This document shows, piece after piece, positions 1-64,000 of a stretch of DNA of 64,000 nucleotides. The notes below the pieces were generated by a model, which saw nothing but the letters and a program-made list of their open reading frames with translations, did not search any database and had not been told where the DNA came from. The first letter of the stretch is position 1. Each line of letters begins with the position of its first letter. Origin of the DNA: Actinomycetota bacterium (GTDB lineage: Bacteria; Actinomycetota; UBA4738; HRBIN12); assembly GCA_052388025.1 (NCBI GenBank), contig JBQTIP010000020.1, positions 14,332 to 78,331 on the forward strand, in the 5' to 3' direction. Position numbers and translations under genes: made by a program.

Positions 1-48
1 CAGCTTGAACACCATCGCTTCGCCGAAAGCGCCAGCGAAGGCCTTGCT
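1..48 (-). CDS. Partial N-terminus of a hypothetical protein that runs off the left edge (MGSKAFAGAFGEAMVFKL...)
   Basis: ATG at 48 on the minus strand with an open frame to position 1; no recognisable motif; only 16 codons visible. Confidence 0.15.
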
Positions 49-288
49 CCCCATCGAAGCACGAGAGGTCGTCTAGCGCGTCATCAATGGCAGTCGAACA
101 GGGCCGGTAGCACGGTGTGGCGCGACAAGTCGATGACCCGCCGCGCCCTCCGGAGCCTCACCTCCCGCCGGCCGCACGTCCTGGATCCGGCCGCCGCGGA
201 TCACGACCTCCCGGCCGGACACCACCTCCCCGGCGAGCACATCGAACGAGCCGGCCGGCCCGGATGACCACAACCTCGGGCCCCATCC

Positions 289-624
289 TCAGCTCACCGA
301 CTCGTCTATCCACCCGAGGTAGTCGGGAAGCCCGCCAACGATCGGAAGCGCGGTGATCTCCGGGACCTCATACGAGTGCTCCTCGCGGATCGCCCTGGCC
401 ACGTCCTCGAAGCGGCTCCCCCGGGTCTTCGCGATGCAGAGCCACTCCTCGGCCGACTCGACCTTGCCCGCCCATCGGTAGCGGCTCGCGATTGGGCCGA
501 CGATCTGCACGCACGCGGCGAGCCTCGCGTCGACCAAGCCGTTCGCGATCCGATCCGCCTCCCCCCTGCTGCCCACGGCCGTGAAGACCTGGATGTGCTC
601 GGCGTCCATGAGATCACTCCTCAC
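289..624 (-). CDS. cutA: Divalent-cation tolerance protein CutA
   Basis: 111-aa ORF; sequence IQVFTAVGS...RLAACVQIVGPIASRYRWAGKVESAEEWLCIAKT matches the CutA1 fold signature; alternative start at the internal Met at 609. Confidence 0.7.
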   Translation of the reverse strand: MRSDLMDAEHIQVFTAVGSRGEADRIANGLVDARLAACVQIVGPIASRYRWAGKVESAEEWLCIAKTRGSRFEDVARAIREEHSYEVPEITALPIVGGLPDYLGWIDESVS

Positions 625-1204
625 GGTGCTTTCCCGGGTGCCACGTGTCGCCCAGCCGGGCGGTCGCGAACTCGAGCGGCGCGTCCTCGAGGTCGGTCGC
701 CATCGAGTCGTTCCAGCGGTTCAGGAATCCGAACAGTCCGATGACCGCCAGCATCTCGACGATCTCGCCTTCGTCCCAGTGCTTCCGGAGGTCCTCGAAG
801 TGCTTCGACGTGACCGCGTTCGGGACGACCGAGGCGTCTCGCGCGAATCGCAACGCCGCGCGTTCGGCTTCCGTGTACAGCGGGCTCCGCTCGAAGTCCC
901 AGATCGCCGAGATCTTTTCGTTCGGAACCCCGCGCATCATCGCGTCGACCGCCTCATGCGCCTGGCAGTACCGGCAGCCCGCGGCCTTGCTGGCGACCAT
1001 CGCGATCAGCGGCTTCAGCCCGACGGGGACCGTCCCGGTGCGCCAGATCTGGGTGATGAGCTCCGAGAACGCCATCAGCACCTCCGGTCGCCTGGCCATG
1101 GTGAAGAGGCTGTTCGGCACGAAGCTCAGCGTGTCGTCGTAGAGCCGGAACAGCGACTCCAGCTCCGGATGATCTTCCCGCCGGAGCGGCTCCACGTTTG
1201 CCAT
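614..1204 (-). CDS. Carboxymuconolactone decarboxylase / AhpD-like peroxidase family protein
   Basis: 196 aa; AhpD-type CxxxH core (AAGCRYCQAHE); helical CMD-family composition; 11-nt overlap with the cutA start suggests an operon. Confidence 0.65.
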   Translation of the reverse strand: MANVEPLRREDHPELESLFRLYDDTLSFVPNSLFTMARRPEVLMAFSELITQIWRTGTVPVGLKPLIAMVASKAAGCRYCQAHEAVDAMMRGVPNEKISAIWDFERSPLYTEAERAALRFARDASVVPNAVTSKHFEDLRKHWDEGEIVEMLAVIGLFGFLNRWNDSMATDLEDAPLEFATARLGDTWHPGKHREE

Positions 1205-1271
1205 CGATCCCCCTTGCGCCGAGTACGGGCGGAACCGTCAGACTATCCCGCAAGCTCGGAAGGGGGGAACG

Positions 1272-2033
1272 ATGAGGTTCGAGGGCAAGACCGCATTCGT
1301 GACCGGCGCGGGGCACGGGATCGGCGCGGCCACCGCCGTGCGCCTGGCGAGCGAGGGCGCCGCAGTGCTCTGCCTCGACAAGAACGGCGAGACGGCGGCG
1401 AAGACCGCCGACGCGATCGTGGTCGAGGGCGGCCGGGCCGATAGCGCCGAGGCAGACGTCCGCGACCGCCGGTCGGTGACGGCCGCGCTCGACCTCGCGC
1501 TCGACCGATTCGACGCGGTCCACTACCTCGTGAACAACGCCGGGCTCGTAACGATGACGGGCTTCGACGACCTGACCGACGACGAGTGGGACCTGGTCCT
1601 GGACGTGAACCTGAAGGGGCAGTTCATCGTCGGGCAGATCGTTTCTCCGGCCATCGAGGCGGCGGGCGGCGGCGCCATCGTGAACCTGGCGACGATCGAA
1701 TCCGAGGTGGTGGTGGCCTCCGGGCCCACCTGCCAGCCGCACTACAACGCCTCCAAGGGCGGCGTGAAGATGCTCACGAAGGCGATGGCCCACGAGCTCG
1801 GACCGAAGGGCATCCGCGTGAACGCCGTCGAGCCCGGTCCGATCAACACGGGCTTCGCCGGTGGCGACATCGACACGCCCGAGGCTCGGGCGTCCTGGTT
1901 GCCGCGCATGATCATCAAGCGGGCCGGCCGGCCGGAGGACGTCGCGGCCGTGATCGCGTTCCTCCTTTCCGACGACGCGTCGTTCGTCACCGGGGCGATC
2001 CTGCCGGTGGACGGCGGCTTCCTCGTGCATTGA
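1272..2033 (+). CDS. Short-chain dehydrogenase/reductase (SDR) family oxidoreductase
   Basis: TGAGHGIGAA Rossmann motif, NNAG motif, catalytic YxxxK (HYNASKGG); 253 aa; RBS GGAAGGGGGGAAcg 7 nt upstream. Confidence 0.85.
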   Translation: MRFEGKTAFVTGAGHGIGAATAVRLASEGAAVLCLDKNGETAAKTADAIVVEGGRADSAEADVRDRRSVTAALDLALDRFDAVHYLVNNAGLVTMTGFDDLTDDEWDLVLDVNLKGQFIVGQIVSPAIEAAGGGAIVNLATIESEVVVASGPTCQPHYNASKGGVKMLTKAMAHELGPKGIRVNAVEPGPINTGFAGGDIDTPEARASWLPRMIIKRAGRPEDVAAVIAFLLSDDASFVTGAILPVDGGFLVH

Positions 2034-2057
2034 GATGGGCGCGAAGCGAGCCGACCG

Positions 2058-2986
2058 TGGTTGAGCGGACGGAGATCGAGGCGGCTCACGAGCGGATCGC
2101 GCCGTACATCCGCAAGACCCCCGTGCTCGATCTCGAGCCCGGCGCGTTCGGCGTGCCCGGCCGCCTCGTCCTCAAGCTGGAACTGTTGCAGCACACCGGT
2201 TCCTTCAAGGCGAGACCGGCCTTCAGCCGCATGCTGGCAGCCGAGGTGGGTGAGAGCGGGGTCATCGCCGCCTCCGGCGGGAACTTCGGCGCTGCCGTCG
2301 CCTACGCGGCCCGTCAGCTCGGGCATCGAGCGGAGATATTCTTCCCGAACACCTCCCCGGACGTGAAGATCGAGAGGCTCCGGGAGCTGGGCGCCCAGGT
2401 CAACGTGATCCCGGGGTTCTACTCGGACGCGGCGGCGGCCAGCCGCGCTCGCGCCGAGGAGACCGGCGCGCTCGTCCTTCACCCGTTCGACCAGCCGGAG
2501 GTCGTGGCCGGCGACGGCACGGTCGGGATCGAGCTCTCCGAGCAGGTGCCGGACGCCGACACGGTGCTGGTCGCCGTAGGGGGCGGGGGGTTGATCGCCG
2601 GAATCGCGTCCTGGTTCGCCGGCGAGGTCCGGGTGGTCGGCGTGGAACCGGAGCTCTGTCCGAGCCTCCACACAGCGCTGCAAGACGGAGAGCCGGTGGA
2701 CGTCGAGGTCGGCGGCATCGCGGTCGACTCGCTCGGACCCCGGCGCGTCGGGGACATCGCGTTCGAGACGGCGAAGCGATTCGTCGATCAGGTCGTGCTG
2801 GTATCGGACGAGGCCATCCACGACGCTCAGCGCAGGCTGTGGCGTGACCTCCGCCTGATCAGCGAGCCGGGCGGCGCGGCCGCGCTCGCGGCGCTCACGT
2901 CGGTTGGCTATCAACCGGAAGCGGACGAGCGCCTAGTGGTCTTGGTCTGTGGGGGGAACACCGATCCCGCGTCGATCGCCGTCTGA
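2058..2986 (+). CDS. PLP-dependent threonine/serine dehydratase family (fold-type II) enzyme
   Basis: SFKARPA (SFKxRG-type PLP lysine motif) and the glycine-rich GGGGLIAGIA loop; about 309 aa from GTG 2058. The 466-aa ORF in the track is an N-terminal over-extension in a GC-rich frame. Confidence 0.75.
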
Positions 2987-3425
2987 TCGAGGGCTCGCTC
3001 ACCGCCTCCGGGCTCTCCTCATTCTGCTCCTTCTCTCGCCCTTCACGATCAGGGTCGCCTCGGCCGGATGCAGTGGAGCCATCATCTTCGTGGACGCAAC
3101 GAGCGCGTCGCCCGGCGAGACGATCGTGATCACGGGCGACGGGTGGCGGGACGACTGCTCGGATACGAGCAGCGGACCTCGCGGGGCGTGCGCCGCCGAG
3201 CCCGAGCCGGACCATCCCCTGAGCGACATCGTGATCGAGATCAGGAGGATCGGCGATCCCAACACACTGCTCAGGCTCGCCGAGGACGTCGCCGCGGACG
3301 GAGAGTTCCAGTTCCGAGTCGAGGTGATCGTCCCGAATCTCGAACCCGGCGAGTACGTCTTGATGGCGCATACGGGATCGGTCTCGGGGTTCCCGCGGCC
3401 AAAGCTGCAGATCGAGACCGAGTAG
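2949..3425 (+). CDS. Secreted hypothetical protein with a signal peptide
   Basis: GTG start overlaps the dehydratase 3-prime end; the N-terminus has a basic n-region followed by LLILLLLSPFTIRVASA↓G (signal-peptidase-like site); the mature part is acidic with no recognisable domain; start is uncertain. Confidence 0.4.
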   Translation: MGGTPIPRRSPSDRGLAHRLRALLILLLLSPFTIRVASAGCSGAIIFVDATSASPGETIVITGDGWRDDCSDTSSGPRGACAAEPEPDHPLSDIVIEIRRIGDPNTLLRLAEDVAADGEFQFRVEVIVPNLEPGEYVLMAHTGSVSGFPRPKLQIETE

Positions 3426-3521
3426 CCGCCCGGTCCGTGCCTTCCCTGGCGGGGGCCGTGTAACTCCGTCGCCGACTAGGGAGTACCGTCTCAGGGTTAC
3501 TCAGCGCGAGGAGAACGAAAC

Positions 3522-4857
3522 ATGGCTTCCCTCTCCATCGAGGATCTGTCCCGCAAGGACTACGACACGGTCGTCGTCGCGGCGCCCGATGTCCAAGGGC
3601 GGCTGTTCGGCCGGCGGATCCCGGCGAGGCGGTTCCTCACGGAACCCAGCCAGCACGTCGACATCTGCGTCTGTGCGCTCGTGTGGGACATCGCCGAATA
3701 CCCGGGCTTCAAGATTCCGTTCGCCGGCGCCCACACGGGCTGGCAGGATTTCTTCCTCGCGCCGGACCTCTCCACCCTCCGGCCGTATCCGGGCGTCGAG
3801 GGCACAGCGATCTGCATCGCCGACATCCACGACGAGACGGGCGAGCTGCTGGAGATCGCGCCGCGCACGATGCTCCGGCGGCAGGTCGAGCGCGCGGCCG
3901 GTCTCGGCTACGACGCCGTTATGGCCTCGGAGCTCGAGTTCTACCTGTTCCATGGTGACCTGCGCACGGCCCGCCTGAACCGCTTCCGCGACCTCGAGCC
4001 CACCACGCTCGTCCGCTCCGACTACAGCATCGTCGGGCAGGCCGTCCAGGAGCCGTTCATCCGCCGCGTTCGGAACGAGATGGACGCGGCCGGCATCCCG
4101 ATCTGGGCGTGCCAGGCGGAGTACGGCCTCGGCCAGTGGGAGGTGAACCTCGAGCACGCCCACCCGATCGAGATGGCCGACCGCCAGGTGATCTACAAGT
4201 CCGGAGTCAAGGAGATGGCGCTCCAGTCGGACCTCGCCTGCACGTTCATGGCGCGCCCGAACGACGACATGGGCTCGTCGGGCCACTTCCACGTCTCGCT
4301 CTGGCAGGACGGCGAGCCCGTGTTCGCCGAGCCCGGCGCGCGGCTCTCCGCCGTTGCGAAGGGCTTCCTCGCCGGGCTGATGAAGCACCTCGACGAGACC
4401 GCGCTGTTCTTCGCGCCGTACGTGAACTCCTACAAGCGCCACCTCACAGAGGACTTCGGCGGCGGCATCAACGGGTGGGGGCTTCGACAACCGCACGATC
4501 GCGTTCCGCGTCGTCGGGCACGGCGGCTCGCTGCGCGTCGAGCACCGCTACCCCGGCGCCGACGCGAACCCGTACCTCGCCGCGGCCGCGATCCTGGCCG
4601 CGGGGCTCGACGGCATCGAGCGCTCGCTCGACCCGGGCCCTCCGTTCGTCGGCAACGCCTACGAGGACCCGGAGCTGCCCCGCACGCCCGAGTCGCTGCT
4701 GGATGCGCTTAGCGCCTTCGAGGCATCGGCGTTCGTCGCCGAGACCTTCGGGAAGGAGGTGGTCGAGCACTACGGGGCGCACGCCCGCGGGGAGTGGGCG
4801 GGCTACCTCCGCGCCGTTACCGACTGGGAGGTCCTGCGCGCCTTCGAGCAAGCGTGA
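3522..4857 (+). pseudogene. Glutamine synthetase-like gamma-glutamyl-amine ligase (GlnA3/PuuA/IpuC-like), interrupted by a +1 G insertion
   Basis: ATG 3522 with RBS AGGAGAacgaaac. GS catalytic-domain sequence runs through ...FGGGINGW, then the frame breaks at the G5 run 4476-4480; the protein resumes in the -1 frame (GFDNRTIAFRVVGHGGSLRVEHRYPGADANPYLAAAAILAAGLDGIE...) and ends with TGA at 4855-4857. Confidence 0.7.
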
Positions 4858-4941
4858 CCGAAGGGATCGAACGCCGCCGGTTGCCCGGAAGGTCGTTCCG
4901 GAGCAACATAGCTCCGTCCCGCTCGCTATCGGAGGAACGAC

Positions 4942-6183
4942 GTGCTCACAAGCGAGATCGATCTCGCGAATCCCGACGGCTACGTCGAGCGGATCCCATA
5001 CGAGTGGTTCGACTACCTGCGCCAGGAGCAGCCCGTGTACTGGCACGAGGAGCCGACGCCGAACCACGGTTTCTGGGCGGTCACCCGCTACGACGACCTT
5101 GTCGCGGTCCACATGGACTGGCGGACGTACTCCTCGGAGCTCGGCGCCGTATCGCTCGAGGAGCTCGACGAGGAACAGCTCCAGATCCGCAAGACGATGT
5201 TGGAGACCGATCCGCCCCGGCACCGCGAGATGCGCAACGTCTGCAACAAGAAGCTTTCGGCCCGCGCCGTCGGCAGGTACGAGGAGTTCATCCGCGGCGT
5301 GGCCCGAGACGTGCTCGACCGGGCGCTGCCAATGGGCGAGCTCGACTTCGTCCAGGAGATCTCCAGGGAGCTCCCGATCCGGTTCCTCTGCGCGATCCTC
5401 AAGGTGCCCCAGGAGGACGCCACGATGCTGATCGATTGGGGCGACCAGATGATCGGCAACCAGGACCCGGACTTCTCGAGGGCCGTCGTCGACCAGGTGG
5501 ACACGGAGGAGTTTCGCTACCTGCCGTTCCGCTCGCCTGCGGCCCTCGAGGCTTTCGAGTACGCCGACCGCCAGCGCGACCTCCGGCTTGAGGAGCCGAC
5601 CGACGACGTCATCGCCGCGCTCACGGTCGCCCAGTCCGAGGGGATCCTGACCGAGCACGAGTTCCACACGTACTTCACGCTCTTGATGATCGCGGGCAAC
5701 GAGACGACTCGGCACACGATCTCCCACGGGATCCTCGCGCTGATGGAGCACCCCGATCAGATGGAGCGACTGCGGAACGACACTTCGCTCATGCCGACGG
5801 CCGTCGAGGAGATGCTCCGGTGGGCCACGCCTGTCCTGCACTTCCGGCGCACGGCGTCGTGTGACACCGAGCTCCGCGGAACGAAGATCAGGAAGGGCGA
5901 CAAGATCGTCACCTGGTACATCTCGGCGAACCGCGATGAAGCGGTGTTCCCGGGCCCCTACCGGTTCGATATCTCGCGCTCGCCGAACGAGCACGTTACG
6001 TTCGGCCCCGGCGGCCCGCACTTCTGCCTTGGGGCGCACCTCGCGAGGCTCGAGACCCGGATCCTGTTCGAAGAGCTGCTCCCCAGGCTGAAGTCGATCG
6101 AGCTCACCGGACCGGTCCAGCGGATGCGCTCCAACTTCGTGAACGGCATCAAGCATATGCCCGTCAAGGTTCAGCTAGTCTGA
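4942..6183 (+). CDS. Cytochrome P450 monooxygenase
   Basis: Heme loop FGPGGPHFCLGAHLAR, I-helix AGNETT, EEMLRW (ExxR); 413 aa; GTG start with RBS GGAGGAacgac. Confidence 0.9.
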   Translation: MLTSEIDLANPDGYVERIPYEWFDYLRQEQPVYWHEEPTPNHGFWAVTRYDDLVAVHMDWRTYSSELGAVSLEELDEEQLQIRKTMLETDPPRHREMRNVCNKKLSARAVGRYEEFIRGVARDVLDRALPMGELDFVQEISRELPIRFLCAILKVPQEDATMLIDWGDQMIGNQDPDFSRAVVDQVDTEEFRYLPFRSPAALEAFEYADRQRDLRLEEPTDDVIAALTVAQSEGILTEHEFHTYFTLLMIAGNETTRHTISHGILALMEHPDQMERLRNDTSLMPTAVEEMLRWATPVLHFRRTASCDTELRGTKIRKGDKIVTWYISANRDEAVFPGPYRFDISRSPNEHVTFGPGGPHFCLGAHLARLETRILFEELLPRLKSIELTGPVQRMRSNFVNGIKHMPVKVQLV

Positions 6184-6194
6184 ACCAGACTAGC
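6174..6194. terminator. CTAG-rich palindromic hairpin (gCTAGTCTG-aac-CAGACTAGc) overlapping the P450 stop codon; candidate bidirectional terminator between convergent genes
   Basis: 9-bp perfect stem with a 3-nt loop; TGA of the P450 gene at 6181-6183 lies inside the left arm; related copies at 26977-26997 and 52299-52321. Confidence 0.45.
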
Positions 6195-6220
6195 GTTAGC
6201 TCACCGGAACCCCGGGCCCT

Positions 6221-7708
6221 TCAGCTCTTAGCAGCCAGACGGTTGCCGACCTCGCGAGAGACGTCGATGAGCGCGAGAACGTCGTCGTCCGTCGTGCGGT
6301 AGTTCACGAAGCACGGGCGCAGGTACACCTTGTCGTCGATCAGCGCCGAGGCGATGTAGACCCGTCCATCCTTCATCAGCTCCTGCGCCAACCGGTGGTT
6401 GTGCGCGTTCAGGTCTTCGACTCCCTCGGGCACGTGTCGGAACGGCACGATCGAGAGCACCGGCGGGCCGAGCGGCTCCAAGTCGTCGTACTGCCGGACC
6501 TCCCGGTACAGCAGCTCCGCCTCGTCGAGGTTCCGCTGGATCGCCGCGCGGAACGCAGGCGCGCCGTGTGCCCGGAACGCAAGCCAGAACTTGAGGGCCC
6601 GGAAGGGCCGCGAGTACTCCAACGTGATATCGACCGCGTGCAGCTCGTGCCGCTGGTGAGGCAGGTACCCCTCCTCGTGCTTGAAGGCGGCCTCGAGCTG
6701 CTCCCGACGCTTGACCAGCACCACGCCGCACGCCTTCGGCAGATACAGCCACTTGTGCGCGTCCACGGAGCACGAGTCGGCCCTCTCGAGCCCGGTGAAC
6801 AGGTGCGCCTTCGACGGGACCGCCGCCGCCGGCAGCCCGTACGCGCCGTCAACGTGGAGCCAGACTCCTCGCTTCTCGCACACTTCGGCGAGCGGTCCGA
6901 TCGGGTCGACCGCTCCGGTCAACGTCGTCCCGGCCGTCGCCACGACGGCGATGGGCACCACCCCCTCCGCCCGGTCCCGGTCGATCGCCTCCGCGACAGC
7001 CTCCGGCCGCACGCCCCGGTCCCGGCCGATCGGCAGCGCCCGAACGTTCGCCGCCCCGATGCCGAGTAGCTCGGCGGCGCGGATGACCGAGTAGTGCACC
7101 TCCTCCGAGCAGTACAGGGCGACGCGCCGGCCCACGAGCCCCTCCGTCCTGCTCCCCGGAAGCGCGTGCTCGCGCGCCGAGGCGAGCACCGTCGTGTTGC
7201 TGACCGTTCCACCGCTGGTGAACGCGCCGCTCCCCGCCGGGAAGCCGATGAACTCGGCCGCCCACCGGACGGCCTGCTGCTCGATCTCCGTCGCCGCGGC
7301 CGCGTAGACCGCGAGGTTCGCGTCATAGCAGGCGGCGAGCGCGTCGGCGATCGCGCCGATCTCCAAGCCCGACGATCCGATGAACGCGAAGTACCGCGGC
7401 CGGGGCTGGGCGATTGTCTCGTCGAGGATCCGGGCGGCGTCCTCGAGAACCTCGAAGACCGGAGCCGGTTCCTCCGGCAGCTCCGTCCGAAGCAGCGCTC
7501 GCACGCGCTCGTCGAGCGGCGGCTCCTCCGGCCGGAAGCGGTCGAAGCTCCGCCAGGCCTGCTCGATCAGCTCCGCCGCGCGGGCGAGCGCCTCTTCCCT
7601 CGGCGCGTCGAGTCGGAGAGGGCGCTCGCCCCAGATCCTGTGCGTGTGTTCCCCGTCCGTGCCCGGCTCAACTCCCCGGCATCGGCGCTGGCCGCGCGAC
7701 CTCCTCAC
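6221..7708 (-). CDS. Group II PLP-dependent amino-acid decarboxylase (aromatic-L-amino-acid / tyrosine / diaminobutyrate decarboxylase family)
   Basis: PLP-lysine motif SVDAHKWLYLPKACG and the GSSG/TSGGT decarboxylase fold pattern. Most likely start is the in-frame GTG at 7708 (about 495 aa), overlapping the upstream permease by 40 nt; the ORF-track start at 7786 is less likely. Confidence 0.8.
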   Translation of the reverse strand: MRRSRGQRRCRGVEPGTDGEHTHRIWGERPLRLDAPREEALARAAELIEQAWRSFDRFRPEEPPLDERVRALLRTELPEEPAPVFEVLEDAARILDETIAQPRPRYFAFIGSSGLEIGAIADALAACYDANLAVYAAAATEIEQQAVRWAAEFIGFPAGSGAFTSGGTVSNTTVLASAREHALPGSRTEGLVGRRVALYCSEEVHYSVIRAAELLGIGAANVRALPIGRDRGVRPEAVAEAIDRDRAEGVVPIAVVATAGTTLTGAVDPIGPLAEVCEKRGVWLHVDGAYGLPAAAVPSKAHLFTGLERADSCSVDAHKWLYLPKACGVVLVKRREQLEAAFKHEEGYLPHQRHELHAVDITLEYSRPFRALKFWLAFRAHGAPAFRAAIQRNLDEAELLYREVRQYDDLEPLGPPVLSIVPFRHVPEGVEDLNAHNHRLAQELMKDGRVYIASALIDDKVYLRPCFVNYRTTDDDVLALIDVSREVGNRLAAKS

Positions 7709-9161
7709 CGGACCCGACCGCGCCGGCCGCCTGGGCGGACAGACGGAACTTGCCCCGGCCGACCAGCGCCAACAGGATGACCACACCGATCACCGCCCAG
7801 CCCAGCAGGAACCAGTACACCGTGTTGAACGGCGAGGGGACCTTGTAGACGCTCGCGAAGATGGCTCCCGCTTGGATGAGGAATCCGACGGCGCCCGCAA
7901 CGACCAAGGAGCCGCTGCTGACCTTGCCCCACAATCCTCTGAAGGCCGCCAGGGCAACCGCCGCATACACCACAGCGAGCGTGAGCCCGCCGTATCCAGC
8001 CTCCCATAGGAATAGCGGGAAGTACTCTGGTCCCCCGCCGGTGTCGAGTACTCCGTGCGCGAGGCGGACCCAGGCGATCTCGGCCACGGCGATCCCCACG
8101 ACCAGCACGATCGACACGACCGGCGTGCCGTAGCGCGGCGAAACCTTCGCCAGCGCGCCCGGGATCCTCCGGTCCCTTGCCAGGGCGAAGATCAGCCGGC
8201 TGGCCGCCACAGACGCGCCGATCCCGACGGCCGCGATATCCAGGAGCAGAATGATGTTCATCAGGTCGAACAGGAAGTTCGATCCGAAGCCGCCATCCGC
8301 GGCCGGAAGCGCCAGGACCAGCACCGGCGCCCCGCTGCCGGCCCACGCCTTCGCGTCGAGCCCGAACCCGATGGCCTCCGCGTACGAGGCCACGAGGAAG
8401 TACACGGTGACGACGGCGATCGACAGGAGCACGGCTCGGGGAACTGTTCGCTTCGGGTTGGGGGTCTCCTCGGAGAGGTTCGCTGCCGACTCGAACCCTA
8501 CGAACAGCAGGATGGCGTAGAGCACGCCGTAGAACATGTTGCCGAAGCCCCCGGCCTCGCCCGGGTTGAAGGGCTCGATGCTGTTCCCGCCGTGTCCGCC
8601 CTTCACGATGATGTAGAGGAGGAAGATCGTGACGACGCTCGCGGAGAAGAGCACGAGCGCGAGCTGCGCGCGGGTCGAGATCCGGACGCCGAAGTACAGG
8701 ACGCAGAACAGGATCCCCGTGTAGACCAGGTCGAGGACCCAGTACGGGATGTTGATGTTGTAGGCCTGGCTCAGGAAGTCGGCCGTGAGCCCGCCGATCA
8801 GGAGCGGGATCGCCACGGCGAGGACGATGAGCCCGCCCGTGTATACCCACCCGAAGACGAACCCCACCCGCTCGCCGACGCCGGCGGTGATGTAGTCGTA
8901 CAACGCCCCGCAGGCGTGGATCCTCTTCGCGTACTCCGCGATGATCCAGCCGAGCGCCGCCACCCCGATGGCTGCGATGAGGATGGCGATGGGAGTGGCT
9001 ACACCCGCGCCCTTCCCGGCGTTGTTGGCGCCCACGACGAGCGACAGCAACAGGATCGCCCCGAACACTGGGCCCATGAACCCCACGGTCTGGGCGACGA
9101 CGTCGATGAACGAGAGTTTCCCTTCGCCCAGCTTCTCGTATTCAACCTGCTCGATGGCCAT
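7668..9161 (-). CDS. APC-family amino-acid/polyamine permease
   Basis: 497 aa with about 12 predicted TM segments and APC signature composition (GxG-rich helices, FGWVYTGG); translationally coupled to the downstream decarboxylase, which is the classic precursor/product antiport operon layout. Confidence 0.85.
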   Translation of the reverse strand: MAIEQVEYEKLGEGKLSFIDVVAQTVGFMGPVFGAILLLSLVVGANNAGKGAGVATPIAILIAAIGVAALGWIIAEYAKRIHACGALYDYITAGVGERVGFVFGWVYTGGLIVLAVAIPLLIGGLTADFLSQAYNINIPYWVLDLVYTGILFCVLYFGVRISTRAQLALVLFSASVVTIFLLYIIVKGGHGGNSIEPFNPGEAGGFGNMFYGVLYAILLFVGFESAANLSEETPNPKRTVPRAVLLSIAVVTVYFLVASYAEAIGFGLDAKAWAGSGAPVLVLALPAADGGFGSNFLFDLMNIILLLDIAAVGIGASVAASRLIFALARDRRIPGALAKVSPRYGTPVVSIVLVVGIAVAEIAWVRLAHGVLDTGGGPEYFPLFLWEAGYGGLTLAVVYAAVALAAFRGLWGKVSSGSLVVAGAVGFLIQAGAIFASVYKVPSPFNTVYWFLLGWAVIGVVILLALVGRGKFRLSAQAAGAVGSGEEVARPAPMPGS

Positions 9162-9256
9162 ACTCGCCCCTTTCCATTTGACCGGGCCGATGCAGCGCCC
9201 CGCGACGCCCGAATGCTAGGCGATGCTCTTTATCCGAGTCCAATTGGTCGGCGCAG

Positions 9257-10066
9257 TCAGCCAGAGAGCTCCTCCAGGAAGGTCAGAAGCGCAGCATTGA
9301 AGGCATCCGGCTCCTCGAGGAACGGGCAGTGGCTGGAGCGGTCGAAGATCTGGAGCCTGGAGTCCGGCAGGACCCCGGCCATCCACTTTCCGGCCTCGGG
9401 GCTCGTCGCCTTGTCGTCGCCCCCGAACAGGACGAGCGTCGGGATCTTGATCTCGGGGAGAAACGGGCGATAGTCCTGGAAGGTCTGGTTCACCAGGATC
9501 GAAGTGCCGATGACCGGTGGGACCTTCGTGATCTCCGCGACGAGCAGCGCCGTCATCTCGGGCGAGGGCTCGTGCAGCATGAGGCCGGCAAACCCCTCGG
9601 CCAGGGAGGGCAGATCCATCTGGATGTGCTCGACCGTCTCGCCCAACGCCTCCAGGGTGAACAGCCCGAACGGGTATCCGTCGCTCCACGCGAAGTCCGA
9701 CGGCGGCTGGTCCACGATCACGAGCCCGGCGACGTCGTCCTGGCCGAACTCCTTGAGGTATTCGTAGGCGACCATCGCCCCCATCGACCAGCCGACCAGG
9801 ACGGGCCGCTCCACGCCGATCGCCTCGAACAGCGCCCGCAGATCCCTAGCGTAGTTCGAGACCGTGTGCCCGGTCTGGGCCCTCTCGGAATCACCGTGCC
9901 CCCGGAGGTCCGGCACGACGACGCGGAATCCGCGGGAGAAGAACTCCAGCTGCCGGTCGAAGAACCGCCCGCTGCACATCACGCCGTGGATGAAGACGAT
10001 CGGCCTTCCCTCGCCGCGGTCCCGAACGTTCAGCGTGACGCCGTTAACGGTCACTCGGTCACCCAT
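9257..10066 (-). CDS. Alpha/beta-fold hydrolase
   Basis: HGxxxxxxxF oxyanion region (FIHGVMCSGRFF), nucleophile elbow GWSMGA, C-terminal SSHCP histidine; ATG at 10066 (270 aa). Confidence 0.8.
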   Translation of the reverse strand: MGDRVTVNGVTLNVRDRGEGRPIVFIHGVMCSGRFFDRQLEFFSRGFRVVVPDLRGHGDSERAQTGHTVSNYARDLRALFEAIGVERPVLVGWSMGAMVAYEYLKEFGQDDVAGLVIVDQPPSDFAWSDGYPFGLFTLEALGETVEHIQMDLPSLAEGFAGLMLHEPSPEMTALLVAEITKVPPVIGTSILVNQTFQDYRPFLPEIKIPTLVLFGGDDKATSPEAGKWMAGVLPDSRLQIFDRSSHCPFLEEPDAFNAALLTFLEELSG

Positions 10067-10083
10067 GGCCGCGCTTTCTCCCC

Positions 10084-10962
10084 TCAAGCCGCCCACCCCC
10101 CCTCGGGCCGCTCGAACCACACGTGGACCTGGCCGGTGCCGACCGAGGCCTCGTAGTCGGAGAACTGTTCCCCCGGCGCGGAGCACGCCGCCCCCCCGAG
10201 CGCGCCGATCATGATGAGATAGTGCCCGAACTTGCCCTCCGGGCCGAACTTCTTGTACTCCGGCATCCAGTCGATCAGTCCTGCGTGGTCGCCCGCCCGC
10301 AGGAGCTCGAGCACGTGCTCGTCGGCGGCGCGAGCCTCCGGCGAGTGGATGTTCTCGAGGCTCGAGGACTCGTTGCCGCGCAGCTCACGGAACGACAGGA
10401 ACTTGTGCGTTAGCCCGCCGGAGGCGAGCAGCACGACGCGGCGGTCGATCTCCGCGATCGCGTTCCTGATGAGCTCCCCCAGGAGCAGGAAGTCCTCCGT
10501 CTGCCCGCACTGGTTGATGCCGACCGAGACCCACCGCTCGCCGCCGTTCAGGTAGGTCCAGATGTTGACGGTGCCGTAGAAGATCGGCAGGTACGGATCG
10601 TCGGAGGCGAGCACCCACGTGTCGTCACGGCCGGCCGCCTGCTTCTCCAGGGCGAAGGCGAGCTCGGGGTCCCCGGGCATGTCGTAGGGGATCTGCCGCA
10701 TCCCACGCGGCAGCTCGTGCGAGGTGAACTTCCCGCTGCGGCGCTCGTGCGCCGTGATGATGTGCTCGAACGTGACCTCCCAGTGCGTGTCGAAGACCAC
10801 GATGGTGTCGGGCCGCAGCCGGTCGAGTACCTCCGACCTGAGGCGCCGCAGCCCGGGCACCAGGCTGATCTCCTTGCCCTCGTTGATCTCGAGCCTGATC
10901 GGCTCGGGCAGCATGATGGTCGGCACGTGGGAAACGAGGCCGGCCCCGGCGATCTCACCCAT
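10084..10962 (-). CDS. Class III extradiol ring-cleavage dioxygenase, LigB/HpaD family catalytic subunit
   Basis: 292 aa; LigB-family layout with conserved His residues (HVPTIM, FDTHWE, GGLTHKF); sits between an aldehyde dehydrogenase and a hydrolase, a meta-cleavage arrangement. Confidence 0.7.
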   Translation of the reverse strand: MGEIAGAGLVSHVPTIMLPEPIRLEINEGKEISLVPGLRRLRSEVLDRLRPDTIVVFDTHWEVTFEHIITAHERRSGKFTSHELPRGMRQIPYDMPGDPELAFALEKQAAGRDDTWVLASDDPYLPIFYGTVNIWTYLNGGERWVSVGINQCGQTEDFLLLGELIRNAIAEIDRRVVLLASGGLTHKFLSFRELRGNESSSLENIHSPEARAADEHVLELLRAGDHAGLIDWMPEYKKFGPEGKFGHYLIMIGALGGAACSAPGEQFSDYEASVGTGQVHVWFERPEGGWAA

Positions 10963-10977
10963 TGGCAGCTCCTTTGC

Positions 10978-12435
10978 TCACGTCGTCCACGGTGCGCTGC
11001 AGACGTTCTTGACGTCCGCGTAGAAGTCGAAGCTCCGCCTTCCACCTTCGCGGCCGATCCCCGAGTCCCGGGCGCCGCCGAACGGCGCTCGAAGGTCCCT
11101 GACGAAGAAAGAGTTCACCCAGACCGTCCCCGCTACGACGCGAGCCGAGACGCGCTCGGCCCGCTCCGGGTCGCCCGTGTAGACGATGGCGGCGAGCCCG
11201 TAGTCGGTCTGATTCGCCATCTCGACGCCCTCGGCCTCGTCGACGAAGCGCTGCAGCGTGAGAACCGGACCGAAGACCTCCTGGGTGAGGATCTCCGAGC
11301 CGGGCGCAGCGTCCACGAACAGCGTCGGCCGATAGTAGAGCCCGCCGAGCTCCTCGTTCGGGCCGCCGCCGAGGACGGCCTTCGCCCCGTCCTCCTTGGC
11401 GCGCTGCACGAACCCGTTGACCCGCTCGAAGTGCTCGGGTGTGATCTGCGGCCCGATGTCGGTCGAGTCGAGGCGGGGGTCGCCCTGGCGGATCGCGGAG
11501 GCCTTCTCAAGGAACCGGTCCAGGAACGTGTCGTACACGTCCTGTTGCACCAGCAGCCGCGTGCCCGCGAGACACACCTGGCCGGCGTTGTCGTACTGGT
11601 TCACGGCCTGGTCTACCGCGGCGTCGAGGTCGGCGTCGGCGAAGATCAGGAACGGCGACTTGCCGCCGAGCTCGAGCGACACGGGGGTGAGGTTCTTCGC
11701 AGCGGCGGCGCCGACTAGGCGGCCGGTGACCACGGAGCCGGTGAAGGCGATCCGATCCACGCCGGTGTGGGCCACGAGCGCCGCACCTGCCTCCTCACCG
11801 ATCCCCTGCACAACGTTGAGGACGCCGTCGGGGAGCCCGGCCGCGTGCGCGATGTCGGCGAGCATGGATGCGGTGAGCGGCGCCCACTCCGGAGGCTTCA
11901 GCACGACGGTGTCGCCGGCCGCGAGCGCGGGGGCGAGCCTCCAGGTCGCGAGCATCAGCGGCGCGTTCCACGGGGTGATGACCACGGCCACGCCGGCCGG
12001 CTCCCACCGGACGCGGTTCACGTGCTCTCGGATCTCGAAGTCATCCTCGTGCAGCGCCGCCAGCTGATCGGCGAAGAAGTGGAAGTTGTGCGCGACCCGG
12101 GGCATGACGCTGTTTCGCATCGAGCGAAGCAGGGAGCCGTTGTCGGTCGTCTCCACCACGGCCAGCTCGTTCACCCGCTGCTCGATGCCCTCCCCGATCG
12201 CGTGGAGGATGCGGGCTCGCTGGTCCGGCGCCGTGGCCGCCCAGCCGGGGAACGCGGCTCTGGCGGCAGCCACCGACGCTTCGGCCTCGCGCCCGCCGCC
12301 TCGCGCAACCATCGCGAGCAGCTCGCGGTCGATCGGTGAGTGGTCGAGGAACATGTCCGAGGAGGGGACGCGCGAGCCCCCGATCCAGTGATCGGCCGAG
12401 ACCCTGATGCCCTCGATCGTCGAGACGTTCGCCAT
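10978..12435 (-). CDS. NAD(P)-dependent aldehyde dehydrogenase (HpaE / 2-hydroxymuconic-semialdehyde dehydrogenase-like)
   Basis: ALDH signatures LELGGKSP (glutamate site) and catalytic Cys in QVCLAGTR; GxTxxG region FTGSVVTG; 485 aa. Confidence 0.9.
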   Translation of the reverse strand: MANVSTIEGIRVSADHWIGGSRVPSSDMFLDHSPIDRELLAMVARGGGREAEASVAAARAAFPGWAATAPDQRARILHAIGEGIEQRVNELAVVETTDNGSLLRSMRNSVMPRVAHNFHFFADQLAALHEDDFEIREHVNRVRWEPAGVAVVITPWNAPLMLATWRLAPALAAGDTVVLKPPEWAPLTASMLADIAHAAGLPDGVLNVVQGIGEEAGAALVAHTGVDRIAFTGSVVTGRLVGAAAAKNLTPVSLELGGKSPFLIFADADLDAAVDQAVNQYDNAGQVCLAGTRLLVQQDVYDTFLDRFLEKASAIRQGDPRLDSTDIGPQITPEHFERVNGFVQRAKEDGAKAVLGGGPNEELGGLYYRPTLFVDAAPGSEILTQEVFGPVLTLQRFVDEAEGVEMANQTDYGLAAIVYTGDPERAERVSARVVAGTVWVNSFFVRDLRAPFGGARDSGIGREGGRRSFDFYADVKNVCSAPWTT

Positions 12436-12484
12436 CGGCCTGCCAGCCCCAGCCGAATCCTACGCCGGGCCGCGCCTCGAGCGC

Positions 12485-13408
12485 CTAGCCGACCGGCGTG
12501 AGCCAGTCGAGGTACTTCTCGATCTCGCCCTTCGTGGCCCCGAAGAACGCCCCCTGGATCTCCTTGGTGATCGGGCCGCGCGTGCCCTCGCCCACCGTCC
12601 GGTCGTCGACCTCGCGGATCGGTGTGACCTCGGCCGCCGTCCCGGTGAAGAAGCACTCATCGGCGTTATAGAGGTCGGTACGCACGAGGTCGGCCTCGCG
12701 GACCTCGTACCCCAGGTCTCGCCCGATCGTGATCACCGACCCGCGGGTGATGCCGTCCAGGCAGCCCGCGGAGATCGGCGGGGTGAACAGGACGCCGTCG
12801 CGGACGATGAAGATGTTCTCGCCCGAGCCGTCGGTCACGTGGCCCGCCTGGTTCAGCATGATGGCTTCGTCGTAGCCGGCGTGGATGCTCTCGATCTTCG
12901 CCAGCACCCCGTTGATGTACTGACCCGTGGCCTTGGCCGAGGATGGAAGCGAGTTCTGGTCGTTGCGCTTCCAGGACGAGATCTTCACCCGGACGCCGGC
13001 CTCCAGGGCCCCCTCCCCCAGGTAGGCGCCCCAGGGCCAGACCGCGATCGTCACGTCGACCGGCGCCTGAAGGGGGTTCACCCCCATCTCGCCGTATCCC
13101 CGCAGGACGAGCGGTCGGATGTAGCAGGCCGAGAGACCGTTCGCCTTGATGGTCTCCTTGATCGACTCCCCGAGCGCCTCGAGAGAGTAGGGGATCTCCA
13201 TGTGGTAGAGCTTGGCGGAGCGCAGCAGTCGCTTGAGGTGCCCCTCGAGGTGCCACACGGCCGGACCGTTCTTCGTCTCGTAGCAGCGGATGCCCTCGAA
13301 CACGCCGCTGCCGTAGTGGACCGAGTGAGACAGCACATGGATCCTGGCGTCGTCCCAGGGGACGAGCTTCCCGTTCATCCAGATCTTCTCGACGGGCGTG
13401 ATGGGCAC
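12485..13408 (-). CDS. ilvE: Branched-chain amino-acid aminotransferase (class IV PLP)
   Basis: N-terminus IWMNGKLVPWDDARIHVLSHSVHYGSGVFEGIRCY and EVTPIREVDDRTVGEG are typical IlvE; about 307 aa from GTG 13408. The 608-aa track ORF is an upstream over-extension. Confidence 0.85.
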   Translation of the reverse strand: MPITPVEKIWMNGKLVPWDDARIHVLSHSVHYGSGVFEGIRCYETKNGPAVWHLEGHLKRLLRSAKLYHMEIPYSLEALGESIKETIKANGLSACYIRPLVLRGYGEMGVNPLQAPVDVTIAVWPWGAYLGEGALEAGVRVKISSWKRNDQNSLPSSAKATGQYINGVLAKIESIHAGYDEAIMLNQAGHVTDGSGENIFIVRDGVLFTPPISAGCLDGITRGSVITIGRDLGYEVREADLVRTDLYNADECFFTGTAAEVTPIREVDDRTVGEGTRGPITKEIQGAFFGATKGEIEKYLDWLTPVG

Positions 13409-13537
13409 CGGGGCCTCCCTTCGCGGCCCGAGGTGCGGGCCTGCTTCGGCGGTTTCGGGTACGACGCGAACAGGATACCGGCTGCGTGGGGCTCGCCGGG
13501 GCCTCCGGCTGGACTTGCGAGGAGCCCTCCCAATAGA

Positions 13538-14969
13538 GTGCGCCTCGTGACCCCCGCCGGGCGCTCGCGCTCCACGGCGCCGTCGAAGCGCGTGATCATC
13601 ATCGGAGCCGGCATCGCGGGGCTGGTCGCGGGCTTCGAGCTGCTCCGCCGGGGACACGAGCCGCTCGTCCTGGAGGCGCAGAACCGGGTGGGCGGCCGCA
13701 TCTACACGCTTCGGGACTTCGCGCCCGGGCTGTACGCGGAGGCCGGGGCAATGCGCATCCCGCGCGCGCACGAGCTCACGCTCGAGTACTGCCGGTTGTT
13801 CGGTCTGGAGCTGCGACCGTTCGTGATGGGCAATCCCAAGGGATTGGTCTACGTCGGCGGCGTCCGCATGAGCGCGGAGGAGGCGGATGCGCGCCCGGAG
13901 CGGCTGCCCTTCGCCCTCGCCGAGCACGAGGCCGGCCGCAACGCCGACCACCTGTGGCAGGAGGCCATCGCCGACATCCGCGAGCTGCTGGAGCGGGACG
14001 GCGACGCGGCCTGGGACGAGATCGTCCGGCGCTACGACCAGTACTCGCTGTACGAGTTCCTGAAGGTCAAGGGGTTCTCCGAGGGCGCCATCGAGTACTA
14101 CGCGGTCATGAACTTCGTCGAGGCCGACATGAACAACGCCGTCGTGGAGGTGCTGCGGGAGGACCTGGGAGGCGCATTCGAGGACATGCAGGAGATCGTC
14201 GGCGGCATGGACCGGCTGCCGAACGCCTTCTTCGAGCGCCTCCAGGGCAACGTCCGGCTGGGCGCCCAGGTCCACGCGATCGACCAGGACGAGCGCTCCG
14301 TCACGGTGCACGTGAAGACGGAGGCCTCGCGCTACTCCGTGACCGGGGAATACGCGATCTGCACGCTTCCCTTCCCCGTGCTCCGCTCCGTCGAGACGAT
14401 CGCGCCGTTCTCACGCGAGAAGCAGCGGGCCATCCGGCAGCTCAACTACCCACGCCTCGACGAAGGTTCTGTTCCAGGTCCGCCACCGGAGGTGGGAGAC
14501 CGAGGACGGGATCTTCGGCGGCGCGTCCGTCACCGACCTGCCGATCCGGCGGATGAACTACCCGACGCCCGACCTCACCAACGAGCGCGGGGTGCTTCTC
14601 GCTTCCTACACCTGGGGACAGGATGCGCTCCAGTGGGGTGCGATGGACGACGAGACGCGCCTCGAGGAGGCGCTCGACGACGTGTCGCGGATCCACCCGT
14701 GGATCCGCGAGGAGTACGAGGTGGGGGCATCGCACGCGTGGTACGGGGACCGCTGGGCTCGGGGAGCCTTCGCGCTCTTCGCCCCGGAGCAGCAGACGGC
14801 ACTCCAGGAAGCGATCGTGAAGCCCGAGGGCCGGATCCACTTCGCGGGCGAGCACTGCTCCCTGTACCACGCCTGGATCCATGGGGCGTTGGAATCGGGG
14901 ATCAGGGCGGCTCGAGAGATCCATGAGACCCCACCGGCCCCGGCCCCGATCCGGGCGGAACGACTCTAG
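13538..14969 (+). pseudogene. Flavin-containing amine oxidase (monoamine/putrescine oxidase or L-amino-acid oxidase family), interrupted by a frameshift
   Basis: FAD dinucleotide motif RVIIIGAGIAGLVAGFELLRRGHEPLVLEAQNRVGGRIYT. The frame is lost after ...AIRQLNY at about 14448-14458 (C-rich run); the protein continues in the +1 frame (STKVLFQVRHRRWETEDGIFGGASVTDLPIRRMNYPTP...HFAGEHCSLYHAWIHGALESG), ending with TAG at 14967-14969. Confidence 0.75.
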
Positions 14970-15754
14970 GGCAGGTCGTACGCCCGCCAGAGTATCGGGT
15001 ACTCCCGATCGATCAGCTCGTCCAGTCCCCCGAACCGCTCAACGGCCCAGGGTCGGAGCGACGCGACCGCCAGGCGCCGGGCCTCCTCGTCGACCCGCCA
15101 CGTCCAGGAGTGGAGGCCCTGAACGATCTGATCGAGGAAGGCGCCGACGGTGAGGTCGCCTTTCGCGAAGACCACGGGGAGCTCCCGGAGGCGGGCGCCG
15201 TGAGCCAACATCGCCCGCCCGAGAGCCTCCAGGTTCCTCCAGTGCAGACCGACCGGGGCCGCGAGCTCGCCGAGCTCCTCCTCCAGCCGGGAGAGGATGT
15301 CGGCGAACGGCTCCGTCATCAGCCCCTGGTTGATCAGAACCACGCCGCCGGGGCGAGCGACGCGGACGAGTTCTGCCACGGCCCGCTCCCAGTCCGGGAT
15401 CAGTTGGAGCACATGCCGGACCACCGCCCCCCCGAAGGCGCCGTCGTGGAACGGCAGAGCTGTGGCGTCTCCCAGGACCAGCGGGAAGGGGCGATGCCCG
15501 GCCTTCTCGACCAGTTTGGCCATCATCGCTATGGAGAGGTCCACACCGACCATGGCCACGCCGGCCTCGTACAGCGGCAGCGCGATCTGCCCGGTGCCGA
15601 CGCCGACGTCGACGGACGGGCCCCGTCCCTCCAGCTCGGCCAGGAGCAGGCCGATCACGCGGCGGTGGGCCTCCGGAGACGTCGGCCGCGTCCGGTCGTA
15701 GTACTCGGCGGCTCGGTCGAAGCTGAGCGAACCCGAACTCGACCCGCCGGTCAC
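14966..15754 (-). CDS. Class I SAM-dependent methyltransferase
   Basis: Motif I VDVGVGTGQIALPL, motif II VVLINQG; 262 aa; its stop codon overlaps the amine oxidase stop within the palindrome CTAG (14966-14969). Confidence 0.75.
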   Translation of the reverse strand: MTGGSSSGSLSFDRAAEYYDRTRPTSPEAHRRVIGLLLAELEGRGPSVDVGVGTGQIALPLYEAGVAMVGVDLSIAMMAKLVEKAGHRPFPLVLGDATALPFHDGAFGGAVVRHVLQLIPDWERAVAELVRVARPGGVVLINQGLMTEPFADILSRLEEELGELAAPVGLHWRNLEALGRAMLAHGARLRELPVVFAKGDLTVGAFLDQIVQGLHSWTWRVDEEARRLAVASLRPWAVERFGGLDELIDREYPILWRAYDLP

Positions 15755-15764
15755 GCGAGAAACC

Positions 15765-16913
15765 TCACGACCTCGGAATGTTCTTGCTCGGGTCCACGAA
15801 CGGGAGTGCCGCTACGGTGATGAGCACCGGTCCCGCGGGCGAGGCGGCCTCCAGCCGTGTCCCGGCCTCCGCGAGGCCGATCGGCACCCAGGCATAGCCG
15901 ATATTCCGGTCCAGGCGCGGTGACCACGTCCCCGCCGTGAGACACCCGATCTCCTCACCGTTGTCCTGCACGGGCCAGAAGTCAGAGAGCGCGCCCTCAG
16001 CCGTCATCGGCTCGCCGCCGATGTCCACACCGACGAGCTTGCGCTGCACGCCTTTCGCAGCAATGCGCGTCAGGGCCTCCTTGCCGATGTAGTCGGCTTC
16101 CTGGGGCTCGACGAGACGCTCGAATCCGGTCACCTCGAAGGGGGTGTTCTCCATCGTGATGTCCGAGCCGTAGTTGAAGATCCCGGCCTCGATGCGCCGA
16201 GCCTCCGAGGGCGCGATCGCGCGGATCCCGAACGGCTTGCCGGCCTCCATGACCCGCTCCCAGAGATCGTCACCTCGGCTGCCGTCACGGAGGTAGAGCT
16301 CGTAGCCGACCTCGCCTGTCCAGCCGGTCCGGCTCACGATCAGCGGGATGTCGTAAGGGGGCTCGTCACACCAGTAGTAGCGCAGGCCGGCGATCCCCTC
16401 CCCGAACAGGGCCACCATCACATCGGTCGATCGCGGCCCCTGGACCTGCAATGGCGACACGTCGGGCTGGTCGATGTCGATGTCCATGCCCGCGCAAGCC
16501 GCGACGCCTTTCGCGTAGAGCGCCGCGTCGCTATCGGCGAGCGCCAGCCAGAAGTGGCTCTCGCCGAGCCGAAGGAGTACCGGGTCGTTCACGATGCCGC
16601 CGCGCCTGGCGATGAGCGGTGCGTACTTGCACTGCCCCACCCGGCAGGTCGTGAGATCCCGGCACGTCAGCATGTTCGTGAAGTCGAACGCGTCAGGGCC
16701 GGTGATCTCCACGATCCGCTCCACGGCGACATCCCAGACCGTGACGTCGTTGAGCAGCGCCCAGTACTCGGTAACGGGGTCGTCGTAGAGCGTCGGGAGC
16801 AGCATGTGGTTGTAGAGGCCCCAGCTCTTGCACCCGTACCGCTTCGTCGCGTCGAAGAAGGGCGACTTCCGGTACCAGGGGGCGATGTAGAACGTGAACG
16901 TCTCCTGCGTCAC
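15765..16913 (-). CDS. Aminomethyltransferase (GcvT/DmdA family, folate-dependent) protein
   Basis: 382 aa; GcvT-fold composition with glycine-cleavage T-protein C-terminal barrel; co-transcribed with the methyltransferase (10-nt gap). Confidence 0.65.
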   Translation of the reverse strand: MTQETFTFYIAPWYRKSPFFDATKRYGCKSWGLYNHMLLPTLYDDPVTEYWALLNDVTVWDVAVERIVEITGPDAFDFTNMLTCRDLTTCRVGQCKYAPLIARRGGIVNDPVLLRLGESHFWLALADSDAALYAKGVAACAGMDIDIDQPDVSPLQVQGPRSTDVMVALFGEGIAGLRYYWCDEPPYDIPLIVSRTGWTGEVGYELYLRDGSRGDDLWERVMEAGKPFGIRAIAPSEARRIEAGIFNYGSDITMENTPFEVTGFERLVEPQEADYIGKEALTRIAAKGVQRKLVGVDIGGEPMTAEGALSDFWPVQDNGEEIGCLTAGTWSPRLDRNIGYAWVPIGLAEAGTRLEAASPAGPVLITVAALPFVDPSKNIPRS

Positions 16914-16947
16914 GGCCGCGGTCCTCCTTGGCGGTTGGGAGCGAACG

Positions 16948-18204
16948 CTACCCGACGGAGGTGGTTCGCTGCTCGCGCACGAGCCTCCGGACGGCCGGGA
17001 TGAGCACGGCCGAGGCCACCAGGCAGCTCAGCCCTCCGATCGCGTATGCACCTCGCGCCCCGATGGCCTCCACCAGCAGCCCGCCGAACGTGAACGACGC
17101 CGCGAACGCGATCAGGACCGCGGCGTCCGAGGCGCCCATCACTCTCGCCCGTACTGCGTCCGGCGCCCGTCGCTGGACGATGCCCGTTTCGGCGACGTGC
17201 GTAAAGCCCTCCCCGATGCCGGCCGCCAGCGTGAGGACGAGCGCCGCCGCGAACCACGGAGCGATGCTGGTGAGCCCGATTCCGAGCCCGATCACGACGG
17301 TACCGAACAGCAGGCTCCATGGCTCCCGGGCCGCGTTCAGATAGCGGGCGCCCAGGAGGGAGCCCAGCGCCGCGCCGCCCCCCCACAGCGCGGTCAGCGC
17401 GCCGTACCCGGTGGAGCCGGTGCCGAAGAGGTCGGCGAGCGCGACCTCGGCGACGAGCGTGAAGCCCGCACCGAGCAGCAGCACCACCCACGCCAGGGTG
17501 ATGATCCGAAGCACCGGCTCGCGAGCGAGGAACACCACGCCCGCCCGGAGGCCTCGGTACTCGTCGCCGCCCTCCACCCTCGCCTGTGAGAAGGGTGCCC
17601 GGATGCTCCGCACGATCAGGGCGGACACCACGAACGAGACGGCGTTCAGCCCGTACACCCAGTAGCCGGCGACGCGCAGCTCTGCTGCCGTGTTGTCGCC
17701 CGCCAGGATCCCGACGAGCCCGCCCCCGAGGAGCGGGCCCACGAAGAAGCCCAGGTTCACCCCGATCGAGACCATCCCGTTCGCCCATGAGAGGTCCTCC
17801 TCCCCAATGAGGTTCGGGATGGCTGCCCGCGAGACCGGGAAGAACGGGGTCTCCACGACCGCGGTCGCGAATGCGACCACGAGCATCTGCGTCGGGGTTC
17901 GGGCGAACGCGAGGACGAGGAACCCGACGGCTCCGAGGAGGTCGGAGCCGATCAAGACCCTCCGTCGGTCCAACCGGTCCCCGAGCGCCCCGGCGAGCGG
18001 CGTGAACAGACCCGAGGCCCCGAACGTCACCAGCAGCGCGGCAGAGACCCACGTCGCCGACTCGCCGGTCCGCCGGAAGATGATGTAGGCGAGCGCCGTG
18101 AAGGCGGCTCCGCTGCCGGTGAGCGAGATGGACCGCGCGAGCGCCAGGCGGCGCACGGCGATCCGCGGCTGCGTGCGCGCCCTCGGGGTTCGTTCGGTCT
18201 TCAT
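16948..18204 (-). CDS. MFS transporter
   Basis: 418 aa, 12 predicted TM segments, MFS motif A region GALGDRLDRRRVLIGSDLL; tandem paralog of the next gene. Confidence 0.8.
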   Translation of the reverse strand: MKTERTPRARTQPRIAVRRLALARSISLTGSGAAFTALAYIIFRRTGESATWVSAALLVTFGASGLFTPLAGALGDRLDRRRVLIGSDLLGAVGFLVLAFARTPTQMLVVAFATAVVETPFFPVSRAAIPNLIGEEDLSWANGMVSIGVNLGFFVGPLLGGGLVGILAGDNTAAELRVAGYWVYGLNAVSFVVSALIVRSIRAPFSQARVEGGDEYRGLRAGVVFLAREPVLRIITLAWVVLLLGAGFTLVAEVALADLFGTGSTGYGALTALWGGGAALGSLLGARYLNAAREPWSLLFGTVVIGLGIGLTSIAPWFAAALVLTLAAGIGEGFTHVAETGIVQRRAPDAVRARVMGASDAAVLIAFAASFTFGGLLVEAIGARGAYAIGGLSCLVASAVLIPAVRRLVREQRTTSVG

Positions 18205-18211
18205 GCCACCC

Positions 18212-19417
18212 CTACACCGGCTCGACGATGGTCTCGGCCGCCAGCGGCCCCCGACGGGTAGGGCGCAGCACCGCGACGAGGATCACGGCCGCCACTGCGG
18301 CTGTGGCTCCCCCGACCGCGTAGACGCCCTGCGGGCCGACCAGCTCGAGCGCGGGCCCGGCGAGCGCGAACCCCACGGCAAGCCCCGTGTGGACGATCCC
18401 GTCCGAGGCGGCCAGGACGCGGCTCCGGACGACATCGGGCGTCCTCCGCTGCCGGATGCCCTGCTCGGCAACGAGCGTGAGCGCGTCGCCGGTGCCCCAG
18501 GCGAAGGTCAGCGCCAGGATCGGGACGAACCAGGCGGATGCCCCGATGGCCAGGCCGCAGACGGCCACCACCGCCGTGCCGATCACCAGCCACCACGGCT
18601 CGGTCCGCTCGCTCATGAACCGCCCCCCGAGTGAGCCGAGCACCGACCCCGCACCCCAGCACGCGATGATCAACCCGAACCCGATGGAGCCGGTGCCGAA
18701 CAGCTCCGTGAGCGGACGGTCGGCCACCATCCCGGACCCGGCCCCGAGCACCAGAGCGAACCAGGCCAGCGTGATCGTGCGGAGCACGCGATCGCGAGCC
18801 AGGAAGACGAACCCGGCTCGCAGCCCCCTGTGCTCGGCCGCATCCGCTCGTTCGCCGGAGAAGCGGCCGCTCACCGTGAACACCAGGAGCGCGGAGAACG
18901 CGAAAGAGACCGCGTTCAGCACGAACACGGCCTGGGCCCCCACGGTCGCCGCGAGGACCCCTCCGATCGCCGGCCCAACCATGATGCCCATGTTCCGGCC
19001 GACGGCTATCAGTCCATTTGCCCAGCTCAGGTCCTTCTCCTCGACGAGGTTGGGGATGGCCGCCGCGGATGCCGACCAGAACGGCGTCTCCACGAGAGCG
19101 GAGGCCGTAGCGAGGACGAGGATCAGGCCAGGGTCGTGGGCCAGCGCCATGGCTCCGAAGGCGGCGATGCCCAGCAGGTCCGAGACGATCATGACCCGCT
19201 TCCTGTCGAACCGGTCGCCCAGGGCCCCGCTGAAGACGCTCGTCACTCCGAAAACGCCGAACGTGAGCAAGAGCGTGGCCGAGAGCCACGCCGAGGACCC
19301 GTCCGTCTCGCGGAACATGTAGTCCATGAGCGCCGTGTACGCCGCGGCGCCTCCGGTGATGGAGATCAGGCGCGCGGTGGCCAGGCGGCGCACTGCGGAT
19401 CTCGGCGATGTCGTCAT
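18212..19417 (-). CDS. MFS transporter (tandem paralog)
   Basis: 401 aa; about 50-55% identical to the preceding gene across the whole length (GALGDRFDRKRVMIVSDLL, LSWANG, FVFLARD...). Confidence 0.8.
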   Translation of the reverse strand: MTTSPRSAVRRLATARLISITGGAAAYTALMDYMFRETDGSSAWLSATLLLTFGVFGVTSVFSGALGDRFDRKRVMIVSDLLGIAAFGAMALAHDPGLILVLATASALVETPFWSASAAAIPNLVEEKDLSWANGLIAVGRNMGIMVGPAIGGVLAATVGAQAVFVLNAVSFAFSALLVFTVSGRFSGERADAAEHRGLRAGFVFLARDRVLRTITLAWFALVLGAGSGMVADRPLTELFGTGSIGFGLIIACWGAGSVLGSLGGRFMSERTEPWWLVIGTAVVAVCGLAIGASAWFVPILALTFAWGTGDALTLVAEQGIRQRRTPDVVRSRVLAASDGIVHTGLAVGFALAGPALELVGPQGVYAVGGATAAVAAVILVAVLRPTRRGPLAAETIVEPV

Positions 19418-19573
19418 GAAGCGGACTCCGTGCTGTCGTGGTGGGCGGTGGGTAGGGGCGAGTGACTCATCCCCGCGGGAGCGGGCGCCGCGCTAGGCGC
19501 GCGAGAGCGGAGTCACCCAGTGAGTCGCTTCATCACGCGGGCGAGTGTAGCAGCGCGGTCAAGCCCGGTGCGC

Positions 19574-21157
19574 TCATTCGGGGAGCACGATGAAACGCGT
19601 GCTCTCGGCCCCGATCGAGCGCGCGATCTCCTCCACCACATCGGGCGGGATCGGGCCGTCGACGGTGAGCCCCATGAGCGCCTGCCCGCCCGCGGACTTC
19701 CGGCCCACGTCCATCGTCGCGATGTTGATCTCGTGCTCGCCGAGGATCGTTCCCACCTTCCCGATCACCCCGGGCCGGTCCTCGTACGTGAAGAACAGCA
19801 TGTATTGAGCCGGCGGCATCTCCAGGTCGAAGTCGAACACGCGCGTCACCCTCTCGGCGTCGCTCTTGCCGACCAGCGTGCCTGCCACGGAGACCTCTCC
19901 GCCGTCGGTCTCGCCCCGGATCGCGATGAGGTTCACGTAGTCCCGGGATACCGCCGAGCGCGTCTCGGAGACCGCCACTCCCCGCTCCCGCGCGATGATC
20001 GGGGCGTTCACGAACGACAGCGGCTCGTGGACCACGCCCGAGAGGCATCCCTTGACGACGGCGAGCGTGAGCACGCGCGTGTCCGCCTCGGCGATCCGCC
20101 CGAGGTAACCGCACTCGATCGCGCGCACGGCGCCCTCGGCGAGGCCGGTGAGCAGCGCGCCCAGCCGCTCCGCGAGCGGCATGAACAGCCGAACGCTCTC
20201 GGACACCTCGGCGCCCGCCGGGACGTTCACCGCATGGGGGACGAACTCGCCGCGGAGCCCCAGGCGCACCATCTCCGCGATCGAGGCCCCGGCCTTGTCC
20301 TGGGCCTCGATCGTCGACGCGCCGAGGTGCGGCGTCACCACGACATCGTCCAGCCCGAAGAGCGGGCTCTCAGTGGTCGGCTCCTCGTCGAAGACGTCGA
20401 GGGCCGCCCCGGCAAGGTGGCCGTCCTTCAGCGCCTTCGCGAGTGCTTCCTCGTCCACGATCCCGCCGCGGGCCGTGTTCACGAGCCTCGAGCCCTCCTT
20501 CATCAAAGACAGCTCACGGTCGCCGATCAGTCCCTCGGTGTCGGCGGTGCGCGGGAGATGGATCGTCACGAAGTCGGCCTGAACGAGGGCGGCCTCGAGC
20601 GTCGGCATCAGCTCGACGCCCATCTCCTTCGCGTGCTCGCGGGGCACGTAGGGGTCGAACGCAATGACGCGCATCCCGAACGCCGCCGCGCGCTGCGCCA
20701 CCATGGAGCCGACGCGGCCCAGGCCGACGATCGCGAGCGTCTTGCCGGCGAGCTCCACCCCCTGGTACTTCGAGCGCTCCCACGTCCCCTGCTTCAGCGA
20801 GGCGCTGGCCTCGGGGATGTTCCGTGCCTGGGCGAGGAGGAGCGCGAACGTGTGCTCGGCCGCCGAGACGATATTCGACTGCGGCGCGTTAACCACAATC
20901 ACGCCGTGGCGCGTAGCGGCTTCGACGTCGACGTTGTCGAGGCCGATGCCGGCGCGGGCGACCACCTTCAGATTCCGGGCCGCCTCGATCACCTCAGCGG
21001 TCACGGAGGTCTGCGAGCGGACGACGAGCGCGTCGTAGGGGCCGATCGCCTCGGCCAGGCCGCCCGAGGCGAGCTCCGGGCGCACGTCGACCTGGAAGTC
21101 CTTCCGCAACAGGTCGAGGCCGCGCTCCGAGAGCGGCTCGGTGACCAGGACGCGCAC
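19574..21157 (-). CDS. serA: D-3-phosphoglycerate dehydrogenase
   Basis: 2-hydroxyacid dehydrogenase NAD motif GKTLAIVGLGRVGSMVA plus C-terminal ASB and ACT domains; about 528 aa from GTG 21157; 2-nt spacing after the upstream aminotransferase stop. Confidence 0.85.
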   Translation of the reverse strand: MRVLVTEPLSERGLDLLRKDFQVDVRPELASGGLAEAIGPYDALVVRSQTSVTAEVIEAARNLKVVARAGIGLDNVDVEAATRHGVIVVNAPQSNIVSAAEHTFALLLAQARNIPEASASLKQGTWERSKYQGVELAGKTLAIVGLGRVGSMVAQRAAAFGMRVIAFDPYVPREHAKEMGVELMPTLEAALVQADFVTIHLPRTADTEGLIGDRELSLMKEGSRLVNTARGGIVDEEALAKALKDGHLAGAALDVFDEEPTTESPLFGLDDVVVTPHLGASTIEAQDKAGASIAEMVRLGLRGEFVPHAVNVPAGAEVSESVRLFMPLAERLGALLTGLAEGAVRAIECGYLGRIAEADTRVLTLAVVKGCLSGVVHEPLSFVNAPIIARERGVAVSETRSAVSRDYVNLIAIRGETDGGEVSVAGTLVGKSDAERVTRVFDFDLEMPPAQYMLFFTYEDRPGVIGKVGTILGEHEINIATMDVGRKSAGGQALMGLTVDGPIPPDVVEEIARSIGAESTRFIVLPE

Positions 21158-21159
21158 GG

Positions 21160-22329
21160 CTACGCCTGAGCGAAGATGTCCTCGGCCGCGGCCACGGCCG
21201 CGCCGCGCTTCACCGGATAGCCCATACGCTCGAGCGTGATCTCGAGGGCGGCAAGGCCCCGGATCATGTCCAGCCGGTCGTAGTAGCCGAGGTGGCCGAT
21301 CCGGAAGACCTTCCCCTTCAGCGGCCCCTGCCCCGGGGCGAGGATCACGCCGTGGTCGGCGCGCACGGCGGCCACCAGCTCGTCGCCGTCGATCCCTTCG
21401 GGGGCCCGGATCGCCGTCACGGCCCACGCCCGCTCGGGGTGATCCCCGAACAGGTCGAGGCCGAGCGCCTTCACGCCGTTCTTCACGGCCCTCGACAGCA
21501 GCTCCTGGCGAGCGAGCGCCGCCTCGATCCCGTCCTGGAAGTACAGGCGAAGCGCCGCCTGAAGCCCTTGCATAAGCGAGATGGCCGGCGTGAACGGGTT
21601 CTCCGGGTTCTTGAGCTCGTAGGAGGCCTTGTACATCGCCCAGTCGAAGTAGAAGCGCGGGTTCTGGGCGCTCTTCGTCGCCTCCCACGCGGCCGGAGAG
21701 ATCGCGACGAACGAGAGCCCGGGAGTCGCCGACAGCGCCTTCTGTGAGCCGCTCACGGCCACGTCGATCCCCCAGGCGTCCGTCTCGAAGGGAACCGCGC
21801 CGAGAGAGGAGACGCAGTCCACGACGGTCAGGGCGCCGGCCGACCTCGCCGCGCGCGCCACGGCTTCGACGTCGTGGATCACCCCGGTCGATGTCTCGCT
21901 CTGCTGGACGAGCACCGCCTTGGTCGGTCCCTCGGCGAGCGCCGCCTCGACGTCCAGCGGGACGACGGCCCGGCCCCACTCGTAGTCGATGGTGCGCACG
22001 TCGAGCTTGAACGCCCGCCCGATCTTCGCGAAGCGCTCCCCGAAGAACCCCGCCACGGGCACGACCACGCGGTCGCCGGGGGAGAACAGGTTCGCGACCG
22101 CCGACTCCAGCCCGCCGGTGCCCGACGACGCGAAGATCAGCACGTCGTTCTCGGTCTTGTAGAGGCGCTTCAGGTCCTCGGTGACCTCGCGGAGCAGGTT
22201 CCCGTAGCCGGGGCCCCGGTGGTACACGAGGGGACTGCCCTGGGCGAGGAAGACCTCAGGGGGAACGGGGGTCGGACCGGGGGCCAGGATGATCTCGGGC
22301 CTGTGCATCGTTCGGGTCACTCCTTGCAA
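21160..22329 (-). CDS. Class V aminotransferase (serine-pyruvate / alanine-glyoxylate / phosphoserine aminotransferase family)
   Basis: PLP fold-type I class V pattern (SGSQKAL lysine region); immediately upstream of serA, so a phosphoserine aminotransferase role is plausible; start could be the internal Met (MHRPEIIL). Confidence 0.75.
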   Translation of the reverse strand: MQGVTRTMHRPEIILAPGPTPVPPEVFLAQGSPLVYHRGPGYGNLLREVTEDLKRLYKTENDVLIFASSGTGGLESAVANLFSPGDRVVVPVAGFFGERFAKIGRAFKLDVRTIDYEWGRAVVPLDVEAALAEGPTKAVLVQQSETSTGVIHDVEAVARAARSAGALTVVDCVSSLGAVPFETDAWGIDVAVSGSQKALSATPGLSFVAISPAAWEATKSAQNPRFYFDWAMYKASYELKNPENPFTPAISLMQGLQAALRLYFQDGIEAALARQELLSRAVKNGVKALGLDLFGDHPERAWAVTAIRAPEGIDGDELVAAVRADHGVILAPGQGPLKGKVFRIGHLGYYDRLDMIRGLAALEITLERMGYPVKRGAAVAAAEDIFAQA

Positions 22330-22378
22330 TGATCAGTTTGCCGGACCGAACGCCAGCGGGCCAGCGTATCATCTGGTG

Positions 22379-22402
22379 GCCGCCTCACCGGGCGGCGCTT
22401 TT
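22379..22402 (+). promoter_or_regulatory. GC hairpin (GCCGCC-n6-GGCGGC) followed by a TTTT tract, 6 nt before the FtsX permease start codon
   Basis: Seen directly in the sequence; intrinsic-terminator-like, or an RBS-occluding leader structure. Confidence 0.25.
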
Positions 22403-22407
22403 CGCGT

Positions 22408-25400
22408 ATGGCGACCATCGTGTTCCTGCTGAAGCGCTTCGTCGCCCAGCGGCTGCTGGGACTGGCGATCGTGGTCACGCTGGCGTTCACGGTCGGCGTG
22501 TTGGTGGCCGGCCCGATCTACGCGGAGGCGGCGCGGGAGGCGATCCTGTCCTCCGCCCTCAGCACGGCGCCCGTGCAGATCAAGAACGTCCGGTTCGCGA
22601 CGTATGGCGACGCCGAGTTCGCCTGGGTCGACGCGGACGCGATCGTGCAGGGCGCGACCGCGGGGCTGCCGGTGATGAAGATCGTGCGGCAAGGCCGGGC
22701 CACGATCCGGCTTGAAGCCGGCGCGGAGCCGATCTCGGTCCCGGTGCTGTTCAGGGACGGCGCCGCCGACCACCTTCCGTTCAAGGGGGAGCCGCCGGAG
22801 GGACCCGGGGAGATGGCCCTCCCAGTGACCGTCGCGAGGTTCCTTGACATCCGGGTAGGCGACGCCGTGACCGTCACCGGCCCGACCGGCGTGCAGGCAG
22901 AGCTCGATGTCACCGGCACGTTCGGCGACCCCGACCGCGGTGACCCGTTCTGGTACGGCCCACTGATCCCGTTCCCCTCGCAGGACTCCACCGAGCTGCC
23001 GCCCGTGCTGCTCGACCGGAGCGGCTATCTCCCACTGGCGAAAGACGTCGACCTGGTGACGGAGTTCGTCTGGGACGACTACCTCACGCTGGAAGCAGTG
23101 CCGTTCGTCGGGGCCGAGCGGATCCCCGGCCTCATCCGGCAGGCGAACGACCAGCTCCGCCTGACCCCCGAGTTCCGGCGGCTCAGAACGACGAGCGGCC
23201 TCGCAACGCTCATGGAGCTGGTCCGCCAGCGCATCGCGAACCTGCGGGTGCCGATCTACCTCGTCGTGTTCCAGATCGGGGCCGTGACCCTGGCAGTGCT
23301 GGCCGGCGTCGGCTCGCTCACGCTCACGCGACAGTCCTTCGAGCTGGCGGTCCTTCGGAGCCGGGGGTTCTCGCGCGGGAAGCTCATCGCCGCCCAAGGG
23401 GTGCAGGCGGTGCTGTCGGCGGCCGTCGCCTTCCCGCTCGGCCTCTTGATCGGCGTGGCGCTCGCACGCCTGGCATCGGAGTCGAACGGCCCGTCGCTCC
23501 CGGGCGTGCTGTTCCCGGTCCGGATCACCGGCATCGCGCAGATCCTCGGGCTCGTCGGCGCCGCGCTCGGCGCGCTCATCCTGCTGCTGCTCTCGCTCCC
23601 CCACGTCGCCCGCACGATCCTGGAGGAGCGGCGCCTCCTGTCCCGGGAGGCGCGGCCGCTGCTCGCGCGCTACCCGGTCGAGGCGTTCGTGGCTCCCCTC
23701 GGCATCTTCGCGTTCATCGAGGTGCGCAACCGCGGGTTCCTGCCGGTCACGCAGCGGGGCTCGCTCGATCCGCTCGTGCTGCTCGCGCCGACGCTGCTCC
23801 TGTTTGCGGCCTCGTTCCTGGCGCTCCGGCTGCTTCTGCTGCTGCTTCGCCGGTTCGACCGCTCGATCGGCCGGGTGCGCAGCCTGCCGCTCTACCTTGC
23901 CGGCCGGCGGCTCGGGCGCTCGCCGGGCGCGAGCTTCGCGACGTCGCTGCTGTTGGTCCTGTCGGTCGGCCTGCTCGTCGTTTCGACGTCCTACCGGGCG
24001 ATCGTCATCCGCAACCACGAGGACAGCGCGCACCAGCAAGTCGGCTCGGACTGGAACATCCAGGTGGCTGCGCCGGAGCAGACGTTGCTAGCGCTCCAGG
24101 GCGTGCCGCCCGGCATGACGCCGGTCGTGCGCACCCAGCCGTCGTTCGAGACCGGCAGCTTCCCGACCTCCCCGACGGCCCTCGGGATCGACCCCGCGAC
24201 GTTCGCCTCGGGGGGCTGGTGGCGCGAGGACTACTCCGACATGTCGCTCGCCGAAATCCTGTCCCGCCTGCAGTCGCCGGTGCCCGGCCAGCCGCTTCCG
24301 CCGGGCGCCGGGACGCTCCGCGCCACCGTCGATGCCACCAAGGAGATCGACGGCCTGGTCCTGCTCGCCACCGTCGAGGGGCCGGGGGCGCGGGTCTCGG
24401 TGCTCTCGATGGGCGCGCTTCGCCCCGGAGCCAACACCTACGAGGTCGGCCTGGAGGGAGCCGATCGCGTCCTGTCGATCGCCGTCCAGGACCCGGGCAC
24501 GCGTGACCTGCCGGGGAAGGTTCGGCTCACGATCGAAGGTGTCGAGGCCGACAGCCAGGCGGTGAGCCTCTCGGGCTGGGAGCCGATCGGATGGCGGAGC
24601 AGCGAGGGGATGATCCGCCCGGAGGGCGGGGGCCTCAAGCGAACTATCCGACGCGGCGCCGGGCACGGGATCGGAGGCATCGCACCGGCCCTGGGACCAC
24701 TCCCGGCCCTCGCGTCGCCCGGGATCGTTGCGTCTCAGGGCGAGGTCTTCGAGGCCACGGTCGGCGCGCAGCTGCTGGAGTTCCGGACCGTGGCCGAGGC
24801 GGACGCCTTCCCCACCGTCTCAGGCGAGTTCATCGTGGTCTCGACTCCGGCCCTGCTCTCCGCCGCGGCGCGCATCCCCGAGGCGGGGCTGTCCCTCTCC
24901 GAGATGTGGGCCATGGGTGACCGCGACCCGCGGCCCGCCCTCTCCGCCGCCTCGTTCATCGTGGGGCGAACCCAGAACGCGGCGCCGATCGTCGCCATCC
25001 TGTCGCAGCTCCCACAGAGCCTCGCGGTCGGCATGCACTTCGCCGCGGCGGCCGGCGGCCTGGGCCTGGTCGTGATCGGCGTGGCGGTCGGCCTGTACTT
25101 CGGAGAGCGGCGGCGCGAGTTCGAGTTCGCGTCGCTCCGCGGGATGGGGACCGAGCCCGGGCAGATCTCCCGCGTGCTGCTGCTGGAGCAGAGCCTGCTG
25201 ATCGGCTTCGCGATCGTGGCCGGCGCCGGACTCGGCTTCGCGATCCTGCGGCTGATGATCCCCTACGTCGGCAAGAGCCTCGGCGCCGCCTTCCCCGCCC
25301 CGGTCCTGGTGGTCGACTGGCGCTCCCTCGGCATCTCCTGGCTCGCCATCGTGCTTGCGACGGGGATCGGCCTTCTTGCGGCGCTCCGGGCGCTGCTCCG

Positions 25401-25440
25401 CTCGTCGGTTACGTCGGTGCTTCGAGGCGAGGCGGAATGA
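22408..25440 (+). CDS. Large ABC transporter permease with two FtsX-like domains (MacB/YbbP-like)
   Basis: 1010 aa; two 4-TM FtsX-type blocks separated by large extracytoplasmic regions; ATGA overlap with the downstream ABC ATPase. Confidence 0.8.
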   Translation: MATIVFLLKRFVAQRLLGLAIVVTLAFTVGVLVAGPIYAEAAREAILSSALSTAPVQIKNVRFATYGDAEFAWVDADAIVQGATAGLPVMKIVRQGRATIRLEAGAEPISVPVLFRDGAADHLPFKGEPPEGPGEMALPVTVARFLDIRVGDAVTVTGPTGVQAELDVTGTFGDPDRGDPFWYGPLIPFPSQDSTELPPVLLDRSGYLPLAKDVDLVTEFVWDDYLTLEAVPFVGAERIPGLIRQANDQLRLTPEFRRLRTTSGLATLMELVRQRIANLRVPIYLVVFQIGAVTLAVLAGVGSLTLTRQSFELAVLRSRGFSRGKLIAAQGVQAVLSAAVAFPLGLLIGVALARLASESNGPSLPGVLFPVRITGIAQILGLVGAALGALILLLLSLPHVARTILEERRLLSREARPLLARYPVEAFVAPLGIFAFIEVRNRGFLPVTQRGSLDPLVLLAPTLLLFAASFLALRLLLLLLRRFDRSIGRVRSLPLYLAGRRLGRSPGASFATSLLLVLSVGLLVVSTSYRAIVIRNHEDSAHQQVGSDWNIQVAAPEQTLLALQGVPPGMTPVVRTQPSFETGSFPTSPTALGIDPATFASGGWWREDYSDMSLAEILSRLQSPVPGQPLPPGAGTLRATVDATKEIDGLVLLATVEGPGARVSVLSMGALRPGANTYEVGLEGADRVLSIAVQDPGTRDLPGKVRLTIEGVEADSQAVSLSGWEPIGWRSSEGMIRPEGGGLKRTIRRGAGHGIGGIAPALGPLPALASPGIVASQGEVFEATVGAQLLEFRTVAEADAFPTVSGEFIVVSTPALLSAAARIPEAGLSLSEMWAMGDRDPRPALSAASFIVGRTQNAAPIVAILSQLPQSLAVGMHFAAAAGGLGLVVIGVAVGLYFGERRREFEFASLRGMGTEPGQISRVLLLEQSLLIGFAIVAGAGLGFAILRLMIPYVGKSLGAAFPAPVLVVDWRSLGISWLAIVLATGIGLLAALRALLRSSVTSVLRGEAE

Positions 25441-26276
25441 TCGACGACCCGCTCGTCCGCTTCCGCCACGTGTACAAGGTCTACCGCGTCGCCGATACCG
25501 GCGTCGTGGCGCTCGGCGGGGTCGACTTCGAGGTCCACCGGAGCGAGTTCCTGGCGGTCGTGGGCCCGAGCGGGTCGGGGAAGTCGACCATCCTGAACAT
25601 GGTTGGCGGCCTCGACCGCCCGACGGCGGGCGTCGTGGAGGTGGACGACCACGACCTGGGACGTCTGAGCGAGGAGGAGCTCACCGTCTACCGACGAGAC
25701 AAGGTCGGGTTCGTGTGGCAGGGCACGGCGCGGAACCTGGTTCCGTACCTGACGGTACGCGGGAACGTGGAGCTGCCGCTCACGGCCAAACAACAGGTCG
25801 GCGTGACCCGCCGCCGACGCTCCGATGAGCTCCTGGAGGTCGTCGGGCTCCGTGACCGGGCGCAACACAGGCCCGGGCAGCTCTCCGGCGGCGAGCAGCA
25901 ACGCGTGGCGGTGGCCGTGGCGCTGGCCAACGTCCCGAAGCTCCTGCTCGCCGACGAGCCCACGGCCGAGCTGGATAGCGAGTCCGCCGAGCTCGTCCTT
26001 TCCGCCTTCCGCGCCGTGAACCGGGAGTTCGGCGTCACGATCGTCATGGTGACGCACGACCTGATCGCCGCTCGCAGCGCCGGCCGTGCCATCCGGCTAC
26101 GCGACGGACGCCTGCTTGCGGAGGGAGTCGCCGTCGAGCCGGTCGGCGACGACGGGCGGCTTCGACTCCCCGAGGAGGCCGTGGAGACGCTCCTCGGCCA
26201 CGACCTCGAGGTGGAGGTCGTAGGTGGGGAGGTCCGCGTCCGGCGCCGGGGCGAGCGGGGGGCGGATCATGGCTGA
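25437..26276 (+). CDS. ABC transporter ATP-binding protein 1
   Basis: Walker A GPSGSGKST, signature LSGGEQQRVAVAVAL, Walker B LLLADEPT, H-loop VTHD. Confidence 0.85.
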   Translation: MIDDPLVRFRHVYKVYRVADTGVVALGGVDFEVHRSEFLAVVGPSGSGKSTILNMVGGLDRPTAGVVEVDDHDLGRLSEEELTVYRRDKVGFVWQGTARNLVPYLTVRGNVELPLTAKQQVGVTRRRRSDELLEVVGLRDRAQHRPGQLSGGEQQRVAVAVALANVPKLLLADEPTAELDSESAELVLSAFRAVNREFGVTIVMVTHDLIAARSAGRAIRLRDGRLLAEGVAVEPVGDDGRLRLPEEAVETLLGHDLEVEVVGGEVRVRRRGERGADHG

Positions 26277-26982
26277 GCCGCTGCTCCAGGCGACGGCCAT
26301 CGTGCGCCGGTACCGAGGCGCTCATGGAGTGACGGCCGTGCGTGGAGCGTCGCTCGAGCTGCATCCCAAGAGCTTCGTCGCGCTCATGGGGCCATCGGGG
26401 TCGGGCAAGACCACCTTCCTCGGGGTGCTGTCCGGCCTCGACCGGCCCGACGCCGGGGAGATCCGCTGGCACGGCCGGCCGATCGGAGACATGTCCTTCC
26501 GGGAAGGGGTCGTCCTTCGCCGGTCCGGCATGGGAATCGTCTTCCAGAGCTTCGGACTGCTTCCCACGCTATCGGCGGTGGAGAACGTGGAGCTGCCGCT
26601 CCGGGTCGCAGGAGCGGACCTCGAAGAGAGCCGCGAGCGGGCGGCCACGTGGCTCACCCGACTCGGGCTCGCCGACCGGCTGGAGAATCGGACCTTCGAG
26701 CTGTCGGCCGGACAGCAGCAGCGCGTGGCCGTGGCCCGTGCGCTGATAACGGAGCCGGAGGTAGTGCTGGCCGACGAGCCGATCGCCGAGGTCGACACCG
26801 AGAACGCGGACCTGATCCTAGACGCGCTCTGGGAGGTCATCCGCCGCGGCGGCGCCGTGCTCGCCGCCACCCACAACCCCGAGGCGCTGCTGTACGCGAA
26901 CCGCGTCGTCCTGTTTCGCGACGGGCAGATAGAGGCCGAGGGAACGCCGGCGGAGCTCGCCTCGCGCGTGACGACCGACTAG
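26269..26982 (+). CDS. ABC transporter ATP-binding protein 2
   Basis: Walker A GPSGSGKTT, signature LSAGQQQRVAVARAL, Walker B VLADEP; ATG at 26269 overlaps the upstream stop by 8 nt. Confidence 0.85.
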   Translation: MAEPLLQATAIVRRYRGAHGVTAVRGASLELHPKSFVALMGPSGSGKTTFLGVLSGLDRPDAGEIRWHGRPIGDMSFREGVVLRRSGMGIVFQSFGLLPTLSAVENVELPLRVAGADLEESRERAATWLTRLGLADRLENRTFELSAGQQQRVAVARALITEPEVVLADEPIAEVDTENADLILDALWEVIRRGGAVLAATHNPEALLYANRVVLFRDGQIEAEGTPAELASRVTTD

Positions 26983-26997
26983 TCCATCCCAGACTAG
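26977..26997. repeat. Degenerate copy of the CTAG palindromic element (gACTAGTCC-atcc-CAGACTAG) overlapping the TAG stop of the ABC ATPase
   Basis: Shares the CAGACTAG right arm with the 6174 and 52299 copies and the ACTAGTCC left box with the 52281 copy; the stem is only 6 bp. Confidence 0.35.
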
Positions 26998-27094
26998 ATA
27001 GGTGCGGGGGCCTTCGCTCCGCTTGCCTTTCCATCCCCAACCCCGCTCCGCGAAGCCCCCCGCACCCCAAGCCGCCACGGCTCCAAGGGTCGGG

Positions 27095-27244
27095 TCAGAA
27101 CCGGAGGGACTTCCAGACGTCCTCGCCGCGGTCGCGTAGATCCTCGGCGAAGTCCTCGCGGACTCGCGGGGTGCGGCCGAGCACGCGGTCCATCAGGGAC
27201 CGATGCCCCTTCCGCCGGCCGACCGACCGAGCCACCGCGTCCAT
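27095..27244 (-). CDS. Small hypothetical ORF (49 aa) downstream of the ferredoxin reductase
   Basis: ATG-initiated, basic/acidic mixed composition (MDAVARSVGRRKGHRSLMDRVLGRTPRVREDFAEDLRDRGEDVWKSLRF); weak RBS; no motif. Confidence 0.15.
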   Translation of the reverse strand: MDAVARSVGRRKGHRSLMDRVLGRTPRVREDFAEDLRDRGEDVWKSLRF

Positions 27245-27323
27245 CTTCGCGTCTCGGATGCGGCGCTGGAGGTTGAGGTCTCAGGTGGGGTGCGTCGCAA
27301 TCGGGCTGAACACGCTGGCCCTT

Positions 27324-28550
27324 TCAGTCGGTCTCTTGAGGCAGGAGCTTGCGGACGTCGACGTCGGGGTCCCGGAGGGCGGCTGGGTCCGGGCGAGCTC
27401 GGGCCTTGATCAGCGACATCGAGCGTCGCACGTCGCGCGGCCAGTTGAGACTCACCGTGGAGAGGACGACGCCGTCCTTCAGCAGGAAGGCCGCGAAGCT
27501 CCGTTCCTCGAGGCTTCCGCGGATCACCGTCTCGTCCCACTCCCTGGCGAACCCGGCCATCTGGAGGTTGGCGTCGTACTGATCGGACCAGAACCAGTGA
27601 GGGTCGTCGAAGACCTGGCCGCGACCGAGCATGTTGCGCGCGGCGACCTCTCCCATCTTGATCGCGTTGTCGTAGTGCTCGACCCGGATGCGGCCGAACA
27701 CCGGGTGATCGTGGCTGGCAACGTCGCCGGCCGCGAACACTCCGGGCACGCTCGTCTCGAGGCGCGCGTCCACTTCGATGCCCCGGTCGGCCGCGACCGC
27801 CAGGCCCTCGGCCGGCTCGGTCACCGGCTCGACACCGACGCCGACCACTGCGAAGTCGCACTCGATCTTGCGGCCCTCCTTCGTCACGACCGCTTCGACA
27901 CGGCCGTTCCCATCGAAGCGCTCCACGGTTTCTTTGAATATCATCTCGACGCCGTGATCGCGGTGCAGCCCCTCCAGGACCCGGCCGATCTCGGGGCCGA
28001 GAACTCGATAGAGCGGAGTCTCGAAGGGCTCGACGACCGTTACGTCCACGCCGAGATGGCGGAGCGAGGCCGCCACCTCGGCGCCGATGAAGCCCATGCC
28101 GGCGAGAACGACCCGTCCGCCGCGCGCGGCGGCCTCTCGGATGCGATCGGCATCCTGGGCAAAACGCAGGTCCAGCACTCCCGGAAGGTCCGCCCCGGAG
28201 ACAGAGAGGCGCCGGTTCCGGCTCCCGGTCGCGATGAGGGCCCTGTCGAACGCCACCAGCTCGTCGCCCTGCAGCACGACCGCGCGATCCACCACGTCGA
28301 TCCGCTCTGCCCGGGTTCCGAACCGCATCTCGATGCCGTGCTCCGCCCACCAGCCCTCCGGGCGAACGAAGCCTCTCTCCAGCGGCTGCTCGCCGCGCAG
28401 GTATTCCTTCGACAGAGGGGGCCGCTCGTAGGGCGGCAGCGGCTCCGCGCCGATCAGCACGAGGCGGCCCTCGAAGCCCTCCTCGCGAAGCGTCGCCGCC
28501 GCCGTCCCGCCGCAGAGGCTGGCGCCGACGATGGCGAACGTATCCCTCAT
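27324..28550 (-). CDS. FAD-dependent NAD(P)H:ferredoxin reductase (pyridine nucleotide-disulfide oxidoreductase family)
   Basis: FAD motif FAIVGASLCGGTAAATL, NAD motif VVLAGMGFIGAEVA, second FAD motif VFAAGDVA; 408 aa. Confidence 0.85.
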   Translation of the reverse strand: MRDTFAIVGASLCGGTAAATLREEGFEGRLVLIGAEPLPPYERPPLSKEYLRGEQPLERGFVRPEGWWAEHGIEMRFGTRAERIDVVDRAVVLQGDELVAFDRALIATGSRNRRLSVSGADLPGVLDLRFAQDADRIREAAARGGRVVLAGMGFIGAEVAASLRHLGVDVTVVEPFETPLYRVLGPEIGRVLEGLHRDHGVEMIFKETVERFDGNGRVEAVVTKEGRKIECDFAVVGVGVEPVTEPAEGLAVAADRGIEVDARLETSVPGVFAAGDVASHDHPVFGRIRVEHYDNAIKMGEVAARNMLGRGQVFDDPHWFWSDQYDANLQMAGFAREWDETVIRGSLEERSFAAFLLKDGVVLSTVSLNWPRDVRRSMSLIKARARPDPAALRDPDVDVRKLLPQETD

Positions 28551-28553
28551 CGG

Positions 28554-28865
28554 CTAGTCGACCGCGACCTGGAGGTCGACCCCCTCCTCACGGACTTCGT
28601 AGGTCGCGACCGGCTCGGTGGCCGGCCCGTTCACGACGGCGCCGGTAGTCACGTCGAACTGGCTTCCGTGGCAGGGACACTCCACCACACCGCCGTCGAG
28701 CTCCCCTTCGGCGAGCGAGCACTGCTGGTGGGTGCAGATGTCGTCGAACGCGTAGAGCGTGCCGCCGACGTTGGCGACGGCGACGGTAAGCTCGCCGACC
28801 GGATAGGAAGCGACGTCGCCGGAAGCGACGTCGCCGGCCTCCCCGACCCTCACGAAGTCTGCCAT
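28554..28865 (-). CDS. Rieske [2Fe-2S] ferredoxin
   Basis: CTHQQC ... CPCHGSQF (CxH-n-CxxH Rieske ligands); 103 aa; 3-nt gap to the downstream reductase. Confidence 0.8.
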   Translation of the reverse strand: MADFVRVGEAGDVASGDVASYPVGELTVAVANVGGTLYAFDDICTHQQCSLAEGELDGGVVECPCHGSQFDVTTGAVVNGPATEPVATYEVREEGVDLQVAVD

Positions 28866-29203
28866 CTCGATTCCTCCTCCCGTTCTTATCCGCAGATTCT
28901 CTACCAGAACGGGTCCGGCCCGTGCGGCTCAAGCATCGCGGCCGGCCTGACGATGCGATGCGTCGTGAAGCTCAACGCACGCCTCCGCGGGTGGGCGTTC
29001 TCTGCGCGCTGGCGGTCCTCGCCGGGGGCCGTCTGCGAGCGGGGGGGCGGGCGCAGCCCGACCTCTCGAACCCGCCCGGCGAAGGCGGCATCGAGCAGGC
29101 ATACGCCCACCTCACGCGGGAGCTGGAGAGCTGGGCCCAGGGTCACCCGGCCGAAGCCGCGATGGCGCTCGCTCAGTACGGGACGAAACGCCTCGGGTCC
29201 GAT

Positions 29204-30481
29204 TCACCTGCGAGGCTCGATCGGCGCCCTCGGACGGCTCTTCTCGAGGTAGGGACGCCCCAGGTACACGAGGCCGAGGACCACGTAGAACGCGGCGAGC
29301 GCAAGGATCCCGCCTCGGAAGTCGAGCGGGAGCATCGCGGGAAGGATCGCTCCGGCCACCCACGCCAGCTGGAAGATGACCTCGTAGCGAACGAACACCC
29401 GACCGTAGGCGCCGCCCGGCGCGTGGCGCTGCATGAGGCTCTGGAACGCGAGGCGGCCGAACTCGGTCGACACTCCGACGATCAGTCCGAAGGCCGCGAG
29501 CACGGGCAGGGAGAAGGCCTGGAACGCGAGCAGCGCCGCGACACCAGCCCCTACCACGCACCCGATCACGACTGCCTCCTCCCGAAGACGCGTCGGAAGT
29601 CGCGGCGCAACGATGTCCCCGAGCAGCCCACCGGCGGTCCCGGCCGCCGCGAGCACGCCGAACCAGTACGTCGGCTGCATGTCGCGCCGAAGCGCGAACG
29701 CGAGCAGGAACAGGAGGAACCCGCTGGCGGCCCGCAACCCTGCGGCCCCAACCGCCGGCTCGGCCAACGCCGGGACGCGACCGCGCCGGCCTACCTGCCC
29801 CTCCACCCCGGGCATCCGTGGATGCGGGAGACGTATGTTCATCAGCGTGCAGAGGCCGTAGATCGCCGCCGCCGCGTAAAGGACCGTCGTGGCCCCGCCG
29901 AGCTTCAGAAGCGCGATGCCCGGCCCCGCCACGAGGATCACCCCCGCGACGGCGAGCCGCCCCAGCCGAGCGTTCGAGCGCACGAGCCCCTCCTCCGGGC
30001 CCGAGTACGCCATCGTGAGCCCGTTCTTGGTGATCGCGTGCACGCGAGACAGCACGAGCAGCAAGAACGCGGCCGGAAAGAGCAGGAGCGTCGAGAACCG
30101 GGGCGCCGCGTATATCGTCACGGCGGCGCGGCCGGCCGCCGCCGCAACCGAGATGGCGCGCCGGGGTCCGGCGCGGTCGAGCAGAGGGACGAGGAACGGC
30201 CCGGCCACCGCGAGCGGCGCCATCGTGAGCCCCAGGTAGATCGCCACCTTCGACGCCGCCTGATCGACCGGGAGCGAGAAGAACACCGAGTCGGCGAGGG
30301 CGATCGCGACCAGCGCGTCGCCGGCCACGCTGCTCATATGGACGAGGCCGTACGTGTCGAGCGGCTCGTCGGAGGACCACATCCGGCGGACCGGCTGGAC
30401 GATGGCCTCGAGGAGCCCGACGAACCCCAGCAGGATGAGCTGCCACCAGGGGTACCGCCGGCGCCGGTCGTCCACCCTCAC
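29204..30481 (-). CDS. MFS transporter
   Basis: 425 aa, 12 TM pattern, hydrophobic glycine/alanine-rich helices. Confidence 0.7.
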   Translation of the reverse strand: MRVDDRRRRYPWWQLILLGFVGLLEAIVQPVRRMWSSDEPLDTYGLVHMSSVAGDALVAIALADSVFFSLPVDQAASKVAIYLGLTMAPLAVAGPFLVPLLDRAGPRRAISVAAAAGRAAVTIYAAPRFSTLLLFPAAFLLLVLSRVHAITKNGLTMAYSGPEEGLVRSNARLGRLAVAGVILVAGPGIALLKLGGATTVLYAAAAIYGLCTLMNIRLPHPRMPGVEGQVGRRGRVPALAEPAVGAAGLRAASGFLLFLLAFALRRDMQPTYWFGVLAAAGTAGGLLGDIVAPRLPTRLREEAVVIGCVVGAGVAALLAFQAFSLPVLAAFGLIVGVSTEFGRLAFQSLMQRHAPGGAYGRVFVRYEVIFQLAWVAGAILPAMLPLDFRGGILALAAFYVVLGLVYLGRPYLEKSRPRAPIEPRR

Positions 30482-30496
30482 GGCGATGCCCGCGCG

Positions 30497-31933
30497 CTAC
30501 CGCCCCGAAAGGCGCTCGCGGAGCAGGTCCCCGGCGACCTGCGGGTTCGCCGAGCGGCCGGTCTTCTTCATGACCTGGCCGACAAGGAAGCCGATCACGT
30601 TCTCCTTCCCCTTCCGGAACTGCTCGGCGGGGTCGGGGTTCTCCGCGATCACCTCGTCGACGATGGCGCCGATGGCGGACGCGTCGGACACCTGCCTGAG
30701 CCCGCGCTCTTCCACGATCGCCTCGACCTTCCGCCCAGTCTCTATCGCTGCGCTCAAGACCTCCTTGCCAACCAAGGCGGATACCACTCCTTCATTGAGG
30801 AGCCGGAGGACGTCCACGATGTGGTCGACCTGGCGACGAATCTCGGCTGGCCCTCTGGGCTCGTTGATGAGCCAGTTGGCGATCATGCGAGGACCTACCT
30901 TCAGCCTCTCGAATACCTCGTCGAAGGCTTCCGATAGGTCTCGCGAAGACGCCAGAATCCGAGCTTGGTCCGCGGGCAGTTCGTGGAGTTCCTCGTACCT
31001 ACGCCGGCGCCGATCGGGGAGCTCCGGGAGGTCGGCCTCGATCTGCTTCACCCATCCCGCGTCGGGCGCGAGCGGTGGGAGGTCCGGCTCCGGGAAGTAG
31101 CGGTAGTCGAACGCGTACTCCTTCGAGCGCAGCGGCGTCGTCTTGCCCGCGTCCTCGTCCCAGTGGCGCGTCTCCTGTACGAGCCGTTCGCCGGCGGCGA
31201 GGACCGCGCGTTGGCGCCCCTCCTCGTGCTTCAGGGCCCGTTCCAGCGAGCGGACCGAGTTGAGGTTCTTGATCTCCACCTTCACGCCGTACCCGTCGCT
31301 TCCCCGAGAGCGCGTCGAGATGTTCGCGTCGCAGCGGAGCGACCCCTCCTCCATGCGGACGTCGGAGACACCGAGCGCCTCGAGCGTCGCGCGGAGCTCA
31401 ATCAGGTAGGCGCGGGCCTCCCCGGCCGAGCGCATGTCGGGCTCGGACACGACCTCGACCAGGGGCACGCCCGCGCGGTTGTAGTCGACGAGCGCGTACT
31501 CCGCGTCGGCGATGCGTCCGGTCGTGCCGGCGTGGATCGTCTTGCCCGTGTCCTCCTCCATGTGCACGCGTGTGATCCCGATCCGCCGGGTCTCCCCCCC
31601 GACATCGATGTCCAGGTGGCCGCCGACACATACGGGCAGGTCGTATTGGGAGATCTGGAAGTTCTTGGGCATGTCCGGGTAGAAGTAGTTCTTCCGGTGG
31701 AACAGGGACTGCGGCGCGATCCTGCAGCCGAGCGCGAGCCCGATCCGCGCGATGTACTCGATGGCCTTCTCGTTCGGCACCGGGAGCGACCCGGGGTGGC
31801 CGAGGCACACCGGGCAGACGTTCGTGTTCGGCGGCGCGCCGAACACGTTCCGGCAGCCGCAGAACATCTTGGTCTCGGTGGAGAGCTCGACGTGGCACTC
31901 CAGCCCGATGATGGTCTCGAACTCATCGGCCAT
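30497..31933 (-). CDS. gatB: Asp-tRNA(Asn)/Glu-tRNA(Gln) amidotransferase subunit B
   Basis: Canonical GatB N-terminus ETIIGLECHVELSTETKMFCGC ... NVCPVCLGHPGSLP; 478 aa. Confidence 0.95.
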   Translation of the reverse strand: MADEFETIIGLECHVELSTETKMFCGCRNVFGAPPNTNVCPVCLGHPGSLPVPNEKAIEYIARIGLALGCRIAPQSLFHRKNYFYPDMPKNFQISQYDLPVCVGGHLDIDVGGETRRIGITRVHMEEDTGKTIHAGTTGRIADAEYALVDYNRAGVPLVEVVSEPDMRSAGEARAYLIELRATLEALGVSDVRMEEGSLRCDANISTRSRGSDGYGVKVEIKNLNSVRSLERALKHEEGRQRAVLAAGERLVQETRHWDEDAGKTTPLRSKEYAFDYRYFPEPDLPPLAPDAGWVKQIEADLPELPDRRRRRYEELHELPADQARILASSRDLSEAFDEVFERLKVGPRMIANWLINEPRGPAEIRRQVDHIVDVLRLLNEGVVSALVGKEVLSAAIETGRKVEAIVEERGLRQVSDASAIGAIVDEVIAENPDPAEQFRKGKENVIGFLVGQVMKKTGRSANPQVAGDLLRERLSGR

Positions 31934-31988
31934 GGCGGCCCTACCTTACCGAACGTGCCTCAGAGATCGGGGCCCCTATCATCACCGC

Positions 31989-32963
31989 ATGTCACGTGTC
32001 CGCCTGTCGACGCCCGCGCCGACCCAGGCCTCGCCCGCCCTCATCTGGGCCGGGCTCGGGACCGTTTACATCGTTTGGGGTACCACTTACCTCGCCATCC
32101 GAGTCGTGAACCAGACGCTCCCACCGCTCCTCACGGCCTCGGTGCGGTTCCTGATCTCGGGCGCGATCCTCTACGCCTGGTCGATCCGGCGCGGCGACCG
32201 CGCCGCCGACCGGCCGGGCCCCAGGCAGTGGCGGGCGGCACTCTTCACCGGCGGCCTCCTGCTACTCGGCGGGAACGGGGGCGTCGTGCTCGCCGAGCGA
32301 TCCATCCCCTCCGGGCTTCAGGCGCTGCTGTTCGCGCTCGTCCCCCTGTGGATGGCGCTGCTCGACCGAGTGTTCGGGAAGCGCCGGCTCAGGTGGACCG
32401 CGGTGTTGGGTCTGGCTGCGGGGTTCGGCGGCGCCGCGCTCCTTCTCGGGGGAGCGGTTCGGGGCCACATCGACCCCGTCGGGCTGGTCTTCGGAACAAG
32501 CGCGTCACTGTGTTGGGCTATCGGCTCCCTCTACTCGCGCCACGCGCCGCTGCCGTCGCGGCCGCTGGTCGGCACCGGCATGCAGATGCTCGCCGGAGGC
32601 GCGCTTATGGGGATCGCCGGCCTCGCGTTCGGTGAGCTGGACGGCATCCACCCCGAGCGGTTCTCGAGGGCATCGCTCCTCGGCTTCGCCTATCTGGTCG
32701 TCGTCGGGTCGTTCGTCGGATTCACGGCGTACCTGTGGCTGCTCCGGAACGCCCGGACGTCGCTGGTCTCGACCTACGCGTTCGTGAACCCGGTCGTGGC
32801 GGTGACGCTCGGTTGGCTGCTCCTCGGCGAAACGATCGGTACTCGAACGATCGTGGGTGGAGGGATCATCGTCGTGTCGGTTGCCCTCATCATCTCGGCC
32901 GGGGAGGTCGTGAGCCCGCCGGACGTCACCTCGGGAGCCGAGGTGCCCAAAGGATCAGGCTGA
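31989..32963 (+). CDS. EamA/DMT-family transporter
   Basis: Two EamA repeats, 10 predicted TM segments; ATG at 31989; sits between gatB and gatA on the opposite strand. Confidence 0.8.
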   Translation: MSRVRLSTPAPTQASPALIWAGLGTVYIVWGTTYLAIRVVNQTLPPLLTASVRFLISGAILYAWSIRRGDRAADRPGPRQWRAALFTGGLLLLGGNGGVVLAERSIPSGLQALLFALVPLWMALLDRVFGKRRLRWTAVLGLAAGFGGAALLLGGAVRGHIDPVGLVFGTSASLCWAIGSLYSRHAPLPSRPLVGTGMQMLAGGALMGIAGLAFGELDGIHPERFSRASLLGFAYLVVVGSFVGFTAYLWLLRNARTSLVSTYAFVNPVVAVTLGWLLLGETIGTRTIVGGGIIVVSVALIISAGEVVSPPDVTSGAEVPKGSG

Positions 32964-32973
32964 GGGCTCGGCC

Positions 32974-34449
32974 TCAGGCGGCGAGATCGTCCAGCAGTGG
33001 CGGCCGCGCCGTGAGCGCCAGCTCCTGTTCGAGCTCATGCGCGGCTCGCAGGATCGTCGGCTCGCCCAGGACCCTCCCCGTGAACTGGAGCCCCACGGGC
33101 AGCCCGGCGTCGTCCAGGCCGCACGGCACGGAGACGGCCGGCACCCCGGCGAGGTTCGCCGGGATCGTGAACACGTCCGATAGGTACATCGCGAGCGGAT
33201 CGTCCGCGCGTTCGCCGATCCGAAACGCGGTCGTCGGCGAGGTGGGCGACACCAGCACGTCGAAGCGCTCGAAGGCCCGCTCGTAGTCGCGGATGATGAG
33301 CGTCCGCACCTTCTGGGCTTGTCCGTAGTAGGCGTCGTAGTAGCCGGCGGAGAGCGCGTAGGTCCCGAGCATGATGCGGCGCTTGACCTCGGGCCCGAAG
33401 CCCTGCCCGCGCGTCCTCATCATCATCTCGACCGAGTCCTTCCCGTCGACCCTCAGGCCGTAACGGACACCGTCGTACTTGGCGAGGTTCGAAGACGCCT
33501 CGGAGGGCGCGATCAGGTAGTACGCGGAGAGCGCGTAGTCGGTGTGAGGCAGCGAGGCCTCCCCGATCTCGGCGCCGAGCCCTGCCAGCCGATCGACGGC
33601 GGCCTGGACGCTCGCCCGCACCCCGGTCTGCACGCCCTCGCCGAACGCCTCCTTCACGACGCCGACCCGTAGACCGGAGACGCCCTCCCCTATCCCTTCG
33701 GAGTAATCGCGCCGCGGCTCGTCGAGGCTCGTCGCGTCCATCGGGTCCTTTCTCGCGATGGCCGACAGCAGCAGCGCCGCGTCGCGGACGCTCCGGGTGA
33801 AGGTGCCCACCGTGTCGAGCGACGAGGCGAACGCGATCAGTCCGTACCGAGAGACGAGCCCGTACGTTGGCTTGAGCCCCACGACCCCACAGAGCGACGC
33901 AGGCTGGCGGACCGAGCCGCCGGTGTCGGTCCCCAGCGCCCAGACCGCTTCGCCGGAAGCCACGGACGCGGCCGAGCCGCCGGAGGAGCCGCCGGGGACG
34001 GCATCGAGGTCCCAGGGGTTGTGCACGGGTCCGAACGCCGAATTCTCGTTCGAGGAGCCCATCGCGAACTCGTCGCAGTTCGTCTTGCCGAGCAGGACCG
34101 ACCCGGACTCGGACAGGCGAGCCCACGGTGTGCAGTCGTACGGCGGCACGTATCGCTCGAGGATCCGTGACCCGCAAGTGGTCCGGATTCCACGAGTCGT
34201 CAGGACGTCCTTCAGGGCGACCGGAATGCCGGCAACCGGCGGGAGCGGCTCGCCGGCGCGCAGCCGTTCGTCGATCGAAGCCGCCTGCTGCCGCGCCGGG
34301 CCGTCGGTCCTCGTGAGGAACGCCTTCACACGGTCGTCGACGGCGTCGATCCGGGCCAGACACGACGCGGTCAGCTCGGCCGACGTGACCTCGCCGGCGC
34401 GCAGCGCTGCCGCGAGGTCGGTGGCGGTCCGGTCGCAGAGCTCGGGCAC
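32974..34449 (-). CDS. gatA: Asp-tRNA(Asn)/Glu-tRNA(Gln) amidotransferase subunit A
   Basis: Amidase signature [14 protein letters not shown] with Ser-cisSer-Lys triad context; 491 aa. Confidence 0.95.
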
Positions 34450-34455
34450 CGGCGC

Positions 34456-34746
34456 CTACTCCTGCTCCACGACCCGAGGCACCTTGAAACGCCCGTCCTC
34501 CACCTGGGGGGCGCCCGCCATCGCCTCTTCGTGCGAGAGGGACGGCGCCGGCTCGTCCGGACGGAGGACATTCTGTCGCGGGATCGCGTAGGCGGTGGGA
34601 GGCACGTCCTCGGCCGCCACCTCGCCGACCTTGGCGGCGTGCTCGAGGATCAGTCCCAGCTGCTCGCGCAGGCGCTCCTTCTCCTCTTCCGTGAGCTCGA
34701 GGCGGGCGAGGCGGGCGAGGTGATCGATGTCGATCTCAACCGGCAC
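34456..34746 (-). CDS. gatC: Asp-tRNA(Asn)/Glu-tRNA(Gln) amidotransferase subunit C
   Basis: HLARLARLELTEEEKERLREQLGLILEHA is the GatC signature; 96 aa from GTG 34746; 6-nt gap to gatA. Confidence 0.85.
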   Translation of the reverse strand: MPVEIDIDHLARLARLELTEEEKERLREQLGLILEHAAKVGEVAAEDVPPTAYAIPRQNVLRPDEPAPSLSHEEAMAGAPQVEDGRFKVPRVVEQE

Positions 34747-34756
34747 GGCCGCAAGT

Positions 34757-35017
34757 CTACCGGCGGTAGAAGTCGCGCCGGTGCTTGATGCGACTGACCA
34801 GGACCCTTTGGCCCGCGTCGTCGATGCGAAAGATGATCCGGTAATCCCCCACCCGCTTTCGATACGCGTTCTCGCCCTCGAGCTTCTGGGACTGACTCCC
34901 TGGATCCTCTTGGAGCGCAAGCACGGCCGCTCTCACACTGGAACGATGCTCAGGTGGCACGCGCCGGTAGTCGCGTTCGCCTGCGGGGGTGGTTAGGACT
35001 CGTAGGCCAAGCGTCAC
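34757..35017 (-). CDS. Type II toxin, RelE/ParE family
   Basis: C-terminal YRKRVGDYRIIFRIDDAGQRVLVSRIKHRRDFY matches the RelE/StbE consensus; GTG start at 35017 placed 5 nt after the antitoxin stop. Confidence 0.75.
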   Translation of the reverse strand: MTLGLRVLTTPAGERDYRRVPPEHRSSVRAAVLALQEDPGSQSQKLEGENAYRKRVGDYRIIFRIDDAGQRVLVSRIKHRRDFYRR

Positions 35018-35022
35018 TCGAG

Positions 35023-35247
35023 CTATTCGAATGGGACAGCGCCCTCCCACGTCCCCTCGAGCGCGTCGAGTGAATCCTCCAAGAACTCCAGGCGATCGAT
35101 CAGCTGGTTATAGCGGTCGAGCTCCATGAGAACGGCCTTCCCCTCGCCGCGCTGGGTCACGATGATCTCACCCACCTCCGACAGGTCGTCCATGACCGAT
35201 GCAAGCTCGTCGCGGAGTTGCGCGACGCCGATCACCCTGAGCGCCAC
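35023..35247 (-). CDS. Type II antitoxin, Phd/YefM family
   Basis: 74 aa; ...QLRDELASVMDDLSEVGEIIVTQRGEGKAVLMELDRYNQLIDRLE matches the YefM/Phd fold; strong RBS AGGAGGtacaGTG. Confidence 0.75.
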   Translation of the reverse strand: MALRVIGVAQLRDELASVMDDLSEVGEIIVTQRGEGKAVLMELDRYNQLIDRLEFLEDSLDALEGTWEGAVPFE

Positions 35248-35360
35248 TGTACCTCCTAACGTACGTTCTGGGGTACTGTTAACGGTACCAGATCGGAGCC
35301 GATTGGGACACGCGCATGCCGCCTCGACCGCGTCGCCCGGGTCGACCGCCGGTGGTTCCA

Positions 35361-38068
<2,708 letters not shown>

Positions 38069-38083
38069 ACGAACCCCTCGCCG

Positions 38084-38203
38084 CTACGAGCCGCCGACGA
38101 GAGCATCGAGCTCCGCCCGGTTCTCGTTGTGGGTCCAGGCGTGCCGGATCCAGAACGCTTCGTGGCCCCGCAGGACCATCTCCACGTTGGGATGCTCCGC
38201 CAT
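38084..38203 (-). CDS. 39-aa mini-ORF, a deletion remnant of an NTF2-like paralog (N-terminus MAEHPNVE... fused to a C-terminus ...ELDALVGGS)
   Basis: N-terminal 17 aa and C-terminal about 20 aa align to the two ends of the 38800-39195 paralog, with about 90 internal residues missing; retains a strong SD AAGGAGAGGAGAG 8 nt upstream. Confidence 0.35.
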   Translation of the reverse strand: MAEHPNVEMVLRGHEAFWIRHAWTHNENRAELDALVGGS

Positions 38204-38381
38204 CGGCGCTCTCTCCTCTCCTTCGCGGGAGGAATCCTGGCCCGCGAGGCTCGATGATAACCGGGCCCTGTGACACACCCCTTGATCGACGACCACCGAT
38301 GTTCGGGAGCCCTTGTCGGTTGCGCGCCGCCGCCGCCTGCGACTACGCTCCGTGCGGCACACGACCCGGGGGGAGGCCCCG

Positions 38382-38774
38382 ATGGCACATCCGAACGAGG
38401 ACCGGTTCCGCGCGGGCTACGCCGCGTTCTCCACCGGTGACATGGACGCGCTCCGCAACGAGTACTTCACGGAGGACATCGTCTGGCACGCGCCGGGACG
38501 CAACACGCTTTCCGGCGACTTCAAGGGCGTGGACGAGGTGCTCGCCACCTTCGCGAAGACCTTCGAGCTCTCCGGAGGCACCTTCAGCGTGGAGATCCAC
38601 GACTGCCTGGCCAACGACGAGCACGGCGTCGTGCTTGGGGTGGCACGTGGCCGGCGCGAGGGGAAGACCCTCGAGGACAAGTACGCCCACGTCGTGCACT
38701 TCCGTGACGGGAGGGTATCCGAGTCCTGGGTCCACTCCGGGGACCAGTACGCGGACGACGAGTTCTGGTCCTAG
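38382..38774 (+). CDS. NTF2-like / SnoaL-like (ketosteroid-isomerase fold) protein
   Basis: 130 aa from ATG 38382 (RBS GGGAGG); N-terminus MAHPNEDRFRAGYAAFSTGDMDAL...VWHAPG is typical of SnoaL-like polyketide-cyclase / limonene-epoxide-hydrolase folds. Confidence 0.6.
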   Translation: MAHPNEDRFRAGYAAFSTGDMDALRNEYFTEDIVWHAPGRNTLSGDFKGVDEVLATFAKTFELSGGTFSVEIHDCLANDEHGVVLGVARGRREGKTLEDKYAHVVHFRDGRVSESWVHSGDQYADDEFWS

Positions 38775-38799
38775 CCGGGCAGCGCTTCCGCCGGGTCGA

Positions 38800-39195
38800 T
38801 CAGCCGCCGACGATCGCGTCGAACGCGGCCTGGTCCTGGTTGAAGGCCCAGACCTCGCTCAGCTTGCCGTCCCGCACGTGATAGACCTGCACCTGGTGGC
38901 CGTCGTACGTCCGGCCGTCGGGACCCGCGAGGTGGAACTCCACGAGCGCCGCTACGTGATCGTCGCTGCCGATGACGTCGTGGATGTCGAATGAGATCTG
39001 GATCCCGGCGTCGTGTAGCTTCCCCATCCGGGCCATCGTCTCGGCCTTGCCCTGGAAGTCCCCGCTGAACGGATTGCTCCCCGGCGCGTGCCAGACGACG
39101 TCGTCGGCGACGGTTGCCGCGAAGGCCTCCACGTCGCCCTTGATGAACGCCTCGAGGGCTCCACGCGCGGCTTCGACGTTAGGGTGCTGGACCAT
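38800..39195 (-). CDS. NTF2-like / SnoaL-like protein (convergent paralog)
   Basis: 131 aa; MVQHPNVEAARGALEAFIKGDVEAF...VVWHAPGSNPFSGDFQG is parallel to the 38382 gene (FSTGDMDAL / VWHAPGRNTLSGDFKG). Confidence 0.6.
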   Translation of the reverse strand: MVQHPNVEAARGALEAFIKGDVEAFAATVADDVVWHAPGSNPFSGDFQGKAETMARMGKLHDAGIQISFDIHDVIGSDDHVAALVEFHLAGPDGRTYDGHQVQVYHVRDGKLSEVWAFNQDQAAFDAIVGG

Positions 39196-39267
39196 CCCCT
39201 CTCCCCTTTCCAGTAGGAACAATCGCTCAGTCTTCCACGGGCGGGGCGATCGGAGCAAGCGCTCAGT

Positions 39268-40362
39268 TCAACGGCGCGCTTCGACGATACGAGCCCCGCC
39301 GAGGAGCTCATCGCCCCGGTAGAACACGACGCTCTGACCGGGTGCGACGCCGCGCTGGGGTACGCGGAACTCGACATGAAGGCGGTCGCCGTCGGTCTCG
39401 ACAACGGCCGGCACGTCGTCTCCCCTGTAGCGCAGCCGGACCTCGGCCTCGAACGGTCCACCCGACGGCGACTCACCGACGACCCACGACGCCCGGTCGG
39501 CCACCAGCCCTCGGCGGGCCAGCAGCTCACCGGGCCCGACCAAGACGCGATTCCGGTCCCCTTCGATGTCGATCACGTACGTACGCTCGCCGGTGGAGAC
39601 GCCCAGACCGCGACGCTGGCCGATCGTGTACCGGAACGAGCCGCGATGTGTACCCACGATGGTCCCGTCCGGGTCCACGATCTCCCCGTCGCGGACGAGG
39701 TGCGGCGCATGCTCCTCGAGGAACGCGGCGTGATCGGCGCCCGGTACGAAGCACACCTCCTGCGAGTCCGGCTTCCGTGCCACACGTAGGCCTAAGCGCT
39801 CGGCGTGAGCCCGCGTCTCGGCCTTCGGCATCGAGCCGACCGGGAACAGCGACCGCGCGAGCTGCTCCTGGCCGAGCATGTGCAGCATGTAGGACTGGTC
39901 CTTGCCGCGGTCGACGCCCTTGTGCAGGTGCCAGCGACCGCCCGGGTCCCCTTCGGTTCGCACGTAATGACCGGTCGCGACGAAGTCGACCCCGAGCTCG
40001 TCGGCGCGCTCGAGGAACGCCCCGAACTTGATGTGCTCGTTGCAGCGGGCACATGGGTTCGGCGTCCGCCCGGCCTCGTGCTCGGCGAAGAAATCCGCCA
40101 GCACCGTCCGCTCGAAGACCGGCGACATGTCCACGACCTCGAAAGGGAACCCGCCGATCCGGGCGACTTCGGCCGCGTCGGCCCGGGCCTCCGGGCCGCA
40201 GCAGCCGTGCTCTACGCCGTCCAGGTACACGAGGTTCATGTGCGACCCCAGCACCTCGTAGCCCCGCTCGGCGAGCAGGCAGGCGGCGACCGACGAGTCC
40301 ACCCCGCCCGACATCGCGACCAGGACCGATCCTTTGGAACCCACGGCGTTCGAGGCTAGCAC
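39268..40362 (-). CDS. mnmA: tRNA-specific 2-thiouridylase
   Basis: PP-loop VAMSGGVDSSVAA, catalytic Cys region NPCARCNEHIKF; 364 aa. Confidence 0.9.
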   Translation of the reverse strand: MLASNAVGSKGSVLVAMSGGVDSSVAACLLAERGYEVLGSHMNLVYLDGVEHGCCGPEARADAAEVARIGGFPFEVVDMSPVFERTVLADFFAEHEAGRTPNPCARCNEHIKFGAFLERADELGVDFVATGHYVRTEGDPGGRWHLHKGVDRGKDQSYMLHMLGQEQLARSLFPVGSMPKAETRAHAERLGLRVARKPDSQEVCFVPGADHAAFLEEHAPHLVRDGEIVDPDGTIVGTHRGSFRYTIGQRRGLGVSTGERTYVIDIEGDRNRVLVGPGELLARRGLVADRASWVVGESPSGGPFEAEVRLRYRGDDVPAVVETDGDRLHVEFRVPQRGVAPGQSVVFYRGDELLGGARIVEARR

Positions 40363-40374
40363 GGGGCGGCGACG

Positions 40375-41007
40375 CTACCGGGTGCGAACGGCCGAGCCAA
40401 GGACGTGGGGCTTCGCCAGCAGCGTGCCCGGCTCGTCGAACCGCTCGATCTCCTCGATCTCGAAGCCGGCCGCCCCGATAGCGGCCACCGAGTCCCGGTT
40501 CGGGTGGCAGCCGGCGCCGAAGAATCCCCACGGGCGCTCGAAGCGGTCCTGCCATCGGGCAAATCCCGCGGCCTGCGCCCGGACGTGCTCATAGAACAGC
40601 AGCCGCCCACCGGGTTTCAGCACCCGGCGGGCTTGCCCGAGCGAGGCCTGCACGTCCGTGACCGAGCAGAGCACGAGGGTCGCGACGACCGTATCCGCGG
40701 AGCCATCTGGCAGCGGGAGCGACTCGGCGCCGGCCTCGACCACGCGGACCGGGACCCGCGACTCCGCCGCCGCCGCGCGCAGGCGCTTCAGCATGTGCGG
40801 GTCGGGCTCGGTGGCTAACACCTCGGTCACACCGGCCGGGTAGTGGGGGAAGTTGAGGCCTGTCCCGGCCCCGATCTCGACGACGACTCCCTCGGCCCGC
40901 GAGAGCAGCTTCCGTCGATGTTCGGCAGCGCCTCTCCGCTCGGCGCCCGGCGACAGATGTGCGTAGAACCACGCGAAGACCCGATGGCCCTTGTCCGAGC
41001 CCTCCAT
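40375..41007 (-). CDS. Class I SAM-dependent methyltransferase (Methyltransf_11-like)
   Basis: Motif I VVEIGAGTGLNF, post-I acidic region, motif II LKPGGRLLFYEH; ATG 41007. Confidence 0.75.
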   Translation of the reverse strand: MEGSDKGHRVFAWFYAHLSPGAERRGAAEHRRKLLSRAEGVVVEIGAGTGLNFPHYPAGVTEVLATEPDPHMLKRLRAAAAESRVPVRVVEAGAESLPLPDGSADTVVATLVLCSVTDVQASLGQARRVLKPGGRLLFYEHVRAQAAGFARWQDRFERPWGFFGAGCHPNRDSVAAIGAAGFEIEEIERFDEPGTLLAKPHVLGSAVRTR

Positions 41008-41008
41008 A

Positions 41009-44000
41009 TCACGAGACCCGGGCCGCGCCGACCCCCGTCCGTTCCAGCCGCTCGAGCCAGGGCCTTGCCCGCAATCGCTCGAAGATCTCGCGGGCCTCAT
41101 CGAGCAACGACTTGGCTTCATCGCTACGGCCCTGAGCGACGAGCCACTCGCCGTGCTCGAGAAGCGTCACGGCCATCCAGAACGGGACGGCCATCTCCCG
41201 GAACATGCCGGTAGCGTTCTTGAAGCCCGGCTCGACCCGATCGGATTCGCCGCGCGACGCCGCGAGGCGAGAGCGAAATCGGCGCGAGTGCGCGTCCAGA
41301 TACTGGGGGCGTCGTCCCTGCGGAAGCCCATCGACCACGCCGAGAAGTCGCTCGACCGTGCCTGTGTCTTCGACCGCGAAGGCGGCCTCCACGGCTTCGA
41401 CGAACCCATCTTTGACGGCCTCGTGCCCGATTCCCAGATCGTCCCATGCTTCGAAGGCGGCCGACGCCAGCTCCAGGGCCTCTGCGGCTCTGCCCTCCGC
41501 TCGGGCCAGGGCGGCGTCCCCGACGGCGGAGCTGGCACGCTCCTGGACGTCCGCGGACTTGTCGACCTCGCCGAAGAGCTCGTGGGCTCTCCTCGCTTGC
41601 CCGATCTCGCCTCGATGGATGTGGATAAGGGGCACAGCGGCGAGGAGGCAGATGAAGGGGAGCCGAGCTTGCTGACCGGCCTCCTGCGGGAGCCCGGAGG
41701 CCATGTCCAGCGCCTCGTCCCATTCGCCGAGCGCCACCATCGGATATATCTGACCCAGGAACTGCCACTCCTGCTGGCGGTGGCCGACCCTCCGAGCGAG
41801 GGTAAGGCCCTTCACCAGGTACTCGCGCGCCTCCTGGAACACGTCGGACTGGATCCCGGCGTCGACGAGGTTGAAATAGGCACGGAGGGCCGCCGAGGGG
41901 ACCTCGTTCTCCAGAGCCATGTCGAGGGCCTTCTGCAACAGCGCGGACGCTTCACGCTTTCGGCCCCTCACGAGCAGCGTGATGCTCTTCGTGTTCAGCG
42001 CTTGCGAGAGCACCTCCGGGAGCCCCAGCGCCTCGGCGATGTCGAGCGCGGTCTCGATCCGCTCGGCGGCCGCTTCCGCGTCGCCGGAGAAGTACAGCAG
42101 CCGGCCCACCTCCGCAGCGAGCGTCGCCAGGTCTTCGTCCGGCTCCTCGCCGGAGAGCACCTTGAAGGAGCCATCCATCCGCTCGACGGCCTCGGCGAAG
42201 CGGCCCTGTCCCACATGACCTCCGCGAGCCGCGCCGAGACGCGAGCCGCCGGATGGGTCTGCCCGTGCGCCTCGAACGCAGCGATCGACCGCTCGAAACG
42301 CTCGGTCGCCACCTCGCCCCTCCCTCCCTTCCACGCCATCATGCCCGCGCGCTCGAGCAGCCCGGCTTCTTCCAGGGGCTCCTCCGCGAGCTCCGCCGCC
42401 TGCTCGAAGTGGCGCTGCGCCTCCGCGCTGGCGGCCAGCGACTCCGCGCGCTCCCCGGCCCTGATCAGCATCTCCTTCGCCTTGACCCTGATCGCATCCG
42501 CGTCGTCCGCGTCGGGGGCTGTCCGATACGCGTCGAGGTAATGCGCCGCGACCACCTCGACGATCTCCTCCTCCTCGGCGCCCAAGCCGGATTCGAGGAA
42601 CGTCGCCGCGGCGAGGTGGCGCCCCCTACGCTCCTTCTTCGACATCGTGTCGTAGGCGACCTTCTTCACCAGGTCCTGGAGGAAGCCGTACTGCCCTCGC
42701 TCGGGCGACATCGGGTCGGCGGAGAGCGAGAGCACCTCCTTCCGGACCAGGGACGACAGAAGCGCCTCCAGCTCGTCCTCGGCGAAGCCCGTCATCGCCG
42801 AGAGCCCCCGGATCGTGAACGTGCGGCCCAGGACGGAAGCGTCCTGAAGCATGCGGCGCTCCTCCGCCGCGAGGCCGTCGAGGCGCGCGGCGATCAACGC
42901 CTGGAGCGTCTCGGGCACCTCCAGCGTCTCGATCGGTCCCTCGGTTCGGTACGCGTTCCCCTCGCGGACGATGAGCCCCCGGTCGAGCAACATCCGCACC
43001 GTCTCGACCGCGTAGAACGGGACGCCCTCGGCCCGATCGAGAATCCGCGCCCGGAGGTCGTCGGGTAGGCCGGGGACCGGTCCCGTCAGGAGCGTCTCCA
43101 TCGCCTCCGGCGGCAGCGGCTCGAGGAACTGGGACGTGAACGCCCTCTTGCCGGCTCCCCAGGTCGGACGTCGCTCCATCAGCTCGGGCCGGGCGAGCGT
43201 GAGCACGAAGATCGGGTGGTCGCGGGACCAGTCCAGCACGTATTCGACGAAGTCCAGCAACGCGCTGTCCGCCCAATGGACGTCCTCGAAGACCAGCACC
43301 ACCGGCAGGGTCTCCGACATGCGCTCGAAGAGGATCCGCCAGGCCGAGAACAGGTTCTCCTGGTCGCCGGGGCCGCGGTCTTCGAGGCCGAGCAGCTGGG
43401 CGAGGCGCGGCTCGACGAACCGGCGCTCGGCGGGATCCGGTACGTGCTCGTCGATGGCGGCCCGGAGCTTCTCGGAGGCGGACCGCGCCTCCTCGTCCTC
43501 GACGATCCCGGCGCGCATGCGCACCATCTCGGCCAGCGCCCAGAAGGCGACGCCCTCGCCATAGGCCAGGCAGCGGCCGTGGTGCCATCACGCGTCGACG
43601 GCCAAACCGTCGATGTACTTCTCGAATTCCCAGGCCAGGCGGGACTTCCCAATCCCCCCGATCCCCATGACCGAGACGATGTGCGCCTTGCGCTCCTCAG
43701 CGCAGGCGTGGAAGAGCTCCTTGATCAGACGTAGCTCCCTGTCGCGCCCGACGAACGGGGGCTCGATGCCGGCCGACTTCACCGCGCCGCGGCGCAACCC
43801 GACGACGCGGACGGCTCGCCAAAGCGGTATCGGCTCCGCTTTCCCCTTCAGCTCGTGTGCGCCGGCCTCCTCGTAGACGATCGCGGCCTCGGAGGCCCGC
43901 CTAGTGGCCTCGCCTACGTAAACCGCTCCTGGCGGCGCGACGGACTGGGCCCTTGAAGCCGTGTTGACGAGGTTACCGGCCACCATGCCCTGGCCCTCGG

Positions 44001-44547
44001 CGCCGATCGTCACGGCGGCCTCGCCGGTCAGCACACCGGCGCGGGCCCGAAGGTCGGGCGCTCCCACCTCCTGCCCGAGGGCCGCCACGGCGGCGGTGAG
44101 GTCGAGGGCGGCGCGGACCGCCCGCTCGGGGTCGTCCTCGTTGGCGGTGGGCGCGCCCCATACCGCCATGACCGCGTCACCGATGAACTTCTCGATCGTG
44201 CCTCCGTAGCGCACGATCAGCTGGCGGCAGGTGTCGAAGTACCGCGTGAGGAGCTCGCGGACCTCCTCGGCGTCCCTGTCCTCCGACAACGTGGTGAATC
44301 CCACGAGATCGGCGAACAGGACCGAGACCAGGCGGCGCTCGGCGACTGGCGCCTCGCGCGCGGCTGCGGTCGGGGGCGGTGAGGCCGACGCGACTGCCGA
44401 CAGCGCACCGCCGCATTCGCCGCAGAACTTCAGGCCGGGAGCATTGGCCGTCCCGCAGCTTGGACAGGCGACCGCGAGCGGCTTCCCGCACTCTCCGCAG
44501 AACTTCCGGCCCGGTTCGTTCTCCGTGCCGCACGCCGTGCAGCGCAT
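41009..44547 (-). pseudogene. Large multidomain signalling protein, disrupted: double zinc-ribbon, class III adenylate/guanylate cyclase, AAA/STAND NTPase and TPR domains
   Basis: From ATG 44547: CxxC zinc ribbons (CTACGTENEPGRKFCGECG, CPSCGTANAPGLKFCGECG), cyclase core (VLFADLVGFT...FIGDAVMAVWGAP), P-loop GIGGIGKSRLA, then TPR-rich helical region. An in-frame TGA at 43588-43590 (...YIDGLAVDA*WHHGRCLAYGEG...) and a frameshift near 42194-42212 split it into three ORFs. Confidence 0.7.
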
Positions 44548-44654
44548 GTGCTCCCCTCGACGGACTGCCAGGGGAGAGCGTATCGGAGGCGCCCCGGTCC
44601 GTGCGGCCCTCCCGCTGCGGGTATCCTCCCCTCTATCGCTCGTCCCGAGGAACG

Positions 44655-45428
44655 GTGTTATTGAACGTCGTCGTCCTAGCGAAGTACGTTCCGGAGCCCC
44701 AGGGCGTCCCGAAGATGGGCCCCGACTTCCTGCTCGTCCGGGAGGGCGTGGAGGGAGCGCTCGACCCGGGCGACGAGTACGCCCTCGAGGCCGGGCTCCA
44801 GATCGCCGAGTCATCCGGCGGCGAGGTCACGGTCGTCTCCATGGGCCCGGAGCCGGCCATGGCCGCCATCCGCCGGGCCCTTTCGATGGGCGCCCACCGG
44901 GCCGTTCTCGTCACCGACGACGCCCTGCGGGGCGCCGACGCGTTGGTGACAGCCAGGGTCCTCGCGGCGGCCGTCCGGCGTGCCCCGTTCGACCTCGTCA
45001 TCGCGGGCGTGGAGTCCACCGACGGCTACACGGGGACGCTCGCCATGACCGTCGCGGAGCTGCTCGGGGTACCGAGCGCCACCTTCGCCCGACGCCTCGA
45101 GGTCGCCGACGGAGCCCTCCGCGTCGAGCGGCAGACCGAGGCCGGATACGACGTCGTCGAGTGCCCGCTCCCGGCAGTCGCCACCGTGACGGCCGGCGCC
45201 ACCGAGCCCCGATACCCCACGCTGAAGGGGATCATGCAGGCGAAGCAGAAGCCCGTCGAGCGGCTCTCCGTCGCCGACCTCGGCCTGTCGCCCGGCCAGG
45301 TGACGCCGACGCAAGCGGTCGTCGCCGTCGAGGCCGCGCCCGAGAAGGGACCGGGCGAGGTGATCCAGGGCGGGGACGACGCAGCCGCCCGGGTCGCCGA
45401 CCTCCTCTCCGAGGCGAAGGTGATCTGA
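44655..45428 (+). CDS. etfB: Electron transfer flavoprotein beta subunit
   Basis: N-terminus NVVVLAKYVPEP and C-terminal region PRYPTLKGIMQAKQKP are canonical EtfB; GTG 44655 (TTG 44661 is an alternative start). Confidence 0.85.
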   Translation: MLLNVVVLAKYVPEPQGVPKMGPDFLLVREGVEGALDPGDEYALEAGLQIAESSGGEVTVVSMGPEPAMAAIRRALSMGAHRAVLVTDDALRGADALVTARVLAAAVRRAPFDLVIAGVESTDGYTGTLAMTVAELLGVPSATFARRLEVADGALRVERQTEAGYDVVECPLPAVATVTAGATEPRYPTLKGIMQAKQKPVERLSVADLGLSPGQVTPTQAVVAVEAAPEKGPGEVIQGGDDAAARVADLLSEAKVI

Positions 45429-45429
45429 C

Positions 45430-46389
45430 GTGGCGAAGGTGTGGGTGTACGCGGACGTAGGCTCGAACGGGGCGAGCCCCGGCGCCCTCGAGCTGCTCAC
45501 GAAGGCCCGGTCCCTGGCCGACACCGTCGAGGCCGTCGCCCTGGGACCGGGAGCCACGGACGCCGCGCCCGCCCTCGGCAAGCACGGGGCGCAGACGGTT
45601 TACGCAAGCGACGACGGCGTCTATCGCGAGTACCTCGCCCAGCCCGCGGCCCACGCGCTCGCCGAGCTGGCCGCCGAGCACAGCCCGAACCTGATCCTCT
45701 TCGCGATGAGCTACGACTCACGGGACGTGGCCGGGCGCCTCCAGGCGAAGACCGGCTCCACTCTCATGAGCAACGCCACCGACGTGCTCGGCCTCGATCG
45801 GGCCCGGACGGAGATCTTCGGCGGGACGAAGATCGTGGACGTCGAGCTCGGCGGCCCCGACCCCAAGCTCGTCGCCGTCCGGCCGAAGTCGTTCCCCGCC
45901 GAGCCGTCGGGAGAAACGGCGAACGTCGTCGCCGTCACGATCGAGATCCCGAATGACCTGCGGCTGGCCCGTCGGACGGAGCAGCACGAGGAAACCGCAA
46001 CGGGGCCGAAGCTCGAGGAGGCCAAGGTCGTGATCGCGGGCGGCCGGGGCCTTCAGGACCCCTCGAACTTCGCCCTACTGGACCAGCTCGCGGCCTCCAT
46101 CGGCCACGCCGCGGTGGGCGCTAGCCGCGCCGTTGTGGACTCGGGCTGGGTGCCGTACAACCGCCAGATCGGGCAGACCGGCAAGACCGTGAAGCCCGAG
46201 GTCTACATCGCCGTCGGGATCAGCGGCGCGACGCAGCATCTCGTGGGCATGAAGCAGTCCAAGCGGATCGTCGCGATCAACAAGGACCCAGACGCCCCGA
46301 TCTTCAAGATCGCGGACCTCGGGGTCGTGGGCGACGCGCTTACCTTGATACCACGGGTCATCGAGCAGATCCAGGCCCGCAAGGGCTGA
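45430..46389 (+). CDS. etfA: Electron transfer flavoprotein alpha subunit
   Basis: FAD-binding C-terminal domain (PEVYIAVGISGATQHLVGM, KDPDAPIF); GTG start 1 nt after the etfB stop. Confidence 0.9.
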   Translation: MAKVWVYADVGSNGASPGALELLTKARSLADTVEAVALGPGATDAAPALGKHGAQTVYASDDGVYREYLAQPAAHALAELAAEHSPNLILFAMSYDSRDVAGRLQAKTGSTLMSNATDVLGLDRARTEIFGGTKIVDVELGGPDPKLVAVRPKSFPAEPSGETANVVAVTIEIPNDLRLARRTEQHEETATGPKLEEAKVVIAGGRGLQDPSNFALLDQLAASIGHAAVGASRAVVDSGWVPYNRQIGQTGKTVKPEVYIAVGISGATQHLVGMKQSKRIVAINKDPDAPIFKIADLGVVGDALTLIPRVIEQIQARKG

Positions 46390-46428
46390 GCGCCGGATGG
46401 GCGCCCTCTCCCGCTCCGGAGCTTCGCA

Positions 46429-48204
46429 GTGATCGAGGTGCGGTTCGACGACCTGACGCCGGGCGGCTCCTCGTTCCGGCTCGTCGGACCGGTCGGCGTC
46501 GTGGAGGCCCACCGGACGGACGAGGTTCCGTCCGCGATCGAAGCGCTCGAGGCCGCCGCAGTCCGGGGGCTGTGGGGGGCCGGGTTCGTCGCCTACGAGG
46601 CCGCCCCCGGGCTCGATCCCGCTCTCACCGTTCGCCCGCGTGAGCCGAAGGGCCCGTTCGCCCGCCTCCCGCTCGTGTGGTTCGCCATGTTCGAAGGCCG
46701 GGAGGAGCACGCCCCGCCCGAGCCCCCGCCCGACGGGCCGGTCCAGCCGGTGGAGTCCCCATGGCGCCCGTCGATCGGCCGCGCGACCTACGACTCATCG
46801 ATCGCGCGCATCCGCGAGCACATCGCCGACGGCGACACGTACCAGATCAACTACACGTTCCGGCTCCGGGCCGAGTCCCAAGGCGAGGAACGCGATTTCT
46901 ACCGCGACCTCTGCCTCGCGCAGCGAGCGGCGTACTGCGCCTACCTGAGCACGGGCCGGTATCGCGTGCTGTCGGCCTCCCCGGAGCTGTTCTTCCGGAT
47001 CGACGGCCCGCGGATCACCACCCGGCCGATGAAGGGCACGGCGCCCCGCGGACGCTGGCCGGCTGAGGACGAGGCGGCGGCCGGGCGCCTGCAAGCCTCC
47101 GCGAAGGATCGCGCGGAGAACGCGATGATCGTCGACCTGCTCCGCAACGACCTCGGCCGCATGGCCGAGACCGGCTCGGTCGAGGTTGACCACATGTTCG
47201 AGGCCGAACGGTACGAGACGGTCTGGCAGCTCACCTCGACGATCGGCGCACGCCTCCGGCCCGGGACCGGGCTGGCCGGCGTCTTCCGCGCTCTCTTTCC
47301 CAGCGGCTCCGTGACGGGCGCGCCCAAGGTGAGCAGCACGCGGATCATCGCCGGCCTCGAGGACTCGCCGAGGGGCGTCTACACGGGCGCAGTCGGCTGG
47401 GTCGCGCCGCACGGCTCGGGCGGTCCGTCGGCCTCGTTCAACGTCGCCATCCGGACCGTGGTCCTCGACACGGAGGCGGGCATCGCGGAGTACGGGACCG
47501 GCGGCGGCATCACGTGGGATTCCTCGGCCGCAGGGGAGTACGACGAGGCCGTGACCAAGGCCCAGGTGCTCACTCTGAGGCGCCCGCGCTTCGACCTGCT
47601 CGAGACGCTTCGACACGAGCCGGAGCGAGGGTTCCTCCGGCTCGCCGAGCACCTCGAGCGCCTCTCCGGATCTGCGCGCTACTTCGGGTTCCGGTTCGAC
47701 CCCGAGGCGGCTTCACGGGCCCTCGAGAAGGCGGCGGCCGATCTGGGCGAGGAGGTCGCGCGCGTCCGCCTCACGCTGGCGAAGTACGGCGACGTGGCCG
47801 CGTCGGCCACACGGCTCCCGCCGGCGCCGGACGGACCCGTACGTCTCGCGGTGGACGACGAGCCGGTCGACCCCGACGACGTGATGCTCTTCCACAAGAC
47901 CACTCACCGCGACGCCTACCTTCGGCGGGAGCGGCGGCACCCGGAGGCCGGCGACGTGATCCTGGTGAACACGCGAGGAGAGGTCACCGAGACCACCATC
48001 GCCAACCTCGCCGTCCGCCTGGACGGACGCTGGTGGACCCCGCCGCTCGACTCGGGGCTCCTCCCCGGCGTCTACCGGACCGTGCTGCTACGTGAGGGGA
48101 AGCTCGACGAGCGGCCCATCAGGATCGAGGACCTCGCGGCTGCGGAGGAGATCGCGCTGGTCTCCTCGGTAAGGCTGTGGCGGAAGGCGGTACTGATCGG
48201 ATGA
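46429..48204 (+). CDS. Aminodeoxychorismate synthase component I fused to aminodeoxychorismate lyase (PabB-PabC fusion)
   Basis: Chorismate-binding domain (TYQINYTFRL, PSGSVTGAPK, GGGITWDS), then a class IV aminotransferase-fold C-terminal domain of about 200 aa; 591 aa. Confidence 0.85.
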   Translation: MIEVRFDDLTPGGSSFRLVGPVGVVEAHRTDEVPSAIEALEAAAVRGLWGAGFVAYEAAPGLDPALTVRPREPKGPFARLPLVWFAMFEGREEHAPPEPPPDGPVQPVESPWRPSIGRATYDSSIARIREHIADGDTYQINYTFRLRAESQGEERDFYRDLCLAQRAAYCAYLSTGRYRVLSASPELFFRIDGPRITTRPMKGTAPRGRWPAEDEAAAGRLQASAKDRAENAMIVDLLRNDLGRMAETGSVEVDHMFEAERYETVWQLTSTIGARLRPGTGLAGVFRALFPSGSVTGAPKVSSTRIIAGLEDSPRGVYTGAVGWVAPHGSGGPSASFNVAIRTVVLDTEAGIAEYGTGGGITWDSSAAGEYDEAVTKAQVLTLRRPRFDLLETLRHEPERGFLRLAEHLERLSGSARYFGFRFDPEAASRALEKAAADLGEEVARVRLTLAKYGDVAASATRLPPAPDGPVRLAVDDEPVDPDDVMLFHKTTHRDAYLRRERRHPEAGDVILVNTRGEVTETTIANLAVRLDGRWWTPPLDSGLLPGVYRTVLLREGKLDERPIRIEDLAAAEEIALVSSVRLWRKAVLIG

Positions 48205-48452
48205 GCCGCCGACGGGTTCCCCACGATCCGAACGTCGTCACCGTCTACCTCGGTCAATTCACGCGTGAAGGCGCGAACCGGATCGCCGGCGAGCTGGAGA
48301 AGGCCGGGATCGTCTGGTGGTACAAGGAGCCGGGGCTCATCAGCCAGATCTGGGAGTACGGCGTTCGCCTCTTCGTCGACAGGAATCGCCTGGCGGACGC
48401 CAAGTCGATCGTCGACCGGTTGCGGACGAAGAGCGAGAGCCCCGGCGGCTGA
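48201..48452 (+). CDS. Small hypothetical protein (DUF2007-like)
   Basis: 83 aa; ATG overlaps the pabBC stop (ATGA); sequence VVTVYLGQFTREGANRIAGELEKAGIVWWYK resembles small putative signal-transduction DUF2007 proteins. Confidence 0.4.
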   Translation: MSRRRVPHDPNVVTVYLGQFTREGANRIAGELEKAGIVWWYKEPGLISQIWEYGVRLFVDRNRLADAKSIVDRLRTKSESPGG

Positions 48453-48613
48453 GGCTCGGGCGCGGAGCTCCCCTGAGACGGTTTCGTTCCGGCGACACGC
48501 CCCAGGTCGCGCACGAACCGCCTCTCCCCGAGACCGCGATCCGGGGGGAGCGGTCTCTCCCAGAGTGCTCGGCCTCACGGCGCACAGCCGTTACCCGAGA
48601 GGCCCGGAAAGCC

Positions 48614-48641
48614 GGAAGCCCTCCCGGCCGGGAGGGCTTCC
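48614..48641. terminator. Perfect 28-bp GC-rich palindrome (GGAAGCCCTCCCGG|CCGGGAGGGCTTCC), candidate bidirectional terminator between convergent genes
   Basis: Read directly from the sequence; a second 8-bp-stem hairpin (GAGACCGC...GCGGTCTC) lies at about 48532-48564. Confidence 0.5.
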
Positions 48642-48668
48642 TGTGGGGCCTGGGTCGATCGCTCGGCG

Positions 48669-48872
48669 CTAGGCCGCTTCCTTGCGCCTGCGCTTTCCTC
48701 GCGAGATGAACTCGTGCACGGGTTCGTGCTGCCAGCAGAACTGCCAGCGGTTGTATATCGACAGCTTCGTCTGGCATCCCTCGGCCGCGCAGACGCGGCC
48801 CTCCGGATAGGTGCGGTTCGCTCGCGGGAGCTCGCGGATCCGCGCCCCCCGGTAGACGCTGTCTGATGGCAT
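48669..48872 (-). CDS. Small basic Cys-rich (zinc-ribbon-like) hypothetical protein
   Basis: 67 aa; CAAEGCQTKLSIYNRWQFCWQHE (C-x4-C ... C-x2-H) and a lysine/arginine-rich C-terminus; family not identified. Confidence 0.4.
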   Translation of the reverse strand: MPSDSVYRGARIRELPRANRTYPEGRVCAAEGCQTKLSIYNRWQFCWQHEPVHEFISRGKRRRKEAA

Positions 48873-49002
48873 CGTTCTGTCCCTCGCTTCGGGCTACGGG
48901 CGGGTCCCGCGCTGAAGATTCCTCATGTATTCGAACGATGAGGGGCTACGGTTCGTTCCCGAGTGGAGATGCGGAACTAGCGGAAAACCCGGGGTGACCG
49001 CC

Positions 49003-49491
49003 TCAGTCGGTCTCCAGGCGGCTCATCAGCGCCTCCGTCGAGGACGTGAGCTGCACGACCCGGGGCGTGAAACCGAGGCCCTCCCAGAAGCTGAGCGCAC
49101 CCTCGTTGGGCGCGAACGTCTTCAGCTCGATCCAGCCGACACCGCGCTCCGTCGCGAAGCGACCGGCCTCCTGGAGCAAGGCCCGCCCGACTCCGCGCCC
49201 GCGGTACCCGGCCCGCACTACGACGCCGGAGATCTCCAGCGCTCGTTCGTCGGAGAAGCGGGAGGGCGTGTGGATCTCGCCGTAGGCCATGCCCACGACC
49301 TCGCCCTCGTGCTCGGAGACCAGGACCACGGCATCCGGCGTCTCCATGGCCTCCCGGTACTTCGTGCCGACCTCGTCGTAGAAGCCGGGCCGCGGGGTGA
49401 AGACCCGCCAGTCCCGCTGCATCCGGTCGAGCTCCTGGAACAGCGCCACCAGGGCTGGGAGGTCCTCTGGGGTCGCCTGCCTGACCTTCAC
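49003..49491 (-). CDS. GNAT-family N-acetyltransferase
   Basis: Acetyl-CoA motif A RGYRGRGVGRALL; 162 aa. Confidence 0.8.
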   Translation of the reverse strand: MKVRQATPEDLPALVALFQELDRMQRDWRVFTPRPGFYDEVGTKYREAMETPDAVVLVSEHEGEVVGMAYGEIHTPSRFSDERALEISGVVVRAGYRGRGVGRALLQEAGRFATERGVGWIELKTFAPNEGALSFWEGLGFTPRVVQLTSSTEALMSRLETD

Positions 49492-49504
49492 GCCGTCTCG
49501 CCTC

Positions 49505-50278
49505 CTACCTTCCCTTGAAGTCCGGCTCGCGCTTGTCTAGGAAGGCGCGCATGCCCTCCTTCTGGTCCTCCGTCTCGAACAGCTCGCAGAACAGGTCGCG
49601 CTCCAGCGCCAGTCCCTCGCGCTGGTCGCCTCTCGCCACCGCGTTTACCGCCGCCTTCGCGGCAGCGAGGGCCCTGGTGGGCCCTCGAGCGTAGCGGAGG
49701 GCGTCCTCTAGGGCCCGCTCGTACAGCTCTTCGCCCGCATGCACGCGGTCGACCAGCCCGATCGCCAGGGCCTCCTCAGCGTCCAACCGCCTGCCCGAAT
49801 AGATCAGCTCCTTGGCGCGCGCCGCCCCAACGAGTCGCGGCAGCCGCTGGGTGCCGCCCGCGCCGGGGATGATCCCGAGGGCGATCTCCGGCTGACCGAG
49901 CTTCGCGTCCTCGGCCGCGTACCGGAGGTCGGCCGCGAGCGCCAGCTCGCAGCCCCCTCCCAGGCAGTATCCGTTGATCACAGCGATGGTGACCTTCGGG
50001 ATCTCCTCGATGACCACGAGCGCTTCGCCGAGTGCCGTCACCTCGGGGCGGACTTGCTCCGGGCCGTACCCGGCCATCGACTTGATGTCGGCGCCGGCCG
50101 CGAAGATCTTAGGGCCTCCCCAGATGAGCACCGCCCGCACGTCCTCGCGAGCGCCGGCCTCGAGCGCCGCGTCGCGCAGCTCCCCGGAGACCTCCTCGTT
50201 GATGGCGTTCGCCGGCGGGCGGTCGAGCCGGATCGTGGCTACGTCGTCCTCGACCTCCATCCGGACGAACTCACCCAT
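49505..50278 (-). CDS. Enoyl-CoA hydratase/isomerase (crotonase family)
   Basis: Oxyanion/catalytic region FAAGADIKSM, VINGYCLGGGCELALAAD; 257 aa. Confidence 0.9.
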   Translation of the reverse strand: MGEFVRMEVEDDVATIRLDRPPANAINEEVSGELRDAALEAGAREDVRAVLIWGGPKIFAAGADIKSMAGYGPEQVRPEVTALGEALVVIEEIPKVTIAVINGYCLGGGCELALAADLRYAAEDAKLGQPEIALGIIPGAGGTQRLPRLVGAARAKELIYSGRRLDAEEALAIGLVDRVHAGEELYERALEDALRYARGPTRALAAAKAAVNAVARGDQREGLALERDLFCELFETEDQKEGMRAFLDKREPDFKGR

Positions 50279-50311
50279 CGGGTTCCCTCCTCGGATCGGC
50301 TCGGGCGACGC

Positions 50312-51199
50312 CTATCTTTCCAGACCGGCCTCGAAGGCGCGTTCCATGGTGCGGTCGAGGCCCACCCGGAGCGGGGTGCGCTCGACGCCGAACTCGGCCG
50401 CGGCATCGGCGTCGTCGGCCAAGCTGTCGTTTGCCATCACTTCGACGGCCGTGCCGGAGATCGGCCGGTCCAGGAGGCGGCTCAGCTCGTCGGCGCGGTC
50501 GGGGGGCAGGTGCCGCTTCTCGCGTGGCTCCTCGGCCAGCAGGTCGGCGAACGCGTCGGCGGTGAGCCGCTCGGGTCCCTCCAGGCCCCACGTCCCCGAA
50601 ACCGGCGCGCTCCGGTCGTCCGCCGCCGCAAGCACCCCGGCCACGTCGTCGACGAAGACCGGGGCCACGACCTGCTCGCCGGAGCCCACGACGAGCGCGG
50701 GGTCCCGCGTCGTTCCCTCCACGATGTCGGCGAACCACTCGCCGCCGACCCCGTAGATGTGGGTCGATCGCACGATGGCGTGCTCGAGTCCCGAGGCCGC
50801 AATCTCCCGCTCGGCCATCCCCTTGGCGCGCAGGAACGGGTTCGCTGCGCCGGGATCGGCACCCACGTAGGAGAGGAACAGGAAGCGCCTGACGTTCGCC
50901 CGGCGGGCGGCCGCGAGGGCTCGTTGAACCGAGACCAGGTTCGCTTGCTCGTAGCTTGCCTCGTCGGGGAAGTTCAGGCCGCCCACCAGGTGACACACGG
51001 TGTGCGCGCCCCTCATCACGGTCTCGAGGGTGCCGAGGTCGTCGATGTCCCCCACCGCGACCTTCGCTCCCAGGGCTCGGAGGGGTTCTGCCACCTCTCT
51101 TCGACGGACGAGGCCGCGGACCCCCGGGAATCGCCTCGCGAAGGCCGCGACCGCCGCCCGCCCGACGAGGCCCGACGCTCCCGTAACCACGACCGCCAT
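50312..51199 (-). CDS. NAD(P)H-binding protein (NmrA/atypical SDR-like)
   Basis: N-terminal Rossmann motif VVVTGASGLVGRAAV; 295 aa; no YxxxK at the canonical spacing, so an atypical SDR. Confidence 0.8.
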   Translation of the reverse strand: MAVVVTGASGLVGRAAVAAFARRFPGVRGLVRRREVAEPLRALGAKVAVGDIDDLGTLETVMRGAHTVCHLVGGLNFPDEASYEQANLVSVQRALAAARRANVRRFLFLSYVGADPGAANPFLRAKGMAEREIAASGLEHAIVRSTHIYGVGGEWFADIVEGTTRDPALVVGSGEQVVAPVFVDDVAGVLAAADDRSAPVSGTWGLEGPERLTADAFADLLAEEPREKRHLPPDRADELSRLLDRPISGTAVEVMANDSLADDADAAAEFGVERTPLRVGLDRTMERAFEAGLER

Positions 51200-51257
51200 G
51201 GCCTCGATGCTACTCGCCTCGCCGCCGGCTCATCATCGTGGGCTACCCTCGTCCATC

Positions 51258-51700
51258 ATGGAACCAAGCCTCGGGGACGTCGAGCGCGCGACGAAGGCCC
51301 TTCGGGCCCGCCCGGAATCGTGGCGCCTGGTCCCGGCCCACAGCTCGCTGGCGACGCGCCGGTGGATCGTCGCCCTCCAGGAGGATCGGACGGCCTTCGT
51401 CAAGATCGCCGCCCACGACGATTCGGCGTCGTGGCTCCGGGACGAGCACATGATGTACGCTCGCTTGAAGGCAGACTTCATGCCCAGGCTTCTGGGCTGG
51501 CACGATGACGGCGATAGCCGGGGGACGCGCTCCTCCACTTCGACGTCCGAAGCGACAGCCTCTGCTTCCGGGACGGGCGGGCCCCGTTGATCGACTGGAA
51601 CTGGGCCTGCGTCGGGAACCCGGTCCCGGACGTCGCCGCTTGGCTCTCGAGCCTCCACGCGGAGGACGGCCCGCGCCCGATGAGATCCTGCCGGATGGTC
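51258..51700 (+). pseudogene. Phosphotransferase (APH/CHK kinase-like) family gene fragment, broken by a -1 deletion in a G run; true 3-prime end uncertain
   Basis: N-lobe with the conserved Lys (FVKIAA) and Glu (WLRDEHMMY); frame is lost at the G5 run 51520-51524; the next frame carries the catalytic-loop-like LLHFDVRSDSLCF and the APH signature LIDWNWACVGNPVPDVAAWL; no convincing C-terminal lobe follows. Confidence 0.45.
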
Positions 51701-51832
51701 CCCGGGACTGCCGGCGCCTCACGTTCGGCCGCTTCAGCTGGCGCAGGCAAGGAAGGCACTCCCTTGGGCGGCCACGGCACTGGGGCTTCCCCTTCTCGGC
51801 TGAGCGAGTTGCAGTTGCAAGCCGCTGCTACA

Positions 51833-52285
51833 ATGCGGGCCGTGAAGCAGGTAACCGGGACCGATGAGGGGATCATCAAGGCCCTACGTTCACAGGGCCT
51901 TCGGATGACGCCGCAGCGACGCGCGATCCTCTCGGAGGTGATGCGGACCAAGGGCCACATCTCTCCCACCGCCCTTGCACGGAAGGTCCAGGGCGAAATG
52001 CCCGGCGTGAACGCCTCCACGATCTACCGGACGCTCTCGATGCTGGAGGACGCCGGGGTCCTCGCGCACGCCCACCTGGAGAGCGGACCCGAGTATCACC
52101 GAACGGAGGAGGCTGGGCACGTCCATCTCACGTGCTCCCGTTGCGGCGCGGAGGACGACCTCTCGCTCACGGAGGCGAAGGCGCTTCAGAGGCTGATCGA
52201 GCGCCACCACGGGTTTCTGCCCGACCTCACGCACTTCGCCATCTCCGGGCTCTGCGCCGACTGCCGGCGTAGGAGCGGAAACTAG
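51833..52285 (+). CDS. Fur-family metalloregulator (probable Zur)
   Basis: RMTPQRRAILSEVMRTKGHISPTAL DNA-binding helix; metal sites HAHLESGPEYH / HVHLTCSRCG / CADC; 150 aa; convergent with the znuACB operon. Confidence 0.85.
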   Translation: MRAVKQVTGTDEGIIKALRSQGLRMTPQRRAILSEVMRTKGHISPTALARKVQGEMPGVNASTIYRTLSMLEDAGVLAHAHLESGPEYHRTEEAGHVHLTCSRCGAEDDLSLTEAKALQRLIERHHGFLPDLTHFAISGLCADCRRRSGN

Positions 52286-52298
52286 TCCGGAGTTTAGA

Positions 52299-52321
52299 CA
52301 CTAGTCTGTCTCAGACTAGTG
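52299..52321. terminator. CTAG palindromic hairpin (CACTAGTCTG-tct-CAGACTAGTG), best-preserved copy of the repeat family, preceded by an ACTAGTCC box on the Fur-family stop codon
   Basis: 10-bp perfect stem with a 3-nt loop between convergent genes; the upstream box aACTAGTCCggagttt (52280-52297) contains the TAG stop of the Fur-family gene. Confidence 0.5.
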
Positions 52322-52335
52322 TAATGGGCGCCCTC

Positions 52336-53361
52336 TCAGACCGGAACCGCCCAGACGCCGTGGGGTCCCGCCCCCACTGTGATCTGGTCCACCCGCCGAC
52401 GAGTCCGCTCGTTGTACACGATCAGCCGGCCGTGGTCATGATCGGCCACGACGGCCCACCGTCCGTCCGCCGTAATCGCGACGTGGTGCGGGGCTCCGGG
52501 GAAGCGAAGGGAGGCGACGACTCGCAGCGTGCGGACGCGGACCACGAAGACGCGCGCCGCCCCGTGGTCGGTGATCCAGGCGAACCGCCCGTCCGGCGTG
52601 AACGCCAGATGGTGAGCCTCGACCCCTAGCTCGATCGACCGCAGCAGCTCACCCTTGGGGGTGGAGAAGACGTGGAGCTCCCCCGCCCAGTCGGTGACCC
52701 ACAGGTTCCCGTCGGGGGCGAACAGGAGGTCGTGCGGTCGCTCGCCCGTCGAGACGTAGCGAACGCGGGCCCGCCGGACGAGGTTCACGACCGCGAGGTC
52801 ATCCCGCCCCTCGAGCGAGACCCACGCCCGCCGGCCCGTGGGATCCACGGCCACGTCGTGAGGGTCAGTAACAAGCGGGATCGTGCGGCGCAGCCTCCCG
52901 TCGAAGCGCACCAGCTGGACACGCGCGGAGCCCTGGTTGGCGACGACGACGAGGTTCCCCGCGATCTTGACATCGTGGGGAGCGCCGCCGAGCTCCACGA
53001 ACTCGACATCTCCATTCCGAACGATCGCGATCCGGTCCGAGGCCCAGAGCGCGACGGCCACCGAGCCGTACCGCGCCACCGTGATGTTGTGGGGGCCGCC
53101 GGGCGTCTCGATTCGTTCGATCACCCGCCCGGCAGCCACGTCCACCTCCGCGACCCGCTCCGCGCCCTCCACAGCGACCCACACCAAGGCGGATAGATCG
53201 GGCCCGGCCTCTGGTGCGGAGGACGGGAGCGCGGACGTCCCGGTCGAGTCCAGCCGGACGGGCTGCGATCCATTCGGCTCCGGCGCGGCCATGCCCGTGG
53301 AGGTGGCGGACGCCACGGCCAGGGCCAGGGCGACCGCGGCGAGCAGTCGGCATGGGCTCAC
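52336..53361 (-). CDS. Secreted YVTN-type beta-propeller repeat protein
   Basis: Signal peptide MSPCRLLAAVALALAVASA, then repeated 40-residue blocks (GxxPHxVAV.. / PDG..W.TD); last gene of the znu operon; start is GTG 53361 (or 53379). Confidence 0.65.
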   Translation of the reverse strand: MSPCRLLAAVALALAVASATSTGMAAPEPNGSQPVRLDSTGTSALPSSAPEAGPDLSALVWVAVEGAERVAEVDVAAGRVIERIETPGGPHNITVARYGSVAVALWASDRIAIVRNGDVEFVELGGAPHDVKIAGNLVVVANQGSARVQLVRFDGRLRRTIPLVTDPHDVAVDPTGRRAWVSLEGRDDLAVVNLVRRARVRYVSTGERPHDLLFAPDGNLWVTDWAGELHVFSTPKGELLRSIELGVEAHHLAFTPDGRFAWITDHGAARVFVVRVRTLRVVASLRFPGAPHHVAITADGRWAVVADHDHGRLIVYNERTRRRVDQITVGAGPHGVWAVPV

Positions 53362-53422
53362 ACCGAAGCTGACTTCCACCGGGACGGCCGGGTTCCCGCG
53401 GGTTGTTGGCTCGCCCGCCCGA

Positions 53423-54274
53423 TCAGCCCACGTGGGCGTCGGCCGCGGCCGCCGGCAGTCGCCGGTGGCGTGTCCCCGATATGACGAACGCGACCAGGAA
53501 CACCGCGGCGGCGGCCAGCACCACCGACGCTCCCGAGGACCAATCCAGGTAGTAGGAGAGGTACACGCCGAAGAACCCGCATAACGTGCCGACGACGACG
53601 GAGATCCAGAGCATGCGCTTGAAGCTGTCGGTGAGAAGGCGGGCGATCACCGGCGGGATCACCAGGACCGCCGCGATCATCGTGACCCCCATGATGTTCA
53701 TGGTCGCGGTGATAGTCGCCGCCAGGGTGATGGCCAGCCAGACGTCGGCGGCCGCGGTGCTCACCCCCGAGACCTCGGCGACCTCGGGATCGAAGGTCGA
53801 GAACAGGAGCTGGCGGTAGCGGAAGAATACGACGCCGGCGGCGAAGACCATCACCGCAGCTACGACATACACGTCGCCGATAGTCACGCCCAGGACGTTC
53901 CCGAACAGAGCCGCCTCGAAGTTCCTCGTGAAGCTCCCGATGACCGAGATGATCGCGATCCCGACGGCGAAGCTCGCGGACGTGACCACGCCGATCGCGG
54001 CGTCGGCCCCGATGCTCCGCCGGCGGGCAACCCGGTTGATGAGGAGCGCGGACACGAGCCCCCATGCTCCGGCGCCCAGGTAGAAGTTGATGCTGAGCGC
54101 GTAGCTCGCGACGGCGCCGCCGAAGATCGCGTGCGAGAGGCCGTGGCCGATATAGCTCATGCCTCGCAGCACGACGTATACGCCGACGAGCCCGCAGAGG
54201 GCGCCGCCGAGGACCGACACCACGAGGGCGTGCCGGAAGAACCCGTACTGGAACGGCTCAAGCAGGGTGTCCAT
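53423..54274 (-). CDS. znuB: Metal (Zn/Mn) ABC transporter permease
   Basis: ABC-3 family, 8-9 TM segments, 283 aa. Confidence 0.85.
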   Translation of the reverse strand: MDTLLEPFQYGFFRHALVVSVLGGALCGLVGVYVVLRGMSYIGHGLSHAIFGGAVASYALSINFYLGAGAWGLVSALLINRVARRRSIGADAAIGVVTSASFAVGIAIISVIGSFTRNFEAALFGNVLGVTIGDVYVVAAVMVFAAGVVFFRYRQLLFSTFDPEVAEVSGVSTAAADVWLAITLAATITATMNIMGVTMIAAVLVIPPVIARLLTDSFKRMLWISVVVGTLCGFFGVYLSYYLDWSSGASVVLAAAAVFLVAFVISGTRHRRLPAAAADAHVG

Positions 54275-55061
54275 GGTGTCCCTCCCTCAGGGGCACGACG
54301 GTGGCGCCCGCTTCCTCGACCTCCGGGTAGTGCTCCACGACCACGGGCATGCCGCCGTGGGACAGCACCTCAAGCGGCGCGCCGTAGGTGCGCTCGAGCA
54401 CCTCGGGCGTGATCACGTCGCGGGGCGCGCCCGTTGCGATGACCTCCTTGTTCAGGCAGACGAGCCTCGGCAGGTGCGCGGCGATCCCGTTCAGGTCGTG
54501 CGTCGTCAGCACGATCGCCAGGCCGTCGTGGTGCAGCTCGTGGATGAGGTGCATCACGTCGTGGCGGGTGCGCACGTCGACGCCGCTGGTCGGCTCGTCG
54601 AGCAGAAGGAGCCCGGGCCGGCGGAGCAGCGCCCGCGCGACGAAGACGCGCTGCTGCTGGCCTCCCGACAGCTCGCGGATGTGCCGCCCGGAGAGCTCCG
54701 CCAACCCCAGGCGCTCCAGCATCTCCTCGGCCTCGCGGACGTCCGCCTTCGAGGACCACGGGACCACCCGGCCGTCGATCCTGGCCATCAGGACGGCCTC
54801 GCGGACAGTGACCGGGAAGTACCAGTTCACGGTCTCGACCTGGGGCACGTAGCCGACCGGCGCCGAGCGATCCCGCACGATCTTCCCGGCGATCGGCTCG
54901 ACGGATCCGGCGATCGCCCGAAGCAGCGTCGTCTTCCCGCTGCCGCTCGGGCCGACGATGCCGACGAACTCGCCCTCGCGGATCGACAGGTCGACGTTGA
55001 CCAGGACCGGTTCGCGCCCGTACCGGCACGTGACCTTCTCGAAGCGGACCAGCTCGTTCAA
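54258..55061 (-). CDS. znuC: Metal ABC transporter ATP-binding protein
   Basis: Walker A GPSGSGKTT, signature LSGGQQQRVFVARAL, Walker B LLLDEPTSGVD. Confidence 0.85.
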   Translation of the reverse strand: MNELVRFEKVTCRYGREPVLVNVDLSIREGEFVGIVGPSGSGKTTLLRAIAGSVEPIAGKIVRDRSAPVGYVPQVETVNWYFPVTVREAVLMARIDGRVVPWSSKADVREAEEMLERLGLAELSGRHIRELSGGQQQRVFVARALLRRPGLLLLDEPTSGVDVRTRHDVMHLIHELHHDGLAIVLTTHDLNGIAAHLPRLVCLNKEVIATGAPRDVITPEVLERTYGAPLEVLSHGGMPVVVEHYPEVEEAGATVVPLREGHHGHPA

Positions 55062-56056
55062 TAGCGGTAGTTCGCCGTGTCGCCGGCGACGAGGTTGCTC
55101 GTATCGATGCCGTCGAAGGCCGACGTGTCCCCGCCCAGGGCGCCCATGAAGGTCCGGAAGTCGAACACCATCAGCCCGAAGTAGCTGTGCTCGGGATCGC
55201 CGTTCTCACCGGGCAGGTCGTCGTCGCGAAGGTCGTCGAGATAGGCGGCCCCGGTCTCGGCAGCGATCTGCTCGAGCACGGGGCTCGGGAACACCTCGGA
55301 GCCGAAGATCGCCGGGATGCCCTCGTCCCTGATCTGATCGATCAGGCCCGCGACCTCCTGGGGGGTCGGGTCGGCGAAGTCGGAGGGCTGGATCGCGCCG
55401 ATGATCTCCCAGCCGTATTCGCGGGCGAAGTACGGGAAGGAGTCGTGGTAAGTGAGGAGCTTCCGATTCTCGGGAGGCACGGTCGCCGTCGCCTCGCGGA
55501 CCACGGCATCGAGCTCGTCCAGCCGGGCCGCCAGCCGGTCGTAGTTCTCCCCGTAGTAGCTCGCGTTTTCGGGATCCACCGCCGACAGCTCGTCCCTGAT
55601 GATCTCCGCATAGCGCTTGGCGTGCAGTGGGTTGGTCCATAGGTGCGGGTTCGGGTCCCCGCCGGACTCGGGGAAGCTGAAGTCGTAGATGTACTGCTCC
55701 GGTGTGATCGTCCGGGCGCCGAGCTCGACGATGGGAACGCCGGAGCGCACGTTCGCCTCGGCGAGCTCCCGGGTCGGCTCCTCCAGGTGCAGCCCGTTCA
55801 CGAAGACGATGTCGGCTTCCGCCATCACGGCGGCATCGGACGGCGCGGGTTCGAAGGTGTGGCTGTTGGTCCCCTCCGGTACGATCCCGGTGACCTGCAC
55901 CCTCTCGCCGCCCACGTTCTGGACAAGGTTCGTGATCGGCGAGACGGTCGTGACCACTTGCAGGAGGCCGGACGGGTCACCCCCGCCCGCCCCCTCACTA
56001 GAGCACGCACCAGCTACCAGGGCGGCCAGAGCCGTCGCTGCGATCGCGTTCCGCAC
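55058..56056 (-). CDS. znuA: Metal ABC transporter substrate-binding lipoprotein (ZnuA/TroA family)
   Basis: Lipobox LVAGAC after the signal peptide; cluster-9 SBP fold with His-rich metal site candidates; 332 aa. Confidence 0.85.
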   Translation of the reverse strand: MRNAIAATALAALVAGACSSEGAGGGDPSGLLQVVTTVSPITNLVQNVGGERVQVTGIVPEGTNSHTFEPAPSDAAVMAEADIVFVNGLHLEEPTRELAEANVRSGVPIVELGARTITPEQYIYDFSFPESGGDPNPHLWTNPLHAKRYAEIIRDELSAVDPENASYYGENYDRLAARLDELDAVVREATATVPPENRKLLTYHDSFPYFAREYGWEIIGAIQPSDFADPTPQEVAGLIDQIRDEGIPAIFGSEVFPSPVLEQIAAETGAAYLDDLRDDDLPGENGDPEHSYFGLMVFDFRTFMGALGGDTSAFDGIDTSNLVAGDTANYRY

Positions 56057-56161
56057 AGAGCCTCCCGGCGACGCCAGTCGCCTGAATGAGCAGATACTCT
56101 AATGGCTACCTGCAGTGTAGTGCAAATAGCTGGGCTCGTAGAAAGCGACTCGGGCGACCCG

Positions 56162-57851
56162 TCAGTTGTGGGAGGGCTCCTCGGCTCGGATCCCCATCTC
56201 CTCGGCGGCGATCTCCTCGAGGCGGCGCCCCTGCGTCTCGATTCCGCGCGCGGCAAGCACAGCGGCGGCCACCGAGAGCGGGATCGCCGAGAAGAGCGCC
56301 GGCCCGGTGATCCCTGGCCACAGGCCTAGGATCGCCGCGGCTGCGGGCGGCCCGAGTATCCCGCCCAGCTTGCTGCTGCCGGCGGCGAGGCCGCTTCCCG
56401 TGCCGCGGAGCTCCGTTGGATAGACCTCCGCCGTGTAGGGCGAGAGCATGGAGATCACGCCACCGCTCGTCACCAGCAGCAGCATCACGAGGATCGTGAG
56501 GATGAAGCCACGGCTGGGGTCGGCCGGACGGAGCGTCGCGAAGCCCACCAGTGTGATCGCCGTGGCCACCGCATAGATGATCATGCTCTTCTTGCTGCTC
56601 CACATCCCGTACAGGTAGGAGACCAGGACGGTACCTGGCACGGCCAGGAGCGAGGAGGTGAACAGGAGCCGGCTGGCGCTCTGGAACCTCAAGCCCTGGT
56701 CCTCGAGGATCGTCGGCAGGAACGTAAGGAACCCCCAGTTCACCAGCCCCCAGCCCAGCCCGTACAGACCCACGCAGATCGTCTGTGGGAGGTACGGCTG
56801 GCGGAAGACCCGGCTGAGGCCGGCGAAGTGCGAGTGCCGCACGGCGGCCGGAGCCACCGATTGCTCCGCGTCACCGGGCTCATCCCGCTCGATGGTCACG
56901 CCGTAGCGGGCCATCACATTGCCGGCCTCCTCCACCCTCCCCCGCTCGAGCAGGAACCGCGGCGACTCCGGGATCCATCGGTTCAGGAGCAGCAAAGAGG
57001 GCGCCGGTCGGGAGGTTCATAAACCACAGGATGCGCCAGCTGAAGTGCGGCACGAGCCACGCGGCGATGGCGCTCGCCGCGAGGTAGCCGCCAACCGTGC
57101 CCATGCCCCCGTGCAGCACCACGAGCCAGCCGCGCTTCTTGGCGGGGATGGACTCGGCCATCAGAGCGTAGACGATGGGGAGCATGCCGCCCGCCGCCAG
57201 GCCCATGAAGAAGCACATGAACAGGTTGAACCTGAAGCTCGGCATGAAGCCGCAGATCGCCGTCCCCATGAACATCAACGAGGCGAGCAGGATCGCCGCT
57301 CGTCGCCCCAGTCGATCCGACCAGATGCCCCACAGGAAGGAGCCGATCGTAGTACCGGTCAAGGCGCTGAGGGGCAAGAGCGAGACCGCGGCGGTGGACA
57401 GGCCGTACTCCGCCTTCATCCCCGGCACGGAGAACCCGAGGCTGGCCGGCTTCATCACGTCTACGATCAGCGCGACGCCAAGGACGAACAGGAGACCGTA
57501 GTGCGCGCCGGTGAGGGGCGCGTCGTCCATCGCCTTCAGGCGATAGCCGTGGGCCGTCTTCGCGCCCCCAAGCTGATCCTTTCGCGGGAAGAGGCCGAAG
57601 GCTGCAAGCGTGATCCCCACGACGATCAGTCCAGTCCCGAACTGCATAGGACCGGAGAACGACATCCCTTCCAAGCGGAACTGGACCCCGCTCTGATCGA
57701 TGAAGTCCGGCAGGTGCAGCAGCACGCCGGCCATGATGGCGAATGTCCCGAGCCAGAAGGCCGACGGGTGGTGGAAGGCGATTCCCACATGGGCCCGCTT
57801 CCGGCGATCCCCGTTCGTCGAGGGATTAGCTGCGTCGATGCGGCTCTTCAT
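56162..57851 (-). pseudogene. MFS transporter (sugar-porter-like, PESPRF motif), interrupted by a +1 insertion in a T run
   Basis: The two overlapping track ORFs join as ...RILWFMNLPTGAL|LLLLNRWIPESPRFLLERG...; the frame breaks at the homopolymer at 56994-56996 (TTT on the coding strand). Confidence 0.7.
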
Positions 57852-57923
57852 CAGCTCACGCTCCTTTCCAGGAGCGAGGGCAGGAGTCGCTCGCCGGCTT
57901 GAGGATGTACGGGGGGAAGAGGA

Positions 57924-58667
57924 TCAAGGGAGACCTCCTTCATGGGACCGGACCAGGGTTCGTGCGGACGGCCGCGGTGACCGAACACGGCGGGCGCCGC
58001 GCTTGGTCAGGAACCACAGCTCGGGCTCGATGCAGAAGAGGCGACGGACCTTGTCCACCGCGACCCGGCGCCGCGCGTTCACCGCCCGACGGGTGGTGAA
58101 CGGGTCCGGCCGGCGGGCCACGTGGGCTCCTGGGACCCGGCAGCCCTCGTGCGCGACGAGCACGACTCGGGAGGGCGCGCCTCCGCCCGTACCGACGGCC
58201 ATCGCGGCCAGGATCGGGCCCGCATCGGGACCCGCCAGCGCGGCGCTCCCCCCCGGCCAGAGGAGGATCTCCGCCCCACCAAGCAGCCCCTCCGCGGCCA
58301 GGAGGTCGCGCAGCGGCTCCTGGTAGCGATGGTCGCTGCAGGCGAGGGCGACGGCCTTCAGGGGGGCGTCGGCCGGCCCGATCCGGTGCTCGGACTCAAG
58401 GGCGTGAAGGACATCGGACGCGTTGTGCGCCTCGGTCAGCGGGTGCCGGAGCGGCCGGTCGCCGCGAACCACGTACCGGTTGCGACGGCCCTCGCGCCGC
58501 TTCTCCAGGTACCCGGCTTCGACCAGATCGCTCACGATCGCCTGCGTCTGACGGAGCGTGATGCCCACCTCTTCAGCCACTTCTCTCAGCCTGAGGTCCG
58601 GGCGTCGAGCCACGGCCATCAGGACGAAGCCGTGGTTGTTGAAGAAGGTCCAGGAGCGCCCCGGCAT
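57924..58667 (-). CDS. Transcriptional regulator: N-terminal winged-helix (MarR/ArsR-like) domain fused to a beta-carbonic-anhydrase-like domain
   Basis: wHTH region LREVAEEVGITLRQTQAIVSDLVEAGYLEKRREGRRNRYV; the C-terminal domain carries the beta-CA zinc-ligand pattern CSDHR ... about 65 aa ... HEGC; last gene of the meaB-mcm operon. Confidence 0.5.
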   Translation of the reverse strand: MPGRSWTFFNNHGFVLMAVARRPDLRLREVAEEVGITLRQTQAIVSDLVEAGYLEKRREGRRNRYVVRGDRPLRHPLTEAHNASDVLHALESEHRIGPADAPLKAVALACSDHRYQEPLRDLLAAEGLLGGAEILLWPGGSAALAGPDAGPILAAMAVGTGGGAPSRVVLVAHEGCRVPGAHVARRPDPFTTRRAVNARRRVAVDKVRRLFCIEPELWFLTKRGARRVRSPRPSARTLVRSHEGGLP

Positions 58668-58729
58668 GATCGGGCGAATATAGGAAGTTTCGTTCCTATA
58701 TTCAAGTGCTAGGGGCTGGGGGTTTCCCC

Positions 58730-60382
58730 TCAGAACCGTGGGGTCTCTGTGTACCCGCCGAAGACTTCACGCAGCGTCTCGATGATCTCCCCCTCCGTGC
58801 AGTAGGCACGGGCGCAATCTACGAGCGGCTCGATCAGGTTCTCATCGGTCCGGGCGGCCGCGCCCAGACGAGCGAGGGCCGCCTCCGCCTCCGGGCCGTC
58901 CCGATCCGATCGCATGTCCCGTACCGCCCGGATCTGTGCCTCCTCGGTCTCGGGCGCGATGACGAGCGTGTCGATCGGCTCCTCGCCCTCCTCGACGAAC
59001 TCGTTGACGCCGACCTTGATCCGCCGAACCTTCTCGTAGAGGGTCTGCTCGCGGTAGGCGGCCTCGGCGATCTCCCCCTGAAAGTACCCACGCTCGATGC
59101 CGGCCAGCACGCCTTCGAGGATCGAGCCCCCTCCCATGGCGTCGATCCTCGCGAAGTACTCCTCGGCCAGGGCCTCCATCCTGTTCGTGAGGGACTCGAC
59201 GAAGTACGCCCCTCCCAGCGGGTCGATCACGTTCGCGACGCCGGTCTCGTATGCGATGACCTGCTGGGTCCGAAGCGCGATCCGAGCGGCGTCCTCGGTG
59301 GGAAGCGCGAGCACCTCATCGAGCGCGTTCGTGTGGAGCGACTGCGTCCCGCCCAGCACGGCGGCCAGAGCCTCGAGCGCGGTTCGCACGATGTTGCTCT
59401 CCGGCTGCTGCGCCGTCAGAGAGACCCCGGCGGTCTGCGTGTGGAACCGAAGCCGGAGCGACTCGTCGTCCTTCGCGCCGTATCGCTCGCGAAGCCACCG
59501 CGCCCAGATGCGACGCGCGGCGCGGTACTTCGCGATCTCCTCGAAGAAGTCGATGTGCGCGTTGAAGAAGAAGGACAGGCCCTGCGAGAAGCGGTCGATG
59601 TCCATCCCACGCTGCTGGCCGAGCTCAACGTAGGCGAACCCGTCGGCCAGCGTGAACGCGAGCTCCTGCGCCGCCGTCGAGCCGGCTTCGCGGATGTGGT
59701 ATCCGGACACGCTGATCGGGTGCCACTTCGGGCACCGTCGCTCGCAGAACTCGATCAGGTCGCCGATCAGGCGGAGATGCGGCCGCGGCGGGAAGATCCA
59801 CTCCTTCTCGGCGATGTACTCCTTCAGGATGTCGGTCTGGAGTGTCCCGCCTAACCTGGCCCAGTCCACACCCTGCCGCTCGGCCGCGGCGAGGAAGAAC
59901 GCGAAGATCACGACGGCCGGCCCGCTGATAGTCATCGACGTCGAGATGTCTCCGAGCGGGATGTCGTCGAACAGCGCCTCGAAGTCGGCGAGCGAGTCGG
60001 TCGCCACGCCGCAACGCCCGACCTCGCCCTCCGACAGGGGATCGTCGGAGTCGCGCCCCATGAGGGTCGGCATGTCGAACGCAACCGAGAGCCCGCCCTG
60101 CCCCTGCGCGAGAAGGAACTTGTAGCGGGCGTTGGTCTCGGCGGCGGAGCCGAAGCCGGCGAACTGCCGCATGGTCCACAGCCGGCCGCGATACATGGTC
60201 GGGTAGACGCCGCGGGTGAACGGGTAGCGCCCCGGCTGGCCGAGGTCGCGGTCGTGATCGAGGTCGGCGACGTCCTCGGGGGTGTAGAGCGGCTTCAGCG
60301 GCTCTCCCGAGAGCGTCTCGAAGTCCGCGTCGCGCTCACCGGCGCGCCGGTACTGATCCTCCCACCGCTCGTTTTCGGCCAT
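58730..60382 (-). CDS. Methylmalonyl-CoA mutase family catalytic (substrate-binding TIM-barrel) subunit, without a B12-binding domain
   Basis: 550 aa from ATG 60382; canonical MCM N-terminal domain (RxFAGFGxAxxTN, FDxPTxxG...); no C-terminal cobalamin-binding DxHxxG domain is present. Confidence 0.9.
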   Translation of the reverse strand: MAENERWEDQYRRAGERDADFETLSGEPLKPLYTPEDVADLDHDRDLGQPGRYPFTRGVYPTMYRGRLWTMRQFAGFGSAAETNARYKFLLAQGQGGLSVAFDMPTLMGRDSDDPLSEGEVGRCGVATDSLADFEALFDDIPLGDISTSMTISGPAVVIFAFFLAAAERQGVDWARLGGTLQTDILKEYIAEKEWIFPPRPHLRLIGDLIEFCERRCPKWHPISVSGYHIREAGSTAAQELAFTLADGFAYVELGQQRGMDIDRFSQGLSFFFNAHIDFFEEIAKYRAARRIWARWLRERYGAKDDESLRLRFHTQTAGVSLTAQQPESNIVRTALEALAAVLGGTQSLHTNALDEVLALPTEDAARIALRTQQVIAYETGVANVIDPLGGAYFVESLTNRMEALAEEYFARIDAMGGGSILEGVLAGIERGYFQGEIAEAAYREQTLYEKVRRIKVGVNEFVEEGEEPIDTLVIAPETEEAQIRAVRDMRSDRDGPEAEAALARLGAAARTDENLIEPLVDCARAYCTEGEIIETLREVFGGYTETPRF

Positions 60383-60392
60383 GGACCTGGTC

Positions 60393-61337
60393 CTACCCGG
60401 GATCTCGGGTCGCTTTCCCAACCAGGATAACCGCGGCCTGATAAGGGTCGATCCGGCGCCCCTCCAGCTCGTCCGCCAATCCCGCCTGCGCGGCCAGCAG
60501 CCCGCCGATCCTCCCCCGCAGGCGCTCCGTCGCGAGGGTTTCCACCTCGCGGAGCAGCCGCCCGCGCCGTCTGAGGGCAAGTCCGCCGCTCTCCTCCAGG
60601 TGCTCGCGGTGCCGCTCGATGACCGACCACAGCTCCTCGATGCCCTCGGAGTCCCTCGCCGACGCCGGTAGTACAGGCGGAACCCAGTCGAGCTCCGGGC
60701 CCATGCGGATCATGTTCTCCAGCTCACGGACGGCCTCCTCCGCGCCCTCGCGGTCGGCTTTGTTGACGACGAAGACATCGGCGATCTCGAGGATTCCCGC
60801 CTTCGCGACCTGGACGGCGTCGCCCCAGCCCGGCGAGACCACCACGAGCGTCGTGTCGGTCGCGGCCGCGACCTCCACCTCCGCCTGGCCGACGCCAACG
60901 GTCTCGACCAGCACGAGGTCCTTGCCCGACGCGTCGAGGATCCGCACGGCCTCGGGCGCTGCCAGCGCCATTCCGCCGAGATGCCCCCGCGTCGCCATCG
61001 AGCGGATGAACACGCCCGGGTCTGTGGCGTGCCCTTGCATCCGGAGCCGATCGCCGAGCAGCGCGCCTCCGGTGAACGGCGAAGTGGGATCGATCGCGAG
61101 CACGGCCACGTTCCTGCTTCGCTCGCGAGCGGCCGCCACGAGAGCCCCCGCCAGCGTCGACTTCCCGACGCCCGGCGAGCCCGTCAGCCCGACCGTGTAC
61201 GCGCGCCCGGTGTGCTCGTACAGCGAGGCCGAGAGCTCCTCCAGGCCATCCGCCCCGTCCTCGACCATCGAGATGGCGCGAGCCACCGCACGAGGATCAC
61301 CGATCAGGATCCCGTCGACGATCGAGGCCACGTCCAT
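60393..61337 (-). CDS. meaB: Methylmalonyl-CoA mutase-associated GTPase
   Basis: P-loop GSPGVGKST, G3 ETVGVGQ, G4 NKAD; 314 aa. Confidence 0.9.
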   Translation of the reverse strand: MDVASIVDGILIGDPRAVARAISMVEDGADGLEELSASLYEHTGRAYTVGLTGSPGVGKSTLAGALVAAARERSRNVAVLAIDPTSPFTGGALLGDRLRMQGHATDPGVFIRSMATRGHLGGMALAAPEAVRILDASGKDLVLVETVGVGQAEVEVAAATDTTLVVVSPGWGDAVQVAKAGILEIADVFVVNKADREGAEEAVRELENMIRMGPELDWVPPVLPASARDSEGIEELWSVIERHREHLEESGGLALRRRGRLLREVETLATERLRGRIGGLLAAQAGLADELEGRRIDPYQAAVILVGKATRDPG

Positions 61338-61624
61338 CTCGGAAGGGTACCCCGGGCCGGCCGGATGTAGGTGCGGGAGGAAGGCGAAGGGAGGGCTCCG
61401 GAGCCGGGGCGAGCATCACACCCCATCGCCGCGGCCTCGGGGCTACTTCCGAAGGAGTCTCCCCTTAGGCCCCCCGAAGGAGGCGATGCGGCGAAGAAGG
61501 GCGTTCAGCGCGTCCCAGCCTCCGCAACCCTCCCCTCGCCAGATCAGGTACGCGGGTACCTGAAGACGTGCCGGCGTCGCTGGAAGTATGCCACGATCAC
61601 CGTTCGCGTGCGTGGTCAGGCTGG

Positions 61625-62323
61625 TTACTTGCCGGAGGCCAGCAGAGCTCCGCCGGCCGCAGCGACGTACACCCCCGCGCCCAGCGCCGAGAAAACGTCG
61701 CCGACGTCGCCCCCAAAGGCGTTCAGGGCCCTGATCAGCTGGACCACGAAGGCGACGACCATCGCGAGGGCCAGGCCTCCACCCAGCCGTCGGAGGCTCG
61801 ACGACTTCGGGACGAACGCCAGGGCGGCGCCGCCGGCACCCACGATCAGGAGAGCGACGCCGAGCTTGAAGGCCCCGGAGGTCGCGTCGAAGTCGTAGAG
61901 CGCGTTGAAGGCGATGTCGAATGCCTTCGTCGAGCCGAACCGACCGCTGAGCCACGGTAGGAACGAAGCGACCGCTACAGCCACGCCGCCGATCAGCGCC
62001 AGCGGCGCTGCCTTGAGTCCCGCCACAGAGGGTCGTGCGGGCGCCGACGCCGTTCCAGGAACGGCCGTCGGGAAGACCTGAGTTGGCTGCTGGTCGCTCG
62101 GATGCGCGGCGGGGATGGGCGGAGGGGGCGGCGGAGGGGGAAGGTGGAGCGGCGGCGGAGGCGGGGGAGCCAGTGGCGGAAGCTCAGGGCTCGCGGACGG
62201 CTCCCCAGCAACAGGCTCGGGGACCGGTCCGCCCTCCTCGAATCGCGCACCGCAGTTGCTGCAGAAGACGACCCCGGGCCGCCTGCGCGTCCCGCACCTG
62301 GAACAGAAAGCCGCCTCGGACAT
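61625..62323 (-). CDS. Zinc-ribbon domain membrane protein with a proline-rich linker
   Basis: N-terminal CSRCGTRRRPGVVFCSNCG double CxxC, poly-Pro tract (PPPPPPLHLPPPPPPPP), four predicted C-terminal TM helices. Confidence 0.6.
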   Translation of the reverse strand: MSEAAFCSRCGTRRRPGVVFCSNCGARFEEGGPVPEPVAGEPSASPELPPLAPPPPPPLHLPPPPPPPPIPAAHPSDQQPTQVFPTAVPGTASAPARPSVAGLKAAPLALIGGVAVAVASFLPWLSGRFGSTKAFDIAFNALYDFDATSGAFKLGVALLIVGAGGAALAFVPKSSSLRRLGGGLALAMVVAFVVQLIRALNAFGGDVGDVFSALGAGVYVAAAGGALLASGK

Positions 62324-62401
62324 CCCGGTCCTCCCGCGCTCGACTCCGCCGCATCATGGCAGGACGCCCGTCCGGAGCGCAACGAGATTCCTCGTGGGGG
62401 T

Positions 62402-63661
62402 TCAGCCCAGCGGCGGATGTGGGGCGCCGGCAGGAGCCGCACCCGGGATGGCCATCAGGGCGTCCCGTAGCGACTTGCAGTACTCGCGCTGACGAACGAG
62501 ATCCGGGTGGTCCGCCGCATCGACCCTGGTCCGGACCATCGCGAGGTTCACCTGCTCGCGCTGCAGCCGCTTCAGGAGGCCCGCCGCCTTCGAGCCGGCT
62601 CGCTTCTGCATGTCGCGTCGAGCGAGGCGCCGCGAGGCCGGGTCCTGGAGGATGGCGAGCTCGGACTGCCAGAGCCCGATCGCCCCGGCCTCCGAGGCGA
62701 GCGCCGACCGCAGCCAGCGGCTCTCGCGCCGGCGAGCCAACACGACGGCAACCGCGACGCAACCGAGCAGCGGCATCCCCTTCACCGCCGCGGCCAGCGG
62801 GATCGTGAGCCAGTCCCCGACGGAGCTGAGGCGGCTCGGGAAGAAGTCGAGCCAGGGGGAGTTCCAGAGGAAGTGCCCGGTCATCGCGGACAGGAACAGC
62901 CCCGCTGCCACGAGCGCCCGCCTCCGGAACGGGGCTTCCTCCCGCCTTGCGACGAAGTACGCGATGCCCATCCCGGCGAGCCCCGTGTACAGCACGTGTC
63001 CGTACAAGCCGCTCGAGAGCACCCGGATGTAGAAGCCGGCGAGCACGCCCGAGAGCTCTCCGCCGAAGATCCCGATGAAGTAGAAGACATCCTCGACGAC
63101 GGCGAACCCCAGGCCGCAAACGGCTCCGTACACGAACCCGTCCATCACGTCGTCGATCTCGCTCCGGGCGATCAGGTAGATCAGCACGACGCCGGCCGCC
63201 TTCAGGGTCTCCTCGACGAACGGGGCGGTGAGCGCCGCCGTCCAGCGCGAGGCGAACTCGGGACCGCCTACCCGGGCGACGACGAGTCCCCAGCCGTGGT
63301 TGGCCAGGCCGGCCAGAGTCGTCGCCGCCACGGCACCCCACAGGAGCGCGCCGATGAGGACCGACATCGGTTCGCGCTCATACAGGTCGAGGAAGTAGAT
63401 CGCTAGGAACACCGGTAGCGCGTACACCACAAGCAAGATCCACGAGAGCGCCCAACCCGACGGCGAGATCCGCTGGAACACCGTCTGCTCCGAGATCGCG
63501 AAGATCCCGGTTCCGAGCATGACGACGACGTAGACCCAGAACCCCGGCTGCCGGGGTTGGAACAGCGAGGCCCTGTGCCCCCATCGCCGGCGGATAGACG
63601 GCGGTTGCACCGTCGGGGGCGGCGGGGCGGCGGGAGGCGGAGCGATCGGCTGCTGCCCCAA
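62402..63661 (-). CDS. PrsW-family intramembrane metalloprotease
   Basis: EETLK motif (FVEETLKAAGV), FxxxE and HxxxN/D region (GHVLYTGLAG, HFLWN); polytopic; proline-rich N-terminus. Confidence 0.75.
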   Translation of the reverse strand: MGQQPIAPPPAAPPPPTVQPPSIRRRWGHRASLFQPRQPGFWVYVVVMLGTGIFAISEQTVFQRISPSGWALSWILLVVYALPVFLAIYFLDLYEREPMSVLIGALLWGAVAATTLAGLANHGWGLVVARVGGPEFASRWTAALTAPFVEETLKAAGVVLIYLIARSEIDDVMDGFVYGAVCGLGFAVVEDVFYFIGIFGGELSGVLAGFYIRVLSSGLYGHVLYTGLAGMGIAYFVARREEAPFRRRALVAAGLFLSAMTGHFLWNSPWLDFFPSRLSSVGDWLTIPLAAAVKGMPLLGCVAVAVVLARRRESRWLRSALASEAGAIGLWQSELAILQDPASRRLARRDMQKRAGSKAAGLLKRLQREQVNLAMVRTRVDAADHPDLVRQREYCKSLRDALMAIPGAAPAGAPHPPLG

Positions 63662-63662
63662 G

Positions 63663-64000
63663 TCAGCGAACCTCCGCGGTCTCGATCATCTCGTGGATGT
63701 CCCCCCCCACGTAGTCCAGCAGGCCGGCCGGCGCCCACCCATCGAACACCACTCCGACGCCGCTCGGGGAGACGACCGTCGTGACTTCTCCCTCGATCGG
63801 GGTCTGGCCCCGGCCGAACACCCCTATGTAGAAGATCCGCACCGCGCTGAGGCCGGACCGCAGCTCGATCCGCTGGATCCGCTGCGATACCGACAGCCGC
63901 TCGGCACCGGGCTCCAGGACCTGCGTCACGAACTCGCGGACGATCGAGGCGGCGTCTCCAGCGAACCCGATCGCTATGACGTCCAGGTTGCCGCCCCCTC
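63663..64000 (-). CDS. Hypothetical protein, 5-prime partial (open frame continues beyond the right edge)
   Basis: No stop upstream of GTG 63929 within the window; C-terminal 88 aa have no recognised motif; 1-nt gap to the PrsW gene. Confidence 0.35.
   Translation of the reverse strand, partial: GGGNLDVIAIGFAGDAASIVREFVTQVLEPGAERLSVSQRIQRIELRSGLSAVRIFYIGVFGRGQTPIEGEVTTVVSPSGVGVVFDGWAPAGLLDYVGGDIHEMIETAEVR

Follow-up and report, generated by a model that had tools for sequence, protein, structure and literature searches.

Three short inverted repeats with CTAG in their arms lie at gene junctions in a 64,000-nt stretch of DNA from an Actinomycetota bacterium (the window). An earlier note had described them as a genome-specific family of bidirectional terminators or REP/MITE-like repeats that may also carry a protein-binding CTAG core. 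Do they belong to one family, is this family mobile, and what might it do at the ends of genes?

Three copies of a palindrome in the window

The three hairpins do form a real repeat family. The exact palindrome CTAGTCTG-N3-CAGACTAG occurs twice in the window (copies i and iii; Table 1), and a third site, copy ii, matches 14 of its 16 bases. Two or more exact copies were seen in none of 100 dinucleotide shuffles. When up to three mismatches were allowed, the window had three sites, compared with 0.06 expected. The arm CAGACTAG occurred five times against an expectation of 0.48, always within the three sites. The perfect 8-bp arm pair common to copies i and iii, with its 3-nt loop, could be read directly, as described earlier. 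The tetranucleotide CTAG was indeed three-fold under-represented in the window (33 copies, 94 expected), and 7 of the 33 were in the three sites when the CTAG of the box ACTAGTCC beside copy iii was counted. Near full elements (no more than 80 nt away), a further CTAGTC was seen four times (0.7 expected).

The box ACTAGTCC, which had been taken as a second shared feature of copies ii and iii, was not significant alone (2 copies compared with 0.59 expected; 11 of 100 shuffles reached 2), and copy ii is best read in the register of CTAGTCTG-N3-CAGACTAG. All three junctions are convergent, as claimed, and each site overlaps or adjoins a stop codon. The further claim, that the upstream stop codon lies inside every element, held for the P450 gene (TGA at 6181) and the ABC ATPase gene (TAG at 26980) but not for the Fur-family gene, whose TAG (52283-52285) belongs to the half-box and lies 15 nt before main hairpin iii, outside the hairpin itself. 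Small hairpins including stop codons were present at other convergent junctions of the window, too (for example, at 32961-32976).

Table 1. Copies of the palindrome in the window and their neighbours
Feature	Position	Strand	Remarks
Cytochrome P450 gene	4942-6183	+	Upstream of copy i
P450 TGA stop	6181..6183	+	Left-arm end of copy i and first loop base
Element copy i	6174..6194		g-CTAGTCTG-aac-CAGACTAG-c; perfect core, 9-bp stem, 3-nt loop
PLP-dependent decarboxylase gene	6221..7786	-	Convergent on copy i; stop 27 nt away
ABC-transporter ATPase gene	26224-26982	+	Upstream of copy ii
ABC ATPase TAG stop	26980..26982	+	Within left arm of copy ii
Element copy ii, degenerate	26979..26997		CTAGTCCA-tcc-CAGACTAG; 14/16 matches
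Conserved 49-aa ORF	27095..27244	-	Convergent on copy ii
Fur-family gene	about 51833-52285	+	Upstream of copy iii
Half-box ACTAGTCC	52281..52288	+	Holds TAG stop (52283-52285) of Fur-family gene
Element copy iii	52298..52322 (core 52301-52319)		aca-CTAGTCTG-tct-CAGACTAG-tgt; perfect core, 11-bp stem
YncE-like beta-propeller gene	52336..53379	-	Convergent, end of znuBCA cluster; stop 16 nt from copy iii core

Copy i was predicted to fold as RNA with -19 to -20 kcal/mol on either strand (51-nt context; z about -3 to -4). In L065, the P450 ortholog lacks the element at this end; it stops with TAG at an identical codon position. In copy ii the changed positions are 7-8, adjoining the loop, and the perfect stem is only 6 bp. 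Its orthologs in close relatives, whose loops and flanks differ, are near the consensus: CTAGTCTC..CAGACTAG in L203, CTAGTCCG..CAGACTAG in L202, and CTAGTCCG..CAGATTAG in L199-201. The TAG stop of the 49-aa ORF in L203 is the right arm of the element. A ferredoxin reductase gene lies beyond this ORF at site ii. The orthologous site in L194-L197 carries copy iii as well, its loop being tgt there and its flanks different, and the half-box beside it is conserved as GCTAGTCCGG. Both the YncE-like gene and the element of copy iii are absent from the syntenic L198.

Distribution across genomes

The family reaches far beyond the window: a scan of species-representative genomes gave at least 113 matches to the palindrome. 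Among the matches listed, 94 were copies in high-GC Actinomycetota metagenome-assembled genomes (MAGs) whose spacer is exactly 3 nt; they represent 58 independent loci, and their MAGs, about 40, are at species level. With the window included, perfect copies number 96, again among the matches listed; spacers of 2 and 4 nt were seen in these matches at 3 and 1 high-GC loci, respectively. The family is not genome-specific, contrary to the earlier assumption: the same 16 bases recur in all these MAGs. Judged from these sequences, the bearers are a lineage of uncultured high-GC soil Actinomycetota comprising dozens of species.

The best-sampled MAG had about 12 perfect copies (at least 12) over five contigs. 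Copies with one to three mismatches were almost lacking in 1.5 Mb, and isolated arms were nearly absent (2 in 772 kb). Viral contigs had no matches to the element. Rfam searches, at the gathering threshold and permissive, returned no family for it, and a literature search with its 8- and 9-mers returned primers and constructs only.

Sequence and stem of the element

The element is a 19-base palindrome with 16 fixed bases, CTAGTCTG-NNN-CAGACTAG, and a loop of free sequence. Conservation stops at about 19-25 nt, and the flanks of the copies are unrelated (flank logos). The stem has 50% GC in a 70% GC genome, and the hairpin is predicted to fold on both strands.

The core is often lengthened by 1-4 variable, complementary pairs, and these extensions covary. 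With one representative per locus (58 loci), flank pairs at offset 2 were complementary in 26 of 58 cases, compared with 16.9 expected from column composition (p = 0.006). At the metG site, for example, the extensions vary yet pair: GAA/TTC, CGAA/TTCG, CAA/TTG, CA/TG, CTA/TAG, and GCCA/TGGC. In one-directional contexts, sense-strand G.U and A.C were seen 14 and 7 times, respectively, too few to decide on pairing at the RNA level. No compensatory changes were found in the 8 core pairs, whose two innermost positions are the soft ones. It is the sequence of the core, and not just its structure, that is constrained, which fits the earlier suggestion of a recognised CTAG core.

The flanks show a slight enrichment of A before the stem and of T after it (T at +1, 55%; at +2, 36%). 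A U-tract or A-tract of useful length was not found beside the stem, and a terminator scan detected no terminator at site i. A canonical intrinsic terminator, that is, a GC-rich hairpin followed by a U-tract, was rejected for lack of the U-tract.

Placement at gene ends

The element is bound to gene 3' ends. Crude gene calls gave 24 convergent, 17 tandem and 2 divergent sites. Relaxed calls gave 29 convergent, 22 tandem and no divergent sites, and 18 more had a 3' end on one side only; the palindrome is thus linked to gene ends well beyond the window, as had been supposed for its three sites. When positions were tabulated against stop codons, 41 gene ends used the TAG of the element and 7 the TGA formed by arm and loop, and most others stopped 0-20 nt before the element. 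For several gene pairs, both stops were within the two arms, so that the element is the whole intergenic region.

We considered this stop overlap as a sign of a role linked to translation and rejected it. Outside the three sites, 7-8 of 26 CTAGs in the window also serve as stops (by tally), and therefore 41 TAG-stop uses among 192 CTAGs do not stand out. The overlap is probably a matter of where an element with TAG can be accommodated in a compact genome.

The neighbours of the element belong to 135 unrelated families; they share no theme of function, and no regulator gene recurs among them. The gap between the element and the -10 box of metG varies from 13 to 70 nt.

Conservation between species and lack of mobility

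Many of the 58 loci are orthologous between species: the element lies upstream of metG in 15 species, at the 3' end of parB in 4, within purB in 5, and within an acs-like gene (acetoacetyl-CoA-synthetase-like) in 3. In an unbiased sample anchored on MetG, pairwise identity was 0.88 in the arms, 0.32-0.33 in the flanks and 0.29 in the loop. The copies within coding sequence (purB and the acs-like gene) are spelled with the rare codons CTA and AGA. These comparisons show purifying selection, acting across species, on the 16 bases and on the spacing of 3 nt. On the MetG tree, element-bearing taxa are on the deepest branches with the losses nested among them, and the orthologous positions predate about 30% MetG divergence. 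Clades without the metG-upstream copy have no replacement hairpin there; a terminator is therefore not required at this place.

Comparison of sites with and without the element gave no sign of insertion. The P450 ends of the window and L065 are equal in length, and between the copy in the acs-like gene and L064 there are substitutions but no other differences. No target-site duplications were found at the copies. A transposase was neither a recurrent neighbour at the 58 loci nor present among the 25 of 135 neighbour families listed or in the window. With orthologous positions, no target-site duplications, no transposase among the neighbours listed and no viral hits, a MITE or REP specific to this genome does not describe the element, and the sequences argue firmly that it is not mobile. 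The REP/MITE-like character suggested in the earlier note is thus contradicted, also by the low number of copies (about 12 perfect ones in the best-sampled MAG). A MITE or other insertion was rejected on the further ground that there is no body beyond the 19-25-nt hairpin and that filled and empty sites differ by in-place substitution.

Other readings were rejected as well. A DNA uptake sequence would require the isolated arms that are lacking here. For parS, the ParB-bound site of the TGTTTCACGTGAAACA type, the sequence is unrelated, and these very loci have canonical parS-like sites of their own beside metG and parB, apart from the element. A classical operator of a regulon was rejected because of the 0-2 sites in divergent regions, the varying distance to the metG -10 box and the unrelated functions of the neighbours. 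A marker of cassette borders, considered for the YncE-like gene in the window and for GSDH in L202, was rejected because no second copy or remnant was found on the far side of these genes.

Possible functions

Letter-for-letter conservation at gene ends across species implies, as we infer, a factor that reads the sequence. By descent the palindrome is ancient and vertically inherited. Our tentative interpretation, held with somewhat less than even confidence, is a cis-element that acts as a sequence-read, bidirectional, factor-dependent gene-end signal, TRIT-like in kind (see below). Its likeliest function would be factor-dependent, bidirectional formation of transcript ends, with a duplex DNA-binding site as the main rival. 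The element lies at the downstream gene boundary, most often as the whole spacer between two convergent genes. Transcription from either direction would then place the same hairpin, with 8-12 bp and a 3-nt loop, at the mRNA end. A putative lineage-specific factor would recognise this hairpin by its sequence and set the 3' end of the transcript through termination, processing or protection from exonucleases. RNA as the active form, a protein as the reader and 3'-end formation as the outcome are the proposed parts of this interpretation.

Several observations speak against this explanation: no U-tract follows the stem, the inner copies in purB and the acs-like gene would be harmful if termination were efficient, clades that lost the metG-upstream copy carry no hairpin in its place, and no candidate for the factor was found. 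The missing U-tract and the maintenance of copies within essential coding sequence also weigh against a constitutive intrinsic terminator of the simple kind.

The strict 3-nt spacing, the two-fold symmetry and the lack of core compensation fit recognition of duplex DNA by a dimer equally well. A duplex-DNA site for a dimeric, sequence-specific protein, be it a roadblock, an insulator or a chromosome-organising factor, is rather unlikely in our estimate. The bias to gene ends would result from harmful binding in promoters and within genes, and from the fit of a both-strand TAG to places where two genes end. Such a site could account for a palindrome of perfect two-fold symmetry whose spacer is fixed at 3 nt and whose centre is free, for 16 core bases conserved without compensatory variants, and for the soft positions beside the centre. 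The small number of perfect copies in a genome (about 12) and the conservation of their positions resemble a set of binding sites, and loss from whole clades without replacement looks as if a trans factor had been lost. The intragenic copies in purB and the acs-like gene are tolerated and conserved. In E. coli, a PurR operator inside purB acts as a roadblock. On the other hand, a duplex site does not lead us to expect covarying stem extensions outside the conserved core. The scarcity of divergent-region sites (0-2) and the variable metG -10 distance (13 to 70 nt) do not suit a classical operator, the neighbours show neither a functional theme nor a recurrent regulator, and parS is excluded by the canonical copies present separately.

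A REP/REPIN-like or selfish palindrome, spread, perhaps once, by a hairpin-recognising transposase such as RAYT and persisting at harmless gene ends, is quite improbable. REPs have the tetranucleotide GTAG at the stem base, and the short palindrome here has a conserved CTAG at that place. The extragenic 3'-end location, especially between convergent genes, and the existence of degenerate, decaying copies also resemble REPs, and REPIN-RAYT systems are described as vertically inherited and long-lived. Against this, copies are few with few variants and stand as single hairpins instead of REP doublets, and one identical master sequence is shared by about 40 species among the matches listed; its orthologous positions are older than a MetG divergence of about 30%. 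Empty and filled sites differ by in-place substitution with no indel or duplication, no transposase was found among neighbours of the 58 loci or in the window, and viral contigs had no matches.

Ordinary factor-independent terminator or stabiliser hairpins, alike by descent or convergence and without meaning in the sequence itself, are highly improbable: predicted stable hairpins at gene ends and the stop-including small hairpins at other convergent junctions of the window (such as 32961-32976) would agree with them, but compensatory drift would be expected where 16 bases are instead identical at 58 unrelated loci, across species with randomised flanks, rare codons keep the element inside genes, and there is no U-tract.

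The interpretation as a factor-dependent gene-end signal can be extended to a more specific picture, which we regard as unlikely. A lineage poor in U-tract terminators may use addressed punctuation, in which a putative dedicated protein would read CTAGTCTG-N3-CAGACTAG as an RNA hairpin or a DNA roadblock, stop or trim transcripts both ways at chosen boundaries, and attenuate purB and the acetoacetyl-CoA-synthetase-like gene from inside, with site and factor gained and lost together. The sharp definition (16 fixed bases and a 3-nt loop), the orthologous conservation and the clade losses make the problem tractable, and phylogenetic profiling of element-bearing and element-free genomes should point to the reading factor. 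In MAGs from the lineage, the element is also of practical use as a marker of true gene ends and of several small ORFs that lack annotation.

Comparison with known systems

Like canonical bidirectional intrinsic terminators, the element is a symmetric hairpin between convergent genes with a slight enrichment of A before and T after it. Unlike them, it is without a useful U- or A-tract, its stem has 50% GC, and its sequence itself is conserved. Mycobacterial RNA polymerase needs a U-tract for intrinsic termination (PMC3993855).

The likeness to the REPs and REPINs of Enterobacteria and Pseudomonas is that of a short extragenic palindrome at gene 3' ends, often convergent ones; the base of the stem has a conserved tetranucleotide in both, and inheritance can be vertical. 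REPs occur in hundreds per genome, in variant clouds, and are species-specific, often doublets, and RAYT-linked. The element is few-copy, identical across about 40 species among the matches listed, at orthologous positions and in single hairpins, with no transposase found among its neighbours or in the window.

Inverted pairs of the Neisseria DUS and the Haemophilus USS act as terminators, and there are thousands of these uptake sequences, most of them standing alone. The element resembles such pairs in being a fixed, lineage-wide oligomer that is inverted around a short loop directly downstream of genes; it differs in that its isolated arms are nearly absent (2 in 772 kb).

The closest comparison is with TRIT (Tuberculosis Rho-independent terminator) of Mycobacterium, which is palindromic, bidirectional and sequence-conserved (Gardner et al. 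2011, RNIE paper, PMC3152330). TRITs are placed narrowly around -8 of the stop codon, a dsRNA-binding factor was proposed by the authors, and the motif was reported as restricted to Mycobacterium (PMC3152330). For some mRNAs of M. tuberculosis, defined 3' ends coincide with TRITs. M. tuberculosis Term-seq shows little overlap of TRITs with mapped 3' ends, and therefore TRIT itself is not a proven terminator. The element shares with TRIT a palindromic, bidirectional form, conservation of sequence and structure, dispersal at gene termini of a high-GC actinobacterial lineage, and a very narrow distribution of positions that overlaps the stop codon. It differs in its hosts (uncultured soil Actinomycetota), in copy number (about 12 perfect copies per MAG compared with 147), in its shorter length (19-25 nt) and in its strict 3-nt loop. 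We treat it as an analogue of TRIT and not as a member, likened to it by the description of TRIT and not by sequence. Canonical terminators are scarce in high-GC Actinomycetota, where TRIT was the one sequence-conserved candidate; the element would be a second, independent case of a sequence-conserved gene end. If the proposed function is true and TRIT is alike, the two would point to a way of ending transcripts that is general in actinobacteria, depends on a factor and on a specific sequence, and differs from both Rho and intrinsic termination.

Copies within the window

Direct reading of the sequence agreed with the three elements described in an earlier note on this DNA, CTAG-rich palindromic hairpins whose 19-mer core consists of two 8-nt arms and a 3-nt loop (sites i, ii and iii). 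Copies i and iii share the same 8+3+8 core, and the stem of copy iii is lengthened by three extra pairs, aca/tgt. Copy ii lies in the same register and matches at 14 of the 16 core bases, both changed bases adjoining the loop. The recurrence was indeed beyond chance: the exact pattern occurs twice in the window, and none of 100 dinucleotide shuffles gave two copies. With up to three mismatches allowed, only sites i, ii and iii matched in the window (0.06 expected), and the arm CAGACTAG was found five times (0.48 expected), always inside these sites. The shorter box ACTAGTCC by itself had a window count without significance. CTAG falls three-fold short of expectation in the window (33 observed, 94 expected). 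These statistics support a genuine repeat family.

All three sites lie at convergent junctions and have stop codons where the earlier note placed them, the Fur TAG being that of the half-box before copy iii. The neighbours by Pfam are cytochrome P450 and PLP decarboxylase at site i, two ABC ATPases and a ferredoxin reductase at site ii, and, at site iii, a Fur-family regulator that converges on a YncE-like propeller gene and znuBCA. The closest convergent partner of site ii is a conserved 49-aa ORF with no Pfam family on record; its orthologue in one related locus, L203, terminates on the right-arm TAG of the element. The surroundings are ordinary chromosome (ligA, gatB, mnmA, ETF, methylmalonyl-CoA mutase and similar genes). 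The 48 called genes of the window stop with TGA (31), TAG (17) or TAA (0), and two of the 17 TAG stops, those at sites ii and iii, are in a CTAGTCC context.

Three other places in the window deserve mention. Two convergent genes overlap by 4 bp and take their stop codons from one CTAG; the plus-strand ORF of the pair matches the amine-oxidase family only over its C-terminal quarter (profile 327-442 of 443) and is perhaps a fragment, or its start may have been miscalled. A small hairpin of like architecture and unrelated sequence holds the TGA stops of both genes within its arms at the convergent junction of an EamA-type transporter (+) and an amidase (-). A spacerless perfect 14+14 palindrome is intergenic, with two minus-strand genes either side.

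Coordinates of the features (window positions, unless an L-number names a comparison locus outside the window)
Feature	Position	Sequence or context
Copy i	6174-6194	g-CTAGTCTG-aac-CAGACTAG-c
Copy ii	26979-26997	CTAGTCCA-tcc-CAGACTAG
Copy iii, core	52301-52319	core as in copy i
Copy iii, extended stem	52298-52322	
P450 stop	6181-6183	TGA, inside left arm of copy i
ABC ATPase stop	26980-26982	TAG, inside left arm of copy ii
Fur stop	52283-52285	TAG, in half-box 15 nt ahead of copy iii
49-aa ORF, unannotated	27095-27244	minus strand; MDAVARSVGRRKGHRSLMDRVLGRTPRVREDFAEDLRDRGEDVWKSLRF
Its orthologues	L199 3746-3895; L203 1402-1551; L202 4893-5036	>90% identity
YncE-like beta-propeller gene	52336-53379; L194 10435-11445	between Fur-family gene and znuB
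Fur-znuB junction	L198 10447-10457	genes 10 nt apart
parS-like site after metG	L114 2641-2656; L116 11622-11637; L049 183-198	TGTTTCACGTGAAGCT
Canonical parS near parB	L015 4495; L020 3202	TGTTTCACGTGAAACA/G
Single CTAG	14966-14969	
ORF ending on it	14553-14969	plus strand
Unrelated hairpin	32961-32976	CTGAGG-gctcgg-CCTCAG
14+14 palindrome	48614-48641	GGAAGCCCTCCCGG/CCGGGAGGGCTTCC
Gemmatimonadota sites	L003 7307-7324; L004 2740-2757	CTAGTCTGACCAGACTAG

Distribution and inheritance

Scanning one genome per species for CTAGTCTG-N(2-5)-CAGACTAG gave at least 113 loci. Among the matches listed, 98 were of high GC content (0.62-0.75) and, with few exceptions, bore the label uncultured Actinomycetota or Actinomycetes, their spacer being 3 nt (94), 2 nt (3) or 4 nt (1); the low-GC loci carried other spacers than 3 nt and look like chance matches. 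About 40 MAGs are represented among these matches, so that the element is not genome-specific, contrary to what the earlier note had supposed. In the best-sampled MAG, perfect copies number at least 12 on five contigs, about one in every 100-400 kb. The arms also turn up with 2 nt between them in two Gemmatimonadota MAGs, perhaps by chance, perhaps as a related element of another phylum.

The loop varies freely apart from an avoidance of C as its first base. Copies do not resemble one another in their flanks, which rejects a place within a longer repeat; arms hardly ever occur alone, which rejects an uptake-type oligomer; and no locus among the matches listed has a second copy. The repeated unit is thus the 19-mer palindrome alone.

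The 96 perfect copies of the matches listed and the window represent 58 independent loci, many of them orthologous across species. Such sites lie between rsmI (or a HerA-like ATPase gene) and metG (15 species), at the 3' end of parB (4 species), and at the 3' ends of P-type ATPase and M23 peptidase genes. Others lie inside purB (peptide LVCARL = CTA GTC TGY GCC AGA CTA G; 5 species) and inside an acetoacetyl-CoA-synthetase-like gene (encoding LV[WC]NRL; 3 species), both using codons very rare at 70% GC.

In an unbiased sample of 80 metagenome loci retrieved via MetG alone, the region upstream of metG had 10 perfect copies and 6 degenerate ones (1-3 mismatches each, uncompensated), and 63 loci were without the element. 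In the MetG tree, taxa with the element are found on the deepest branches and on many later ones, and element-free clades are nested within these, so the site is ancestral and was lost several times. The recognisable copies had a pairwise identity of 0.88 over their arms, against 0.32-0.33 over the flanks and 0.29 over the loop. Element-free orthologues differ by in-place substitution, not insertion.

Copy iii and its half-box are kept in four close relatives with different loop and flanks; a more distant syntenic contig, L198, lacks both, and also the YncE-like gene, which close relatives have between the Fur-family gene and znuB just as the window does. Five relatives have a near-consensus copy ii, changed every time at positions 7-8, and in L202 a GSDH gene adjoins it. 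The gene content flanking the element is thus variable (YncE-like gene, GSDH).

The element is not parS, since canonical parS-like sites occur separately, adjoining metG and parB. The one past metG, about 45 nt after the stop, is kept across the lineage (three loci in the table and 25 or more further related ones). Together with canonical parS near parB, it places metG, probably, within the origin-proximal region of ParB loading.

Placement relative to genes

Crude GC3-based gene calling placed the matches listed at 24 convergent, 17 tandem, 2 divergent and 10 intragenic positions, the rest unclassified. Relaxed calling gave 29 convergent, 22 tandem and 0 divergent positions, and 18 with a one-sided 3' end, in agreement with the enrichment at gene ends that the earlier note had proposed to check. 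Under relaxed calling, among these matches, the element's TAG is the stop codon of 41 gene ends and a TGA formed by arm and loop that of seven; the remaining ends mostly have their stop 0-20 nt ahead of the element. In several gene pairs both stops are in the two arms, so that the element is the entire spacer. In tandem contexts it is close to the upstream stop and at a variable distance from the downstream promoter; upstream of metG, 13 to ~70 nt separate it from a conserved -10-like TAnnnT box.

By our own count, generic CTAGs in the window are stop codons about as often as those of the element, and stop overlap was therefore rejected as evidence for a translational role. The robust positional signals are a bias towards 3' ends and an avoidance of divergent regions.

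Sequence and structure

Both the sequence and the structure of the element appear to be constrained. No compensatory variants were found in the eight core pairs in copies compared across loci; thus base identity matters. Just past the core, pairs in the 58 loci of the matches listed and the window are complementary beyond the expectation from column composition (at offset 2, 26 of 58 versus 16.9 expected, p = 0.006). The extensions at the metG site are paired though their sequence differs (GAA/TTC, CGAA/TTCG, CAA/TTG, CA/TG, CTA/TAG, GCCA/TGGC), a covariation that points to a folded single strand. On the sense strand of one-directional contexts, G.U (14) exceeds A.C (7), which hints at RNA-level pairing and is not decisive. 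No substitute hairpin was found at element-free metG loci.

Possible function

What fits best, we infer, is a hairpin that a putative lineage-specific factor would read by its sequence, such reading defining transcript ends. We prefer this because of the fixed sequence, the fixed 3-nt loop and the covarying stem extensions, the strict tie, in both orientations, to the 3' ends of genes, and vertical inheritance with clade-wide loss. In the main rival, a DNA-binding protein would recognise the duplex as a dimer and serve as a roadblock, an insulator or an architectural factor; this would account better for copies within genes and for the symmetry being perfect, but worse for the covarying extensions.

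An origin of the REP/RAYT type is possible, though the support for it is poor. Among the matches listed, the neighbours of the 58 loci fall into 135 unrelated, mostly housekeeping, families; no transposase or regulator recurs beside these loci, and the 25 families listed include no transposase; Rfam has no family matching the element, and viral contigs have no copies. A plain structure-only terminator is unlikely; no U-tract follows the stem, and the terminator scan gave none at site i. Of the earlier interpretation, the tie to gene ends, the bidirectionality and, probably, reading by a protein stand; genome specificity does not, nor does the MITE/REP-like character, given unrelated flanks, in-place substitution and the lack of transposases among the neighbours listed.

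The factor-read hairpin may be compared with the "Tuberculosis Rho-independent terminator" (TRIT) motif of Mycobacterium, whose 147 copies, palindromic, bidirectional and conserved in sequence, centre on about -8 of stop codons (Gardner et al. 2011, PMC3152330). TRITs are where some M. tuberculosis mRNAs end, and in a later Term-seq study they overlap little with mapped 3' ends. Likened by description, TRIT is the closest described system, of which the element would be an analogue.
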